This document shows, one piece after another, positions 1-64,000 of a stretch of DNA of 64,000 bases. The translations under genes and the position numbers were made by a program. Every line of letters begins with the position of its first letter. Positions within the stretch are counted from its first letter, which is position 1. The DNA is from Candidatus Binatia bacterium (lineage in GTDB: Bacteria; Desulfobacterota; Binatia; UBA9968; CAXXLF01). The DNA lies in NCBI GenBank assembly GCA_963664015.2, contig CAXXLF010000001.1, positions 128,001 to 192,000 on the forward strand. Direction: 5' to 3'. The notes under the pieces were generated by a model. The model worked only from the letters and a program-made list of their open reading frames with translations, was not told the DNA's origin and ran no database searches.

Positions 1-254
1 GCCGTGCGATAGAGAACCCTCTCCGTACCGCCTTTCAGATCAAGCTGTTTATGAACCAGAGCTACTTTCATCAAGCCAGTGAATACCCGACCAACCAGAC
101 TAGATCCAAAATCCCCTAAGGGAGAATAGAGTTATAACAAACCGGAATTTCATTTTTGATATCAGTCTAATTCGTTGCCATCGACAGAGCAATACCGTAA
201 GTTCAGTAATCATATCCCGTCGCCTCCTTGGAGAGGCATCTCCCATTCCTGACA

Positions 255-1027
255 ATGCAAATTCCCAGCGATCGGACGGAATCTACGGCACGAGCAACCT
301 TTGCTCCCTTTATCGATTTATTTCCCGCACAGTCTAAGGTCCTCGATGTTGCGTGGGCCATGGTTTTGCAATGAAGATGCTTCGGCAGGCCAACGTAGAT
401 GCCGTCGGTATTGAAGTGAATGAAGGTTTGGTTCAAGAGGCGCGATCCGCCGGGTTGAATGTCATCCAGACCGATATTTCCCACTACCTCAAGTCGACAG
501 TGGAGAGGTACCAAGGCTATATCGCCTCCCATATATTCGAACATTTTCACCCTCAGAACGTCGTTGAGCTCTTGGGCTTGATTTACAGGGTCACCCAATC
601 GGGCGGTAAGCTTCTCTTTATTACACCGAACATCGCCCATTTACGGCGCGCCGCAGGAGATTTTTAGCGTGATCCGAGCCGTATTCGTCCTTACCCTATC
701 GAGGCCCTGGACAAACTACTGGTTCAAACCGGTTGGAAAACCATTGCGTCTGGTTATTTATCCGATAAAAGGTTTAGGCTGCGGAGGGCGATTGGCGCCA
801 CAATTCGGAACATGCTTGTCGCCCACCACTGGCTGGGAGAGGATCTGTACGTTGTGGCCAAAAGGTGTAGCCCTTCAAAACTTTTGCCAATCTCAATAAA
901 TTACGCTTATGAGCGGCTTCACATTAATCCTTTGCGCTATCAGGGAGTGGTTGGACGCCCGGGCGCCCAAGGCGATCTACTGATTTGCCACGACTCCACA
1001 TTCCCCCTTCCTGGCCGCAGTCTCTAG
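255..1027 (+). pseudogene. Class I SAM-dependent methyltransferase, disrupted (frameshift near 353, in-frame TAG at 665-667)
   Basis: The ATG 255 frame gives ...SKVLDVA, and motif I continues as GHG in another frame (1 nt missing). GIEVNE and ASHIFEH follow, then GDF*RDPSRIRPYP (homologues have FWxDPTHxRPY) through to DLYVVAKR. The 3' end is uncertain. Confidence 0.7.
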
Positions 1028-2515
1028 ACGCTCGCAGAGAGTTTCCAGGATGTTACTGTGATCTTTAATGATTCCGGGGGTTACCTTTCCCCATAGCGCA
1101 CTCGTTGGAAAGTCAAATGAGTGAAAAAGTATGGAGGCTATGAAAAGCTCGAGAGATTTTTCGCTTGCAGGTGGTCTCTCCAGGGCATCCTGTATCGCTG
1201 ACGGGAGTTTGAAAAGGTCCGTACAATGGGCAACGCCCTGCCCAATTTGGAGATAAGGATATTTTTCGCCAAGAACAAGCACCGGTTTTTGAAGCATCAT
1301 TGCTTCCCAACCTGCGGTGCCCGTAATCACACAGGTCAAAGCGGCCCGTCGAATCAGTTCAAAAGGACTCTCGAAGGGCGACACCAGAATGACCTTTGGC
1401 ATATTGCTCAGCGTTCTATAAAACCCGAAAGGCCTACGTCCTATCATTCCTGGATGTTCCTTCACTAACAGGTTAAATCCCAGAGGCAGGCTCTTCGAAA
1501 GGGACTCGATAATCGCCGACTGATTCGTCTGATAGGGGGCGCATACCAATGTGGATTCCTCTGGATCTACGTGAAGTGGATAAAACGCGTACGGTTGATC
1601 AGGAATCTCCCCAATGACGCGAAAGGGGCCTCTCAGCGACAATTGCAACGATTTGAGATTGACGCGGAGTTGCAAGGTCCTTCGCTTCCAGTCCGTCGGT
1701 TCGTTCCATTCCCGATGGGGTCGGATCCCTTTAAGTGCGGCCAACAGCACTCCCAACACTTGACCTGGTATCGCGAGAGGTGACACCTTTTTCTGCTGAC
1801 TTCGCTCATTGGCTACCTGGTATTCAGGTTTTTCTGGACCCGACCTAAACTCTTTTAAATACTTTTTCGCCTCAGGTAAAAATGGCACTAAGTCGGTCGG
1901 GGCGTTTAATGCGTTTTTGTAGGTCCGGCAGACGGGACCAAGCAATCCCTCGGGAACGTCATCAATGATATATTGGCTGCCCATTCTGGCAGCAGAAAAG
2001 CGTCTGAACGGTACACCAAAATGTTCTGAAACTATACTTAAGCAATAGGCAGGTGCGTCTGCCACCACATAACAGAAGACGAGGTCCGGTCTCCGTTCAT
2101 CGAAAATACGAAAAAGAAAATTGAACAGACCCACCACGTAGCGCCTGATCACCTCTGTATCACAAGACATTTTCATCAAGCGCGTTTTAGCAACTGTACC
2201 GCCGGTGATCCAACCGTAACCGATCTGCCGGCTGGAAATGACTAGACGATTGAGGGTTCCTGCTCCGAACAGCGCTTCGTACTTGGCCAGCTGATCGGGC
2301 GAATAAGGATTGCTGATCCACTCCTTTTCCAACTCATAGAGTCTATATAGAGGGCGTATGGGCGGGTTTTGATGTCTTTCCACCCTACGGTAGATACGTT
2401 CCTTTCCCGCTACAAGTCCCATAAATTCGGCCGACGGCGATTGCTCCGATAATCTTCGAGCAATGGCCAGCGGCCATTCATGAAACATGGGCGAGTACAG
2501 AAAACAATATCTCAA
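977..2515 (-). CDS. Capsule polysaccharide biosynthesis/modification protein (KpsS/KpsC-like, GT-B fold)
   Basis: 512 aa ORF with FYPLHVDPE, VKEHP and ITGTAGWEAMMLQKPVLVLG motifs typical of the Capsule_synth family. Confidence 0.75.
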   Translation of the reverse strand: MRYCFLYSPMFHEWPLAIARRLSEQSPSAEFMGLVAGKERIYRRVERHQNPPIRPLYRLYELEKEWISNPYSPDQLAKYEALFGAGTLNRLVISSRQIGYGWITGGTVAKTRLMKMSCDTEVIRRYVVGLFNFLFRIFDERRPDLVFCYVVADAPAYCLSIVSEHFGVPFRRFSAARMGSQYIIDDVPEGLLGPVCRTYKNALNAPTDLVPFLPEAKKYLKEFRSGPEKPEYQVANERSQQKKVSPLAIPGQVLGVLLAALKGIRPHREWNEPTDWKRRTLQLRVNLKSLQLSLRGPFRVIGEIPDQPYAFYPLHVDPEESTLVCAPYQTNQSAIIESLSKSLPLGFNLLVKEHPGMIGRRPFGFYRTLSNMPKVILVSPFESPFELIRRAALTCVITGTAGWEAMMLQKPVLVLGEKYPYLQIGQGVAHCTDLFKLPSAIQDALERPPASEKSLELFIASILFHSFDFPTSALWGKVTPGIIKDHSNILETLCERLETAARKGECGVVANQ

Positions 2516-2902
2516 TGGACCGGTCCTTTCAGCGCCTTTCCTTTGTACTTAAGTAAGCAACACCCGGTAAACGATTGCAAGTGTTTGGTTTTGTTTCCAC
2601 AAGCCTCTCGTAGAGCCCCTCATTCTCAGATACTCGGTAAGCCACGCCAGTCTAAATTAGCGCAGAAATAACGAATTTGCATTTCCCTGGGTTAGCCCTT
2701 ATTCTTAAAATAGGGGTGACTGATACGGTTGCCATGGTAGATACAATTTTTTCCACTTCCTTGATCTCTTCTCTCTTTAACCGTCCAAGGGCAAGGCCAG
2801 GAACAGGTCGGACTTGCGGTTCGCCTCGCAAGCCCCTTGTCGGGTCACTGGATTTAAACTATGATGGGCCCGCTAAAACACTTAAGCAGGTGAGGGGGGA
2901 AT

Positions 2903-4006
2903 ATGGCTAAAGCGACACAGGAACATCCGCCTTCAACGGAGCGGGACTTGAGTGAAGGTCTGACCCTACCGGAGTTTGAAGAACTCGTTAGAGGTGAGTA
3001 CCTGTACCCCTTGTGGGTAGCCCGGGTTAACCGGGCTACCGAATTACGGACCCCCATCAAGCCTCACCTCTGGAGTTGGAAACATTTACGCCGTCGCATG
3101 TTCCAGATCGGGGAATTGATCCCCCTCGGAAAAGAGGGAGCGGATCGACGTGCATTGACGCTACGCAATCCGGGGCTCCCCATCACTCGTATGGGCACAA
3201 CCCACACCCTGGTAGCGGCGGTACAGATGATCCACGGCACGGAAGTGGCTCCCTCCCATCGCCACACCCCTGCGGCCCTGCGGCTCATTAAAGAAGGGAA
3301 GGGGGCCTGCACGGTTGTCAATGGCGAGCCCGAATCCATGGAGAAGGGCGACCTGCTCTTGACACCAAGCTGGTACTGGCATGGGCACTTCAGCGAACAT
3401 GACGAACCTATGCTCTGGATGGACGGTCTCGATGTACCGCTGGTGTTGTCCCTAGGCGCGAACTTTTACGAGGATTACCCCAGCAAACTGCAACCGGCGC
3501 AGGCACCGCGCGACGAGTCCATCCGCCGTTTCAGCGCAGGTGGACTTTTGCCCGTGGGAGAGCGGACATCCAGCCCAAACTCTCCACTGCTAAACTATCG
3601 CTGGTCGCGGACCGAAGAGAAATTGATGCAGCTTACGGATCGGGACGGGAGCCCCTTCGATGGCGTCGCCCTGCAGTTTACCAACCCCTTTACCGGCGGT
3701 CCCGTTATGCCAACCATTGATTGTTCAATCCAACTGTTCCGGCCGGGGGAGAAAACTAGAGCACACCGGCACACGAGCAGTATCGTTTACAATGTGGTAC
3801 GGGGCAGCGGGTCCACCGTAGTGGATGGTCAGCGTTTGGAGTGGACGGAAGGGGATATCTTTTGTGTTCCCACCTGGGCATGCCATCATCACGCCAACGC
3901 CTCGGAGTCCGAGGATGCTATTCTCTTTTCCATGAACGACTCGCCGGTCCTGCAGGCCCTAGGAATGTACCGGGAAACCAGTTGCGAGGAGGGGGAAACA
4001 CACTGA
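2903..4006 (+). CDS. Gentisate 1,2-dioxygenase-like bicupin
   Basis: Two cupin metal motifs (PSHRHTP...TPSWYWHGH; AHRHTSS...VPTWACHHH), RRALTLRNPG and WMDGLDVP; RBS GAGGGGG upstream. Confidence 0.85.
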   Translation: MAKATQEHPPSTERDLSEGLTLPEFEELVRGEYLYPLWVARVNRATELRTPIKPHLWSWKHLRRRMFQIGELIPLGKEGADRRALTLRNPGLPITRMGTTHTLVAAVQMIHGTEVAPSHRHTPAALRLIKEGKGACTVVNGEPESMEKGDLLLTPSWYWHGHFSEHDEPMLWMDGLDVPLVLSLGANFYEDYPSKLQPAQAPRDESIRRFSAGGLLPVGERTSSPNSPLLNYRWSRTEEKLMQLTDRDGSPFDGVALQFTNPFTGGPVMPTIDCSIQLFRPGEKTRAHRHTSSIVYNVVRGSGSTVVDGQRLEWTEGDIFCVPTWACHHHANASESEDAILFSMNDSPVLQALGMYRETSCEEGETH

Positions 4007-4082
4007 CATGCAAGAGGAGGCCCGGCCATTCGGAGGCCAGCCTGGTATCTCAAGGCACGCCGGTACAGAGTTGAGTTGAACT

Positions 4083-6233
4083 ATGAACCGACTCCACGGG
4101 CTCTTTTGCCCGAAAAACATCGCCATTATCGGAGCATCAGAAAGGAACCACTACTCGGCCTCTCTGATCCAAAATCTTCTTCGATTCGGCTTTCCCGCTG
4201 AGGCAATCTACCCCATCAACCCAAAATACCAAACCGTCTTTGACAGGCCCTGCTACCCCCACGTCTCAGATATACCGGATAAATTGGACCTCGCCGTTTT
4301 CGCTGTTAGCCGGGACCACCTGCTCCCGCTTCTAAACGAGTCGATTACAAAAGGACTGAAGTCTGCCCTCATCTTATCGACCGGATTCGCCGAGTCCGAC
4401 GAAATTGGCCGTAAGCTACAGAATGAAATTGCAGCGCTTGCGAAGCAGCACTCGGTAAACCTGTGTGGCCCCAACACCCTGGGTTACGTCTCCAATCAAG
4501 GAGGAGTGGCTCTCTGGTCCTCCCCATTGCCAAGCCATATGCGTCCCGGTCCCGTCGGAGCGCTCTTTCACAGCAGTGGACTCCTTAATCTTTTTCTCAA
4601 CGTCGCGGCTGACCGTTGTCTGGGATTCCGATACGCCATTGCCTGTGGGAACGAAGCTGACCTTGGCATGGTCGACTACATGGAAGCGTTGCTCGATGAC
4701 CCGGAAGTGAAGGTGATCGTCACGTTAATCGAGTCGATACGACAACCCGCGGAGTTCTGTGCGCTTCTTGACCGCGCCGGCGAGATAGATAAGCCGGTAG
4801 TGGCCCTGAGGGTCGGAAGGTCGGCCAAGGGGAGCCGCGCTGTCGTGTCACACACGGGTAACCTGGCCACTTCGGGAGCGGCGTGGCAAGCCGTATTCCG
4901 ACAGAAGGGGATCATATCCGTTGATAATATGGATCAGATGGTGGAGACGACCATTGGGCTAGCAAACAACCCTTGTCAGCGGCGGCGGATCAAACGACCT
5001 GCAGGAGTGGGAATCGTAACCATCTCTGGCGGCGATTGCAGTTTTCTATCGGACATCTCCGAGCGGATCAACCTGCAACTGCCCGAGCCATCCGACCGCA
5101 CCTACCGGGCCTTGTCCCCCTATTTCGGGAAAAAATCATTCAACGGCAACCCTCTGGATATAGAGGACCTTCATCAGGTAGACGAAGATAAATTTTACAG
5201 CTGTCTCAAAGCCTTTGCCAGTGAAGAAGCGTTTGATTTAGTCTGCTGCCGCCTCAGTCTCCCCAAGGCTCCAAATGAAGGGCTGAAACGCCTCTATACC
5301 CGATCAGCGGCCATAAGCAAGCAGCAAGGCAAAGGTATGGTTTTCCTCTCTCGGGCCAGCGAGCATTTGGACCCGTCCTGGTTCGAATTCTTTTCACAAT
5401 TGAAAGTACCGTTTCTGATGGAGTACGAAAAGGGAATGCGAGCGGTTCGCGACCTCCTCTGGTTGGCATCGCTTCCCGATACCCCTTCCATTGCTTCGCG
5501 AGGCGACACTCCATCCCGTAAAGTTGATATCAACCCATTGAAGTCCCTTCTTTCAGCCAATCCCAATAAACACCTGACACATGATCAATCCCGACAGCTC
5601 TTAGCGGCATACCATATCCCTTTAGCCAATGAGGCCCTTGCACGCTCGGCCCGCGATGCCGTCGAGGCAGCAAAGCAGATAGGATTTCCCGTGGCCATGA
5701 AGGTGATATCATCGGACCTGCCGCATAAGACCGAGCTAGGAGCTCTATTGATCGACATAGCCGATGAGCGAGCAGTAGAAGAAGGCTTCAACCTTTTGCA
5801 ACAACGGGCTCAGCGCAAGGTCCCTCATGCCGTCGTCGAAGGGATCCTGATTCAAAAAATGGTTCGTGGAATTGCTGAGACCATCGTGGGAACAAATCAC
5901 GACCCCCAGCTAGGTCCGGTGGTCCTTTTTGGTCTGGGCGGCATCTATACGGAGATCTTCAAGGATTTTTCCTTGCGCATGCCCCCATTGACCTCATACG
6001 ATGCCACGGAGATGATCGGTGATGTCAAGGGGAGTGATCTCCTCCGTGGCGCACGAGGTCGGTCCAAAGCCGATATTGAAGGAATCGTGGATGTTATTTT
6101 AAAAGTATCGCAACTAGCCATGGATTTTCGTGGGGAACTCGATTCGATCGAATTAAATCCGGTGATTGCCCTATCGGAAGGGCAGGGCGTATTAGTGGTT
6201 GATACCCTCTTAACACTCAAGAATCAGAAATAA
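4083..6233 (+). CDS. ADP-forming acyl-CoA synthetase (acetate-CoA ligase family, fused alpha-beta)
   Basis: N-terminal CoA-binding domain (IAIIGAS, GPNTLG), phospho-His motif SHTG, C-terminal ATP-grasp (GFPVAMKV, HKTELG, ELNP). Confidence 0.9.
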   Translation: MNRLHGLFCPKNIAIIGASERNHYSASLIQNLLRFGFPAEAIYPINPKYQTVFDRPCYPHVSDIPDKLDLAVFAVSRDHLLPLLNESITKGLKSALILSTGFAESDEIGRKLQNEIAALAKQHSVNLCGPNTLGYVSNQGGVALWSSPLPSHMRPGPVGALFHSSGLLNLFLNVAADRCLGFRYAIACGNEADLGMVDYMEALLDDPEVKVIVTLIESIRQPAEFCALLDRAGEIDKPVVALRVGRSAKGSRAVVSHTGNLATSGAAWQAVFRQKGIISVDNMDQMVETTIGLANNPCQRRRIKRPAGVGIVTISGGDCSFLSDISERINLQLPEPSDRTYRALSPYFGKKSFNGNPLDIEDLHQVDEDKFYSCLKAFASEEAFDLVCCRLSLPKAPNEGLKRLYTRSAAISKQQGKGMVFLSRASEHLDPSWFEFFSQLKVPFLMEYEKGMRAVRDLLWLASLPDTPSIASRGDTPSRKVDINPLKSLLSANPNKHLTHDQSRQLLAAYHIPLANEALARSARDAVEAAKQIGFPVAMKVISSDLPHKTELGALLIDIADERAVEEGFNLLQQRAQRKVPHAVVEGILIQKMVRGIAETIVGTNHDPQLGPVVLFGLGGIYTEIFKDFSLRMPPLTSYDATEMIGDVKGSDLLRGARGRSKADIEGIVDVILKVSQLAMDFRGELDSIELNPVIALSEGQGVLVVDTLLTLKNQK

Positions 6234-6337
6234 CGGATCTACGGGAGCAACAGTATGCACGATTGATTTGGAGTGCAGAAAAGGACCCATGTTTTTAAAC
6301 GATCGATTTAATAATCTAACGAGAGAGGGACCCTAAA

Positions 6338-7411
6338 TTGAATATCGAAGCCATAGAAACCCATCTGTTGAACTTGCCTTACCACAAACCCCTGATCACA
6401 GCTTCCAATCGATTTGTCATAGCGGAAGGGGTACTGGTCGAAATCCGATCCGACGGCGGGCTCAGTGGGTTCGGCTACATTGATCTTTTTCCCCGAACGG
6501 GAGAAACAACCGGCTCAGCAACATTTGCTATTGACCAGGTTTTGAAACCCATGATCATCGGCCGGGACATCCACGAATTGGGGCGGATCAAAGAGAAAAT
6601 CGATCGCACCCTGATAGGCAATCCACGGGTCAAGTCGGGGCTCGAAACAGCGCTTTACGATCTGCTGGGTAAAAGCATTCACGTTCCACTCAACCTCCTC
6701 CTGGGCGGTTTAGTCAAGGACGAGATACGAATCGTGAAGATGACCAGCCTTGATGATCCCGAGACAATGGCGGAAGAGGCTCATCAGCTTGTGACCGATG
6801 GCTTTTCGGCCATTAAATTAAAGATCAGCGGACAACTTAATTTGGATCTTCAACGTATAACCAACGTGAGAAAAGCCGTTGGTGATGATATTTTTATCAA
6901 AGTCGACGCCAATGAATCCTACGATCCCAAGTCGGCTATACAATTAAGCAAAAAAATGGCCGACCTGGGAGTCGAGGTCTTTGAACAGCCCGTCCCCCGT
7001 CATCAAACCGATGCCCTGCTCGAAGTCAAAAAACACTCACCCATCAAGATCGAAGCTGATCAGTCGGTGGGCTCGGTTGCGGACGCCTATCGATTGATCC
7101 AACACCGAGTTGTTGACTCGATCAATACGAGTGTCTTGAAGGCCGGTGGTTTGATCGAAGCCAGACGAATCGCAGAAATGTGCAGACTCGGTGGCGTAGA
7201 GTGCACGTTGGCAAACACCGCCGGCAGTATGGTGGGCGATGCCGCTGGCCTTCAACTGGCGGCCAGTTGCCCGGGAGTCTCGTCCCTTTGCGAGCTGGGA
7301 GAATTTACAACCGTATCGGGAGACCCCTTTACCGGTATGGAGATCAAGCACGGCATGGTCAAGGTCCCCGATGGAGAAGGGCTCGGAGTACAACAGATCG
7401 GCAACTTTTAA
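6338..7411 (+). CDS. Enolase-superfamily enzyme (muconate lactonizing enzyme / dipeptide epimerase subgroup)
   Basis: KLKI, VDANE, FEQP and EADQS metal/catalytic motifs; TTG start with GAGGGA RBS. Confidence 0.85.
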   Translation: MNIEAIETHLLNLPYHKPLITASNRFVIAEGVLVEIRSDGGLSGFGYIDLFPRTGETTGSATFAIDQVLKPMIIGRDIHELGRIKEKIDRTLIGNPRVKSGLETALYDLLGKSIHVPLNLLLGGLVKDEIRIVKMTSLDDPETMAEEAHQLVTDGFSAIKLKISGQLNLDLQRITNVRKAVGDDIFIKVDANESYDPKSAIQLSKKMADLGVEVFEQPVPRHQTDALLEVKKHSPIKIEADQSVGSVADAYRLIQHRVVDSINTSVLKAGGLIEARRIAEMCRLGGVECTLANTAGSMVGDAAGLQLAASCPGVSSLCELGEFTTVSGDPFTGMEIKHGMVKVPDGEGLGVQQIGNF

Positions 7412-7429
7412 AGACTGAACCCTTTCCAC

Positions 7430-8893
7430 CTATTTTTTGGAGGGGCGGTGGGCTTCCAGCATGGGACCCCACTTCTTCTTTACCTGGTCGACCATAGCCT
7501 GGTTGGTTGTGATTTCGGGCGGAAACTCATTTAAGCGTTCAAAGGGCTTACAGGCATCAATCATAGCCCGTGAGTGGTGGCGCTGTTGCTCCAATGAGAT
7601 GGCCGGATCCAGGGCGCTGCTAAAACAACGGTGCAGGATCTGGATGGATCGTTGAGGATCGGACCGCGTACACAGAGCCCAAAGGACCTGGTCCCGGTCG
7701 GTTGGGTCGATGTCATCGTCAACAACGATCACATAACGGTTCAGGGTGATTCCGGCGCCACATTGGGACGCGATGACGGCCGACTGGATGGCGTGGCCTG
7801 GATAGCGCTGCTTAATCGAGATAACAAGTAGCAGGTTGGCCCCGCCAGCCTCATCCAACCACACGCCTTTTACATCCGGAATACCCGCAGCCTCCACATC
7901 GTTCCAGATCAGCGCGGACTTGAAGAAGGTGCGCCAGAAGGTATAGGCATTGGGTGGCCTGAGGGGGGGCTCCCCTGTGATGATCGGTTGATTCCGATAG
8001 AGAATCCGTTTCACGCGTACCACAGGCTCGTTACGGGTCGCGCTAGCGTAGTATCCCGTCCACTCCCCGAAGGGCCCTTCGGGGAGACTTTCATTGGGAT
8101 AAACCTCTCCTTCGACAACGATCTCTGAGTTGGCCGGAATGGGAAGACCCGTCATCTCGCCACGAATCACCTTCACCGGCAGACCCCGAATCCCCCCAGC
8201 GTATTCGAGCTCGTTGACATCCGCCGGAAGCGGCATGGAGCTGGTAAGAAACAGAAGCGGATCCTGTCCAAAGGATAGGACAATAGGGCATGGCTCTCCG
8301 CGAGACCAGTACTTTTCAAGGTGTCGGCGGCCATGCTTGATCCTGGAGATATAGAGACCCAGCTTGTTTTTATCGTGAACCATGGCCCGGTACGTTCCCA
8401 CATTAACCCAACCGGTGTCCGGATCCCGTGTGATGGTCAGGCTCCCGGTGCCCAGATAACGGCCACCGTCTTCCTCGTGCCATAGGGGAGATGGGAACTG
8501 CAACAGATCAACCGCCGGGCCATCCTGAATATTCTCAGTGACGGCCCCCTGATCAACCTCCTGAGTAGACAGCAACCCCACGGATTTGACCCGGTTACGC
8601 CAAACCCGAACCAGATCCAATTTGCTCTCCGGCGATGCCAGATTCAATGTGAGGGCAATTCGTGCAACGGAGGTTAGCTGATTGAGTAAGATGCGGTAGG
8701 TTGGATCGTAGCCCTTCAAATGATCGAGGAGGAGGGCTGGACCTTCGCCGAATTCACGAAAGGCATACTCGTCTAGCGCACCGACTTCCAAGTGCGGGTC
8801 GACACCACTTAGATTGAGGAGCTCTCCCTGACTCTGGCACCGCTCAATCCAATCACGAAGATCTTCACAGGGAACGGCTTCTCTAGACGCCAT
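7430..8893 (-). CDS. UbiD-family (prFMN-dependent) decarboxylase/carboxylase
   Basis: DGGRYLGT, NVGTYR, EGPFGEWTGYY and VVDDDIDP motifs; GGAGGAG RBS. Confidence 0.9.
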   Translation of the reverse strand: MASREAVPCEDLRDWIERCQSQGELLNLSGVDPHLEVGALDEYAFREFGEGPALLLDHLKGYDPTYRILLNQLTSVARIALTLNLASPESKLDLVRVWRNRVKSVGLLSTQEVDQGAVTENIQDGPAVDLLQFPSPLWHEEDGGRYLGTGSLTITRDPDTGWVNVGTYRAMVHDKNKLGLYISRIKHGRRHLEKYWSRGEPCPIVLSFGQDPLLFLTSSMPLPADVNELEYAGGIRGLPVKVIRGEMTGLPIPANSEIVVEGEVYPNESLPEGPFGEWTGYYASATRNEPVVRVKRILYRNQPIITGEPPLRPPNAYTFWRTFFKSALIWNDVEAAGIPDVKGVWLDEAGGANLLLVISIKQRYPGHAIQSAVIASQCGAGITLNRYVIVVDDDIDPTDRDQVLWALCTRSDPQRSIQILHRCFSSALDPAISLEQQRHHSRAMIDACKPFERLNEFPPEITTNQAMVDQVKKKWGPMLEAHRPSKK

Positions 8894-9085
8894 CAACTCC
8901 TCCTAGGTAAATTCGATCGTTTCCCGGAACGGAAGGATATCCCGATTTCTATGAAGCCTCCACCGGCATACACCCGTGGGATCCTCCCTTATCTGCGGCG
9001 GAATCCGTCGAAGCTGCCGCTTCGGCTGCGAAGGCCGGGCGCTTTTCAAGCGTCGGCTATGGCCGACGGAGATCGGCGAGTTCGT

Positions 9086-9130
9086 CCATCGCATTCAACC
9101 ATGGCAGAAGCCCATGGTTGAATGCGATGG
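9086..9130. repeat. Perfect 19-bp inverted repeat (REP-like hairpin or processing/termination structure)
   Basis: CCATCGCATTCAACCATGG-cagaagc-CCATGGTTGAATGCGATGG, 12 nt past the amidohydrolase stop; no U tract. Confidence 0.75.
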
Positions 9131-9142
9131 CGGGAAAACCGG

Positions 9143-10174
9143 TCACAACCCTGCTGCAGCCTCACGGCCCCGCTGGCCAAGTAGGTTGAGAGCGTTCTCC
9201 CTCTCAATCTTTCGGATCAAGTCCACGGATGCCCCCATGGCCTCTATTTCCTTCATGGCATAGGGGATGCCGCCATTGGCGGGTGTATATGGATGGTCGC
9301 CACCCAGCACGATGACGTGCTCCCCAGCTTCCTCAATAACTAGCGACATGGCATGCCGATCCTGTGTATGGGTATCCAGCCAGACTTGAGAAAGGTACCC
9401 GCCGAGGGATTTATTGATCCAGGAAGGAAGCGGTACTCCTCTTTCCCGGTTTAAAATTCTCGCCTGTTCACGGGAGTAATCCCAACGACCACAACAGAAG
9501 GGGGAGGCTCCACCAAGCTGGCAAAACATAAAACGCACGTCAGGGTACTTGTCGATCACTCCGTTCATGACAAGACGAAAAATGCACAGGGCATCGTCCA
9601 AGAAAAAGCCAAGACCTGTACGCAAGAAGATGTTATCCAGGCGCAGCGTATCGGCCCAAGACTGAGCCACTGAACTCGGGTGCACAAGGATTGGGACGTC
9701 GTGGTGCCGTGCCACATGAAAGATCGGTTCAAAGGCAGGGTCATCAAGACTGATCCCCTCATAACTGGCATTCAATCCGATTCCCACCATAGCTGGCAAG
9801 GAGAGAGAGCGATCCAGCTGGGCAATGGCGTCTTTGCCCCCGAAAGGATCCACGATCGCCGCCCCAAGAAACTGTCCGTTCGTCGGAGCAAGGTCTTCAG
9901 ACATGGAGCAGTTGTAGGCCTCCATATTTTCGTTAAGCGAGCCGCCTAATCTTTTCAGACCACGGATGAGTTCGGTCGCATAGGGCAGAACAACGGCGAG
10001 GTCTACGTTCGACTTTTGCATCAGATCACGATGAACTGCCAGGTCACGCCAAGCAGCCCTCGAAGCGACAACACTTCGTAACGGGTTATCCCCGGCGAGA
10101 ATTTCTCTCAGGCGATCACCGAAAACAGAAGGCATGTAATGGATGTGACAATCGATGCGTCCGGTACTTGCCAT
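9143..10174 (-). CDS. Amidohydrolase_2 family protein (ACMSD/aromatic acid decarboxylase-like)
   Basis: IDCHIH N-terminal metal motif, PILVHP, GGDHPY; start chosen at MASTGR after AGGAG. Confidence 0.85.
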   Translation of the reverse strand: MASTGRIDCHIHYMPSVFGDRLREILAGDNPLRSVVASRAAWRDLAVHRDLMQKSNVDLAVVLPYATELIRGLKRLGGSLNENMEAYNCSMSEDLAPTNGQFLGAAIVDPFGGKDAIAQLDRSLSLPAMVGIGLNASYEGISLDDPAFEPIFHVARHHDVPILVHPSSVAQSWADTLRLDNIFLRTGLGFFLDDALCIFRLVMNGVIDKYPDVRFMFCQLGGASPFCCGRWDYSREQARILNRERGVPLPSWINKSLGGYLSQVWLDTHTQDRHAMSLVIEEAGEHVIVLGGDHPYTPANGGIPYAMKEIEAMGASVDLIRKIERENALNLLGQRGREAAAGL

Positions 10175-10377
10175 AGAGTTCTCCTGTAGGGTATAGAGCG
10201 AGGAAAGCAATGAAGAAAGTTCTGTCCTCGATGATACCACCGTGTTACAATAATTCATTAAAGAGTGCAGTTTCGATCCCTGATACCAGGGGCCAAGTCT
10301 GCTTATCAATTAAACGAGAAAATCACAAACCCAACGCGTCAGAAAGTAAAAGTAGCACTCGAATAGTTTCGCACAAG

Positions 10378-11006
10378 ATGTTTATTTTGCAGCTCTATTT
10401 ATTACCTATGCTACTCATGTTTATTCTTCTCCCTGGGGGAGTTGCCAGGCCGATATTTATGCCTACCGCGACACCCGAGGCGTCATGACCTTTACCAACG
10501 CCCCCAGCCATTTAGGCTCCCGAATGGTCCTCAAGGAGGGACCCATGAGGTCTACCCGTAGTAGTACCGCATCCAAGTGCTACGCTCCAATGGTCCGTTC
10601 GGCCGCTAAGCGCTACAGTGTGGATCCTCATCTGGTATGGGCGGTCATCAAGGTCGAATCGGATTTCAATCCGCGGGCGATCTCCCACAAAGGGGCCCGT
10701 GGCCTGATGCAGCTCATTTCCGCTACTGCACGCCAGCACCGAGTCAAAGACATCCATGACCCTAATGAGAATATTCGCGCCGGTGTACGTCATCTTCGTT
10801 TGGCCCTAGACCGCTTCGATGGCAATGTGCGTCTGGGTCTGGCTGCCTACAACGCCGGGATCAAGGCCGTGGGAAAGTATAAGAACGTCCCTCCGTTCTC
10901 GGAAACAAGAAAATACGTTAAGCGAGTCTTACGCTATTACAACCTCTATCGGACCCAGGGGACCGTTCTAGCGGGGTACGAATTAGGGGAATCGAAAACC
11001 TATTGA
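10378..11006 (+). CDS. Lytic transglycosylase (SLT domain) with N-terminal DUF4124-like segment; apparent 1-nt frameshift in the signal region
   Basis: AVIKVESDF, GARGLMQL and LAAYNAG SLT motifs. ADIYAYRDTRGVMTFTNAP is in the downstream frame, while the hydrophobic signal from ATG 10378 is in another frame. One extra G in G5 (10435-10439) joins them. Confidence 0.8.
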
Positions 11007-11019
11007 GTATTTCAGTTCT

Positions 11020-11583
11020 ATGTGGACCCTACCAAATCTGATTAGCCTTTTCCGGATGGCCCTCGTCCCGTTTTTAGTTTATCTCTTGACGGGTACGGAT
11101 CGGCTCTCAAGCGCTCTGGCCGCCCTCTTATTTTTAGTCGCGTCCGCTACGGATTATTTGGATGGCTTTCTGGCACGGCGCTACGGCATGATGTCAGATC
11201 TTGGGAAGGTCTTGGATCCCCTCGCCGATAAATTAATGATTGTAGCAGCTCTGATCATGTTGGCAGCCATGCACCGATCCGGTGACGGGGGTGTACCTGC
11301 CTGGCTGGTGGTCATGGTAGTCGGCCGTGAAACTGCGGTGACGATTCTTCGCGGTATCGCCCTGACGGAGGGCATTGTGATGGAAGCCGAAGGGCTTGGT
11401 AAATATAAGTTCATCATGCAGGTCTTTGCAGTCTTTGCCCTGGTCCTGCACTACCCGTACCTGGGGCTCGATTTTTACGTAGTTGGGATGTACTTTCTCT
11501 TCATTGCTACCATGGTTGCCATTTGGTCCGCGATTAATTATCATATCAAGTTCTTCCGGCTGGTATATTATAAAAGCGCGTGA
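11020..11583 (+). CDS. pgsA: CDP-diacylglycerol--glycerol-3-phosphate 3-phosphatidyltransferase
   Basis: LPNLISLFR and DYLDGFLARR...GKVLDPLADK CDP-alcohol phosphatidyltransferase motif; followed by tRNA-Gly as in many bacteria. Confidence 0.92.
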   Translation: MWTLPNLISLFRMALVPFLVYLLTGTDRLSSALAALLFLVASATDYLDGFLARRYGMMSDLGKVLDPLADKLMIVAALIMLAAMHRSGDGGVPAWLVVMVVGRETAVTILRGIALTEGIVMEAEGLGKYKFIMQVFAVFALVLHYPYLGLDFYVVGMYFLFIATMVAIWSAINYHIKFFRLVYYKSA

Positions 11584-11637
11584 CAACCCTTCAGTAAAAT
11601 GACAAAGGGACACCTTTCGTGTAGGAAAAATTTAGAT

Positions 11638-11714
11638 GCGGGTGTAGCTCAGTTGGCTAGAGCGTATGCTTGCCAAGCATAAGGTCGCCGGTTCGACCCC
11701 GGTCACCCGCTCCA
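11638..11714 (+). tRNA. tRNA-Gly(GCC)
   Basis: GCGGGTG/CACCCGC acceptor stem, anticodon arm TATGC-TTGCCAA-GCATA, GGTTCGA T-loop, encoded CCA. Confidence 0.97.
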
Positions 11715-11747
11715 TTTTTCCTATCTCAGCCCCACAGCAATTTTCTT

Positions 11748-12482
11748 TTATTTTACATTCGGCCTTTCGGATCTAGTGTATTCTCCCCAAAGGGCATCCC
11801 GATTGTCAAAATCCACCAGCGTACGAAGGGTCGCAAAAGTGGGAAAGTCCATACGGACTCCTCCTTGGTCCAAGAGCGCCAGGGATTTCTCAGGTGTGAT
11901 CCGCATAGACTCGAATGAGGAATCCCCGCTTGAGGGACATTCCACGGGGTAGGGGAGGCGAGCCAGAAAGATACGGGTACCATGGGTTGGAGGAGTAAGT
12001 CCTCCCGAATTCCAATGGGAGAAATAAGCGAGCCGATTCAGGTCACAGTACAGACCTTCGGATTCCAGGAAGGTCATGAAATCCAGATTTCCGTCGATTA
12101 ACAGACTGTACTTTTCCCTGAAGTTTTGTGTTAGGGGCCCCCGACCAAAGTCTGGGGATCCCCCATCCTTCGTCGTACAGAGCAGGACTCCATGGTCCTC
12201 ATACAGTATGCGCGCCGCGGCCACCCAGAAACCCAGCGCACGCTCGGGGGCCAATTCGCTGCCAAGAATCCGTCGTGCCCGAGCGCCATCCAATCCCATA
12301 CAACATGCCGCCATTCTGCCGATACAATCCTCCCTTTTGACAGTCCCACGGGGAAAGGAAAGGACCTCTGAAGGCTCCCCGCTAGGTCGGCCATGAAACA
12401 TCAAGAGCTCCAGCCCCTCCCTGCCGTCAGGAGCCAGGGCAACCACGACAACACCCCCTGTTGAAGCCCCATTGACCTGCAT
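11748..12482 (-). CDS. NUDIX-hydrolase-like protein with degenerate Nudix box
   Basis: FPRGTVKRED...AAARILYEDHGVLL, YFSHW, TRIFLA and FPTFATL resemble NUDT19-like bacterial NUDIX proteins. Confidence 0.6.
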   Translation of the reverse strand: MQVNGASTGGVVVVALAPDGREGLELLMFHGRPSGEPSEVLSFPRGTVKREDCIGRMAACCMGLDGARARRILGSELAPERALGFWVAAARILYEDHGVLLCTTKDGGSPDFGRGPLTQNFREKYSLLIDGNLDFMTFLESEGLYCDLNRLAYFSHWNSGGLTPPTHGTRIFLARLPYPVECPSSGDSSFESMRITPEKSLALLDQGGVRMDFPTFATLRTLVDFDNRDALWGEYTRSERPNVK

Positions 12483-12659
12483 GATACCTCTCTCACCGGA
12501 CGCGTGGCGTCCTTTTCCCTAGTTCCTACCTAGGTTTATAGAATGGAAGGCAATGCTTCACAAGGGAAACCCAGGGTAAGACACAATTGTTTTCATCCTG
12601 CTTTCGTGGTAACTTTCGCCTTCGGTTTGACCTCCCATACGGGAACGGTTCGAAGTCCA

Positions 12660-13979
12660 ATGAAGCTCTATATCCATACATACGGCTGCCAGATGAATCA
12701 GCAGGATTCGGCTCGCATCGTACAGGTGATGAAAAGTGTGGGCTATACACCCACCGACCAGGTCGAGGAAGCGGATCTTATTCTACTCAACACCTGTAGC
12801 GTACGGGACAAAGCGGAACAAAAGGTATACAGCGCTCTTGGTCGATGGCGCGAGCTTAAGGACGCTCGGGAAGGGGTGATCATAGGGGTTGGCGGCTGTG
12901 TTGCCCAGCAAGAAGGGGAGAGCCTCCTACGTCGGGTCCCTTATCTGGATCTGGTCTTCGGAACTCAAAATATACATAAGCTACCCCAGATGGTTCAAGA
13001 GGTTCAGGAATTGGGAACAAGGCCCGTTGAGCTCGCCTTTTATCGCGACCCCCTCTACCTGGAAGATAGCGAAGGCCGGACCGATGTGCACGGACCCAAA
13101 GCCTACGTTACAATTATGCAGGGGTGCAATAAAGTTTGCAGTTTTTGTGTGGTACCGCACGTTCGCGGTCGGGAAATTAGTAGGCCCGCACACGCCATCG
13201 TCCAGGAGGTCCAAAAATTGGTCGAGGACGGTGTTAAGGAGGTCATGCTTTTGGGCCAAAACGTCAATTCCTACGGGAAGAACTCGGTTCAGAAACAGCC
13301 CACTTTTGCAAAACTCCTCCAGAGGATCGACACCATCGACGGATTAGAGCGGATTCGGTTTACCACATCTCATCCTCAAGACCTGTCCCCCGAGCTCATC
13401 GAGGCATACGCAACACTGAAAAAGCTCTGTGAACATCTACATTTGCCTGTACAATCTGGCTCTGACAAAGTGCTCCAGAGGATGCGCAGGGGCTACACCA
13501 TTTCCGACTATAAAGATCGGATCCAACGCCTGCGAGAACGCTGTCCCCAAGTGGCCCTGACCACTGATATCATTGTCGGGTTCCCCGGAGAGACTGAGGA
13601 GGAGTTCCAGGAAACACTGGATATTCTCAGGGAAATCGAGTACGATGAGATTTTCTCGTTCATGTATTCTCCCAGACCCCAAACGGTGGCTGCAAAGCTC
13701 TTTGCAAACGATGTGCCTGAACGGACCAAAAAGTCCAGGTTGTCGTGTGTTCAGAATCTTCAGCGTGAAATCACACTGAGAAAAAACAGGCAAATGATTG
13801 GCGAGATGGTCGAGATCCTGCTTGAGGGAGAGTCCAAGTGGAGAAAAGATCGGATTACGGGCAGAACGAGGACTAACAAGATAGTGAACGTGATGGCCTC
13901 AGATAGCCTTTTAGGTGCGAAAGTCAATGTCCGTATTACCCTTGCATCGGCCAATTCCCTAATTAGTGAGCTAGCTTAA
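12660..13979 (+). CDS. miaB: tRNA i6A37 methylthiotransferase MiaB
   Basis: TYGCQMN, NTCSVRDKAEQK, GGCVAQ, radical SAM CNKVCSFC, RFTTSHP, C-terminal TRAM domain. Confidence 0.96.
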   Translation: MKLYIHTYGCQMNQQDSARIVQVMKSVGYTPTDQVEEADLILLNTCSVRDKAEQKVYSALGRWRELKDAREGVIIGVGGCVAQQEGESLLRRVPYLDLVFGTQNIHKLPQMVQEVQELGTRPVELAFYRDPLYLEDSEGRTDVHGPKAYVTIMQGCNKVCSFCVVPHVRGREISRPAHAIVQEVQKLVEDGVKEVMLLGQNVNSYGKNSVQKQPTFAKLLQRIDTIDGLERIRFTTSHPQDLSPELIEAYATLKKLCEHLHLPVQSGSDKVLQRMRRGYTISDYKDRIQRLRERCPQVALTTDIIVGFPGETEEEFQETLDILREIEYDEIFSFMYSPRPQTVAAKLFANDVPERTKKSRLSCVQNLQREITLRKNRQMIGEMVEILLEGESKWRKDRITGRTRTNKIVNVMASDSLLGAKVNVRITLASANSLISELA

Positions 13980-13993
13980 GGAGGACATCCGCG

Positions 13994-14509
13994 ATGAAAA
14001 AAAGCGATTCCATTCAGATGAACGTTGGCGGGCTCACGCTGGATCCAGTAACCAAGACCCCCATTGTCATTCTGAAGGATGCTGACAACAAATTGAACCT
14101 TCCCATCTGGATCGGTCTGCTTGAGGCCACGGCAATGGCCACAGAGCTGGAGGGAATTCAGATGGCTCGCCCTATGACCCATGACCTCCTTAAAAATACC
14201 CTTTTGGAGGTCGGTGGATCGGTTGAATATATTGAAATTACCGAGTTGAAGGAAAACACCTATTACGCTTTGATCACACTCAACATTGGGGGGAAAGAGT
14301 TGACTGTCGACTCGCGTCCCAGCGATGCGATTGCACTGGCACTCAGAACGAAGAGCCCCATTTATGTCGCCAAGGAAGTCCTGGAAGCATCGAGTTTCCT
14401 CCAACAGGCGGAAGAGGGTAAAGAGCCCGATTTTTCGAATGTTTCCAAGGAAAAATGGGCCGAGATCCTGAAAAATATGTCCCCTGAAGACTTCAAGTAT
14501 AAAACCTGA
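13994..14509 (+). CDS. Bifunctional nuclease family protein (DUF151)
   Basis: LPIWIG, RPMTHDLL and DSRPSDAIALA motifs. Confidence 0.92.
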   Translation: MKKSDSIQMNVGGLTLDPVTKTPIVILKDADNKLNLPIWIGLLEATAMATELEGIQMARPMTHDLLKNTLLEVGGSVEYIEITELKENTYYALITLNIGGKELTVDSRPSDAIALALRTKSPIYVAKEVLEASSFLQQAEEGKEPDFSNVSKEKWAEILKNMSPEDFKYKT

Positions 14510-14558
14510 GATTGGGCCAACCGCAACCACTCAATTCCGGTATTGACCCGCTACCTGA

Positions 14559-15257
14559 ATGCTCCGCACTCGCAAAAGAATAACCCGTAAAGAGATTCGC
14601 AAACCAGACCAGTTCTTTAACTTTACCGGCTGGTTCCTCCGCTTTGTCAAGACAAACCGGGTAGGAATCATTATCATTGCTAGCCTCGTTGTCGCGGCTG
14701 CTGCCGGTGTGGGGGGTTGGCGTTTCTACCAAATTAAGCAGGATGTTCAGGCCGCCCAGGCATACTCAGCCGCCCTAGAGGCCTACCGAAAAGGGCAGTA
14801 CGAAAACACTCTGGACCTTCTCACACGGGTCAACGCGCCCCGCGGCTCTATATACAAGCAACTTACGCTTCTCTACCAAGCTCACAGCCACATCGCATTA
14901 AAGCGGCCATCCGAGGCCATACCGCTACTTACCGAATTTAACGTCCGCGAGCATAGCCAGGCATATTTAAAAGAGATCGGTTTGATGACCCTGGGATACG
15001 CTCAGGAAGCCACCGGCGAATGTATCTCAGCCATTGCCAATTTTGACCGCGCTGCAACACTATCCGGATCACGAGAGGAAGAAGCCATCCTGTCAAAGGC
15101 CCGTTGCAGTACCCAGTTAGGGGACCTCACCGCAGCAGTCGACGCCTACCGAGAATACCTCGCAAGCTTTCCCGGAAGCTCCAATGAATTGGAGATAACA
15201 ATCAAGATTCAGGCACTAGAAGCAAAGCTTGGAAAAGCACCCACGGAGGGCAAATAA
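14559..15257 (+). CDS. Membrane-anchored TPR protein (YfgM-like)
   Basis: RKEIRKPDQF N-terminus, one TM helix, TPR-like Ala/Tyr helical repeats. Confidence 0.75.
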   Translation: MLRTRKRITRKEIRKPDQFFNFTGWFLRFVKTNRVGIIIIASLVVAAAAGVGGWRFYQIKQDVQAAQAYSAALEAYRKGQYENTLDLLTRVNAPRGSIYKQLTLLYQAHSHIALKRPSEAIPLLTEFNVREHSQAYLKEIGLMTLGYAQEATGECISAIANFDRAATLSGSREEEAILSKARCSTQLGDLTAAVDAYREYLASFPGSSNELEITIKIQALEAKLGKAPTEGK

Positions 15258-15300
15258 GATCGGCAGATGCAACGTCTGATAAGAAATATTATGTAAACCT

Positions 15301-15651
15301 TCACTTCTCGCTTGAATCCGCCATACCTAAGCATCCTTTTTCCCCCCTATCCCCTTCTTTACCCTTAACCAAGAAGAGCCTCGTACGCTGCGGGATTTCC
15401 CGCCTCACGTACTCCCACCCGGCCTTGGAAATTGAAACAAGCTCATAGATCCCACGGGGAATCAGCTTTTTCCCGCTCATATCACTGCAGGTGGTCAAGG
15501 AGGCGTGATCGATCCACTGTTTGTGATGGCTACAATTGCCCCTCAAGGGGCGACGGTTCGGTAGCCGCGGCTGAAAGTAGAGACAGTAGCTACAGGTGTG
15601 TTCTGCAGACCGCCTACTCCCCTGTCGGGGCTTCTTTGACTGTTTATTCAT
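15301..15651 (-). CDS. Small Cys-rich hypothetical protein (Cx2Cx16Cx14C)
   Basis: GAGGGG RBS directly after the TAG of the extended SQR-like gene; CSYCLYF...GNC...TC. Confidence 0.6.
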   Translation of the reverse strand: MNKQSKKPRQGSRRSAEHTCSYCLYFQPRLPNRRPLRGNCSHHKQWIDHASLTTCSDMSGKKLIPRGIYELVSISKAGWEYVRREIPQRTRLFLVKGKEGDRGEKGCLGMADSSEK

Positions 15652-15660
15652 GCCCCTCAT

Positions 15661-16812
15661 CTAGAAGTAACGCCACAGGTACCATTTCTCGAAACCTAGC
15701 TTTGCCCAGTAGATCATCCGCGATGGACCCCAGGACCGGGATTCGGTTGCCCCAAAAGGTGGCCATCCTCGAGGATAAATCGTTCGATTTGCTGCAGCGC
15801 GACCCGCGCCACATGCGAGCAGTCATATGGTATGGAGCCTCAGGGTCGTCGGATGGCCCCGCCCTGTAGCCTTCACCGCCAGGTTGTGGGCGACGACGTC
15901 GGCCCCCTGGTGGGCCACCATCCCGGCCTTCGACGCCGGCATATCGGCACAATCCCCTATCGCATAGACGTTGTCCCATTTTGTAGATAGGGTTTCATAA
16001 TCGACCCTCACGCCGTTCTCCGTATCCGCCAGGCCGCAGTCTCTCAAGACCTGCGCCGGTCTATGGGGCGGGATAAGAAACAGTAGATCGTAATCGATCT
16101 TGTACCCGTATAGGCCCAAGACTGTCTTTTTTTCAGGGTCAATGGAATGAACGACGAATTCGTAGTTCTGTTTGATCTTTCTCGCTTTACTCTGCGCGTC
16201 CATCCAGACCACCGGGTCATGGGCCTCCCCGGCGGGCTCAGGATCACGAGTAAAGTATTCGATCTCGACCCTGTCGCGTCGCCCAGCGTCACGATAATAG
16301 CTATCAAGGAGCCATTGGGTTTCATATGGGGCCGGTGGGCACCGGTAGGGTCCCAACGGAATACCAACAACGATTCGGCCTTCCTTGAAATTCTGCAGCG
16401 CCGGTTGAACTCGTAGCGCCGCATCCATCTCCCAGGCGTGGTGCGCACCTTCACTGAATCCCGGAATCATATCGGGCCTCGTCTGCAGACCCAAGGCAAC
16501 AACCAGGTGGTCGTAAGGAACCTTCTGACTGTCCAGCACCACTTCCTGGCGACCCGGGTCGATACCCAGTATCTCCGCTTGAATAACCTTGACCCGACGG
16601 CGTTCCAGTATCCGCAACTTCCTTTTAAGGTCCTCGGGCCTGCGTTGACCAAGCATCAGAAAGAGAAACGAGGGGGTAAAGATATGCTCTTCCCGCCGAT
16701 CGATAAGGATCACATCATGCTTGCCCCCCAGTGAGCGGCCCAGCTTGGTGGCCGCGGCAAGACCCCCGATCCCCCCACCTAAGATAACGATTTGCGCCCG
16801 TCCGTTCATCAT
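15661..16812 (-). CDS. Sulfide:quinone oxidoreductase / FCSD-like FAD-dependent oxidoreductase, probable selenoprotein (UGA at 15823-15825)
   Basis: GGGIGG FAD motif, YRCPPAPYE, YAIGD and KAG. After the TGA the frame stays open for 53 codons and ends in the family-typical GPSRMIYWAKLGFEKWYLWRYF-TAG (383 aa total). Confidence 0.85.
15793..15822 (-). promoter_or_regulatory. Putative bacterial SECIS element
   Basis: mRNA after the UGA: cugcucgca-UGUGGCGCG-GGU-CGCGCUGCA. This is a 9-bp stem (2 G-U pairs) with an apical GGU loop beginning 19 nt after the UGA. Confidence 0.75.
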
Positions 16813-16907
16813 TCTAGCTTAACTCTCCCCCATTCACCCACCCGTCCCTAAGGCCATACGGATCTAACCATCGTACAGAACACTACGAGTGTTAACCCCA
16901 GGCGGCT

Positions 16908-17123
16908 TTATTTCCGCTCCTGCCTCAACTGCCGCCGGCGGGAAATCAATCCCAGGCCCCGGATGCTTCTAAGCCTTTGCTCCCTCCAAGCCCCTTGCTC
17001 CGCCTTTCCCTCATCGGTCAGCTCACGACCGAACCAGGAGGTACTCCGAAGCAGGGATACGAGACACCAATCGGTCAAAGATTTGACCGGTTCCAACATC
17101 CACTCTACAATTCGCTTCAGCAT
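16908..17123 (-). CDS. Small hypothetical protein (71 aa, basic)
   Basis: AGGAG RBS before ATG 17123; same strand as flanking genes; no recognisable motif. Confidence 0.45.
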   Translation of the reverse strand: MLKRIVEWMLEPVKSLTDWCLVSLLRSTSWFGRELTDEGKAEQGAWREQRLRSIRGLGLISRRRQLRQERK

Positions 17124-17202
17124 GATTCTCCTACCTTCGAAGCCTTCGTGTATTCCGACAACGGTTCTGCAAAACACCGGCCATGTTCTGGCGGGAGCAA
17201 GC

Positions 17203-18171
17203 CTAACGTAGAAAGGTGTCTTCCTGCTCCAAGCCCGCTACCGCTTCCTTTATGGCCAGAGTGGTAGGCACCTTGTCTCCCAAGAGCCCAATCTGCCGGA
17301 AGAACTGGCCAATTTGAGCATGGTCCCGTGGCGTCACCTGGGTGTAAGGTCGTACCGGATCACCGATATCAACGCCAAAATGCCGCATTGCCGATTTCAT
17401 GATTGGCGGCAGCCCGTACGCCCCCCATTTACCCGGGAACAGGGAAAAACACCTCTGCCAGTATCTAGCGTGATCCAGGTCGCCGGCCCTAAAGGCCTTG
17501 ACCACCTGGGCGCCGATACGGGTCCCCGGAGGCGGCATCGTGGCACCCGATCCTCCCATCATAAGTGTCGAGAGGAGAGGCTGCATGGTTGTAAAATAAT
17601 GTCCCTTCCCGGCCATTTCGATCTGCTCCACAAGCCGTGTAATCTTGGTAATGTCACGGGAGCTTTCTTTAAAATACTGAACATTGGTCAGCTCGCTGAG
17701 TTTAACAAAGGTCTCGATGGGAGGGTCCGCTCCCGGCCCTGGGTTGTGATACGCAACCACGGGCAACGGGCTGGCGGAGGCGACTTGAGTGAAGTACTCT
17801 ACGATTTCCGCAATGGTGGGCTGCTGCCCCCAAGGTCTCAGCTGCATCAACACCTGGGCCATATCCGCCCCGATGGTGGCGGCATATTCGGCTAATTCGA
17901 TCACTTCATGAGGGGAAGGATTCGAGCACCCGGCTAGTACGGGGACCCGTTTCCCGACCATTTCAGTTCCGATACGAAGCAACTCCTTACGTTGCTCGAG
18001 GGTCAACATGGTATATTCGGCAGCCTCGACAGCAGCAATGGAGATGGCGTCACAGTCCGCTACCAGAAATTCAATTTCATGTTCCAACGCCTTGTAGTTG
18101 ACGCGATCGTCTTCTCCAAAGGGCGTTAGACAGGCTCCAATAATGCCGTTGACTGGCTTCTCCAGTGGCAT
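17203..18171 (-). CDS. DHDPS/NAL-family class I aldolase or dehydratase
   Basis: ACLTPF...VNY, RVPVLAG, Schiff-base Lys in YFKESS; TIM-barrel length. Confidence 0.85.
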   Translation of the reverse strand: MPLEKPVNGIIGACLTPFGEDDRVNYKALEHEIEFLVADCDAISIAAVEAAEYTMLTLEQRKELLRIGTEMVGKRVPVLAGCSNPSPHEVIELAEYAATIGADMAQVLMQLRPWGQQPTIAEIVEYFTQVASASPLPVVAYHNPGPGADPPIETFVKLSELTNVQYFKESSRDITKITRLVEQIEMAGKGHYFTTMQPLLSTLMMGGSGATMPPPGTRIGAQVVKAFRAGDLDHARYWQRCFSLFPGKWGAYGLPPIMKSAMRHFGVDIGDPVRPYTQVTPRDHAQIGQFFRQIGLLGDKVPTTLAIKEAVAGLEQEDTFLR

Positions 18172-18197
18172 AGGATCTCTCCTCTCGTATCGAACGA

Positions 18198-18857
18198 CTA
18201 ACTAAGAATTTCGGCGACGATGCGAGCGTGGGCCGCATCGCTTCCTTTAACCTTAAGGGGAAATGCAAGGATCCGATTTTTTATCCCAACAATTCGACCC
18301 AGATTAGTCACATTCTCGGCGATGAGTACGTCGTGACCCAGCAACATCTTGTGTACAGGGAAATTAAAATCTTTTGGTCGTAGAGGTGTAGGCAGGTCTA
18401 CCGTAATACAATCGATTCCGAATAGCTTGACGCCTCGATCCACAATCCACCGGGCCGCATCAACGGAAAGATAAGGGTGGATATTGTAATCGGGGCTTTC
18501 AAATTTATCGTCCCAGCCCGTATAGAGCATCAGGATGTCGCCCCGGTTGACGGTAACGCCGGATTCCTCCAGTTCCCTTGCCGTTATTTCCTCCCCACCC
18601 TTTTTTTTGACGGCAATGACTGCCCCCGGTCCCATAAAGGAATCCAAAGGAAGTTCCTCTATGGACTTTCCTTCGGCGACGATATGAACCGGTGCGTCCA
18701 CATGGGTTCCTGCATGGCACGGCAGCGACATCACTGTCACGTTTAAGGCGTGCCCCTCCTCCAGGCTAAAGCATCGCTGCACATGGACATCCGGGAGGAC
18801 GGGGATCTTTGGCATCCCATCGTAAATCAAACGTGAAAGATCAACCATCTCGGTCAT
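18198..18857 (-). CDS. Cyclase family protein (kynurenine formamidase-like metal hydrolase)
   Basis: HAGTHVDAPVH motif, GIDCITVD, HKMLL, AENV. Confidence 0.9.
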   Translation of the reverse strand: MTEMVDLSRLIYDGMPKIPVLPDVHVQRCFSLEEGHALNVTVMSLPCHAGTHVDAPVHIVAEGKSIEELPLDSFMGPGAVIAVKKKGGEEITARELEESGVTVNRGDILMLYTGWDDKFESPDYNIHPYLSVDAARWIVDRGVKLFGIDCITVDLPTPLRPKDFNFPVHKMLLGHDVLIAENVTNLGRIVGIKNRILAFPLKVKGSDAAHARIVAEILS

Positions 18858-18874
18858 GAGACTTAATAACCTCC

Positions 18875-19615
18875 TTAGCGCCCATTCCGCCAAGCGGCGT
18901 ATAGGGGATCCAGATCGATGAAGGCACGCTTGATACCGTCGAATGCCAGCCAAAAAATGTCCAGTGTTTTCTGTACTGCGACCCTCACCTGTTCCTGCTG
19001 AGCGTCATCCACAGCATACTTTCTCACGGCCTCGGGCCCAACGCGCATATGTTCCTCGTCCACGCCCATGTGGAGAGTCCAGTATCGAAGATCGTCCGAA
19101 TCCATTGTGAATCCATAGTGATGGATTAGACCGTGAACGATCTTACGCATGCGTAGGCTCGCCGTACCTTCGAGACAAAAGCCTTGGCTGGCGTATAGCT
19201 CAAGCCAAGTCCTCTGGTACATCAGTAGCTCCCGCCAATCCAAAAAAGCCTGTGTCTCGGGTAGCGGCTCCACACGATCCAGTTCTTCCCTGGAATAGCC
19301 AAGCACTCCGGCAAATCGTATGAAAAGACCTTTGTGACTGTCCGTCCCTGTTATTTCTCCGGTTGCTTCCTCGATCACATTCTCAATCCACATCTTTTCC
19401 AAAATCTCGTCATCGGGACAACGCCCCAACATGGCAGCAATGGGCTTTGGAAAGGGTTTAGGGAAAAAAAGGTAGAACTGACCGACAAAACCCTTCAGGG
19501 CCTCGCGATTCATTTCTCCCCTTTCAATCATCCCAATCACAGGATGATCCTTTGAGTGTTTACGAAGAACCATTCCCTGGATTTCTTGGACGAATTCCTC
19601 ACTGGATTGCGGCAT
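18875..19615 (-). CDS. Heme-oxygenase-like diiron oxidase (PqqC/CADD/TenA-like)
   Basis: ENVIEE...H, LEG and WTLHMGVDEEH match the CADD-type E/H/E/H/D/H ligand pattern. Confidence 0.8.
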   Translation of the reverse strand: MPQSSEEFVQEIQGMVLRKHSKDHPVIGMIERGEMNREALKGFVGQFYLFFPKPFPKPIAAMLGRCPDDEILEKMWIENVIEEATGEITGTDSHKGLFIRFAGVLGYSREELDRVEPLPETQAFLDWRELLMYQRTWLELYASQGFCLEGTASLRMRKIVHGLIHHYGFTMDSDDLRYWTLHMGVDEEHMRVGPEAVRKYAVDDAQQEQVRVAVQKTLDIFWLAFDGIKRAFIDLDPLYAAWRNGR

Positions 19616-19894
19616 AGGTTATTCCTCCATGGGTTTGTTCAAGGCCGACACATCGAAACTCAACAATATCAATCCTGAGTTCCAAAGGTTTCAAATTACT
19701 TAAAATCCAGGTGAACCGCAAGCGACAACAGCCCTACCCTCCCCTTCTCAGATTCCGAAGCGGGAGGGCTTAAGTTACTGTAAAGTAAGAGCTCTTACGC
19801 TCATAATGGCCTGATAGGGAGAAGAAAATAACTGATTAGAGGAAGGCGGATTAGGGAGAACCTCCGATCACTTCCGGTTCTCCCGTGGAAGGGG

Positions 19895-20374
19895 TCAGGA
19901 TACGGGGAGACGGTAATACTTACCTTTAAAGAAAAGCAACGGCCGTTCCCCCTGGGCAGTCGCATTCACGATTTCACCCAGGTATACGGTATGGTCCCCT
20001 CCCTCAAAGCTATCTGCGACACGGCATTCGATGGTTCCCATGGTACCATCGAGAATTGGGACCCCCAACTCTCCAAGATGCCAAGAAATACCTTCAAATT
20101 TTTCAATTCCCTTGGTGGCGAACCTGCGCGAAAGTTCTTCCTGATCTTCGTTAAGAATGTTCACCACAAAGGCTTTCGACTCTTCGAAGCATGCGTAACA
20201 TTGGACTGTCTTATCAACACAGATCACAACCAACGGAGGGTTGAGGGAAAGAGAGGTGAATGCGTTGGCAGTCAGACCGGCGGGGACCCCGGCTTTATCC
20301 TTGGTCGTTATAACCGTAACGCCAGTGGCAAAGTGCCCCATGACGTTTCGAATCTCTTTCGAATCCAATGCCAT
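19895..20374 (-). CDS. Flavin reductase (HpaC/RutF-like)
   Basis: RNVMGHFATGVTVIT, TANAFTSLSLNPP, GGDH, PLLF. Confidence 0.93.
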   Translation of the reverse strand: MALDSKEIRNVMGHFATGVTVITTKDKAGVPAGLTANAFTSLSLNPPLVVICVDKTVQCYACFEESKAFVVNILNEDQEELSRRFATKGIEKFEGISWHLGELGVPILDGTMGTIECRVADSFEGGDHTVYLGEIVNATAQGERPLLFFKGKYYRLPVS

Positions 20375-20467
20375 GACATTCTGCTAGCAGAGGGAGATAC
20401 CAGTTGTCAAATCCGTCGCAGCTATTGCAATAGAGTCAATGGCGACGCAAAAACGTTTAGATGGTTT

Positions 20468-20908
20468 TTAACTATCGAGTTCGGGTATGGGCAGGACAAT
20501 ATGGGGCACACCTTCCGTCTCGAGTTCTTCTCGTTCACTGGGTGTGGCCACTCCGTATATGGATCTCTTATCAACCTCACCATTGAACATCCGGCGCGCC
20601 TGTTCGGCAAAGCGCGGACCCACATCCTCAAAATTCTCCCGCACATGGTGATGGAGACGCAAAAGCAGCTCTTTGGCATCGGACTCGGGAACGGGCTGAC
20701 CCACCGTGTTAACCGATTGACGGCGCTTCTCGGTTGGCTCTTTTTTAGTACGAATTGCGCAGGCGTGCGGTAGTTTCTGCACGCTGGTGTCACCGCAAAT
20801 GGGGCATGATACCTGATCGCGGGCGACTCGCTCCTCGTAGCCCTCGGCGCCAGGAAACCATCCTTCAAACTGATGGTTTTGCTTACAGATTAGATTATAG
20901 ATGACCAT
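20468..20908 (-). CDS. DUF1178 family zinc-ribbon protein
   Basis: MVIYNLICKQNHQFEGWF, CPICG, FEDVGPRFAEQAR, IYG. Confidence 0.88.
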   Translation of the reverse strand: MVIYNLICKQNHQFEGWFPGAEGYEERVARDQVSCPICGDTSVQKLPHACAIRTKKEPTEKRRQSVNTVGQPVPESDAKELLLRLHHHVRENFEDVGPRFAEQARRMFNGEVDKRSIYGVATPSEREELETEGVPHIVLPIPELDS

Positions 20909-20931
20909 GGGCCCCTTCCTGAGTATACTTT

Positions 20932-20959
20932 AATATAAGCCTAAAGCCTGGATTGTCAA
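20932..20959 (-). promoter_or_regulatory. Sigma70-type promoter for the DUF1178 gene
   Basis: TTGACA-16 nt-TATATT on the minus strand. Confidence 0.5.
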
Positions 20960-21067
20960 TGGTCCAGATATACTGTCCCCTTGATCGTAAACCCGTCTCC
21001 CAGTTTACCCCGAGGTTGGTTCAACGGGTTCACGAGCCTGTAACGTGGCTATTTTCAAGTCTCGAGT

Positions 21068-21277
21068 TCACCGGATCCGCAGCGAAGCGGGAGCCGGCGT
21101 CAGGTCGGCGTTTCGTTCGGTCTTGGAACCTACGGAACTGCCACACGCCTCACAGAGATAATCGTACAGATTGCCGTCGGGCAAAACCAGGAGAAGTCGC
21201 TCCCGAACCGACATTGCACGCCGACACTGATTACAGTAGAGAAGCGATGCCTGAAATTTTTCAAAGCTCTTTTGCAT
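21068..21277 (-). CDS. Small zinc-ribbon cytoplasmic protein
   Basis: LYCNQC...RERLLLVLPDG.LYDYLCEACG, two CxxC pairs. Confidence 0.75.
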   Translation of the reverse strand: MQKSFEKFQASLLYCNQCRRAMSVRERLLLVLPDGNLYDYLCEACGSSVGSKTERNADLTPAPASLRIR

Positions 21278-21318
21278 GAATGAAATTAGCCTTCAACGTT
21301 GAGTAACCCTACTGAGGT

Positions 21319-23332
21319 TTACACCACGGAGGCTGCCTCATCGGCCCCCTTAGTCTCTTTGACGCCCTTTTTTGTTAGATGAGCCGGGAGCTCTTCATAA
21401 TGGGAGAATTCCATCTGGAATTTCCTCCGTCCAGTGGTCATCGACGTCAAATCAGCAGCGAACCTCAGGATATCGGCCATGGGGATTTGGGCCTTGATTC
21501 ATTGGTAGTGTCCCTTCGCTTCCACCCCCTGCACTCGGCCCCGCCTGGCATTCAGATCTCCAATGGCATCCCACATGCATTCTTACAATACAGTGACTTC
21601 CATGGCGATGACCGGCTCCAGGATCACGGGTTTAGCCTTCTCAACCGCATTTTTGAAACCCATGGAGGCCGCCATCTTGAATTCCATATCCGACGAGTCC
21701 ACTTCATGAAAGGGGCCGTCGTAAAGGGTCACCCGAACATCCACCATCGAATAGCCTGCCACAAAACCCTGGTCGATGGCCTCTTTGACCCCTTTTTCTA
21801 ACAACGGTATATAGTTGCGCGGAATCGCGTCTCCCACGATCTTATCGATGAACTCAAAACCGCCACCGCGGGGCAACGGCTCGATCTCAAGCGACGTATC
21901 CCCGTACTGCCCCCGGCCACCGGATTGCTTCTTGTATTTTTTCTAGGCCTTGAACTTGGTCCGGATCGTCTCCTTGTACGGGACCTTGGGAGCCTTTAGC
22001 TGTACTTAAGCTCCGTACTTGCGCTTAAATTTTTCAACAATCACATCAATGTGCGGCTGCCCCATGCCGGAGAGAATAAAGTCCCGCGTTTGGGGGTCCC
22101 GATGCATCTCCACGGACGAATCCTCTTCGATGATACTATGGAGCCTCAGTGGAACTTTGTCCTCATCGGCTCTAAACTTGGGTTCCAGTGCAAAGGATAT
22201 CATGGGAAGAAATTCCGCTAGCCCCGCGAATTGAATGGGGCCCGCTCGTGACAGAGGGTATGGCAGGAGGACGGGTCCTCAAGTTTTGCCGCCGCAACGA
22301 TCTCTCCAGCCCGAGCCCCTCTGTTACTGGCACATGTTTCTTTCCTTCCAACTTGAAGAGATGAGCAATCTTCTCTTTAGCCTGTTTGTTGCAATTGTAC
22401 GCACCCATGTCTACAGAAATCTTTCCAGAGGCCACGCGCATCAAGGGAAGTTTACCGGCAAACGGGTCCACTATAGTTTTAAATATATAAGTGGAAAATG
22501 CATTATCAGGATTCGTAGCGCGGCTTTCATCTTCACCGGTGATTGCTGCTTTCCCTTCGCCTCCCCTTCCTCCAAGGGAGACGAAAGGAGGGCAGCCGCG
22601 CCGAACTCCAAAAGCAATCTCCTCCGTGCAAAGCTCCTGCCCGTCCAAGTACTTCTCCAGGAGTTTATCATCAGTCTCGGCAACGCTCTCATCAAGGCGC
22701 ACTCGCATCTCCTGGGCCCCCTTCTTGAGCTCATCGGAGATCACAGCCGTCGAGAACTTGCCTCTTGCCCCATCAAAACCCGGCACCTTCATGGAGGTGA
22801 GATCAACCACACCTTTGAAATTCTCACTAGCACCGATAGGCAGCTGAAGGTTAACCCCCTTGATATCAAGGCTGTCGAGTATTTAATCAACCGCCGAAAC
22901 CACATCCGCAGATTCCTCACGATCCACCCTGCTCACAAAGAAAATCCGCCTTACCTGAAGAGCCTCCGCGCGCTCCCAAAGCCGCTAGCTCTCTACTTTA
23001 AAACCGCTGGAGGGACTCAATAGGGATACGGACCCACCGAACGCCCGCATACACTGGATGGTGTCCGGGAGGAAGGGTGCATAACCGGGGGTATCGATAA
23101 GCGTGATACTGGATTTGGCCCACTTCAAAGAATGAAAGGCCGCGGAAAGCGTAATCTTGCGTTTGCTCTCTTCCGGCTCGAAGTCAAATAGGGATGATCC
23201 GTCGTCAACACGACCGAGACGTGTCGTTGCTCCGGCTGCGAAGAGCATGGCCTCCCCCAGTGATGTTTTTGCTTCTCCACCTTGACCCAGAATCCCAACG
23301 TTGCGAAGCTTGTCTGTCTCAATTTGAGCTAT
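21319..23332 (-). pseudogene. fusA: Elongation factor G paralogue (EF-G2/FusA2), heavily decayed
   Basis: Start codon is ATA and the P-loop reads GQGGEAKT. Fragments [46 protein letters not shown] and [10 protein letters not shown] are spread over several frames with at least 3 premature stops and deletions. Confidence 0.92.
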
Positions 23333-23369
23333 AACTTCACCCCTTTTGGATTGAGACTAACAGTTACTG

Positions 23370-24161
23370 TTATTCTGGTGTCTTCTTTTTATCCTGAACC
23401 GAGTTCCTTTCATAAATAATCCTCAATCCTTCAAGGGTGAGGAATTCATCCACCTCTTCGATGACATCTGATTCCGCCGCGATGAGCGACGCAAGGCCTC
23501 CCGTAGCCACTACCTTAGCTTGGATGTTGATCTCATCCAAAATACGCCGGACAATCCCATCAACCAAAGCCACATAGCCGTAAAAAATCCCCGACTGCAT
23601 GGAGTGGACCGTATTTTTCCCCACCACCTCTTTGGGTTTCGCTATCTCGACACGGGGGAGCTTCGAAGCTCGTTGAAAAAGAGCCTCCATGGATATTTGC
23701 AGACCCGGAGCAATCGTTCCTCCCTGGTATTCACCCTTTTGGGATATAAAGTCAAAGGTTGTTGCCGTTCCAAAGTCAATCACAACGCAGGCGGTTCGAA
23801 ATTTCTCAAATGCCGCCACGCCGTTGACTATGCGGTCAGTTCCCACATCTCTGGGGGTGTCATAAAACACCGGCATACCCGTCTTTACTCCGGGACCCAC
23901 CACCAGCGGGTCCAATCCGAAAAATTGTTGGCCAAGCTCTTGAATGGTCGCCAGCATCGGCGGTACCACACAAGACAGGATAATGCCATCGACTCGGCCA
24001 CAGTCAATTCCGCGAGCGGTGGCAAGATGGGAAAACAAGATGCCATATTCATCGGCGGTACGCTCGGACTGGGTCAACAAGCGCCAGTGAGTCAGGAGTT
24101 TCCCCCCGTCATAGACACCGGAAACCATATGGCTGTTTCCTACATCAATAGCAAGTAGCAT
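23370..24161 (-). CDS. coaX: Type III pantothenate kinase
   Basis: [31 protein letters not shown]. Confidence 0.95.
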
Positions 24162-24165
24162 AGCT

Positions 24166-24981
24166 TTAAACGGTTATAGGGATAACGTCCCCGGCCAGAA
24201 TGCGCTCCGGGTCTCCCCCCTTCCCCTCTAGGATCAAAGCACCATCCATGTCAATACCCAATGCCTTTCCGGAGGTGTGCCCGTCGGGCATTTCCACCCT
24301 AACCTGCTTGCCGCGCAATCTAAAATAACCTTCCCAGCGGCTACTGATCCCAGGGAATCCAGACTTCTCAAGACTCCCATAGCACTGATCCAGGTTATGA
24401 ATCAATCGGGCGGCAAAGGCGCTCCGGTCCACAGGCCGTTGGGTCAACTCAAGCAATGAGGTTGCCTTGTCCCGGATCGTCTCTGGCATGCGCGCCTTGG
24501 AATAGTTAAGATTCACTCCAATTCCTAAGATCACAAATAAAACACGTTCCGAATCACAAGATGATTCGGTAAGTATACCAGCTATTTTTTTTCCCTGCAC
24601 CAGGATGTCATTTGGCCATTTAATCTCCGGGGCCATCGGTAGAAAAGAGGCGACCGTGTCTGCCACGGCCACCGCCGCCATGAGTGTAATTTGTGGTGTA
24701 TGGGCCGGCAGGAGTTTGGGCCGAAGAATGAGCGAAAGGTACAAGTTCGTGCGGGGCGGTGAGGACCAGTTCCTGCCCAATCTCCCCTTCCCATGGGTCT
24801 GCTGTTCTGCAACCACGATCTCACCCTCAAGGGCTCCCTGCCGTGCGAGTTTCTGAGCTGTGATATTGGTAGACTCCAGCATCTCAAAGTAGTGGATGTT
24901 TTTGCACAAGCGTTGGGATGACAAGGCCTTGTGGATCTCAGCTGGTGATATTGCCTCGGTCGCCATAGGTCTCCTTATCAT
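24166..24981 (-). CDS. birA: Biotin--[acetyl-CoA carboxylase] ligase (no HTH domain); start may be 24966
   Basis: [26 protein letters not shown]. Confidence 0.95.
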
Positions 24982-25003
24982 ATTACAGGCAACAGCATCA
25001 GGA

Positions 25004-25858
25004 TCATTGATGGCTTTGCCCTGCGAGCTTCATGTTGAAATCAGCTGCGGGTGCCGAATGGGTAACGGCCCCGACGGAAATGAAGTCCACCCCTGTTTGT
25101 GCAACCTCCCGCACCGTGTCGACGGTAATCCCCCCCGAGGCCTCCACCCAGACCCGATGATCGATCAGTATGACCGCCTGGGCTATTTCCTGAAGATCCA
25201 TATTGTCGAGCATGATCACATCCGCCCCTGCGTCCAGGGCGTCTTGGACCTGCCTTAAATCTGCGCATTCAACTTCGATCTTGGCCATGAAGGGTGCCTG
25301 CCGGCGGACTTGCTGCACCGCAAGCACAATGGACCCAGCCGCGGCAATGTGGTTATCCTTAATCAATGCCGCATCGTAGAGACCCAAGCGGTGATTCATT
25401 CCCCCGCCCATACGTACCGCATATTTCTCAAGGGTCCTAAGACCCGGTGTGGTTTTTCTTGTATCGATGATCTTACAAGAAAAGTCTTTGACCGCATCCA
25501 CATAACGCCGTGTCAGCGTCGCAGTTCCAGAGAGGCGCTGCAGGATGTTCAGTGTCGTCCGCTCGCCCATCAGCAGCACCCGAGTCGATCCCACGGCTTC
25601 CGCAACGACCGTCCCACGGGTGACGCTGTCACCGTCCTGGCTCATCTGCTTGACCCGAACTGCCGGATCGAGCAAAGCGAAGATGTTCTGCAAGAGCGGG
25701 AGTCCGGCAACAACACAGTTCCCTTTGGCACGAAAAACACCCGTGGATTGATGGTCCGATGGAATAGTGGGAAGGGTGGTCAGGTCCCCAGGTCCGATAT
25801 CTTCTTCCAGCGTTGTCCTAAACAGCCGCTGAATCTGAGAAGTAAAAAGGATGTCCAT
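25004..25858 (-). CDS. nadC: Nicotinate-nucleotide pyrophosphorylase (carboxylating)
   Basis: DTRKTTPG, NHRLGL, IKDNH, MLDN, EASGG. Confidence 0.96.
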   Translation of the reverse strand: MDILFTSQIQRLFRTTLEEDIGPGDLTTLPTIPSDHQSTGVFRAKGNCVVAGLPLLQNIFALLDPAVRVKQMSQDGDSVTRGTVVAEAVGSTRVLLMGERTTLNILQRLSGTATLTRRYVDAVKDFSCKIIDTRKTTPGLRTLEKYAVRMGGGMNHRLGLYDAALIKDNHIAAAGSIVLAVQQVRRQAPFMAKIEVECADLRQVQDALDAGADVIMLDNMDLQEIAQAVILIDHRVWVEASGGITVDTVREVAQTGVDFISVGAVTHSAPAADFNMKLAGQSHQ

Positions 25859-25863
25859 AGGGT

Positions 25864-28644
25864 TCAGTCTTTCCTTTGGCTTTGTAATTCTTGCAGCCGC
25901 TTGAGACTTAAGTTCACTGTGCGAATTTTGTCTTCCAATTCAACGGCCTTTTTCTTTTCCTTATCGATCACCTCGGGCTTAGCTTTTTTGAGAAATTCCT
26001 CATTGGCCAATTTTTTTTGTGCGCGAGCCAACTCAACTTGTATTTTCCCAACTTCCTTGCTGAGCCGAGTCTCTTCCTCTTCCAAATTCATGGCTTCGGA
26101 AACCGGGAGAAAGATTTCCGTAGACCCGACCACCCCCGTAATGGCATTCTTGGGTCGAGATTTGCTGCCGGCATACTCAACGGAGCTCACGCGAGCCAGG
26201 CTCCGAATAGTGGGCTCCTGGTCTCTCAATAATTTAAGGGTTTGTTCCCTGCGAATCGCATCCCGGTCTCCATCGACAACGAAGATCTCCACAGGCCGAC
26301 CGGGAGAAACGTTGCATTCGGACCGGAGGTTCCTAATTGTCCGGATAATCTCGGTTATAAAAGTTACCTGCACCTCGACCTCCGGCTGCCGCCATCCGGC
26401 TACAGACTTGGGGTAAGGCTGAACCATGATGCTTGACTTTCCATCAACCTGATTCAAGGCCTGCCATATCTCTTCAGTCACAAAGGGCATGATCGGATGG
26501 AGCAGGAGCAGCACCTGCTCGAGAACGGTTCTCAGAACCTGCCGGGTCTTTTGCGGCTCGTTACCAAGCTTGCCCCCAAGCGAAAGCTTGCTCATCTCAA
26601 GATACCAATCGCAGAACTCATGCCAGGTGAACTGGTAAAGATGATGGGCGTAATCATTAAACCGGTACCCATCAATGGCCTTCCTAGCCTGGTCAACTGT
26701 ATAGTCAAGGCGGGAAAGAATCCACTGGTCCGCCAAATTCAATTGCTTTATCGAATTATTCTCCAATGATAAGGGTTCGTCTTGATCGTCCAGGTTCATG
26801 AAGGTAAACCGAGAGGCATTCCAGAGTTTGTTAACAAAGTTCTGATAACCGGATACCCGATCCTCAGCCATCTTCACGTCCCGCCCCATGGCGCTCAGCG
26901 CTGCAAGCGTAAAGCGAAAGGCATCGGTCCCGTAACGACCCATAACATCGAGCGGATCGATGACGTTTCCCTTGGATTTGGACATTTTCTGTCCTTCCAG
27001 GTCTCGAACCAAGGCGTGAATATAGACATCACGGAACGGGACATCCCCCATTAGCTTCAACCCCATCATCATCATTCGGGCGACCCAGAAAAAAAGGATG
27101 TCGAAACCCGTCACCAGGACCGCCGTCGGATAAAAAGTTTTGAGTTCCGGTGTCTCCTTTGGCCAGCCCAGTGTTGAGAAAGGCCACAGGGCCGAGGAAA
27201 ACCAGGTATCGAGAACATCCGGATCCTGAAAGAGCTGGGTTCCACCGCACCGGTCGCACGTGCTCGGGGCTTCTAACTGGACGATGGGCTTGGCCTCGGG
27301 GCTGATGACGAATTCCGAGGAGGTAGAATCTCCCCCATTTCTGCGCAGGTGGACCGATTCGCAGCTCGTACAGTACCAGGCAGGGATTTGGTGGCCCCAC
27401 CAGATCTGACGCGAGATACACCAGTCCTTGATATTCTCCATCCATGCAAAAAAGGAATTGGCCCAACCCTCGGGAATGATCTTAATCCGTCCATCCCGCA
27501 CTGCTTGCATGGCCGGCTCGGCCAAGGGCTTGATTTTGACGAACCACTGGGGCGTGGAATAGGGTTCAATCACCGTATGGCAACGGTAACACTGTCCGAT
27601 GGCCAACCCGTAGGGCTCGACCTTTTCCAGTAGCCCTTCTTCTTTAAGATCCTCCACAACAAGTTTTCTGGCATCAAAGCGATCCTTACCGGTATATCGC
27701 TTGAGCCATTCCCCGGCTTCGGCGAATGCTGAGGCACGAATCTTTGCCTCGTCGTCGAAAATTCCGATGATGTCCAATCCGTGTCTTTGGCCGATCTCAA
27801 AGTCGTTAAAATCATGCCCCGGCGTAATCTTGAGAGCTCCGGTCCCAAACTCGGGGTCCACATACGGGTCTGCAATGACGGGGATGAGCCGCCCCACAAT
27901 GGGGAGACGAAGCTTTCGGCCGATGAATTTCTGGTAGCGTTCGTCTTCGGGGTGAACGGCCACGGCTGTATCGCCGAGCATGGTTTCGGGCCGTGTCGTC
28001 GCCACCACGAGCCATTCCGATGACTCACCTTCTATAGGGTAGCGGATATGCCAGAGGTGACCGCTGGACTCTTCGTGGACAACTTCAATATCGGCCAGTG
28101 CCGTCTTACACCGGGGACACCAGTTGATAAGCCGTTCCGCCCGATACAACAATCCATCACGCCACAGACGGACAAAGGCCTCACGGACTGCGAGGGAAAG
28201 CCCTTCGTCCATGGTAAAGCGCTCCCGGCTCCAATCACAGGAAACACCCAGGGCCTTTAACTGGCTCAGGATCGTACTGCCGGTTTCGGCCCGCCATTTC
28301 CAAACACGTTCGATGAATTTTTCCCGACCCAGCTGAGCGCGGTCCGTGCCCTGCGCGGCGAGCTGTCGCTCCACCACATTCTGCGTCGCGATGCCCGCAT
28401 GGTCCGTCCCCGGGATCCACAGGACACTGCAACCATCCATGCGTTTGTAACGGCAAAGAATGTCCTGAAGCGTATTGTTGAGGGCATGACCCATGTGAAG
28501 CGAACCCGTGACGTTGGGCGGAGGGATCACCATGGAGAAGGGATGGGTCGCCCCGTCGGAGGGACGGAAATATTTCTCCCAACGGGAATACCAGCGCACT
28601 TCCACCTCTTTGTGAGAGTATGTTTTATCCAGTTGTCGCGTCAT
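25864..28644 (-). CDS. valS: Valine--tRNA ligase
   Basis: PPPNVTGSLHMGH, DWCISRQIWWGH, KMSKS, C-terminal coiled coil. Confidence 0.98.
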   Translation of the reverse strand: MTRQLDKTYSHKEVEVRWYSRWEKYFRPSDGATHPFSMVIPPPNVTGSLHMGHALNNTLQDILCRYKRMDGCSVLWIPGTDHAGIATQNVVERQLAAQGTDRAQLGREKFIERVWKWRAETGSTILSQLKALGVSCDWSRERFTMDEGLSLAVREAFVRLWRDGLLYRAERLINWCPRCKTALADIEVVHEESSGHLWHIRYPIEGESSEWLVVATTRPETMLGDTAVAVHPEDERYQKFIGRKLRLPIVGRLIPVIADPYVDPEFGTGALKITPGHDFNDFEIGQRHGLDIIGIFDDEAKIRASAFAEAGEWLKRYTGKDRFDARKLVVEDLKEEGLLEKVEPYGLAIGQCYRCHTVIEPYSTPQWFVKIKPLAEPAMQAVRDGRIKIIPEGWANSFFAWMENIKDWCISRQIWWGHQIPAWYCTSCESVHLRRNGGDSTSSEFVISPEAKPIVQLEAPSTCDRCGGTQLFQDPDVLDTWFSSALWPFSTLGWPKETPELKTFYPTAVLVTGFDILFFWVARMMMMGLKLMGDVPFRDVYIHALVRDLEGQKMSKSKGNVIDPLDVMGRYGTDAFRFTLAALSAMGRDVKMAEDRVSGYQNFVNKLWNASRFTFMNLDDQDEPLSLENNSIKQLNLADQWILSRLDYTVDQARKAIDGYRFNDYAHHLYQFTWHEFCDWYLEMSKLSLGGKLGNEPQKTRQVLRTVLEQVLLLLHPIMPFVTEEIWQALNQVDGKSSIMVQPYPKSVAGWRQPEVEVQVTFITEIIRTIRNLRSECNVSPGRPVEIFVVDGDRDAIRREQTLKLLRDQEPTIRSLARVSSVEYAGSKSRPKNAITGVVGSTEIFLPVSEAMNLEEEETRLSKEVGKIQVELARAQKKLANEEFLKKAKPEVIDKEKKKAVELEDKIRTVNLSLKRLQELQSQRKD

Positions 28645-28653
28645 AGATTCCTC

Positions 28654-29166
28654 TCATCGTGTCGGTTGCTCCCCTGACTCTGATGGGGGATCCTCTACCA
28701 CTTCCACAAGCTCGATGGGCGCTGGGTCGACTTTCTGGGTTTGTTTTTTCCGCCTTGCCTTTTTACCGACAGCCCCGTGTGCTTTTGGGACTGCACCTCT
28801 GGAAAGGGCCTCATGACCGCCTTGGCTCCCCTTGGGAGAAAGCAGGGTATCCAAGGCCATCTGAAAAGAATCCCTACCGAGCGGCTTGGCCACACTTAAA
28901 AGATTGTTCCTCTTTATTGGACACGCCTCCCCCTTCTCCGCAAGCCAAAGTGTTGGCAGATGGCTTCTTTGAATAGTGCCCAGCAAATCGGATCCAGTAA
29001 CCTCGGCGAACTCTGCAGCGGAACCGTCAACAATCAAAAGGCTACTGGCGTTGACCTTGTCCTCATCCCAATGTCCAGTTATGTCAACGTCATGATAACG
29101 GAAGAGAAACATATTGATGATCTGCCCTAATACCCGGTCGGAACTGATCAACAGGATTCGACTCAT
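28654..29166 (-). CDS. Degenerate response-regulator receiver domain with a low-complexity tail
   Basis: RILLISSD, LLIVD and AKP receiver-like elements; tail PIELVEVVED; directly upstream of valS. Confidence 0.55.
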   Translation of the reverse strand: MSRILLISSDRVLGQIINMFLFRYHDVDITGHWDEDKVNASSLLIVDGSAAEFAEVTGSDLLGTIQRSHLPTLWLAEKGEACPIKRNNLLSVAKPLGRDSFQMALDTLLSPKGSQGGHEALSRGAVPKAHGAVGKKARRKKQTQKVDPAPIELVEVVEDPPSESGEQPTR

Positions 29167-29204
29167 TTTCTACGACCAACGCTGAGGTTTATCGGGATCT
29201 CGTC

Positions 29205-29232
29205 TTGACAAGGTGCATTCTCTGGATAAGAT
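29205..29232 (+). promoter_or_regulatory. Sigma70-type promoter for tRNA-Leu
   Basis: TTGACA-16 nt-TAAGAT about 20 nt upstream of the tRNA. Confidence 0.55.
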
Positions 29233-29253
29233 TAAAGAACCCATCTTCTCCAT

Positions 29254-29340
29254 GCGAAAGTGGCGGAATTGGTAGACGCGCAGGATTCAGGTTCCTGTGG
29301 GGTAACACCCGTGGGGGTTCGATTCCCCCCTTTCGCACCA
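29254..29340 (+). tRNA. tRNA-Leu(CAG)
   Basis: GCGAAAG/CTTTCGC acceptor stem, GGAATTGGTAGAC D-arm, CAGGA-TTCAGGT-TCCTG anticodon arm, long variable arm, CCA. Confidence 0.97.
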
Positions 29341-29575
29341 ATGTTTTCAAGTGGTTGTGTCTTATGTGCCATACTCTCCACCGAATATCCACCCTCCGGG
29401 GTCTTCCGATCCCCGCTCCCTTCCATAACGATTAGGATTCCCTCGCGGGCATCATGCCCGGACATTAAAATTTGGGGCACCATTACGCAATCGAGGTTAG
29501 GAGGCTGATTACGGATGTCCCACGGCTGCCACGATCAGACGATGATATTACTTCATCCACTCCGCCCCGTTGGAT

Positions 29576-29606
29576 AAAAAAAACCAAGGCCCTTTGGGCC
29601 TTGGTT
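29576..29606 (-). terminator. Rho-independent terminator
   Basis: AACCAAGGCCC-ttt-GGGCCTTGGTT hairpin with a U8 run on the minus strand, downstream of 29654-30622. Confidence 0.8.
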
Positions 29607-29653
29607 CTCATACTCTTTGGCGGGACGCCTACCCCAAGTAACGTTTGAAAGAT

Positions 29654-30622
29654 TTATTGTTGGGGATAGAGATCCTTGAAAAAGCCCTCGGATTCGAGCT
29701 TGCGTACGAAATGGAGGTCCCAGAGTTTAACCGGGTTACCCCCTCTATCGTTTAGGTTCGGATAAACGATCTCCGCAATGCGATAGGCATTGTACAGGGA
29801 ATCGTAATCAGGACAGAGACTCGGGTTCAGGATATTGACCAGTCTACCGTGATAGCTTTCCAGCTCCTCGTCGTCCTTGATACCCAGCCTGTCCGCAATC
29901 TGTCCCCCGAGCATCTCAAGGGTCTTCTCCTTCTCGTTACGAATGAAGGCAATTCCCTGGGCAAGGGCCTTGGTAATGCGCAAATAGAGCTCACTGTTCT
30001 CTTCCACGTAGGGAACCATCGTCGTCAAGGTAATGGAGTTGACCATGGGGAAAGCGGGCATGACTTTGGTTTGGAGCCCAAGGCGCTTGCAGGCAACTTC
30101 CTGTGTGGCGTTCACAAATCCGGCATCCGCCTTGCCATCAAGAACCAATTGTATTGTATTGATCTCTTTGGACGGGGCTTGGCAGTCCATTTCCTCGGAC
30201 GAAACCCCCGCGTCGCGCAGGTAGAGTTCGTGGGTACCGCGCGGGTGACTGGTAAGATGCCCGCGATCATCAACCAACTTGCTTTCCGCCAGAGTCTTCC
30301 CTTTCAGTTCCTTCAGGTCATGGACCGGTTTCGCGCTCACCAACATGTCTTCAGCGGTATTCACTGCCTGGGCCATACATACCAGAGGAACCCCGTTGGC
30401 GACCCGCCAATGGGGGGTAATGTGGCAGCCAAAGATCACGTTGCATTTGCCTGATATCAGTTCATCTTCCGCACTTGTCGCATCCCGTTTGAGGTCCATG
30501 CGGGTTACGTCTATTCCTAGCCGATCCCAGATCCCCGCGCGATCCATAACGGTAATGAGGGACAATTGGGAATGATTGGAACGATAAATCACCTTTGCTT
30601 CTAAACGCTTTTCTGGACTCAT
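29654..30622 (-). CDS. NitT/TauT/SsuA (NMT1/THI5-like) solute-binding-fold protein without signal peptide
   Basis: GIWDRLGIDV, LKELKGKTLA, GKADAG and KALAQGIAFIR patterns; AAAGGAGG RBS before MSPEK. Confidence 0.75.
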   Translation of the reverse strand: MSPEKRLEAKVIYRSNHSQLSLITVMDRAGIWDRLGIDVTRMDLKRDATSAEDELISGKCNVIFGCHITPHWRVANGVPLVCMAQAVNTAEDMLVSAKPVHDLKELKGKTLAESKLVDDRGHLTSHPRGTHELYLRDAGVSSEEMDCQAPSKEINTIQLVLDGKADAGFVNATQEVACKRLGLQTKVMPAFPMVNSITLTTMVPYVEENSELYLRITKALAQGIAFIRNEKEKTLEMLGGQIADRLGIKDDEELESYHGRLVNILNPSLCPDYDSLYNAYRIAEIVYPNLNDRGGNPVKLWDLHFVRKLESEGFFKDLYPQQ

Positions 30623-30704
30623 CAGGTCAGATCCTCCTTTTGGATGTAAGAACGGGGCTCTTAACGTATGCTCGATTAATAATGGGGAGTCAAGAGACCC
30701 CGTT

Positions 30705-31989
30705 TTAAACATCTTTGAGCTTAAAATTGGCTGGGGACTTTTCAAAGAGCTCTTGCAACTGGGCGAAGCTCTCTTTACAACCGGCTAAATTCTTTCGTTT
30801 GGCCGACCGGTATCGAATCGACACCCGTCCCGTCCAACCCCTCAACCACATCCAGGACAGTTATGGCCTCGATGGAACGTGCAGGATGATACCCGATACC
30901 CCCTTCTTCATCGAGCTTTACCTCCGAAAGCAGGGAGGCATCGACCAGCTCATTGATAAGCTGACGGACGAGTCGGATTGGTATTTCCAGTTGTAATGAA
31001 CGATTTTCAATGCCAGCAACTTCTTGAATGCACCGCTGACCTTTAAACTGTCCGGCTCGAGTTCGTAGGTTTCAACGTTTTGTTCGGTGAAGGAGACCTC
31101 AGCACTAAAAAGGACCACCAGCCAACTGAACTGAAGCCAAACCAGAAACAGCGGCAAGGCGGCGAAGGTTCCATAAATCGCCCCATAATTCGCAACACCT
31201 ACCTGGAACGTAATGTAAAACCACTGCAGTAACTGGAAGATCGTGCCCGCAAGGACTCCGGCCATGATGCAGGCCTTAAGCCTCACCTGGGTATTGGGAA
31301 GAAAAAAGTAAATGAAGGTGAAGAGGATCCAGACGACCCCATAGGGTAAAATATTGAGCTCCATCAAGATCGCGTCGCCCAATGGCCCCAGATAAGGAAA
31401 GCCGCTCAACGATGCCGGTCACCTCACCGGTAATTAGCACGGTCATACTACTGGCCATAATCAACAGAACCGGACAGATGAACATGACCAAGAGGTAGTC
31501 ACTAAACTTACGTCCCCAGGTCCTGGGACTCTTAATACCCCAAATATCGTTAAAGGAACTTTCAATATTCCCAAGAAGCTTGATCACGGTCCAGAACAGT
31601 ACCCCCACTCCCACACCAGCGATCAAGCCTCCCCGGGTATTTTCCAAGAGGGTACGAGCAAAGGCGATGATCCGCTCGACCACCTCTTCTTGACCTTGCA
31701 AATTCTCAATGATCTGTTGTTCGAGCCGTCTTTCAAACCCAAATCCCTTGGCAACCCCGAATACCAGGGCCGCCATAGGGACCACGGACAACAACGAGTA
31801 AAATGTTAATGCAGCGGCACGCAGCTGGCACTTGTCCTCCCCAAACCCGCGAATGGCCAGGAGGAGGATTCGCAGCTGCCGGATCCAAAAGAACTTCTGG
31901 TAGGGCAGATCACGGCCACGTATACGCCAGATATCTATCTTGAGAAACTGAACCGACCGTGAGACCTAAGTGGACAGCTTTTTCTTCAT
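30705..31989 (-). pseudogene. YihY/virulence factor BrkB family membrane protein with Rrf2-like HTH tail, disrupted
   Basis: MKKKLST* early stop. RAAALTFYSLLSVVP, IESSFNDIW and YGAIYGTFAALPLFLVW lie in different frames. There is a deletion/frameshift before EIPIRLVRQLINEL. Confidence 0.85.
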
Positions 31990-32047
31990 GGGATCCCCTC
32001 TCGATCCCTTAATTTGCTTAACTTGCACGCCCCATTGTAGTGGCTCG

Positions 32048-32806
32048 TCATTTGCTGAAGAGATTTTTCAAGGCGCTGCCGACCCCTTCGGTAGCCTTCT
32101 TCACCGCCCCCTTGCCCAGGTCGAGGGTCCCTACCGCCTTGGTCGTACTCTGACCCATGGCCCCTATCACCTGCTTGATGACCTCGCCTGGAGTCGCCCC
32201 ACCTGATTTTTTGCCGATACCGGTGAGGTGGATCTCGGGTAGCAATGCACTGAGCTTTTGCCCTTGAACTAGGGTTGAACTTACTTTGACCTTTCCGTTA
32301 CGAATGTAGAGATGCTCGATAACAAGCTTAGGACCGGCACTCTCGTCCTTGGCCGCGCCCTTCTGCTCATTAGTTTCAGGCTTACCTTTTCCCTTCCCCA
32401 GTGAAGCGTCCACATTACGTTGGATTGCAGAAATATTGTTCCCCTGGGGGCCAATTTCATAGGTGACCTCCGGTGCAGAGATGACGACCTCTTTGATAAC
32501 GATCGTGTCTTGGGTCACCGTACCTATATCAAGGGCCAGACTAATCTCGCCAAGGCTAAAAGCCCTTTCGCTTTTAAAACCCTGTGGGTTCCCAATGCTC
32601 AATCCCCGTAGCGCGCCTTTACCGGAAGTAACCGATACGTCCGCCTCTTTCAGAGTCACTTCCACTTGAGTGAACTCGGATCCGTATTTTTCAACCGCTG
32701 CTTTGATAAGGGGATCGAGGGATGAGACAACATAGAAAAGAATCACAACCACAATGAGAACAATGAGCCCCAATGCTCCGCCACCGATTACAAACAAACG
32801 TTTCAT
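32048..32806 (-). CDS. AsmA-like (DUF748-type) membrane-anchored protein
   Basis: N-terminal TM, LSIGNPQGF, IVIKEVVI, LPEIHLTGIG. Confidence 0.7.
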   Translation of the reverse strand: MKRLFVIGGGALGLIVLIVVVILFYVVSSLDPLIKAAVEKYGSEFTQVEVTLKEADVSVTSGKGALRGLSIGNPQGFKSERAFSLGEISLALDIGTVTQDTIVIKEVVISAPEVTYEIGPQGNNISAIQRNVDASLGKGKGKPETNEQKGAAKDESAGPKLVIEHLYIRNGKVKVSSTLVQGQKLSALLPEIHLTGIGKKSGGATPGEVIKQVIGAMGQSTTKAVGTLDLGKGAVKKATEGVGSALKNLFSK

Positions 32807-33039
32807 GGCAGGTTTTCTCCCAAATTGATTGTCATGCAAATCCTTACAGAGATTCTATTCAAAAACCAATCTTTTTATTTGCCCAAACACTACCGAACGA
32901 GGCCTAAAATACCTACCATGGATCCGGAGCAAATTCTAGTTTCTAGACCTGTGGCCAATGGGTGGTCCTCGGGCTTGCGCGGTTACCCGGAATGATGTTT
33001 AAGAGGATCTATGATCTTAACCGATGGAGGTGAACCTTC

Positions 33040-34176
33040 ATGTCTGATTCGATCAAAGAGAAATTTTGTTCTGTTCTTTTTACTACAGGTCTGATCCTGT
33101 GCTTTTCTCTTGGATTATTACGATACGCCAACGCCGGCTGGAAGGATGAATGGGAACAAACTCCGAAAGCAGCTCAACACGAGGGGAAGCTGACCTTTTA
33201 CAGTAGCAGTGCCTACGAGCAGCGCTTTCAATACTTTCAGAAGAAGTATCCGCGCATAAGAGTCAGCAGCTGGCCTGGACTTGGGAGCCAAAATGGAGCG
33301 CGTATCATGGCGGAACGGCGCGCCGGGAAGCAACTTGCGGATCTCTGGATTAACGGAATCGTCACAGCCAACCGCGTGCTGCATCGAGCAAGGATCGTAG
33401 ACCCCATAGCTCCCGCACTGATCCTCCCCGAGGTTTTGGATCAATCCCGATGGTGGCAAGGGAAACACCATTACTCGGACGTGGAGAAGAAATACATCTT
33501 TGTCTTCCAGGGTAACGTCCACGGCGGAGAGAACGCCTACAACACACGGCTCATCGATCCCAAGCAGTTTGATTCTTACTGGGACTTCCTGGAACCTAAA
33601 TGGAAAGGAAAGATTCTCGCCTTTGATCCCAAACAGGTCAGTACGGTAGCCCATAGTTTGCGCTTCTTCTACAATAACCCGAAGCTCGGCCCCAAGTTTG
33701 TCGATCGATTCCTCGGCCAAGCAGACCTGGTTTATTCCAGAGACAACCGTCAGATGGTCGACTGGTTCAGAGTGGGAGAATTCCCTCTCGCATTTTTCAT
33801 TGGCGGGGTCGAGGAAGCGGCACAAAAAAGCCTTCCCATAAGGGACTTTGAGCCGACGAGCTTTAAGGAAGGTGCCTTTGTCGGCCCGACCTAAGGGGCT
33901 GTTGCGATATTCAATAAGGCCCCACACCCCAATGCCGCCAAGGTCGCCATCAAGTGGCTTCTCTCTCGAGAGGGCCAGATTGCTTTTCAAAGGGTCCGGT
34001 TGGAAAGCGGTCAACCGGATGGATCCATGAGGGAGGATATTCCCAAGGACGCAATTCCCGGGGCCAACCGCCGGATCAAAGGAGGCCTATATCTCATTTC
34101 CGGTCGCGCCGATTGGATTATGGGCAGGTCGGAACTCACGAAAGTGCTCAACCGGGCCATGAGACGAAAACGTTAG
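33040..34176 (+). pseudogene. ABC solute-binding protein (Fe3+/thiamine/polyamine-like family) interrupted by TAA at 33892-33894
   Basis: Signal peptide, HEGKLTFY, DFLEPKWKGKI. The same frame continues after the stop with APHPNAAKVAIKWLLSREGQ to TAG 34176. Confidence 0.85.
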
Positions 34177-34236
34177 GCCAAGTTTACGCTCAGCATCGGC
34201 CCACTCTACACAAAGAGGGCTTCGTGGAACTTTGGG

Positions 34237-35694
34237 CTAATCCTCCGGGAACGGCAATATAGATTTGTACTTCTCCACCATCTTCATCCGCAGCTCCCGC
34301 GGGCTCCGACTCACCTTGGGGAATGTGTCCTTTCGGTGGAATGGACGCACTGCATAGAAGAGGGCCAGCGAGTTAGTATAATCACCGGAATCTCGCTTTT
34401 CAGGGGGCATTAACGGATCCAGCGGCGTGCTCCAACAACTATCCAGAATTTCAATATCCTTGGAAGGCTCCGCCCGAGTCGTCATAGCCCAGAGGACTTC
34501 CCTAAAATTCGTCGGGTCGATATCATCGTCCACCACCACAATCCATCGACCGTTGCGCGTCACGGCCGCCACCGCCCGGGCCGCCTGTTGTGCGTGCCCA
34601 GGGTAGCGTTGTTTGATGGCAACGACGCGAATGTACCCCATGTGGCTTCCCACCGCGACGACATCTTGAATCCCGGCCCTTGTCAGATCCGCAATGCCAC
34701 CACGGCCGGCTCCACCGGATAGACCACCCAAACGCGCCCCAGGCCACATGGGGGCATCCCCCTGGATGATCGGGTTGTTTCGGTGATAAATGGCCTTCAC
34801 TCGAATCACCGGCTGCGCCTCTCCGGTACCGATGGTTCCACCGGAGTAATACCCTGGCCATTCTCCAAAGAGACCTTCGTCTCTCGATTGCTCCTTGGGA
34901 GGAGGCACCTCTCCCTCGATGGCAATCTCCGCATGGGCAGGAATCGGCAGCCCCGTAATAGGCCCCTTGATGACCTCCAGAGGGCGGCCACGAAGCCCGC
35001 CAATATGTTCCAGTTCCGAATGTCCAAATGGGATCTTGCTATGGGAAATCATGAAGCTGATGGGGTCTTCGCCAAACACGGCAACGACAGGACAGCTCTT
35101 ACCCTGATCCCAGTAACGCTGACAGATCTGCCTTCCATGCTGGCCGGGACTCATCCATAAACCCAGCAAATTGGGTTCATGCACCTGCATGCGGTAGGTC
35201 CCTACATTGATGTAGCCGCTTTCGGGATCCCGATTGATCAAGGAATCTCCTGTCCCTATGTAACGGCCCCCGTCCATAGCGTGAAAACGAGGAACGGGGA
35301 AACGAAACAAATCGGCACTATCCCCGGTCATGACATTTTCCATAACCGGCCCCGTAGGAACTTCAACGGGGGGTATGGGTTTCACGTCCTTTAACTTATC
35401 CGACATCAATTGATTCAGTTCTGCTCTCGACTTATGCAATGGAAGACCTAGCGCCAAGGCGGCCCTTTTATAGGAGGCCATCAAGAGACCCACAACACGA
35501 AATCCGGCAGGGTACCCCTTGATGCGATCAAACAAGAGCATGGGAGGATCGGAAATTTGTTCCGCAGTCACCTCGCGAAGAGCTCCGATCTCCTCATTCC
35601 AATCCGCCTCTTGAATGTCACGCCATTCATCAACCTGTTTGCAGGCCTCCACGAATTCCTGAAGACTGTCGAACGACTTCCATTCCATCTCCAT
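34237..35694 (-). CDS. UbiD-family decarboxylase/carboxylase
   Basis: DGGRYIGT, NVGTYR, EGLFGEWPGYY, VVDDDIDP. Confidence 0.9.
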   Translation of the reverse strand: MEMEWKSFDSLQEFVEACKQVDEWRDIQEADWNEEIGALREVTAEQISDPPMLLFDRIKGYPAGFRVVGLLMASYKRAALALGLPLHKSRAELNQLMSDKLKDVKPIPPVEVPTGPVMENVMTGDSADLFRFPVPRFHAMDGGRYIGTGDSLINRDPESGYINVGTYRMQVHEPNLLGLWMSPGQHGRQICQRYWDQGKSCPVVAVFGEDPISFMISHSKIPFGHSELEHIGGLRGRPLEVIKGPITGLPIPAHAEIAIEGEVPPPKEQSRDEGLFGEWPGYYSGGTIGTGEAQPVIRVKAIYHRNNPIIQGDAPMWPGARLGGLSGGAGRGGIADLTRAGIQDVVAVGSHMGYIRVVAIKQRYPGHAQQAARAVAAVTRNGRWIVVVDDDIDPTNFREVLWAMTTRAEPSKDIEILDSCWSTPLDPLMPPEKRDSGDYTNSLALFYAVRPFHRKDTFPKVSRSPRELRMKMVEKYKSILPFPED

Positions 35695-35864
35695 TGAGGT
35701 GCCCCCTTTTTAGACTAGCTTTTCATCCAGCTTGACTCTTATGGTAGGTGAAAGGTGCAGGCGCTTTCATGAGCTGTTCAAATAGTTTAACTGGCCGTGG
35801 TCGAACATGGCAATCTGGGCAATCTGGGAAATCTGGCGACTTGGGGTTCATTCTTCGCTGGCCC

Positions 35865-36149
35865 CTACCTGAGCAGCCCCTCATCCGTTTCCTCCGCAAC
35901 CTCCAGCTGGTGCAACGGGCGTAAGACTCCCGCTTCGTCCCATTGACATTTTCGCTGCTCCATCACGTTGGAGAGTTCGAAGATGACAACGCGACCGTTT
36001 GTGGAGTCATTAACCAATCGCAATGATCGTCCCCCCAGATCCACATCGAACTCCCCGTCCTCGCCTCGCTCAAGGTTATTCAGGGCTTGAACCAGAAGCA
36101 GACCGATTTGCGCGACATCAATCTCATCCCAACGTTTTATCCGCTCCAT
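35865..36149 (-). CDS. Hypothetical protein (94 aa)
   Basis: GAGGAGGGGG RBS; no motif recognised. Confidence 0.45.
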   Translation of the reverse strand: MERIKRWDEIDVAQIGLLLVQALNNLERGEDGEFDVDLGGRSLRLVNDSTNGRVVIFELSNVMEQRKCQWDEAGVLRPLHQLEVAEETDEGLLR

Positions 36150-36504
36150 AAGACCCCCTCCTCAAGGCTTTGCTGACAGTTATAGTATTCGATAAGTAGC
36201 AACAGAACCAATCACTTAATCAAAATAACCTAATGCAATGAGTGATATTCAAAAACTTCGTTCCGACGCTTTTCATATCATACTACCGATCTCTGTCAAG
36301 ATGTCCTAGATCCCTCCACCATTGATGACATCGCCTTAACCCATTGACATGGTTAAATCACTCTACTAGAGCTACTCGTAGGGCTCGGTGGATTTTAAAC
36401 GAACGTCTGTGACGGTCAAGATATTTAGTACCTGCTTAACGGCACAGCCGATCGCCACTCCAACCTATACAAAAAACCTTTAGCGACTAAATCGAACTAA
36501 AATC

Positions 36505-37686
36505 ATGCTCTCAAGGGAAGAAAACGATCTACTCACTCGAGTGGGTCCCGAAACGCCCATGGGTAATCTTCTTCGACGCTATTGGATCCCTGCTCTTTTA
36601 TGCAGAGAGATTCCTTCCGGTGATTGCCCTCCGGTCCAAGTCAAGCTCTTAGGGGAAAGCCTGGTTGCGTTTCGAAACAGCCAGGGAAGAGTCGGTCTCT
36701 TGGCAGAAAACTGTTCCCATCGGGGGACATCTCTCCTCTATGGTCGAAACGAGGAATGCGGGTTACGGTGTATCTACCATGGGTGGAAATATGACGTAAA
36801 CGGTGCCATCATCGATACTCCAGCGGAACCACCAGACAGCGATTTCAAAAGGAGGCTTCGCCACCCGGCCTATCCAACCATGGAAAGGGCCGGAATCGTA
36901 TTTGCTTATTTGGGCCCCCCGCAAGAGATGCCGCTTCTACCCGAATACCAATGGACCCGACTCCCCGAAGGCCAATCCTATGTGACCAAATCTCTGCAGG
37001 AGTGCAACTACCTGCAAGGACTCGAAGGGGACTGCGATTCGAGCCACCTGTCTTATCTGCACCGGGATCTCGGTCCGGAACTCTACCGGAAGGATGCGGC
37101 ACCTACTCTGCACACAGAGGAAACCGAATTCGGCGTGCGGATGGTGTCCATCCGCAAGGCCGCTCCCGACAAGGCCTATGTCCGGATCACTAATTTTATC
37201 CTACCAACCATTGGCCACGTATCCGCCCATTCGAATCTAGTCCATTACTGGGTCCCCATAGACGACACCCACACGTGGGAGTACCACATGACTTTTAACA
37301 GTGAGCGGCTATTGCGCCCAGAAGAGACCCTTCGCTTGAACATCGGTCCAGACTTTCTCAAGTCACGCAATAGCACCAACCATTATCTTCAAGATAGGCA
37401 GCTTCAAAACACCGGCAATTTTACCGGCATTGAGGGGTTTTTGGCCCAGGACTCTTGCGTTACGGAAAGCATGGGATCCATCTATGATCGAACCAAGGAA
37501 CATTTGGGGGCCAGTGACAAGAGCGTGATTGCCATACGGCAGTCTCTCATGGGGGCCTTGAAGTCTCTAGACGACGGTAAAGATCCACCCGGTATCTTTA
37601 GAGATCCTGAAAATATAAGCCAACATGTGATATCCAGGGGTGCCGTTATCCCCGCAGGATCATCCTGGAGACAACTTCTCGAATAA
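36505..37686 (+). CDS. Rieske non-heme iron oxygenase (phthalate 4,5-dioxygenase / LigXa-like)
   Basis: CSHRG...CIYHG Rieske motif; EGDCDSSHLSYLH and QD mononuclear Fe ligands. Confidence 0.92.
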   Translation: MLSREENDLLTRVGPETPMGNLLRRYWIPALLCREIPSGDCPPVQVKLLGESLVAFRNSQGRVGLLAENCSHRGTSLLYGRNEECGLRCIYHGWKYDVNGAIIDTPAEPPDSDFKRRLRHPAYPTMERAGIVFAYLGPPQEMPLLPEYQWTRLPEGQSYVTKSLQECNYLQGLEGDCDSSHLSYLHRDLGPELYRKDAAPTLHTEETEFGVRMVSIRKAAPDKAYVRITNFILPTIGHVSAHSNLVHYWVPIDDTHTWEYHMTFNSERLLRPEETLRLNIGPDFLKSRNSTNHYLQDRQLQNTGNFTGIEGFLAQDSCVTESMGSIYDRTKEHLGASDKSVIAIRQSLMGALKSLDDGKDPPGIFRDPENISQHVISRGAVIPAGSSWRQLLE

Positions 37687-37912
37687 CAGAGCCATAAGAA
37701 CCGATTAGCAGCACTCACGACCGGGTAGAAAAAAATAGAGGTTCACTGAATTCAAACGAGGGATCCAAGGAAAAGCTCAAAGGACCTCAAAAAAGCGGTA
37801 AATGAGGCCAGGACCATCAAATAATCAGCCTGGATGACTTGACCTGCAGGCAAGATAAGTTGTAGAAGCTCTTTAATCTTAAATTATGAGATATCTAGAG
37901 GAGGAATATCCT

Positions 37913-39041
37913 ATGGTACTAAGAAAGAATTCAACCCTATCCATCCTAGGGACGTTGGCCTTTGTCCTTTTTTTTCGCCGCCGTGGGACTGGCACAATCC
38001 AAGTGGGATCAGACGGTTGCAGCAGCAAAGAAGGAAGGTCGGATCACGATCTACGGGGGAGAGGAAATTACCCATCCGGCCATCTTAGCCGCTTTTAATA
38101 AACGATATCCCGATATCAAGGTTATCACTGCCTCGGGTCATTCCGAAATCATACAACGTGTCATTGCAGAGCGGCGGGCTAGTAAATTTCTCGTGGACCT
38201 TTACTCACTTGGCCCCGGTTCCGTCCGAACGGCCTACTTGGCGAACATTCTCCAGCCGATCCGTCCCACGCTGATGTTGCCAGAGGTTCTAGACACGTCC
38301 AACTGGTACGGGGGTAAGCATGTTTATGGGGACCCGAAAAATAAATACATATTCGTTTACGAAGGAACCCCAGCCAGTACGAGCATGACTTACAATTCAA
38401 AGAAACTCACCGATTTTAGCGAGATTAGCTCCTATTGGGACGTCTTAAAGCCCCGCTGGAGGGGCAAGATCGGATTCTACAGCTATGGTCGAGGCGGATC
38501 GGTCCCGACTCCGATGCTTGTACTATATTACAATCCGTTGGTGGGCCGTAAATTTTTAAAGCGACTGCTTGAAGAGATGGACCTAATCATATCACGCGAC
38601 AGACGCCAGGCAACCAACTGGCTTGCGAGGGGAAAATATACCCTGTGCTTTATGTGCAGGGACACTGAGCGGGCCAAAAGGCAGGGACTGCCAGTGGATA
38701 CCATCCCCCCCGACAATATCAAAGAAGCAGGCGCACTTGGTGCCGGTAACAGCAGTGTGCTTGCCTACCTAAAGAATGCTCCCCACCCTAATGCATCCAC
38801 GGTCTTTATTAACTGGTTCCTCTCCCGTGAGGGGCAGGCCACCTGGCAAAGAGTGATGAACACCATCGTGGTGGAAGAATCGGATTCCATGAGGATCGAC
38901 ATCGCCAAGGATAATGTTATTTCATCGGGGCGAAGAGTGAAAGGCAGGCAGTACCCCCTATTGGACTTTCTCGATCCGAGACCGGTAAAGAAATTTTATA
39001 CTAAACTGGTAACGGACGCACGGAAACGATCAGCAAAATAG
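37913..39041 (+). CDS. ABC solute-binding protein with a +1 frameshift in the T8 tract of the signal peptide
   Basis: GAGGAGG RBS, ATG 37913. T7 instead of T8 at 37968-37975 joins the signal to AQSKWDQTVAAAKKEG...APHPNAS..FINWFLSREGQ. Confidence 0.8.
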
Positions 39042-39215
39042 TCGCCCTTAAAGACGGAAGAGAGAGAAAAATCGCGGGGACACAACCAATGGGACTTCCA
39101 AACGGGAGAAGCCATAGCCCTTCCCCCATAGGTCGTCTCATGAAAAGACCACTTGGATTCAATCTCCGTGGTCGATATTACTTGGTCGCCTGAGAGCTAT
39201 AGGGACGTTCGGTCC

Positions 39216-39491
39216 CTACGCCCTTTGGAAATCTTTGGGGAATTGGTTCAAACTGACTAGCCCGATTATAACGATGCCACAGATCCCGTACGGGACATGT
39301 GATCTCTCAGAGAATCCGTAGGAAACTGAAATGAAATTTTTGAATCCCCAATAAAAAATAAATCCGAAGGTCATAATCAAACCAGACTTGTGTAATCCCA
39401 TTAGAACATAGACACTAATAAGAAAAGCGAGAAAGAAAGCCTCCCAAGGGGCGATCGACAAGGTGTTTAATAAAGTTAAAAACTCATCCAT
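39216..39491 (-). CDS. Small 3-TM membrane protein
   Basis: GGAGG RBS, three hydrophobic segments. Confidence 0.55.
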   Translation of the reverse strand: MDEFLTLLNTLSIAPWEAFFLAFLISVYVLMGLHKSGLIMTFGFIFYWGFKNFISVSYGFSERSHVPYGICGIVIIGLVSLNQFPKDFQRA

Positions 39492-39542
39492 GGTAATCCT
39501 CCGCGCCCTAGAACTTCAAAGTCAATCGTTTTCTTTTTCCTG

Positions 39543-40039
39543 TTACATAGTGGGAAGAATGATATAGACATCGTCCGAATCATAGGCATTAGAGCCCAGC
39601 TTATTGGGAGCGAAGGAACCCACCACTAGGTAATCGACTCCCGCGATGTTATAGTCCGGATCGAAAAAATAGTCGTTCCCCCAAGGGTCCTTTTTGATCA
39701 GGGGAAAATAAGGTCCCCTCCAGTTTGGAAAGCTACTGGCCGCGATAATTCCGGCGTTTGACGAATTGAGGCCCCACACTTATCCGTTTGAAACGATACC
39801 TATTAGATTTGGACCAGGCCATTGCTCGGTATCAGTTGCTAGGACTTGTATTGCGGTTTGCAAGCCCTTCAAGTCGGACTGGGCTTGGGCCACTTTGCCC
39901 TTTTCCCTGAATTGGGAATAGGCCGGAATAGCTATCGCCACCAGAATCGCAACGATGGCCACACTGACCATCAGTTCGATTAGTGTGAATCCACCGTCAC
40001 TTTTACGATAAGCCCTTTGCTAGTTGCTCGATTATTCAT
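39543..40039 (-). pseudogene. Type IV pilin / GspG-like pseudopilin, disrupted
   Basis: GFTLIELMVSVAIVAILVAIAIPAY prepilin motif and WRGPY...DPWGNDY. There is an in-frame TAA at 39780-39782 and a frameshift in the leader after ATG 40039. Confidence 0.85.
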
Positions 40040-40072
40040 GATCGACCTTTCGAGAATCTCTATACGGAATGA

Positions 40073-40089
40073 AGCAAGCATCGTGCCCA
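40073..40089 (-). promoter_or_regulatory. Sigma54 (-24/-12) promoter of the pilin gene
   Basis: TGGGCACGATGCTTGCT = GG-N10-GC, 34 nt upstream of the ATG. Confidence 0.75.
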
Positions 40090-40219
40090 CACCTTAACCC
40101 ACTGAAATGGTGAGCTTTTCACACTGAAGGGAGACCCAGAAATGGACTGATATCTCAATTTGTCCCTGCCCAAGGCTGGAAATTAGCTGGCGTCTCAGGG
40201 GATTATCGGGTCCGGACAG

Positions 40220-40732
40220 TCAGATTAGACGGTGTTTATCTGGCGACCGGTTCAATAGAGAGACTAGGCGATAAGGCCGAAAATCTTCACGAATTCCATA
40301 GGTAGCTTCCGCGGCAAAGCGCCTAAAAATAAACCGTTGCTTGTTGCCGCCGTAACTGACGATCTGATCTACCGATCTAAATACACGGTCTCGAGGACCG
40401 TCGATTTTTATAAGAACTGGATTGGGTTGAAATTTCGTCTTCCACTTGACGAGGAGAGTCAGACTGGGAGGATACCGCACGTGAATCAACTTCACGAACT
40501 CGTAGAGGTGCAGGAATTCTCCGCTCTGAACAATATTGTAGAATGTCTCATGACATTTGGATAGCCCTGTTTCCCCCAATCGAGCAGCTTTTTCACCGCG
40601 GGGATTATCGATGAACATGTATCGGCACTCCTTGACGACTTTCTCCTTTCCCAACGTGGCGCAGGAGGCCATGCTAAGGAAGAGGACAAACACCAAGGAC
40701 AATATCGCTCTTGTAAAGGAAGGTTTAAGCAT
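40220..40732 (-). CDS. Hypothetical lipoprotein
   Basis: Signal peptide ending in lipobox-like MASC. Confidence 0.55.
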   Translation of the reverse strand: MLKPSFTRAILSLVFVLFLSMASCATLGKEKVVKECRYMFIDNPRGEKAARLGETGLSKCHETFYNIVQSGEFLHLYEFVKLIHVRYPPSLTLLVKWKTKFQPNPVLIKIDGPRDRVFRSVDQIVSYGGNKQRFIFRRFAAEATYGIREDFRPYRLVSLLNRSPDKHRLI

Positions 40733-40930
40733 GAAACCGTGTTATTAGACGCATCCCAACGAGCAACTTAACTACCCGTGTACACCGGTGAGCAAATTGG
40801 CTTCGCCCTACTAGTTAACTCTCATTGAGTGATACTGAGATTAACACGACCTGTTCGGTTGCGGCTCGTAAATTCGTAAGAAGCCCGTCCGACCGAGTCG
40901 GCCTGAAATCAGGGCATGGGTTCGACATGC

Positions 40931-41995
40931 CTATTGGCTAGTCACGTTGTTGAGAAACAACACAATGGCTTTATCCGAGTTGAAGATGTAGGTCTCCGAG
41001 AATGCCAACACCTGGGGCGTTTTACCCTCCATAGCTCCGGCCAAGCACACCCAGTTGAGCATCTCGTGCTGACCCGATTGGAGCATCTGATTGGGATCGA
41101 TTTGTCGCCACCTTTTCAACTCCCCTGCCTTTAACTCGCCGAGCCGTTCCCGATCGGCTTCGATATCGGGGTACATAAAGTGATGCTTGGCCGTCAAAGA
41201 GCCGTGTGACCAGCTTGACGAACCTATCATGGCAACGCGCCATGGACTATCCTGAATGATTCGAGATATTTGAACGCCCAGATCATAGCATCGCCAGGGT
41301 GGTGGGGACGGGGGTGGCATAAGGTTCAGCCCTTGGGGGCCTTGGATGCGTCCTGCGGGTACTCGCAAATTGCTCCCATAACAGTTCACATGGAAGGGCA
41401 CGATGGGATAGTCAAATCCCTTACGGTCGTAGTCCAGGTACAACACGGTCCTCAAAAATGCATGACCCAATTCTTTAGCATGACGTAAGCCATGGGACCA
41501 GGCCACGTCAAAGCCATTACCGATTAGGTTCCGGGCCAAAAAGTCCCCTCCCTCAGCGTGGCATTTAACGCGGATCACTTTATCGGCAGGCTCTTCCCAA
41601 ACATTCTTTACGGCTCCCAACCCTTTGCTCTTCTTGAAGAGTGGAGAATCTATCTCATTCATAACGTAAACACAGAACGGCGTTAATAGATCCTCACGGA
41701 AATTTTCGTACTGGTCATCACCCCAGATCAAAACGAAATCCGGATCGAAAGCGTCCAGGGCTTCCCTGACTGCGCGAAGCCCCCTAACCTGCTCCGAGCG
41801 GTGTTTACCGGCTGAGGCAAGGCCTTCGTCCTCACCCCACTCTTCCCGCATCCCGGCGGGCCAATTCTTGGGATCCCTCATCTTTTCCGGTGTCTGGTCG
41901 CTGGTCATCAAACGCCGAACAATGTTTGCCATATTCGCATCCGTAAACTGTAGATGTGGGGCATGGCTCATGCCGATACCAAGGACCTCTCCCAT
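40931..41995 (-). CDS. Class III extradiol ring-cleavage dioxygenase (LigB-like)
   Basis: SHAP, DDQYENF, GHAF, SWSH, HEMLNW. Confidence 0.85.
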   Translation of the reverse strand: MGEVLGIGMSHAPHLQFTDANMANIVRRLMTSDQTPEKMRDPKNWPAGMREEWGEDEGLASAGKHRSEQVRGLRAVREALDAFDPDFVLIWGDDQYENFREDLLTPFCVYVMNEIDSPLFKKSKGLGAVKNVWEEPADKVIRVKCHAEGGDFLARNLIGNGFDVAWSHGLRHAKELGHAFLRTVLYLDYDRKGFDYPIVPFHVNCYGSNLRVPAGRIQGPQGLNLMPPPSPPPWRCYDLGVQISRIIQDSPWRVAMIGSSSWSHGSLTAKHHFMYPDIEADRERLGELKAGELKRWRQIDPNQMLQSGQHEMLNWVCLAGAMEGKTPQVLAFSETYIFNSDKAIVLFLNNVTSQ

Positions 41996-42077
41996 TTTTT
42001 TGCTCCTTTATACTGAAGTCCCGCCCGGACTCCTGCTAGCTCGAGTTTCAACAGACCCTATCAGCCGTTTGATTTGA

Positions 42078-43529
42078 CTAAGCCAAAACATCCTTCCACT
42101 TTTTTTGAATGCGTTGCCGTAATCCCAGGCTGTTGACCGCGACTGGGGGGAAGTCTTTTATCCAATCGTAGAGACGACAGGCATTGATGACGAGGTTATG
42201 GGCCGTATAGGAAGTTCTTCCCTTCTGCTGACTGGGATCCGAACGGTCTTCCGGGCGCACTCTCGGATCCAGTTGCCACACGGCAGTTCCGGGAATAACC
42301 GTAATTCCGATTTCCGGTGCGCATCGACCCGCAATGGCCCAGAGGACTTCCTCCGATTTACTGATATCGATATCGTCATCCACCAGGACCCAAATATGAT
42401 GCCCCATGTATTGGTCCCCTCCCGGAACCAGTACCCGAATAATATCATCGACATGAGTCGGGGACATCTGCTTGATGGCAACGGCACGCATATTAGGTCG
42501 ACCCAGGTAAAAGATTCTTTGAACCCCGGCAATTCCAGCCTTCTCGAGGCGCAATTTTGCATCAAGATCATCACCACCGAAATTGGGATTGTTATAATTA
42601 CCGATGGGCCGCATAGGGGGCTGGCCAAAAATGATGGGCTCGTTGCGATGATAAATCGCTTTAACTTCAATAATAGTCTCCGGTCGCCGACCATGGGCGT
42701 AGTAGCCCGTCCATTCGCCAAAAGGACCTTCAGGAACTAGGGCCTCGCTGGGAGAGGGCATAAACCCTTCAATGACTATCTCGCCGTGAGCGGGCATGGG
42801 AAGACCGGTAAATTCTCCCTTAACGACCGGATAGGCACTCCCGTGAATATAACCGGCCACCTCGAATTCGGAGACTCCCTCTGGGGTCATGTAGACACTC
42901 GGACCGGCCAGGGCCATCAGCACGGGCTCCTGCCCGACGGAAATTATGACCGGAGCTTTCTCTCCTCGATCCCAATATTTGCGGCGAATTCGGTCGCCGT
43001 GTTTACCGTGCTCCATGAAAATGGTGCAGGTGTTTTTATCGTAGATGGAGACCCGGTAGGCCCCGACGTTAACGAAATCCGAGTCCGGATCCTTCTGAAT
43101 GACGCACAAGCCGGTTCCAATGTAACGGCCTCCGTCATTCTCATGCCATTTGGGAGTAGGAAACTTGTAAAGATCGACCGCATCCCCCGTAAGTATATTT
43201 TCCATTACAGGGCCCGATTCTTCTTCCCGTGGCGGGACCGGCTTGAACCCGGCGATGACTTTATGCCAGCGCTCGGCTAAGCCATGGGGAGATGGATCCA
43301 GACCAAACGCTATGGCCGTACGCTTCGCCGTTGTGAACAGGTTGGAAGCAACTCGAAAACCCTTGGGATAACCGGGGATATGGTCAAAGAGGAGACTCTG
43401 ACCCAATTTTTCGGTCATGAGTTCGGTGATACCCCCGATATCCTCCTCCCAGTTGGCTCCATCAACCCTCCTGAGTTCACCTGCCTCTTCGAGTTTCAGA
43501 AGGTAATGGCGCAAATCATCCCACAACAT
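42078..43529 (-). CDS. UbiD-family decarboxylase/carboxylase
   Basis: DGGRYIGT, NVGAYR, EGPFGEWTGYY, LVDDDID. Confidence 0.9.
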   Translation of the reverse strand: MLWDDLRHYLLKLEEAGELRRVDGANWEEDIGGITELMTEKLGQSLLFDHIPGYPKGFRVASNLFTTAKRTAIAFGLDPSPHGLAERWHKVIAGFKPVPPREEESGPVMENILTGDAVDLYKFPTPKWHENDGGRYIGTGLCVIQKDPDSDFVNVGAYRVSIYDKNTCTIFMEHGKHGDRIRRKYWDRGEKAPVIISVGQEPVLMALAGPSVYMTPEGVSEFEVAGYIHGSAYPVVKGEFTGLPMPAHGEIVIEGFMPSPSEALVPEGPFGEWTGYYAHGRRPETIIEVKAIYHRNEPIIFGQPPMRPIGNYNNPNFGGDDLDAKLRLEKAGIAGVQRIFYLGRPNMRAVAIKQMSPTHVDDIIRVLVPGGDQYMGHHIWVLVDDDIDISKSEEVLWAIAGRCAPEIGITVIPGTAVWQLDPRVRPEDRSDPSQQKGRTSYTAHNLVINACRLYDWIKDFPPVAVNSLGLRQRIQKKWKDVLA

Positions 43530-43595
43530 GGATCCTCCCGGCCCTAACGCGTTTCATTGGATCTCCAGGGTCAAAATCCCCGCCCCTTCCAACGG

Positions 43596-44873
43596 TCAAG
43601 CCCGAACTTCAGCCTCCAGCAGTTTACATTGTTTTTTCCAATCCATGGAATTTGGCACAACCCCCACGTAGATGAGCAAGTTGGGAAATCTATTTTGGTT
43701 AGCTTCTCTGATCACATGGGGTGGATCCTGCCCATTTTGAACATCCTTGATGGCCTTCTGCAAAAGTTTCCGTTGTGCCACGATGGCTATATCGGAAGAA
43801 ACCAGGTGCTCCTTCGTCCTGTCCTGAATGGCCCCTGCTCCTTCTACAGCATAGACGTCCTGAATTGGAACACCATCGATACCGCTGTAGCTCCTTGTCT
43901 TCATGCTCTCTCGATCCTGCATGTACCGGTTGGATTTGTTTTGGAAGGGCTTATAATCCCGGGTAAATCCGGCTCCCCTTCCGACTTGTGCGAGGGTTCT
44001 ATCCACCGGCTTCTCTCTACTAAAGCTAAATATAAACTTCCAGTGATGGGTATCATCGATGGGGACATGCCAGTTGGCGGAGTATCCCTCGGGACCTTGG
44101 GGTCCACCAGGGAATGCGGTTATCGCGGGAAGCATAAAACAAAATATCCTTAGATACTGTTTATCCTCTCCCGCCTTGCATGTCCTGGAGAGTCTTACCC
44201 CGAAATCCGTAATTTCGGCATCGATGGTGTCCATACCCGGGGCAGCACCCCTGCCGCCACGAAAGCCCTGAAATTCAGACACTCCCGTAATATCAACCCC
44301 GCGAACCTGAAAGGGATAATGGAGTAAGGTGTTGTGAATGGGATCGTTATTCCCCTCGCTGCCCTGCAGGAAGTTGCAATCATGATACATCTTGGTCACC
44401 GAGGCATGGTCCTCCGGTACGGTAAGAAACTCATAGTTTGGGAGTAAAGGAGGGTCGCCTGGTCCCAGGTAGGCAAAGATAACTCCGTTTCGCTCCAGAC
44501 AGGGATAGGCAGGGTGACGGATACCCTCCCTTTGCTCGGGCTTGCCCCCTCCCGGCTCGCCGGGCATGTCAAGACAATTTCCACGAATATCGTAGAGCCA
44601 CCCATGATAAATACAACGGATTCCCCCATCCTCTACACGTCCATAGCTCAGGTCCGCTCCTCTGTGCGAACAGTGGATTCCCAGCAACCCGGGCTTTCCC
44701 TCGTCACCCCGGAACATAACCAGGTCTTCTCCCAGCAACCGCACGGGCATTGGGGCCCCCCCCACAGGTAACTCCTCTGAAAGGGCTGCGGGCTGCCAAT
44801 ACCGGCGCATCATATCCCCTCCTGGAGTTCCGGCATTCGTTCTAGTTAAAACTTCGTATGGGTCCGTGCTCAT
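43596..44873 (-). CDS. Rieske oxygenase (phthalate-dioxygenase-like)
   Basis: CSHRG/CIYHG; EGNNDPIHNTLLH; QD. Confidence 0.92.
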   Translation of the reverse strand: MSTDPYEVLTRTNAGTPGGDMMRRYWQPAALSEELPVGGAPMPVRLLGEDLVMFRGDEGKPGLLGIHCSHRGADLSYGRVEDGGIRCIYHGWLYDIRGNCLDMPGEPGGGKPEQREGIRHPAYPCLERNGVIFAYLGPGDPPLLPNYEFLTVPEDHASVTKMYHDCNFLQGSEGNNDPIHNTLLHYPFQVRGVDITGVSEFQGFRGGRGAAPGMDTIDAEITDFGVRLSRTCKAGEDKQYLRIFCFMLPAITAFPGGPQGPEGYSANWHVPIDDTHHWKFIFSFSREKPVDRTLAQVGRGAGFTRDYKPFQNKSNRYMQDRESMKTRSYSGIDGVPIQDVYAVEGAGAIQDRTKEHLVSSDIAIVAQRKLLQKAIKDVQNGQDPPHVIREANQNRFPNLLIYVGVVPNSMDWKKQCKLLEAEVRA

Positions 44874-45099
44874 AGCCCTATCCCTCCACTTTTAATGACC
44901 TCAATTTTCGTTGAGATATGGTGCGGCCATAGCTGTTTTTACTACCTCATCGAATAACATATTCTCCTTCCAAATCAAATACTTCACAGGAAACCATGGG
45001 CTCGCTCGCCCTGGAACTCTTGCTTTATGGGGCCAAGGGAGTTACCGCCACCTGCGGGGTAGGCACAAGAGAATGTTTTGGGGTGTAACCGTCAACTCA

Positions 45100-46365
45100 T
45101 CACCGAGCAGCAGTCTGCAACGCTTCGGAGTGTGCCTTCCATTCGATAGAGCTGTCGACCACACCAGCGTAAATTATCATGTTGGGAAATCGATTCTGCT
45201 CTTTGTTCCAAATGACATGAGGAGGGTTTCTACCTTCCTGAACATCTTTTATGGCATTCATCAACAATTTCCGCTCTGCCACAATAACTCGGTCCGATGA
45301 CACCAGATGCTCCCGTGTGCGGTCCTGAATGGGTCCGGCTCCCTCTATGACACAGCCATCCTGTGGCCCAAATCCTGGGATTCCACTAAAGCTCTCTGTC
45401 TTCATAGAGCTTCTATCCTGCAGGTATCGGTTGGCTTTATTCTGAAGCGGTTTATAACCTGGTCCCACATCTGTACTACTGCCCCGCACCACGGCTTCGC
45501 TAGGCGGCCCATCCCTATGAAAGATAAATTCATATCTCCAATGGTGGGTGTCATCGATAGCCACGTGCCAACGAGCAGAGTATCCTCCTCTCCCTTGAAG
45601 AGGGCCGGGAAACATTGTAAGATTAGGCATGACAAAGTGGTAGATGCGCAGGTTCTTCTTATCCTTCCCCATCGACGTCATGTCGCACAGCCTCACCCCG
45701 AAATCGGTCACTTCCGCATCCACCGTTTGCAACCCAGGCACTGGACCTCTTCCACCCCGAAAGACCTGATACTTCTTTACCCCTGTATGCCCCAAATTCT
45801 GATTTGGATGGTGGAGGAGATTGTTATGAACGGGGTCGAGGTTTCCTTCGTTGCCCTGCAAGTAGTTGCATTCCTGAAAAGCCTTGGCGACGTACCTATG
45901 ACTGTCAGGAACGGTGAGAAACTCATAATTGGGAAGGAGTGGTGGCTCCCCTGGACCCAGGTAAGCGAAAACGACTCCGCCCCGTTCCTGACACGGATAC
46001 GCCGGATGACGGATCGCCGCCCTCTGCTCCGGCCTTCCTCCCCCCCGTTCTCCCGGCATGTCGAGACAACGGCCCCCGATATCGTAGAGCCATCCGTGAT
46101 AAATGCATCTCAACCCACCATCTTCTACCCGGCCATAACTCAGGTCTGCTCCCCTGTGAGAACAATGGACACCCAGCAATCCGGGTCGTCCTTTGTCATC
46201 CCGAAACAATACCAGATCCTCTCCCAGCAAACGCACGGGCATAGGAGTCCCACCTTGGACCAATTCCTCCGACAGAGCAGCGGGTTGCCAATACCGGCGC
46301 ATAAGGTCGCCGCATGGAGAACCAGGATCCGTTGAGATGAGTAATTCGTTTTCTTCTCGTGTCAT
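45100..46365 (-). CDS. Rieske oxygenase (phthalate-dioxygenase-like), tandem paralogue
   Basis: CSHRG/CIYHG; EGNLDPVHNNLLH; QD; start MTREENELL. Confidence 0.92.
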   Translation of the reverse strand: MTREENELLISTDPGSPCGDLMRRYWQPAALSEELVQGGTPMPVRLLGEDLVLFRDDKGRPGLLGVHCSHRGADLSYGRVEDGGLRCIYHGWLYDIGGRCLDMPGERGGGRPEQRAAIRHPAYPCQERGGVVFAYLGPGEPPLLPNYEFLTVPDSHRYVAKAFQECNYLQGNEGNLDPVHNNLLHHPNQNLGHTGVKKYQVFRGGRGPVPGLQTVDAEVTDFGVRLCDMTSMGKDKKNLRIYHFVMPNLTMFPGPLQGRGGYSARWHVAIDDTHHWRYEFIFHRDGPPSEAVVRGSSTDVGPGYKPLQNKANRYLQDRSSMKTESFSGIPGFGPQDGCVIEGAGPIQDRTREHLVSSDRVIVAERKLLMNAIKDVQEGRNPPHVIWNKEQNRFPNMIIYAGVVDSSIEWKAHSEALQTAAR

Positions 46366-46384
46366 GAAGTCTTGAATGAGTATT

Positions 46385-48340
46385 CTAAAGTACTGCGCCC
46401 AATTTCTGCCCATCGAAGATCGCATCCGTCGCCCGCCGTGGGATTAAACAGTCACCGATAGCGTACAATGAACCGACCCTCGCCAGCAGTGCCCGGTAGA
46501 GCTCTTGATCAGATCGATTGCTCCCCGCATAGACCAGGGTATCCACCCCTGCCACCGTTTGCTCACGACCGGACAGAGGACTGATCAGTATGACATCCGA
46601 TCCCTCGACACGACTGATCACATGCCCGGGAAAAAAATTGGCGCCCGCCGGATACAAACGGCCCATGGCCGCAAGGCGATCCCCACCGGTAGGAATATCT
46701 ACACCCACCACAGGCATCGGGGTAACAAGGGTAATTTTCTTCCCCATCTGCACCAGGTGTTCGGCGGTGGCAAGCCCCGACCAATGACCGTCGAGGTCAA
46801 GAAGTAAGATATGATGACCCACATCCTTCCCCCCCATCACGTCCCGTACACTGACTATTGGAATCGTTGAATTCCAATCCGGCAACTGGGGCGCCACCGC
46901 ATGGGACCCCGTGGCCACGACAACAACGTCGGCACCCAACGCCATCACATCCTCCGCGGACATGCGACGACCCAAATGGACTTCAACAGCCAGGCGTTCG
47001 AGTTCACCAGCCAAATAGGTGGTAATCTCACCAAACTCGTTTCGCATGGGTGCCCGGGCTGCTAACGAGACCTGGCCGCCTAGCTCCGATTCGGCTGTGA
47101 ACAGGCGGACACGATGCCCGCGGCGGCCTGCGATCTCCGCAACCTTCATGCCCGCCGGTCCTCCGCCAATCACGGCAATTTGTTGAGGGGCCCGAGCCGG
47201 CTTCAGGCGGAATTCGCCCCATTCTCTTTCCCTACCCACCGCCGGGTTCTGCAAGCAGGAAATCGGTATCTTCCGGGAGGCACGGCCGAAACACTCCTGA
47301 TTGCATCCAATGCAAAGGCGGACCGAACCAGGGTCCCCTCGCATGACCTTGGTTACAAACGCCGGATCGGCAATCAAACCACGAGCAAAAGAGACCAGGT
47401 CGGCTTTGCCCTCGGCCAATATCTGTTCCGCCTGCTCCGGATATTTGATCCTCTGATTAGCGATGGTCAGGGCCCGGCTTAATCGCTGCTTGACCGCTGC
47501 TGCATCTTTTACCAGGTCCCCGAGGGGTGTGTGCATTCCCCGCCCGGCCCGATCCCGGTCTTCGTACGGCCCTTCCGAAACGTGCACGAAATCCACGCCT
47601 TTGATCTCTTCAATCCACTGAGCTACCTGGCAACCATCATCCAGGGTCAAGCCGCCGGGGACCCTCTGCTTTACGGTCAGCTTCACGCCCAGGATCATGG
47701 ACTCGCGCCCCCATGCCCCCCGCAACGAATCTATCACCTCGAAAAGAAAGCGGCACCGATTTTCCAGCGAACCGCCATAAGCATCCTTGCGTTTATTGCT
47801 ATAGGGGGAAAGGAATTCCTCGATCAGGTAGCCTGTGGATGCGTGAAGTTCGATGCCGTCAAAGCCTGCTTCGCATACGTATCGAGCGCTACGAGCAAAA
47901 GCCCCTAGGACGGCACCAATATCTTCCTGATTCATTTCTTTGGGAATCTGGCGGGTAGCCGCATAAGGAATGGGTGAAGGGGCAAACAGTGGAGAACGGC
48001 TAAAGGTACTATCGGCCTGTCGTCCCGTATGATTGAGTTGAACCAACGCGAGCGCCCCATGACGCTGGATGGCCTGGGCGAGACGGGTCATTCCAGGCAC
48101 GCATCCGCTGTCCAGGGTTGTCAACTCACCCGGCGAATTGACCGCATTGGGCAGGATGAGGTAGTGACCCGTGGAGATAATTCCGACGTTGTTTCTGGCC
48201 CGCTCCTCGATGTAGTCGATGTACTTATCAGTGACGGTCCCATGATCAGCAAAACCCGTGCTGTGGGGCGCCATATAGACACGGTTCTTAGCGATTTTTG
48301 GGCCTATCTGGATGGGCTCGAGAAGGTGGCTAAAATTCAC
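46385..48340 (-). CDS. NADH:flavin oxidoreductase (OYE barrel + 4Fe-4S + FAD/NAD domain; DCR/TMADH-like)
   Basis: KNRVYMAP, QLNHTGR, AGFDGIELH, YGGSLENR, CIGCNQEC...C, GGGPAG. Confidence 0.92.
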   Translation of the reverse strand: MNFSHLLEPIQIGPKIAKNRVYMAPHSTGFADHGTVTDKYIDYIEERARNNVGIISTGHYLILPNAVNSPGELTTLDSGCVPGMTRLAQAIQRHGALALVQLNHTGRQADSTFSRSPLFAPSPIPYAATRQIPKEMNQEDIGAVLGAFARSARYVCEAGFDGIELHASTGYLIEEFLSPYSNKRKDAYGGSLENRCRFLFEVIDSLRGAWGRESMILGVKLTVKQRVPGGLTLDDGCQVAQWIEEIKGVDFVHVSEGPYEDRDRAGRGMHTPLGDLVKDAAAVKQRLSRALTIANQRIKYPEQAEQILAEGKADLVSFARGLIADPAFVTKVMRGDPGSVRLCIGCNQECFGRASRKIPISCLQNPAVGREREWGEFRLKPARAPQQIAVIGGGPAGMKVAEIAGRRGHRVRLFTAESELGGQVSLAARAPMRNEFGEITTYLAGELERLAVEVHLGRRMSAEDVMALGADVVVVATGSHAVAPQLPDWNSTIPIVSVRDVMGGKDVGHHILLLDLDGHWSGLATAEHLVQMGKKITLVTPMPVVGVDIPTGGDRLAAMGRLYPAGANFFPGHVISRVEGSDVILISPLSGREQTVAGVDTLVYAGSNRSDQELYRALLARVGSLYAIGDCLIPRRATDAIFDGQKLGAVL

Positions 48341-48688
48341 TGCTTATCTCCCATGGGGCCCCCACGGCGATTCGAGAGCCCTTAAAAGCAGGGATGATCC
48401 TTCGCCCTGCAGAGACACCGGATGTGTCAAGGGACTTCCAGCTTTCCCACTCATCGGTTATGCGGGCCCACCCAACCCATAAATGTCTCTTTACGATTTG
48501 GTTGTAAGAGCCCCTTACCTTCCAATGCCATGGGTTAGTACATTCAACCCACCGTCTGCTTTTCATAGGCAAGTGGTATGTCATTTATGAGGGTTTGTAT
48601 CCCAGCCCTACCGTAGCGCGATCTTCGCTGATGAGGGATCTAATCGGATTACGCCTCACCTTGTAGCTTGGCACCCAAGCCTATCCCC

Positions 48689-50413
48689 TCATATGGGTTC
48701 GCCTGCTATGGACACGCGTTTCTGTAACATCATTAGTAACAAGCCCATTATCAGCAGAAAACCAATCAAAACGATACCGAGTGCGGAGACGGCATGAAAG
48801 TTCCCCCCCGAATCCCACATGTACCACAACATAACTCCAATCACCTGATCCTGTTCACTGCTAAACAGCATCAAAGGCAACCCTGTCATCCTGAAAACAT
48901 GCCCAAAGGTCCATATGAAGATAATTGTAAATGTAGGGACGAGTAGCGGAAATGTGATCTTGCAAAAGACAACCAGCTTTGAGGCTCCGCAAATACCCCC
49001 CGCTTCCTCCATTTCCCGGTGCAGTTGCATTAGACCAGCAGTCATAGCGCGAGTACCGAATGGCAAAAATAGAATAGTAAATCCTAGGGCTATAGGCCAG
49101 ATGGTACCGTAGAGATTAAACGGGAGAACCTTATCTGCCTGTAAAGAAACCCACACCAGGGATATTCCCATAATAACCCCTGGCACCGCGTGGGGAGAGA
49201 AGGCCAGAAGATCCAGCCATTTTTTGAAGGGAACAGTGCTTCTCAGCAATACATAAGCCACCGAGAATGACAGAGCTATGACTGCCACCGAGGCTACCAC
49301 CGATACAATCATCGTATTCGACACGGTTCTTCCTAATTCTTGATACGCGGCGAGTGTTCTCCAACCCTCCAAGGAAAGACGGTTCCACGCATCCCATGAA
49401 GGAGGCATAGGATACGGGGTAAAGGAGGTCCAAAGTAGCGTCACGGTTGGTGCAATGACAGTGACGAACAAGTAAAAAGCTACGACACTCAACAGGATCC
49501 TCTTAGTCCATTTACCCAGCTTGACTTCCTTGGGTTGGTAACCTTTACCCGTGACGACCTCAAATCGACGGATCTCACGAATGGTTCGAAGGTACAACAG
49601 AGTCCCCACGACCAGGACAACCAAAAATACCATGGATAAGGCACTGGCAGTCCCATAGTTGGCTGTGTCCGCTGCCAATACCTCAGCGTAGATTCTCGTG
49701 CTGAAGACAAAGATGCGCGCGGGGAGACCAATTATCCCTGGGATCTCAAACACACCCATCACGCTGATCCCTATGTATAAGGATACTCCAATCAGCCCTG
49801 GCATAAGCAATGGCAGTAAAATCCTTCGAATGACTGTATGGGATTTTGCACCGCATATCCTGGCCGTTTCTTCCAAAGAGGCCGGCAACTTCCGCAAGAG
49901 AGGCCACATCAGCAACATCACTGCGGGAATCATGCGCAGTCCCTCTAGGAAAATCATGCTCGGCATGGAGTAGATATTATAGAGAGGCCTCCCCCACCAC
50001 ATTGTAAAATATTGATTGATGTAGCCCATCCGTGGACTTAACAGCAGGACCCACGCCATGGCTTGCAGCAGACTCGGCATGGCGATACTCATGGTGATCA
50101 TTAGAAAGATCCCATATTTAAAGGGTAGATCGGTCCTTGCGACAATCCAGGCGAAAGCCATTCCTGCAATGAGAGAAAACAGGACTGTTCCGGTAACGTA
50201 AACGATGGTGTTAGTAATAACCTTATAGGTACTGGGGCTGGAGTAAACTTCGATATAATTCGCCAATCCCATTTTGGCCGGATTGATATCTATTAATATG
50301 GAACTCGTGCTGAGGCTGCCCAAAATCAAAAAGGCTACGGGCGTAATGGCCAGCGCACCGACGAGTATAAAGACAAAACTAGGGAATAATTTTGGGCTCC
50401 AGAGGAGTCTCAT
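48689..50413 (-). CDS. ABC transporter permease (FbpB-like, two BPD_transp domains); start may be 50434
   Basis: About 12 TM helices, two EAA-like loops (LEETARICGA, MEEAGGICGA), VVTGKG. Confidence 0.92.
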   Translation of the reverse strand: MRLLWSPKLFPSFVFILVGALAITPVAFLILGSLSTSSILIDINPAKMGLANYIEVYSSPSTYKVITNTIVYVTGTVLFSLIAGMAFAWIVARTDLPFKYGIFLMITMSIAMPSLLQAMAWVLLLSPRMGYINQYFTMWWGRPLYNIYSMPSMIFLEGLRMIPAVMLLMWPLLRKLPASLEETARICGAKSHTVIRRILLPLLMPGLIGVSLYIGISVMGVFEIPGIIGLPARIFVFSTRIYAEVLAADTANYGTASALSMVFLVVLVVGTLLYLRTIREIRRFEVVTGKGYQPKEVKLGKWTKRILLSVVAFYLFVTVIAPTVTLLWTSFTPYPMPPSWDAWNRLSLEGWRTLAAYQELGRTVSNTMIVSVVASVAVIALSFSVAYVLLRSTVPFKKWLDLLAFSPHAVPGVIMGISLVWVSLQADKVLPFNLYGTIWPIALGFTILFLPFGTRAMTAGLMQLHREMEEAGGICGASKLVVFCKITFPLLVPTFTIIFIWTFGHVFRMTGLPLMLFSSEQDQVIGVMLWYMWDSGGNFHAVSALGIVLIGFLLIMGLLLMMLQKRVSIAGEPI

Positions 50414-50455
50414 CGGGCCCCTATCATGCTGCATTTACTTCTCGCATGAGATCCT

Positions 50456-51613
50456 TTACGGTGCAGAGTGTTCGAGGTTGGTACTACTAGCCGAACTCAG
50501 CGTGGCGTCCTCCCCTTTGAGCAAGATGGCTAGACATCGTGCCGGGGGGAAATGCAAGAACACACGATCATCCCGTTTCAAATCGATAAAACTAGCGGCC
50601 CGGGCCTGGAACAAGTTGTCTCCGCACCGGACCTTGCACTCCAGGGCATCTCCAATGAATGTAGATTGTTCTACGATCCCCTCAAAAATGTTCTCCTTAG
50701 CCTCGGGCCGCTCGGAAAACACTTCAATCACTTCCGGACGCACTCCGATATCGACATCATCCCCGACTTTTATTTCTTTAGGTAAAGAGCAAGTCAACTG
50801 GGTCCCTCCGCTACGGACCAACCCCATATCACCATCTTTTTCTCGATTCACGACCTGCCCTGTAAACACATTAATGCTCCCGATAAAAGTCGCAATGAAT
50901 TGGCTTTGAGGAGACAGATAAATATCTCGAGCGGTCCCCTCCTGAATAATGGAACCGCCATGCATAACCCCGATGCGATCGGACATGGATAAGGCCTCGA
51001 TTTGGTCATGGGTTACGTATAAGGTCGAAAGTCCCAAGCGTTCCACCAATGACTTCAACTCCAGGCGCATTTCCGTTCTGAGTTTCGCATCGAGATTGCT
51101 TAGAGGTTCATCCAAGAGCAGCATTTTTGGCTCATAAACGAGGGCGCGAGCAAGGGCGACCCTTTGCTGCTGACCACCGCTCAATAGGGGTGCCGGGCGA
51201 CTCTCCATGCCATCCATCTGAACCAGTTCAAGGGACTTGAGGACCCGCTCCTTGATTTCCTTTTTGGAAACCCGCCGCCGCCCGTAAGTCAGAGGAAACG
51301 CAACGTTGTCAAAGACACTCATATGAGGCCAGATGGCGTATGACTGAAAGACCATCCCCACATCACGTTTATGAGAGGGTTCATTGATCCTTTGGGCGGC
51401 TGAGAAGACGGCCCGATCCCCAAGATAGATCTCCCCGCCATTGGGCTCTTCCAGTCCTGCCACACAGCGTAGCGTCGTGGTCTTACCGCACCCGGATGGC
51501 CCGAGTAGAGTATAAAATTCTCCCGGTTGGAGTTGGAAGGAAACGCCCTTGACGGCTTCTACAGCTCCGGTGTCGGTGGTATAGATCTTTCGAAGGTTTT
51601 CTACTCTGAGCAT
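50456..51613 (-). CDS. ABC transporter ATP-binding protein (FbpC/PotA-like, TOBE domain)
   Basis: GPSGCGKTT, LSGGQQQR, LLLDEP. Confidence 0.95.
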   Translation of the reverse strand: MLRVENLRKIYTTDTGAVEAVKGVSFQLQPGEFYTLLGPSGCGKTTTLRCVAGLEEPNGGEIYLGDRAVFSAAQRINEPSHKRDVGMVFQSYAIWPHMSVFDNVAFPLTYGRRRVSKKEIKERVLKSLELVQMDGMESRPAPLLSGGQQQRVALARALVYEPKMLLLDEPLSNLDAKLRTEMRLELKSLVERLGLSTLYVTHDQIEALSMSDRIGVMHGGSIIQEGTARDIYLSPQSQFIATFIGSINVFTGQVVNREKDGDMGLVRSGGTQLTCSLPKEIKVGDDVDIGVRPEVIEVFSERPEAKENIFEGIVEQSTFIGDALECKVRCGDNLFQARAASFIDLKRDDRVFLHFPPARCLAILLKGEDATLSSASSTNLEHSAP

Positions 51614-51673
51614 CTTTTAAGCCCCCCCCCAAGGGCAGCAGCACAAAAAACGAGTTAGTCATCCGCATCCCGC

Positions 51674-52777
51674 TTAATCACCGAGCCACAATTTTTTCCA
51701 ATACTTCTGCGTGTCTTTTAGCCCCGCCAACAATTTTACCCGTGAAGGGGTAACAATTTTTCGGCCGATCTGCTCCTTCGGAAACTGCACAAATTTTGGA
51801 TTCCTCCTCAGTTCAGGATGGGCCGGCGTCGACCGATTTGATTTAAACTGTGCGATTTGACCTTCCTTACTATTCCAATAGGACAGGAACAGCTTGGCTG
51901 CGTTCGTACGAGGACTCCCCTTGACGATCATCAATGAGCCGGCCATAGGCCCAAAATAGGGACCTTCCGGAAAGGTCCAAGCCACCGGGGCTCCCTTGTC
52001 AGCATACCTTCTAGCTTCTCTATCGAGACCTGTGAAGAGGACGTCGTATTCCCCGGCTGCCAATAACGTAACCACAGTCCCCGAGCCTTCCTTCCTCAAT
52101 TGAAGCTTTTTGTTAGCAAAAAACCTTTTGAGGAAGGCTTTGGTGCGCTCAGGACCCAGCACCGCCCACATGATATGCGGCAACAGGTGGGGTTTGTTTG
52201 CTGTGGCGATCCGGTCGCCCCACTTGGGATTTAAGAGGTCCTCCCAGGTCCGAATCTCATCCTTAGACACCCTGTCGGTACGGTAGGCAATCCCCCATCC
52301 TGGCATCCAGCGGGCAATCCAGCGACCTTTCTTGTCTTTTGCCGCATCATCGTACACCTGGAATACAGAGAGATCGCTTAAATCGGTGAACATGTCGTAT
52401 TTGATCATGTTGGGGATTCCGCCGCTGATTCCACTTACAATATCCGCTATGATCCGACCATGGCGGAACTCCGTAATCGTCTTACCAAAGCGTGCTCGGC
52501 CATCGGCCTTGGTATTGCGCACCCGAAGGAACGGGACCTTTTTTTGAAATGGTTTTACAAAAATAGCAAAGTCTTCAGGAGTCAGGGAACTCCGTATCCT
52601 TACCTCACCTTCTTTCTTGGCTGCTTCTACAATCTTGGGAGGGACTACGATCTGACCGTCATCAAAGGTAACTCTTGTCATGGACTGCGCATTCGCCGCA
52701 GGAGCCCATAGGGCCAAAAGCAACACCACAACCCATCCAACTAGAAACCCGACGCGTACACATTTAAGGTCAATCAT
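51674..52777 (-). CDS. ABC solute-binding protein
   Basis: Signal peptide, AAKKEGEV, WEDLLNPKW, SPRTNAAKLF...EGQ. Confidence 0.9.
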   Translation of the reverse strand: MIDLKCVRVGFLVGWVVVLLLALWAPAANAQSMTRVTFDDGQIVVPPKIVEAAKKEGEVRIRSSLTPEDFAIFVKPFQKKVPFLRVRNTKADGRARFGKTITEFRHGRIIADIVSGISGGIPNMIKYDMFTDLSDLSVFQVYDDAAKDKKGRWIARWMPGWGIAYRTDRVSKDEIRTWEDLLNPKWGDRIATANKPHLLPHIMWAVLGPERTKAFLKRFFANKKLQLRKEGSGTVVTLLAAGEYDVLFTGLDREARRYADKGAPVAWTFPEGPYFGPMAGSLMIVKGSPRTNAAKLFLSYWNSKEGQIAQFKSNRSTPAHPELRRNPKFVQFPKEQIGRKIVTPSRVKLLAGLKDTQKYWKKLWLGD

Positions 52778-52845
52778 TTTGTCTTTTCCTTTCGTCCCAT
52801 GTTGACTTACCGGAAATTTGTTCCTCAATCCATTTTTTAAAGAGA

Positions 52846-53943
52846 TTACCCTCCCCCTTGATCCACGGGTTCCAGGCGAAGGTTCACGCCGTTCTTTTCC
52901 AGCTCTTTGTAGTACTCATCCCTGATGGCAGGGTCTTCCTTGTCATAACGAATTTTGAAATGCAATCCGTGGGGGTCCTTTGATTGGGCGGTATAGGCAG
53001 GATCAAACTTTCTGCCCGTTCCATACCTCAACCCCATCCCCCTAAAGGCCAACATTCGATACTCGCCCTTTCCGCTGTTAAAATGCTGGTGGAATTCATT
53101 GTGTTTAGGTGCCACCACAGCATACGGATTCGCCGGAACTTTTGTCCGATTCTTTTCCTCTCCCGGCATGAATAAGAGTTCGTACCCCTGTCCGCCTATG
53201 ACTATGACATGGGCCCCGGCTCCGTGTCTGTGGGCCGTCACATAAGTTCCTTCTGAAGCGCCCATGACGTGCATGCCGAGAGAGGTACTGGCCATGGAAA
53301 AACGCATAATGGACGTTCGGTTACCCCTTTCAGGATAAGAATCCAGGGCAAAGTTTCTAATGTCAGGAATAAAATTCGTCTCCCACGTCCGCACATTCCA
53401 ATGGGTCCCCTCCTCAGAGAAAAAATTATTCATCCCTGCCGAGTACCTGTCCTTGAAGACATACGGACTATTGAAGACGAAGTCCAGATTATGAAAATGA
53501 TTGATAATGTGTGCCATGTTGGTCCCGAATAGGAACCGACACGGCTCGTCACTGGACGCGTTAAACTCCTGATGCCATGCATTGAGGGGGATGGCGAGAA
53601 GTGCCCCTTCCTCCCACTCGATGGTCTGCTTGGGTTCTCCCTCTTGCCAAATGTTCGTAGCCCCTCTCCCCTTCATCACATACATGATGGCATCGTACAT
53701 GTGATGTTCGGGCCGTAACTCGCCCTTAGGGGGAATTTCAACAATCTGCAGGCTGTTCGTTTCCTGATCGCCCAGCCGGGTGTAGGCCGCCTTGCCTCCT
53801 CTTCTCTCCCACTCGCCCAACTGCAACGTGGACAGATTTTCCAGGGCACTACCTTCGTACATGGGTACGCCCTCTTGCTTGATGAAGTCCTGGTATGAGC
53901 TTCTGACGTACCACTGATCGAATGGAATTTCGGGCTGAGCCAT
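52846..53943 (-). CDS. Bicupin (distant gentisate dioxygenase-like)
   Basis: EHHMYD...PLNAWHQEFN and AHRHGAG...FHQHFN cupin motifs. Confidence 0.82.
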   Translation of the reverse strand: MAQPEIPFDQWYVRSSYQDFIKQEGVPMYEGSALENLSTLQLGEWERRGGKAAYTRLGDQETNSLQIVEIPPKGELRPEHHMYDAIMYVMKGRGATNIWQEGEPKQTIEWEEGALLAIPLNAWHQEFNASSDEPCRFLFGTNMAHIINHFHNLDFVFNSPYVFKDRYSAGMNNFFSEEGTHWNVRTWETNFIPDIRNFALDSYPERGNRTSIMRFSMASTSLGMHVMGASEGTYVTAHRHGAGAHVIVIGGQGYELLFMPGEEKNRTKVPANPYAVVAPKHNEFHQHFNSGKGEYRMLAFRGMGLRYGTGRKFDPAYTAQSKDPHGLHFKIRYDKEDPAIRDEYYKELEKNGVNLRLEPVDQGGG

Positions 53944-54035
53944 AGGAATCGCTTTCGTTATCTCTACATATATTTACCGATTGACTCAATGCCAGATCAG
54001 CTGATTTTGGTACACTACCCTATAGGACAGGCTCC

Positions 54036-54073
54036 AACCCATTTAAACTATTGGAAATGGGTTTCTCTGTCAA
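54036..54073 (-). promoter_or_regulatory. Sigma70 promoter with overlapping palindromic operator for the cupin-ABC operon
   Basis: TTGACA-17 nt-TAGTTT on the minus strand; AACCCATTT-N10-AAATGGGTT inverted repeat flanks the -10 box. Confidence 0.6.
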
Positions 54074-54169
54074 CAGCAAATCAGCACATGTAATGAGGTC
54101 ACTATTTCCTTCTAAATACTCCAGAAATGCGCCATGAAGACTCCCAATCACACAGGAAAGCCTCGGCCC

Positions 54170-55093
54170 CTAGGACCAGTATGCAAATCCGAGCCCTGTC
54201 ACGGCATGGTGGGCGGGAATGTAATCGACAATCGTTGCTTTTCGGTCCCCCATAGCTCCAGCTACAACCAGCCAGTTGCGAATCTCGCCAGTACCGCCCC
54301 GCAGGGTATCCGAATCGAAAGAAAATAGTCCGAGGACTCGTTCCGGTTCGCCGGCGGCCAACGAGTCCAACAGGTAATGGTCCAACGGTCGGTCAATCCA
54401 ACCAGCCCGCGGGCCCATGGGGTCATGGGATAGTCCTCCCGACCCATAGATCGCCACCTTTTCCGGTCGACCTTCGAGCACTTCACGTATGGCACAACCC
54501 AAATCGAAGCAGCGCCTTGCCGAAGGAAGCGGAGGGAAATAACAGTTTAGGAACACTAAGAGCACGGGAATATCAAGATCCGGCATGAGCTTGGGCGCGG
54601 TCCGAGTAAACCCATGAGGGAGACCTCGGTCCGGCTTGCCCATGGCCTTAAGCTCCCGTACACAGGTCAGGTCAAAGCCCCGATCCATGAGGCCTTGCGC
54701 TACAAACTCCGCAAGCTCGGGATGCCCCTTCAACCGGACCCGTTGCACAGGCGCATCTTTGCCCAAAAAGTCAAACCCCATAGAACCCTCGGCTTCGGTT
54801 CCAAGGTGCATCGCCAAACTTGGCATACAGGTCTGCCTATCAAAGACCTCTCCCTGATCATCGGACACCATGATAAGAACCTCGGCGCCGTACCCACTAA
54901 CCTGCCTCTGGAGCTCGGTAAACGCATCCGTGATACGCCTACCGTAGCCCTCGAGGACTTCAGGGGTTTCCAGCAGTGCCTCAGGGGGTTGGGGGATATT
55001 TTCTGTTAACTGGCGGTAGCGGACGGGCCACTTCGCCGGCGGCAGAAACATGTTGGGGGCATGAGACGACGCGAGGCCGAGTCCTATGGGCAT
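54170..55093 (-). CDS. Class III extradiol ring-cleavage dioxygenase (LigB-like)
   Basis: SSHAP, DDQGE, PHGF, GGLSHDP, GEIRNW. Confidence 0.88.
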   Translation of the reverse strand: MPIGLGLASSHAPNMFLPPAKWPVRYRQLTENIPQPPEALLETPEVLEGYGRRITDAFTELQRQVSGYGAEVLIMVSDDQGEVFDRQTCMPSLAMHLGTEAEGSMGFDFLGKDAPVQRVRLKGHPELAEFVAQGLMDRGFDLTCVRELKAMGKPDRGLPHGFTRTAPKLMPDLDIPVLLVFLNCYFPPLPSARRCFDLGCAIREVLEGRPEKVAIYGSGGLSHDPMGPRAGWIDRPLDHYLLDSLAAGEPERVLGLFSFDSDTLRGGTGEIRNWLVVAGAMGDRKATIVDYIPAHHAVTGLGFAYWS

Positions 55094-55134
55094 TCGATGA
55101 ACTCACTCATCATGCTGGATTACTAGAGATCGAC

Positions 55135-55521
55135 TTACCGGGAAGCAATGACATCCATCTGGATAACCGTATTACCGGTCAGATGTTCCGCCTTGATCAC
55201 GTGACGGGCCGGTCGATCATTCTCGTTGGGAAACATATTCAACCACTCCACATTGACAAATTCCCGGAACTTCATATCCTGAAGATAGAAAATGATCTTA
55301 CCGATTCCGTCGGTGGTTCCACCGGCGGACTCAACAATCTCCTTCATATTCAGGAACGCCTGTTTCACCTGCTTTTGCGGATCCGGTGAAGTTGACCCAG
55401 ATTTGGAATTCATGCCGCCGATAACCGATGGCAGAATCAGGTCTCCGAGAGTCACGCAAACAGGGATCGGGTTCCTGTGTCCCGGATGATCTTTAACTTC
55501 AACTACCTTTCTCCTTGCCAT
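55135..55521 (-). CDS. RidA/YjgF family protein
   Basis: HRNPIP, AGGTTD, NVEWLNMFP...RPARH. Confidence 0.85.
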   Translation of the reverse strand: MARRKVVEVKDHPGHRNPIPVCVTLGDLILPSVIGGMNSKSGSTSPDPQKQVKQAFLNMKEIVESAGGTTDGIGKIIFYLQDMKFREFVNVEWLNMFPNENDRPARHVIKAEHLTGNTVIQMDVIASR

Positions 55522-55566
55522 AAGAACTCCTCAAAGTAACATTTTTCCCGTCATCCCCTTCATTTT

Positions 55567-56437
55567 CTACGCCGTGCTAGGCATTGAGAAAAAAGTTTAT
55601 GGCGATCTCGTTGAACTTGTCCGGTTGATCGTTCTGGACCTGGATGGCCGGACCCCTCCACGAGATGAAATTCGGTCAGGTTAGGCAAACGCCTTTTTGA
55701 TATTTTCCGCCAATTCAATAGGTGCAAAGCGGTCATTTTTACCCCATACCAATCCAAGGGGGAACGTCACCTTGGGCAAAACGCTGGCTGATATCGAAAT
55801 ACTGATGGAGATTGGGATCCGATTTGATCCGCCTGCTGTGACTTCGATAGGATTTCTGAGCCTCCACGGCACCCGGAAGATTCCCGTATTCAACTCTCCG
55901 CTTGACTAATTGATCGGTAATTCGTTCTTTATTGTTGATCAGCATACCGAGCCAGTCGCGCATGGTCTGTTCATTGACGACATCCCCCACGACTGATCTC
56001 ACTTTTGTACCCTCCTGGCTCACCTGGCCAACACCCAGGGCAGTAGCTACAGTCGCCGTTGCGACCATTAAAACTTTTTTAATGTTTTCTGGATTGTCCA
56101 TGGCATAGCGCAACGCAATGTAGGACCCCATGGAGTTGCCACCCATACGCACCTTTTCCAAACCGAGTGTGTCGATCAGGCCAGCTACGTGAGCTACCTT
56201 CGCCTGGTAGGAATACTCGATGGCTGGCTTGTCGGTCAGGCCGTAACCGATCAGATCGATAGCAAAGACGTGAAAATGTTTGGCCAATGCGGGGATGTTA
56301 TTGGACCAATTGTGCTCCCCACAAGCTCCCGGGCCTCCCCCATGAACCAAGACCACCGGTTCTCCATCCCCGGCTTCCACAAAGTGAGTTTTCATCCCGT
56401 TGTATTTTACGAACCACGACCGATAGGGTACCGACAT
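55567..56437 (-). CDS. Alpha/beta hydrolase (meta-cleavage product hydrolase-like) with three +1 frameshifts in its 3' end
   Basis: HGGGPG and GNSMG nucleophile elbow. WGKNDRF and GH-QVQNDQPDKFN are recovered by removing single bases at about 55780, 55693 and 55643. Confidence 0.85.
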
Positions 56438-56507
56438 ATTAGGCTCCTCCTACAAAATAATTAAGTGTATGACCTCATAGCAATTCCCCGATACACCTGC
56501 AACCGAA

Positions 56508-58136
56508 TCAATCTTCATCGGGTTTTGCCAGCACAGGCCGGCGACTCAGTAAAAGCCGGGCGGCCTCGTCCTCTTTCCCCTGTTCGGTCAGGCGGACCAG
56601 GGAATCGTCCTCCTCACGCCAGAAGCCCAACGAGACACCGTGCCAGGGCTCTTTCGGTTTTAGGGGCGGCAATTTAAATTTTTCCCAGAGCTCACGTGCA
56701 TGTTCCATGTACTCTCTTTTAGGTAAAGAAATTGGAGCATTGGGCCACTTTCTGGTCGCATCCATTAACATAATGGAGGCTCCCTGAGGACCCGTCATGG
56801 ATGCCGGATACCCGCGGCCTGAAGCCGGCATATCCCGAGGAGCTACCGATTCGTCTAGACCTGCACTTCTCCCTTGCATAACCTTCATATCCCGATGAGG
56901 CTGATAACGGTTACAGACAGCCCAAAATACCGATTCCAGGTCCCACGGATCGATATCCTCATCTACCGCAATCACGATTTTTGGCCAGCTCGAATCCACT
57001 GACATGACCGTGTATAGGGCTTGCCAAACCTCAGCATTGCGCACTGGTTCCATATCGATGTTACGAAAACGAATGACACAGAGGTGTCGAGCACTTCCAC
57101 AATGATGAAACGCTACGTCTTTGATATGGGGGATTCCATGAGCCTTTAACAAGCCCAGCACCCGGCCTTCACAGTTCACGCTCCGCATGAGGCTCGATTC
57201 ACTGGGCGGGAATTGGCAAATCACGTCGTGCCAAATAGGATCCTTTCTATGGGTGATGCACTTAACGTGGAAGGCGTGGACAATTCCCCCGGGCATCACA
57301 TGGCCTCGGTTTTCCCCACTGGGACCATCGAAGTCCATCAGGTCGGTAGGGATCTCCCCCTCGATCACGATTTCCGCCGTAGCCGGAACTTCCAGGTTAA
57401 CCGTCTCACAGGGAACGACATCAATGGGTTGGCCGATCAGACCACCGGCGACATCGAGTTCGTACGTTCCATGAGGAACATCCATAGCTGTAGCCAGGGT
57501 CACCACGGGGACCGCTCCAATGACCAGCGCCACCTCCAGCGGTTTCCCCATCCGGCGACACTTGTTCCAATGAAGCCGTAGATGACGTGAAGTACGAATA
57601 TTGGCTCGCTGGGGACCCAGGACCAGGCTATTGTACATACCTGCGTTCAATGCGCCTGTTTCCGGATCTCGGGTGATAAATCCTCCGGCTGTGATACGGG
57701 GGAACGCCTCCCAACCGTTGGTTGCAATCGGAACCGGGAACTCCCTGATACCGTCATGTTCTAAAAGGTCCTCCCCCTTGTGAATCTCCTCCTTGACCGG
57801 ACCCGTCGTTACCGTCCGTGTGGGGACCGGATGATTGATGGCTTGGGCCCACCGATCGTGAACCTCGTTCAAAGGACAACCCATAGCCAGTGCGTAAATC
57901 TCTCGATTGGGAGTAATCACGGAAGATGCGACCTTACCCCTGTAACGCCTTCCTTTTTGGTCAGTCACCTGGTCGAACAGGAAACCGAACCGTTCGGTTT
58001 CATCCAAGCCACGGTACTGCCATCGAACCAGCGGATGTAGCTCCCGGTCCTTGTCTACGGGATCTGATATGGACCGTAGCTTGCCTATTCCCTCAAGCTT
58101 TTTAAGGTATTCTCGAAAATCCCGGTAATAACTCAT
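56508..58136 (-). CDS. UbiD-family protein, divergent long form
   Basis: YYRDFREYL, LNAGMYN, EIVIEG, DGPSGENRGH, AVDEDIDPWD. Confidence 0.85.
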   Translation of the reverse strand: MSYYRDFREYLKKLEGIGKLRSISDPVDKDRELHPLVRWQYRGLDETERFGFLFDQVTDQKGRRYRGKVASSVITPNREIYALAMGCPLNEVHDRWAQAINHPVPTRTVTTGPVKEEIHKGEDLLEHDGIREFPVPIATNGWEAFPRITAGGFITRDPETGALNAGMYNSLVLGPQRANIRTSRHLRLHWNKCRRMGKPLEVALVIGAVPVVTLATAMDVPHGTYELDVAGGLIGQPIDVVPCETVNLEVPATAEIVIEGEIPTDLMDFDGPSGENRGHVMPGGIVHAFHVKCITHRKDPIWHDVICQFPPSESSLMRSVNCEGRVLGLLKAHGIPHIKDVAFHHCGSARHLCVIRFRNIDMEPVRNAEVWQALYTVMSVDSSWPKIVIAVDEDIDPWDLESVFWAVCNRYQPHRDMKVMQGRSAGLDESVAPRDMPASGRGYPASMTGPQGASIMLMDATRKWPNAPISLPKREYMEHARELWEKFKLPPLKPKEPWHGVSLGFWREEDDSLVRLTEQGKEDEAARLLLSRRPVLAKPDED

Positions 58137-58462
58137 TTTACTCCTCCCAGCGGTGTGCCCCGGTCTCAATTCAAGTTACGAGATAGGTCCTGCCACCCTA
58201 CTCGTCTCAGAAACACGCCGTAGCACTCAACCGCTGCCGCCTTCAGGATGTCGCATTAATCGCCGCGAATTGTCAAGTCGGCGTAGGGCCCTACCCTCTC
58301 CAATTTGTAGTCCTTTACCAAGGAGTTCTTTGGTCAATACCGATTGTGCCTATCCGACCCATTCTTCAATGCTCGCCTGCCTCTTGAAGGGAAACCTATT
58401 GACTAAAATCCAGGACGGTGATAGAAGACCGACGTTACTTCACGCAAATGGAGGAGATCCCC

Positions 58463-58846
58463 ATGAGTATTGAATTCGCCGATTTAAATGACCTGGCCCA
58501 AAACGAGAAACGTCGCAAGGTACTGATTAATACTTCACGTTTACATGCCTGGTTCCACTACTACCCCAATCCCGGTGATAAGGACGACATGCACTGCCAC
58601 AATCAGGATCAGACCTTCTATGTAATTGACGGGGAGTGCACGATGCATTTTCCCGACGGCAGTAAAAAGGCCCTTAACCCCAACATGACAGCCATGATTA
58701 CCGGAGGGTCCTTTTACCAGCTCGAAAACACGGGGACCGGGCCCATGGTAATGATGGGGAATCGATCGGGCAGCGTTGAAGACACGCAGACCATCGACTA
58801 CCAGACCCGGAAGCCTATTGAACCGAGGGTTCGTTCTCGAGGATAA
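58463..58846 (+). CDS. Small cupin-domain protein
   Basis: GGAGGAG RBS; MHCHNQDQTFYVIDG cupin motif 1. Confidence 0.8.
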   Translation: MSIEFADLNDLAQNEKRRKVLINTSRLHAWFHYYPNPGDKDDMHCHNQDQTFYVIDGECTMHFPDGSKKALNPNMTAMITGGSFYQLENTGTGPMVMMGNRSGSVEDTQTIDYQTRKPIEPRVRSRG

Positions 58847-59152
58847 GCGGCTCCCCCATAACTAACCCAACTGTCAACGACCGGTCTTCAGCATCGGGAT
58901 TCCATCCGGAGGCACGGGATATACCGAAAGGAACCTACCTGCCCCCCTCCATACTCTCCCATCATGGGCTGTGGGGATGCGATTTGCATCTTTCCTTTTT
59001 CCAGCATCGCAGTAGACCATGGGCGTAGCCCATTGTGGAATGCGACGGTCGCACCCTCGGAGGCTCAACGAGCGAAGGAGGTTGCTTCGACGGATTCCGC
59101 CGAAGAAATGATGGATATCACGGGCGTGTGCCCGTGGAGGCTTCATTCACTT

Positions 59153-60475
59153 TTAATCTCCCTGCCGCTCCGAATTTGGTACGTTCAAGCCGCGAAGATT
59201 TCGGAACGTCAAGAAGACAAAACCAATCATAATCGAGGCTCCTAAAATGACTGCCGAAGGAGCACCTGCCACACGACCCAGGATCCCTGAAAGATAGGTA
59301 CGCGTTAAGTTCGCTACCGTTCCCATCTGCATCTGTCCCAAGGGAAAGACGACCCCATAGTTCATTCCCCATATAGCCATCATCCTGCCCCGGAATTTGT
59401 CCGGCACCTGCATTTGGACAGTACTCTGCGAACAAACCATGAACAGGGCATGACAAAAACCCGCTAGGAACTGCAAGACCATAGAGATGGATATGGTACT
59501 CGAAAGCGCAAAAAGTACGACACACAATGCTTGTACGGCCGCAGTACCCATAATCAATGCCCCTCGCCCACGGAAACTTCCCAGATGAGCCGCGATCAAA
59601 GCTCCCAGCAGGCTCCCTATACCTCCCGCGGCATGAAGCGACCCGAGCAGGGAGGCCTCCCCATGAAGGATTTCACTGACAAACACGGGCATCAGTGTCA
59701 CATGGGTCACAACAAAAAACACAGTCATGAAATTTAATAACGTTAGGAATTTGAACACTTTATGTTCCCAAACGAATCGGACTCCTTCGGCCACCTCACG
59801 GAGAATGTTACGCCCTCCTGAACGTTCAAAGGCCGGGACACGCAATAGCGACAGGAACCAACCGAATAAAATAAACCCCAGCGCTGCGATAAAGAACGCC
59901 GCCCCCACGCCCACCCCCGGCGACTGGGCAGCAGATCCAACCCGATCTATGATGAATCCCGCTAGCGCTGGGCCGACAATCCGCGTCGCTGGCCAGATGG
60001 TAGAACTGAGGGACACAGCCCGCATCATTTCACTACGGTCCACCAGATGCGGGAAAAGCGCCTGGCGCCCGGGCTGATCAAATGCCTGAATCACGCCGAA
60101 TACAAAAGCGGCGGCAAAAATATGCCACACTTGGACGAGCCCTGTAACGGAAAGTACGGCGAGCACCAACAAGATGAAAGCGGCCACCGATTCGAGCAAC
60201 ATGAGAAGCCGTCGCAATTCCGACTTGTCGGCTATGGCGCCACCCAATAAGGTCAACGACATCGATGGCACGGCCATACATAGGCCCAAGGCACCCAGAA
60301 GAAGTTCGGTCCCTGTCAACTTCCAGATGAGCCACCCTTGGGCCAAAATAACCATCTGCACTCCTGCAACGGCAGCCAGATGACCGAACCAATAAAGGCG
60401 GAAATCCCGATAACGAAGGACTTCAAAGGCTGGAAGTTTTTTTGCCAGCCATGGTAGAATTCTTGATTGTGACAT
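59153..60475 (-). CDS. MFS transporter (MFS_3/DUF894-like)
   Basis: LRYRDFRLYWFG, GGAIADK..RR, RIVGPALAG, RGRMMA; about 12 TM helices. Confidence 0.9.
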   Translation of the reverse strand: MSQSRILPWLAKKLPAFEVLRYRDFRLYWFGHLAAVAGVQMVILAQGWLIWKLTGTELLLGALGLCMAVPSMSLTLLGGAIADKSELRRLLMLLESVAAFILLVLAVLSVTGLVQVWHIFAAAFVFGVIQAFDQPGRQALFPHLVDRSEMMRAVSLSSTIWPATRIVGPALAGFIIDRVGSAAQSPGVGVGAAFFIAALGFILFGWFLSLLRVPAFERSGGRNILREVAEGVRFVWEHKVFKFLTLLNFMTVFFVVTHVTLMPVFVSEILHGEASLLGSLHAAGGIGSLLGALIAAHLGSFRGRGALIMGTAAVQALCVVLFALSSTISISMVLQFLAGFCHALFMVCSQSTVQMQVPDKFRGRMMAIWGMNYGVVFPLGQMQMGTVANLTRTYLSGILGRVAGAPSAVILGASIMIGFVFLTFRNLRGLNVPNSERQGD

Positions 60476-60656
60476 TGGAAGGAGTTTCAGGGCAAGGAGC
60501 TTCAAATATCCATTAACACAGGGATAAAATGAATGATAGATCGTGTCAGCTAGTTGCTTTCTCCTAGGATTGTTGATTAAAATAAGATTTGGTCGGTATC
60601 CAAATACTGGTTATTGCAGCCTCGGCGGTTGCGTTACCAGACCTATCAGTTGACGT

Positions 60657-60732
60657 GGGGCCGTAGCTCAGCTGGGAGAGCGCTAGAATCGCACTCTAGA
60701 GGTCGTGGGTTCGATCCCCATCGGCTCCACCA
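60657..60732 (+). tRNA. tRNA-Ala(CGC)
   Basis: GGGGCCG/CGGCTCC acceptor stem with G3:U70, CTAGA-ATCGCAC-TCTAG anticodon arm, CCA. Confidence 0.95.
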
Positions 60733-60790
60733 AATTTTTCAATAACCGAGCAGACGGAAGGTAGGTTTTCATAGCGGTACTTCCCTTGAT

Positions 60791-60812
60791 TGTCCGAGTT
60801 CTGTCCGAGTTC
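60791..60812. repeat. Tandem 11-bp direct repeat (possible integrase arm-binding sites)
   Basis: TGTCCGAGTTC TGTCCGAGTTC between the tRNA 3' end and the integrase stop. Confidence 0.55.
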
Positions 60813-60818
60813 TTCTGT

Positions 60819-61355
60819 TTAACCTACTTTTTGCTCTTCAGTCATACTGACAACCGTAAGCTCTGTAGATTGGTTGTCTATGTGGCTCTGGAGGCTTTCA
60901 GATGCCCGTTTCAGATCCGACTCATTCACGATGTTATAGCAGTCAAAGATGCCCCTTGTCTTGTGACCGCTAAGACTCATTGCAACACGCTCGGGGATTC
61001 CACCACGGACCATGTTACGGATCGCTGTCCTTCTCAGGTCATGCACGATGATACCGTTAAGCCCTGCTGCTTCATAGGCCGTCGCCCATGCCTTGCGAAA
61101 ACTCCCTATACCCTTCCCGTTGTGATAGAACACGGAAGGAACACCTAAGGTCCTCTCCCTTTGGGCTCTTACGATCACTTCCAAACTCTCACCGCTAAGG
61201 GGCAATAGCCTACCGTCTTTGTTCTTGGAAATCTCCGACCTGAGCCTTATCACTCTGCCGTTTAGATCCACGTCGCGCCACTCCAGGGCTCTAATCTTAC
61301 TGACTCGCCACCCACTGTAATAAAGAAACGTTACGGGGTCTTTTAAGTGGGAAGG
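60819..61355 (-). pseudogene. Tyrosine recombinase/integrase, catalytic C-terminal fragment only
   Basis: YSGWRVSKIRALEW, SKN, HDLRRT and GHKT...Y catalytic residues; no N-terminal domains; adjacent to tRNA-Ala. Confidence 0.85.
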
Positions 61356-61542
61356 AAAAGGCTATCAATCTTGATCTTCATTCTCACAGGTCCTTGGGAA
61401 TCTTAAAATGTGGACGGGCCCCTCAAAGATTGAGAACATAAGGAATCGCCCCACCGTTCGAGAGTTACTTCGAGCGGCCATGAGGCGATCCCCCAGGAAT
61501 CGACCAGTTGGTTCACTGGCCATCTATGCATAATGCTTAAGT

Positions 61543-62616
61543 TTACTTTCCTTTCTTCCCGCGTCGAACTCCAAGGGTCGTGTTCCACCATTTAGTGGCC
61601 TTCCCAGCGTTGGCTCTGGTCTGCAACTCAATTGGAAGAATCTCAAATTCGAGCCCGATTTCTTTCAATTTCCGACCTGCGACCGTTTTTCCTCGTACCC
61701 TTGGATCCAACGGAGGGGATGCATGGGCATTGGAATAATCGACTACGCCTTGCTCTGACAAAAAATACTCGATGAGCAGTTTAGACGCATTGGGATGGGC
61801 AATCAGGCGAGGCTGGGCGATGCATCGAGTGGAGCCAACCGTCTTTCCCACCCGGACAAAGTCTATGGGGGCCCCCTTCTCTTGGTACTGTATCCCCGAT
61901 CCAAAGAAATTTAGTAGCAGGATGCCATAGGACCCTCCGACCAGGAGCTCATTGGGACCCTTAAAACCACGGCCCACACGAGGCTTACTGTTTCGAATCA
62001 CCTCACCCCAATAGTCAAATGATGCTTCCCAATTCAGCAGCTTGTCCTTCGTCCTCCACAGATAAGCAGACATGAGTGGAAAAGAGGCACCCGAAGAGGA
62101 AATTAAGGCCTGGCCAGGCTTCCACGTCGGCTTTCTCATGTCATCCCAGGATTTCGGCGCCTTGTCCCGCGGCAAAACCTCCGGGTTATAGGTTGGCAGA
62201 AAGAGCACCGCTATGTAGTTCCGCCAATAGTCATGTTTGGGTTGGGAAGGCCAACGATTGACATGCTCGGGCCAATCATACGGAGCCAAGGCATTGGCGG
62301 CCTTCAAGCGAGGGAGCTGTCTTAGACTCGTGATGACGACATCGGCTGATCGTCTGTTGACCTTCGACTCTTCAATTAGCTTGTTTGCCAAAGGTGTGCT
62401 AAAGGAATTCCAAACTTTTACCTTGATCTCAGGGTATTTCTGACGGAAACCCCTTAGGACCGTTTTCTCGTTGCGCAATGCGGTGATCCAAAGGACCACC
62501 TCTCCTTCTTTTTTTGCCTTTTCAATGGTTGCCTGATCGGCGCCCTGGACCATAACAGGCGTCAGGAACAGGCTCAGCGCCGCTCCAATCAAAAATGTGC
62601 TAACTCTTCTTTCCAT
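61543..62616 (-). CDS. ABC solute-binding protein (orphan)
   Basis: Signal peptide, KAKKEGEV, PKSWDDM, AHPNASKLLIEYFLSEQG. Confidence 0.88.
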   Translation of the reverse strand: MERRVSTFLIGAALSLFLTPVMVQGADQATIEKAKKEGEVVLWITALRNEKTVLRGFRQKYPEIKVKVWNSFSTPLANKLIEESKVNRRSADVVITSLRQLPRLKAANALAPYDWPEHVNRWPSQPKHDYWRNYIAVLFLPTYNPEVLPRDKAPKSWDDMRKPTWKPGQALISSSGASFPLMSAYLWRTKDKLLNWEASFDYWGEVIRNSKPRVGRGFKGPNELLVGGSYGILLLNFFGSGIQYQEKGAPIDFVRVGKTVGSTRCIAQPRLIAHPNASKLLIEYFLSEQGVVDYSNAHASPPLDPRVRGKTVAGRKLKEIGLEFEILPIELQTRANAGKATKWWNTTLGVRRGKKGK

Positions 62617-62802
62617 ATTGATCCCCTTTCGTTTTATACGTTTTTAAAGCATCTAATCCAATAACAAACCAAAACTCATTAGATATGCCAGCATAACTAG
62701 TGCAAACACCTGGCAATCTCATCCACATAGGCACGCCGTTTAAATGAACATCGGCGTCAACAATAGCAATACATTTCCTCCTATATCCCCAATCGATTTC
62801 CT

Positions 62803-63030
62803 TTGCAATACATAAAAGTGACCCTGAAACTTGATGATTATTCATCCCGTACTTACGATTTCGTTGAAAGCGGACTGGACGTAGCAGTACGCGCTATTGC
62901 TGTTCGCGATTCAGCAATGATTGCTCGCAAGGTCGGAACCATTAGGTGGATCCTTTGCGTGGCCCCAGGCTATCTGTTCAAGTGTGGTACACCGACAACT
63001 CCAAATGAGCTATCGAAGAACCTAAAAGGC
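62803..63030 (+). pseudogene. LysR substrate-binding domain fragment
   Basis: DFVESGLDVAVR...IARKVG...LCVAPGYL...GTPTTPNEL; no HTH, no C-terminus. Confidence 0.7.
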
Positions 63031-63298
63031 TACTCACAAGGCCCCAAATGCCCCCTGCTAAGCCGCTGACACCTATGAGGATCAGGCCGTCAACGACATA
63101 GGGGGAAACCTTTCGGGTTGTTTTCTTAAAGTCCCATATCAAAAGGCCACATATTACTACGAACAAAAGAACGGACAATGTGGCCCCTACGCTATTTTCT
63201 AATAGAGCGTGTGGCAATATGGGGGCGATAAGAATCCAGATGCCAGCTAGCCCCTTAAAGAAACGGATTAAACCTTTTCCTAGCGCCAGGGTTCTCAT
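62978..63298 (-). CDS. Small membrane protein
   Basis: GGAG RBS, three hydrophobic segments; 3' end overlaps the LysR remnant. Confidence 0.4.
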   Translation of the reverse strand: MRTLALGKGLIRFFKGLAGIWILIAPILPHALLENSVGATLSVLLFVVICGLLIWDFKKTTRKVSPYVVDGLILIGVSGLAGGIWGLVSSLLGSSIAHLELSVYHT

Positions 63299-63363
63299 AT
63301 TCTCCAGTGGTATTTCAGAAAGGACAGTAGTATGAGCAGGAGTTCCGCTTAAAGTAGGATTCC

Positions 63364-63666
63364 TTGATTTCTCCTGGATGGAACTCTAGAGGCGAACAAG
63401 GGAACCCAAGGAGCTCACAAGACCCGGAGAAGCAAATAGAGCAGGCTTTTATCAAGATGAAGGACGTTATCGAGGCCGCAGGCGGGACAACGGATAATAT
63501 CAGAAAGGTCATTGTTTATTTGAAAAACTTCCAATACAGGCAGCTGGTTAATAAAGAGTGGCTCAAGATGTTTCCGAACGAGAACGATCGCCCTGCACAC
63601 CATGTGATGAAAGCTGATCTCCAGGGCAATGTCCTCGTTCAGCTTGACGTCATTACGGCCTTGTAG
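63364..63666 (+). pseudogene. RidA-family paralogue, 5'-truncated
   Basis: DPEKQIEQAF...AAGGTTDNI...NKEWLKMFPNENDRPAHH is closely similar to 55135-55521; the N-terminal HxNPIP part is missing. Confidence 0.7.
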
Positions 63667-64000
63667 AAAGTTGAGGGACCGCCAGCAGCGCAAAGAATAG
63701 TAGGAGCACCTTAAGAAATATAACGAAAGAAAGCAGTTTTCACATGGCAAGAGTGACAATCCCAGAATTGCGGCAGATGAAACGGGGAAAACAGCCAGTC
63801 CGTACTTTGCTAGAAGTTCAGGCCGTACCAATGAGGATTGAGCAATGAACATGGACCTTTACACGAAATCAATTATTGCCGTTCTGGCACTGGCGGTGTT
63901 GCCGAGCAGGTGTGGATCAACAAGCCCAACGAAGTTGATATCAAGTCGATCAGGGCCGTCAACTCCCTTGAAGGCATAGGTGGTTCCCAAAACGGCTTCC

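Follow-up and report, generated by a model that had tools for sequence, protein, structure and literature searches.

Does the gene on the minus strand at 15661..16812 end at its in-frame TGA, or is that codon read as selenocysteine (Sec) in an enzyme of the SQR/FCSD superfamily? The question arises within a window, by which we mean the whole stretch of 64,000 nucleotides of Candidatus Binatia DNA analysed here. A sequence-only reading of this window had proposed a hidden selenoprotein whose UGA encodes Sec. We conclude that the gene very probably encodes a 383-residue, membrane-associated flavoprotein of the superfamily in which codon 330, UGA, is decoded as Sec. The proposal is backed by conservation of the TGA, by a Cys at its column in homologues, by retention of a downstream hairpin and by the sel genes of the genome.

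Where the same reading hinted at novelty, it went too far. In 2025 deep-Sep had already predicted an NAD(P)/FAD oxidoreductase with Sec, and the authors of that paper themselves ask for verification (PMC12013277). Type III SQR thus already has a listed Sec subtype, NCBIfam NF049943 (SQR_III_seleno; PMC12013277, PMC13188914), whose motif is HxxU in the table of the latter (PMC13188914). The locus described here is related to that family and separate from it.

Results

The reading frame beyond the UGA

The table-11 open reading frame starts with an ATG at 16812 on the minus strand and ends in ...LRLHTI-TGA, with the TGA at 15825-15823. As the earlier reading held, the frame stays open past this codon. 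Read-through adds the segment ULLACGAGRAAANRTIYPRGWPPFGATESRSWGPSRMIYWAKLGFEKWYLWRYF, up to a TAG stop at 15663-15661, and gives a product of 383 residues with U at position 330. The C-terminal extension, 53 codons without a stop (15664..15822, minus strand), is missing from the table-11 annotation. We assigned the full gene to the SQR/FCSD-type flavoproteins from the frame read-out, Pfam, NCBIfam and an SQOR profile.

Relatives were drawn from a scan of species-representative genomes, and the best 80 of 106 confirmed relatives formed the set of loci compared. The homologous codon is TGA in all 80. The gene was also matched in 52 of the 60 nearest genomes, and there too the codon is TGA in every case (52/52), so that relatives carry TGA and not TGY and a recent nonsense mutation is excluded. 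No internal stop interrupts the extension in any of the 80 loci, and the position of the end codon is identical in all. Across the 80 sequences, pN/pS is 0.165 for the extension and 0.159 for the 53 codons upstream of the UGA; past the terminal stop, nucleotide identity drops to 0.254. On this comparative evidence the extension is translated and is constrained as protein to the same degree as the codons before the UGA. Conservation under selection holds for the UGA, for the extension and for the hairpin described below.

The public records examined treat the TGA as a true stop, and 118 of the best 120 database homologues have lengths of 327-359 aa, as would be expected if the product had 329 residues and the downstream frame were a separate element or the decaying remnant of a pseudogene. 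We consider this extremely improbable. The extension matches the region before it in pN/pS, is stop-free with a constant end codon, and shares homology with the C-termini of solved SQRs, 3h8i and 3hyv among them. It opens with Leu-Leu and thus without a conserved start codon, and a product of 329 residues would be missing the second redox residue. The shared length of the 118 entries is instead the signature of systematic truncation at the UGA codon, as had been foreseen for automated pipelines.

Reads with TGC or TGT at this codon had been named as a way in which the proposal could fail. Assemblies from two separate studies, built from independent run sets, carry the TGA stretch with 0 differences, and this DNA may come from either one. 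A contig from seawater run X7 breaks at 15815-15820; because it covers the TGA within 11 nt of a contig end, it was not counted. An RNA-library contig of run X20 spans 15973-16177 only, with 4 differences, and so shows neither transcription nor read-through.

The residue at the UGA column

U stands at this column in 27 rows of a 49-row alignment. Cys is found there in a full-length, 68% identical Cys-type homologue (P0009) and in 21 distant homologues, and Asn in P0040. Cys-type homologues at the column include, besides P0009, the sequences L022-L027. In solved SQOR the residue aligned with U330 is the Cys of 'YTSC', by single sequence and by family profile alike. U thus falls on a Cys column, and we infer that Sec330 replaces the second redox Cys of the SQR/FCSD superfamily. 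The in-frame UGA (15823..15825, minus strand, residue 330 in H-T-I-U) is accordingly taken as a putative Sec codon, being kept in relatives and matched by Cys in P0009 and the distant homologues.

The remaining features of the superfamily are present. The first redox cysteine, predicted from a CPxAPYE motif, is found in CPPAPYE as Cys158 (16339..16341, minus strand; codon read 16341-16339); it is invariant in alignment A3 and matches 'VKCAGAPQE' of solved SQOR. A GGGIGG dinucleotide (FAD) binding motif, read from the sequence and backed by the Pfam Pyr_redox_2 match, occupies 16762..16779 on the minus strand, with G12, G13, G14, G16 and G17 invariant in A3, as is H327 of H327-T-I-U330. Pfam scores for the 383-residue protein are 1.1e-22 for Pyr_redox_2 and 31.3 bits for FCSD_central. 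The protein thus has the FAD GxGxxG, the Pyr_redox_2 fold and the C-x-x-A-P-x-E Cys of the superfamily, with U330 in place of the second Cys.

At the end of the extension lies a predicted amphipathic helix (IYWAKLGFEKWYLWRY; 15667..15720, minus strand), in which the anticipated K..FEK.WL pattern appears as K..FEKW.LW. The helix aligns with the C-terminal helix of 3h8i and corresponds to residues 365-382 of an AlphaFold (AF2) model, at pLDDT below 50; it presumably faces the membrane and quinone. The model, built from 44 closely related rows, has pLDDT mostly 80-96 for residues 1-280 and below 50 for 326-365, and so gives no support on the proximity of Sec330 and Cys158.

A further cysteine, in a UxxxC arrangement, had been offered as part of the redox center. 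This did not hold: of 81 sequences, just 23 have Cys at the position of C334, the others having Phe, Tyr, Val or Met, so the residue does not belong to any conserved redox motif.

Several groups of solved structures are related to the protein. Mitochondrial SQOR (8dhk, 6oi5, 6mo6) is the best solved relative, with a family-profile E of 6.8e-46; the Cys of VKCAGAPQE corresponds to C158 and the Cys of YTSCPLVTGY to U330. These chains we take to be human SQOR with a Cys201/Cys379 trisulfide. SQOR is a eukaryotic type II enzyme with Cys, not Sec, and the alignment to it stops near residue 346, the membrane region at the C-terminus being different. Alignments to prokaryotic SQRs (3h8i/3h8l, which were deposited as 'NADH oxidase'; 3hyv; 3t2y and related) run from end to end, extension included (residues 9-382 with 3-395, and 8-383 with 3-392), and the C-terminal helix FEKWWLW is matched by FTKYYMW, although all the solved prokaryotic SQRs have Cys where this protein would have Sec. 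The catalytic Cys of 3h8i, presumably Acidianus SQR, falls one column off U330 by profile and, in a phmmer search with the C-terminal 128 residues, on C334, four columns off; residue-level equivalence with 3h8i is therefore tentative. The flavoprotein subunit of FCSD (1fcd, 3vrd, 5n1t) is represented by the FCSD_central match and profile E values of 1e-30 to 1e-32. Unlike soluble FCSD, this protein has a predicted C-terminal amphipathic helix, as in membrane SQRs, and among the neighbours of the gene there is none for a cytochrome c subunit, the small adjacent ORF having CxxCL and not CxxCH.

A hairpin downstream of the UGA

The hairpin described in the earlier reading was found as stated. A 9-bp stem (UGUGGCGCG/CGCGCUGCA) begins nine nt past the UGA, and its GGU loop has its first base at +19. 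ViennaRNA extends the stem by two pairs across a bulged A (15791..15816, minus strand), at -15.8 kcal/mol for 40 nt; the outer pairs of this extended form are not conserved in relatives. Folded singly, the hairpin is no better than chance in such G+C-rich sequence: against shuffles z = -1.16, with 24 of 200 shuffles equal, and a second test gave z -0.85. Its significance therefore comes only from comparison with relatives.

That comparison used an 81-sequence set, for which RNAalifold gives a consensus of -11.38 kcal/mol and a 17-nt SECIS-like core (15795..15811, minus strand), a 6-bp G+C stem closed by a 5-nt loop N-G-G-N-C and starting 11 nt past the UGA. The minimal element of E. coli fdhF is likewise 17 nt, placed 11 nt past its UGA. 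Of the cells, 91.3% are paired, against 21.8-72.5% when the partners are slid, and alignment columns 22 and 23 are invariant G in the 81 sequences.

Relatives with a covarying hairpin had been asked for, and here the outcome was divided. The hairpin is kept, but RNAalifold finds 0 pairs with compensatory double changes among the 81 sequences, and the observed covariation is reached by 133 of 500 shuffles. Covariation is not expected, because one side of each pair occupies first or second, non-synonymous, codon positions, and for that reason wobble sites were tested instead. Those in the stem use C or U only (GGY in 81/81, an Arg/Ser codon ending in Y in 81/81, GCY in 81/81), whereas codons for the same amino acids outside the stem use all four bases, and the remaining four-fold sites of this stretch vary freely.

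The legend to Fig. 2 of PMC13188914 describes bacterial SECIS elements with an apical loop of 3-9 nt and an upper stem of 4-16 bp; elsewhere in that paper, a G stands at loop position 1 or 2, usually followed by G/U, the distance from UGA to apical loop is 16-37 nt, and the MFE is at most -7.5 kcal/mol (PMC13188914). In the window a 9-bp stem carries a 3-nt loop, and in the consensus a 6-bp stem carries a 5-nt loop; the loop carries GG in all 81 sequences and reads GGU in the window; the UGA lies 17 nt from the 5-nt consensus loop, or 18 nt from the 3-nt loop of the window. The energies of -15.8 kcal/mol for the window and -11.38 for the consensus are also in range, yet the former is equaled by the 24 shuffles noted above. 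The predicted hairpin fits the published bacterial SECIS model. It resembles the consensus of Zhang and Gladyshev, as relayed in PMC13188914, in lying just 3' of the UGA within the coding region and in its small GG loop, spacing and stability; it differs in having no sequence similarity to any Rfam family, and binding of SelB is putative. Searched at permissive thresholds, Rfam returned no SECIS family over 15400-16100. The only hit, a sub-threshold S4 leader on the opposite strand, reached 17.6 bits where the gathering score is 34.7, and was taken as chance.

Selenocysteine machinery

The sel genes, another point on which the proposal could have foundered, are present. The genome carries selA (606 bits), selB (409 bits) and selD (373 bits), all over curated cut-offs and, together with tRNA-Sec, within about 16 kb on contig 2. 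The selD gene itself contains Sec, with its own UGA at GUAAK. One tRNA in the genome has the anticodon UCA, and ARAGORN calls it tRNA-SeC; the other Rfam tRNA-Sec hits checked (5 of 17) were ordinary Ser, Leu and Cys tRNAs. In the sample of the order, selA exceeds its cut-off in 58 of 61 genomes. A 96% complete relative, G446, has the TGA gene, and selA was not found in it.

These findings bear on another way past the codon, in which UGA would be read as Trp or Cys by a near-cognate or suppressor tRNA, with the hairpin serving merely to stimulate read-through. The missing compensatory covariation would suit such a reading, which we nonetheless judge very improbable. The Sec machinery is complete and conserved in the order, the sole UCA tRNA is tRNA-SeC, the column is that of a catalytic Cys in homologues, and the hairpin geometry matches the bSECIS model. 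In addition, the terminal stops of the 80 loci are TAG in 32, TGA in 28 and TAA in 20; since TGA also ends 28 of these same genes, it is not generally reassigned.

Relationship to known Sec-containing SQRs

The protein scores 242.6 bits against NF049943 (236.5 in six-frame search), below the curated cut-off of 525, while true members score 652.5 and 665.5 bits. The two share the superfamily and a Sec at the same alignment column in H-x-x-U; the HxxU of this protein shares its column with L028 and L045. Two NF049943 members that were folded have, as here, a GG-loop hairpin from about 12-17 nt past the UGA, and these enzymes, like ours, are known from computational prediction alone. Reading beyond the match ends of NF049943-type genes gave U in eight more. 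Against these likenesses, identity is about 33-37%, and the C-terminus here is shorter, ending WLWRYF.

A quick tree groups the sequences in a clade of their own (SH-aLRT 100), whose sister group has only Cys; this topology implies at least 3 Sec/Cys changes. The clade is distinct from NF049943, widespread and core to its order. In the literature searched, only PMC13188914 and PMC12013277 bear on it, and its members are possibly among the TGA homologues of PMC12013277. A phylum-wide sample gave matches at E <= 1e-40 in 29 of 401 genomes (G000 included), none closer than 40% identity. Horizontal acquisition, first suggested by this sample, was rejected in view of the 52 of 60 nearest genomes and the synteny counts.

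Discussion

We propose a model in which SelB, carrying Sec-tRNA(Sec) with the anticodon UCA, would bind the 17-nt stem-loop with its GG apical loop 11 nt downstream of the UGA, so that Sec is inserted and translation does not terminate. The 53 further codons would then complete the active-site strand and add the amphipathic helix at the C-terminus. Over the flavin, Sec330 would form a pair with Cys158 of CPPAPYE; a Cys-S...Se-Sec bridge would be the site of sulfide oxidation, and electrons would pass via FAD to membrane quinone. Incorporation of Se at U330 is suggested by the comparative evidence. The chemistry of an S-Se bridge is likewise a prediction of the model. Sulfide and quinone are probable substrates, by distant homology.

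We know of no experimental work on a Sec-containing SQR. With a natural enzyme whose active-site bridge mixes S and Se, one could test directly why Cys gives way to Sec in sulfur-transfer chemistry, and a Sec-SQR connects to the reported handling of selenide by SQOR. The gene is near-universal in the order (52/60) and always has TGA, so these bacteria appear to depend on selenium for an SQR-like step, a dependence that matters when the sulfur metabolism of the order is deduced from metagenomes. There is also a practical consequence. Neither the second catalytic residue nor the membrane helix is present in the shortened database entries, and the sole curated Sec-SQR model (NF049943) misses the clade; a dedicated model or an exception rule would mend these entries. 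The larger set of homologues (957 proteins at E <= 1e-10) could probably be corrected by a dedicated model as well.

The protein could be a real selenoprotein of SQR fold that carries out another reaction, acting on selenide, polysulfide or persulfide or using a different electron acceptor. We regard this as rather unlikely. Characterised SQRs are only distant homologues (E 1e-34 to 1e-46), the protein scores below every curated NCBIfam cut-off, and selenide oxidation by SQOR is reportedly described in a preprint, a point that counts in favor of a different reaction. On the other hand, the protein has both SQR redox positions, the FAD motif and, by prediction, the helix at the C-terminus.

The neighbourhood, surveyed by targeted tblastn across the 80 loci, speaks on both sides. 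An MBL-rhodanese (Blh-type) fusion is the usual downstream partner of SQR. A fusion of metallo-beta-lactamase fold and rhodanese follows downstream on the same strand in 17 of the 80 loci, its best NCBIfam match, below cut-off, being bifunctional sulfur transferase/dioxygenase Blh; this argues for an SQR reaction. G000 has no orthologue of the fusion, the best match there being 35% identical, and the conserved neighbours are not classical sulfide-oxidation genes, which favors a different reaction. Upstream lie, on the same minus strand, a DHDPS-family gene (18171..17203; Pfam DHDPS 8.8e-32), with a homologue in 76 of 80 loci, and an 89-aa ORF (17177..16908), which has no family match and a homologue in 75 of 80. 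A probable operon partner, a small Cys-rich ORF of 119 aa (15301..15660, minus strand), has an ATG that abuts the SQR stop (TAGATG). It matched no Pfam or NCBIfam family, only Atlas clusters of hypothetical proteins at scores <0.9; 33 of the 80 loci carry a homologue of it downstream in the same orientation.

It is tempting to speculate further, that an independent Cys-to-Sec conversion became a core gene of this order of Binatia-type bacteria, which are largely of marine and soil origin, that the S/Se bridge gives a property absent in Cys enzymes, and that the enzyme acts with the 89-aa and four-Cys ORFs in a joint undescribed pathway. We hold this whole scenario to be improbable. If it were true, the property might for example be an ability to scavenge sulfide or selenide at trace levels from oxic water, or a resistance to over-oxidation. 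A TPR_21 protein is also among the neighbours.

An in-frame UGA followed by coding sequence

The SQR-like gene very probably encodes a selenoprotein, and the best-supported predicted decoding is one in which SelB would insert Sec at codon 330, directed by a downstream hairpin. Under translation table 11 the gene runs on the minus strand from ATG 16812 to TGA 15825-15823 and yields 329 residues ending in LRLHTI. The sequence-only reading had taken this UGA for a Sec codon within a longer open frame, and 53 further codons, up to TAG 15663-15661 on the same strand, are indeed present, giving a 383-residue protein in which the recoded residue is 330. That reading of the gene holds overall; the extra Cys that it placed in a UxxxC arrangement (C334) is not conserved.

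Contigs from two run sets, which belong to different studies, match positions 15300-16900 with no difference, and an assembly-specific error is therefore excluded; either set may be the source of this DNA. RNA-library contig cover is limited to 15973-16177. In X7, a seawater metagenome run carrying a related strain, contigs break at 15815-15820, beside the TGA and hairpin, perhaps because strain variation or the G+C-rich hairpin disturbed the assembly.

A database search with the read-through query returned 957 proteins at E <= 1e-10. In the top 120, 118 proteins have lengths of 327-359 residues and span just 80-86% of the query; the two full-length proteins carry Cys (P0009) or Asn (P0040) at the U position. 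P0040, a 383-aa member of the window's clade, also has ALYE in place of APYE after the first Cys, and is possibly redox-inactive or repurposed.

At the genomic level, scanning prokaryotic genomes, one per species, yielded 106 confirmed relatives, and in the best 80 of these the homologous codon is TGA in every case. A complete gene with that single TGA is found in 76 of the 80; of the other four loci, L125 ends with its contig, L124 runs off, and L053 and L130 each carry one more stop upstream. The latter two keep the TGA and the extension; their extra in-frame stops precede the TGA by 239 and 268 codons, which could mean that the copy is frameshifted, misassembled or broken. The gene is matched in 52 of the 60 genomes nearest to the window's own, with a single TGA in all 52 matches, and is therefore near-universal and vertically inherited in its order.

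The extension itself behaves as coding sequence across 80 sequences (79 loci and the window). The 53 codons past the TGA contain no stop and the terminal codon position is constant, while mean pN/pS is 0.165, against 0.159 in the 53 codons preceding the TGA. Ungapped nucleotide identity falls from 0.762 within the extension to 0.254 directly past its stop. The terminators are TAG (32), TGA (28) and TAA (20), and the use of TGA as an ordinary terminator in 28 of these genes argues against a general reassignment of TGA.

A candidate SECIS element and the Sec machinery

The hairpin reported from the sequence alone is present, a 9-bp stem beginning 9 nt 3' of the UGA and closing a GGU loop. In ViennaRNA the stem gains two more pairs beyond a bulged A (-15.8 kcal/mol over 40 nt), although the single-sequence fold is unremarkable given such G+C-rich sequence (z = -1.16; 24 of 200 shuffles equally stable). 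No Rfam family matches the hairpin. The minimal E. coli fdhF element is 17 nt long and lies 11 nt from its UGA, and the conserved core of the window's element equals it in both size and distance.

We aligned 81 sequences, gap-free, over 66 nt from the TGA on. The RNAalifold consensus is a 6-bp stem, pairing columns 15-20 with 26-31, and a 5-nt loop that has G at positions 2 and 3 in all 81. With pair 21-25 added, this 7-pair structure has 91.3% of cells paired; sliding the 3' partners lowers the figure to 21.8-72.5%. No compensatory double changes occur in the stem pairs of the 81 sequences, which is unsurprising, since every pair has one base at codon position 1 or 2. The hairpin signal that does inform comes from the synonymous stem sites: each of the three four-fold wobble positions is C or U throughout the 81 sequences (GGC 79, GGT 2; CGC 79, CGT 1, AGC 1; GCC 77, GCT 4). 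Elsewhere in the 66 nt, Ala, Gly, Arg, Thr and Pro codons use all four wobble bases, and the gene-wide share of pyrimidine-ending codons is 0.69 for GGN, 0.53 for GCN and 0.62 for CGN. Every stem change observed preserves G-C or G-U pairing. The bacterial SECIS model, as quoted in section 5 of PMC13188914, specifies loop size, stem length, a G among loop positions 1-2, a spacing of 16-37 nt and an energy of <= -7.5 kcal/mol; the candidate SECIS agrees with every one of these constraints, with a UGA-to-loop spacing of 17-18 nt.

The window's own genome (G000; 97.3% complete, 2 contigs) encodes the machinery on contig 2, 1306534-1322625 (loci L002, L009, L010 and L013). There selA (606.4 bits), selB (408.7 bits) and selD (372.7 bits) are adjacent, with tRNA-Sec ~10 kb downstream (74.2 bits; anticodon tca by ARAGORN). 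SelD has a Sec site of its own (KAAGUAAK, in-frame TGA), and a hairpin with a GUU loop lies ~33 nt past that UGA. Of the remaining Rfam tRNA-Sec matches, those checked (5 of 17) turned out to be normal tRNAs for Ser, Leu and Cys. In a sample of the order, selA is above cut-off in 58 of 61 genomes. Of the remaining three, two have no SQR gene either; in the third, G446 (96% complete), the TGA gene is present and selA was not found.

Redox positions and predicted function

Pfam places Pyr_redox_2 (1.1e-22) and FCSD_central (31.3 bits; cut-off 27) in the window protein. Of the solved structures, mitochondrial sulfide:quinone oxidoreductase chains come closest (E 1.7e-34 when searched with the single sequence, 6.8e-46 when searched with a family profile of 44 rows), followed by prokaryotic SQRs and flavocytochrome c sulfide dehydrogenases. 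Mitochondrial SQOR aligns the Cys of its VKCAGAPQE with window Cys158 (CPPAPYE) and that of YTSCPLVTGY with position 330; in the human enzyme these are cysteines 201 and 379, which form the trisulfide. Alignment to chains 3h8i and 3hyv spans the full length, extension included; in 3h8i the second-Cys register is one column off with the profile and four off with the single sequence, where it falls on C334. The AlphaFold model of the window protein is unreliable precisely at residues 326-365.

It seems likely that Sec330, paired with Cys158 over FAD, would oxidize sulfide and reduce quinone, a prediction based on homology and on gene context in part of the clade.

A branch distinct from NF049943

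A 2026 review catalogues a Sec-bearing SQR-type oxidoreductase as NF049943, with the motif HxxU (PMC13188914), which H-T-I-U of the window protein matches. True members in the window's phylum (loci L028, 652.5 bits, and L045, 665.5 bits) have U in the same column. The window's clade, however, is ~33-37% identical to NF049943, scores under its cut-off and has a shorter C-terminus, and by sequence is distinct from it.

Our quick maximum-likelihood tree (49 rows, Cys rows from the window's phylum only) is in substance unrooted. The window's clade sits on a long branch (SH-aLRT 100) with 18 Sec, 1 Cys and 1 Asn; a Cys-only clade is its sister in this tree, and an NF049943-like clade, with 13 Cys and 9 Sec, is found on the other side of the midpoint root. 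A minimum of three Sec/Cys changes follows from the starred branches, and the tree suggests a separate Cys-to-Sec switch in the window's clade. This clade represents a new, large and consistently mis-annotated branch of a selenoprotein kind catalogued since 2025.

NF049943-type genes in other genomes of the phylum (L030, L034-L038, L044) are full-length with U in HxxU once read on. They had appeared to have no stops inside because the match ended ahead of the TGA, and NF049943-family Sec forms are therefore commoner in the phylum than the search table indicates.

Gene neighborhood

A DHDPS-family gene (17203-18171, -) and an 89-aa ORF of no known family (16908-17177, -) lie upstream of SQR on the same strand in 76 and 75 of the 80 loci, respectively, and form a conserved block with it. 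In 19 loci SQR is followed by a metallo-beta-lactamase-fold and rhodanese fusion (for example L063, 4168-5202, +), directly after it on the same strand in 17 and on the opposite strand in L051 and L052. Its best NCBIfam match, under cut-off, is the bifunctional sulfur transferase/dioxygenase Blh; by sequence it looks like a persulfide dioxygenase/sulfurtransferase, and such a partner supports a sulfide-oxidation role for the SQR-like protein. G000 has no such fusion, only separate, distant MBL and rhodanese genes.

In the window, the ATG of a 119-aa ORF (15301-15660, -) with four Cys (CxxC...C...C) abuts the SQR stop (TAGATG). In 33 of 80 loci a homologue follows SQR on the same strand, and the four Cys are conserved; Pfam and NCBIfam hold no family for it, and in the Atlas it falls solely in a hypothetical-protein cluster, commonest in Binatota. 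Genes for MiaB, a bifunctional-nuclease-domain protein and a TPR_21 protein (12543-15257, +) converge on the SQR operon and close the block, an arrangement seen again in 31, 48 and 52 of the 80 loci. The record titles of these loci name several phyla, but their shared synteny points to a single lineage behind many of these MAG labels.
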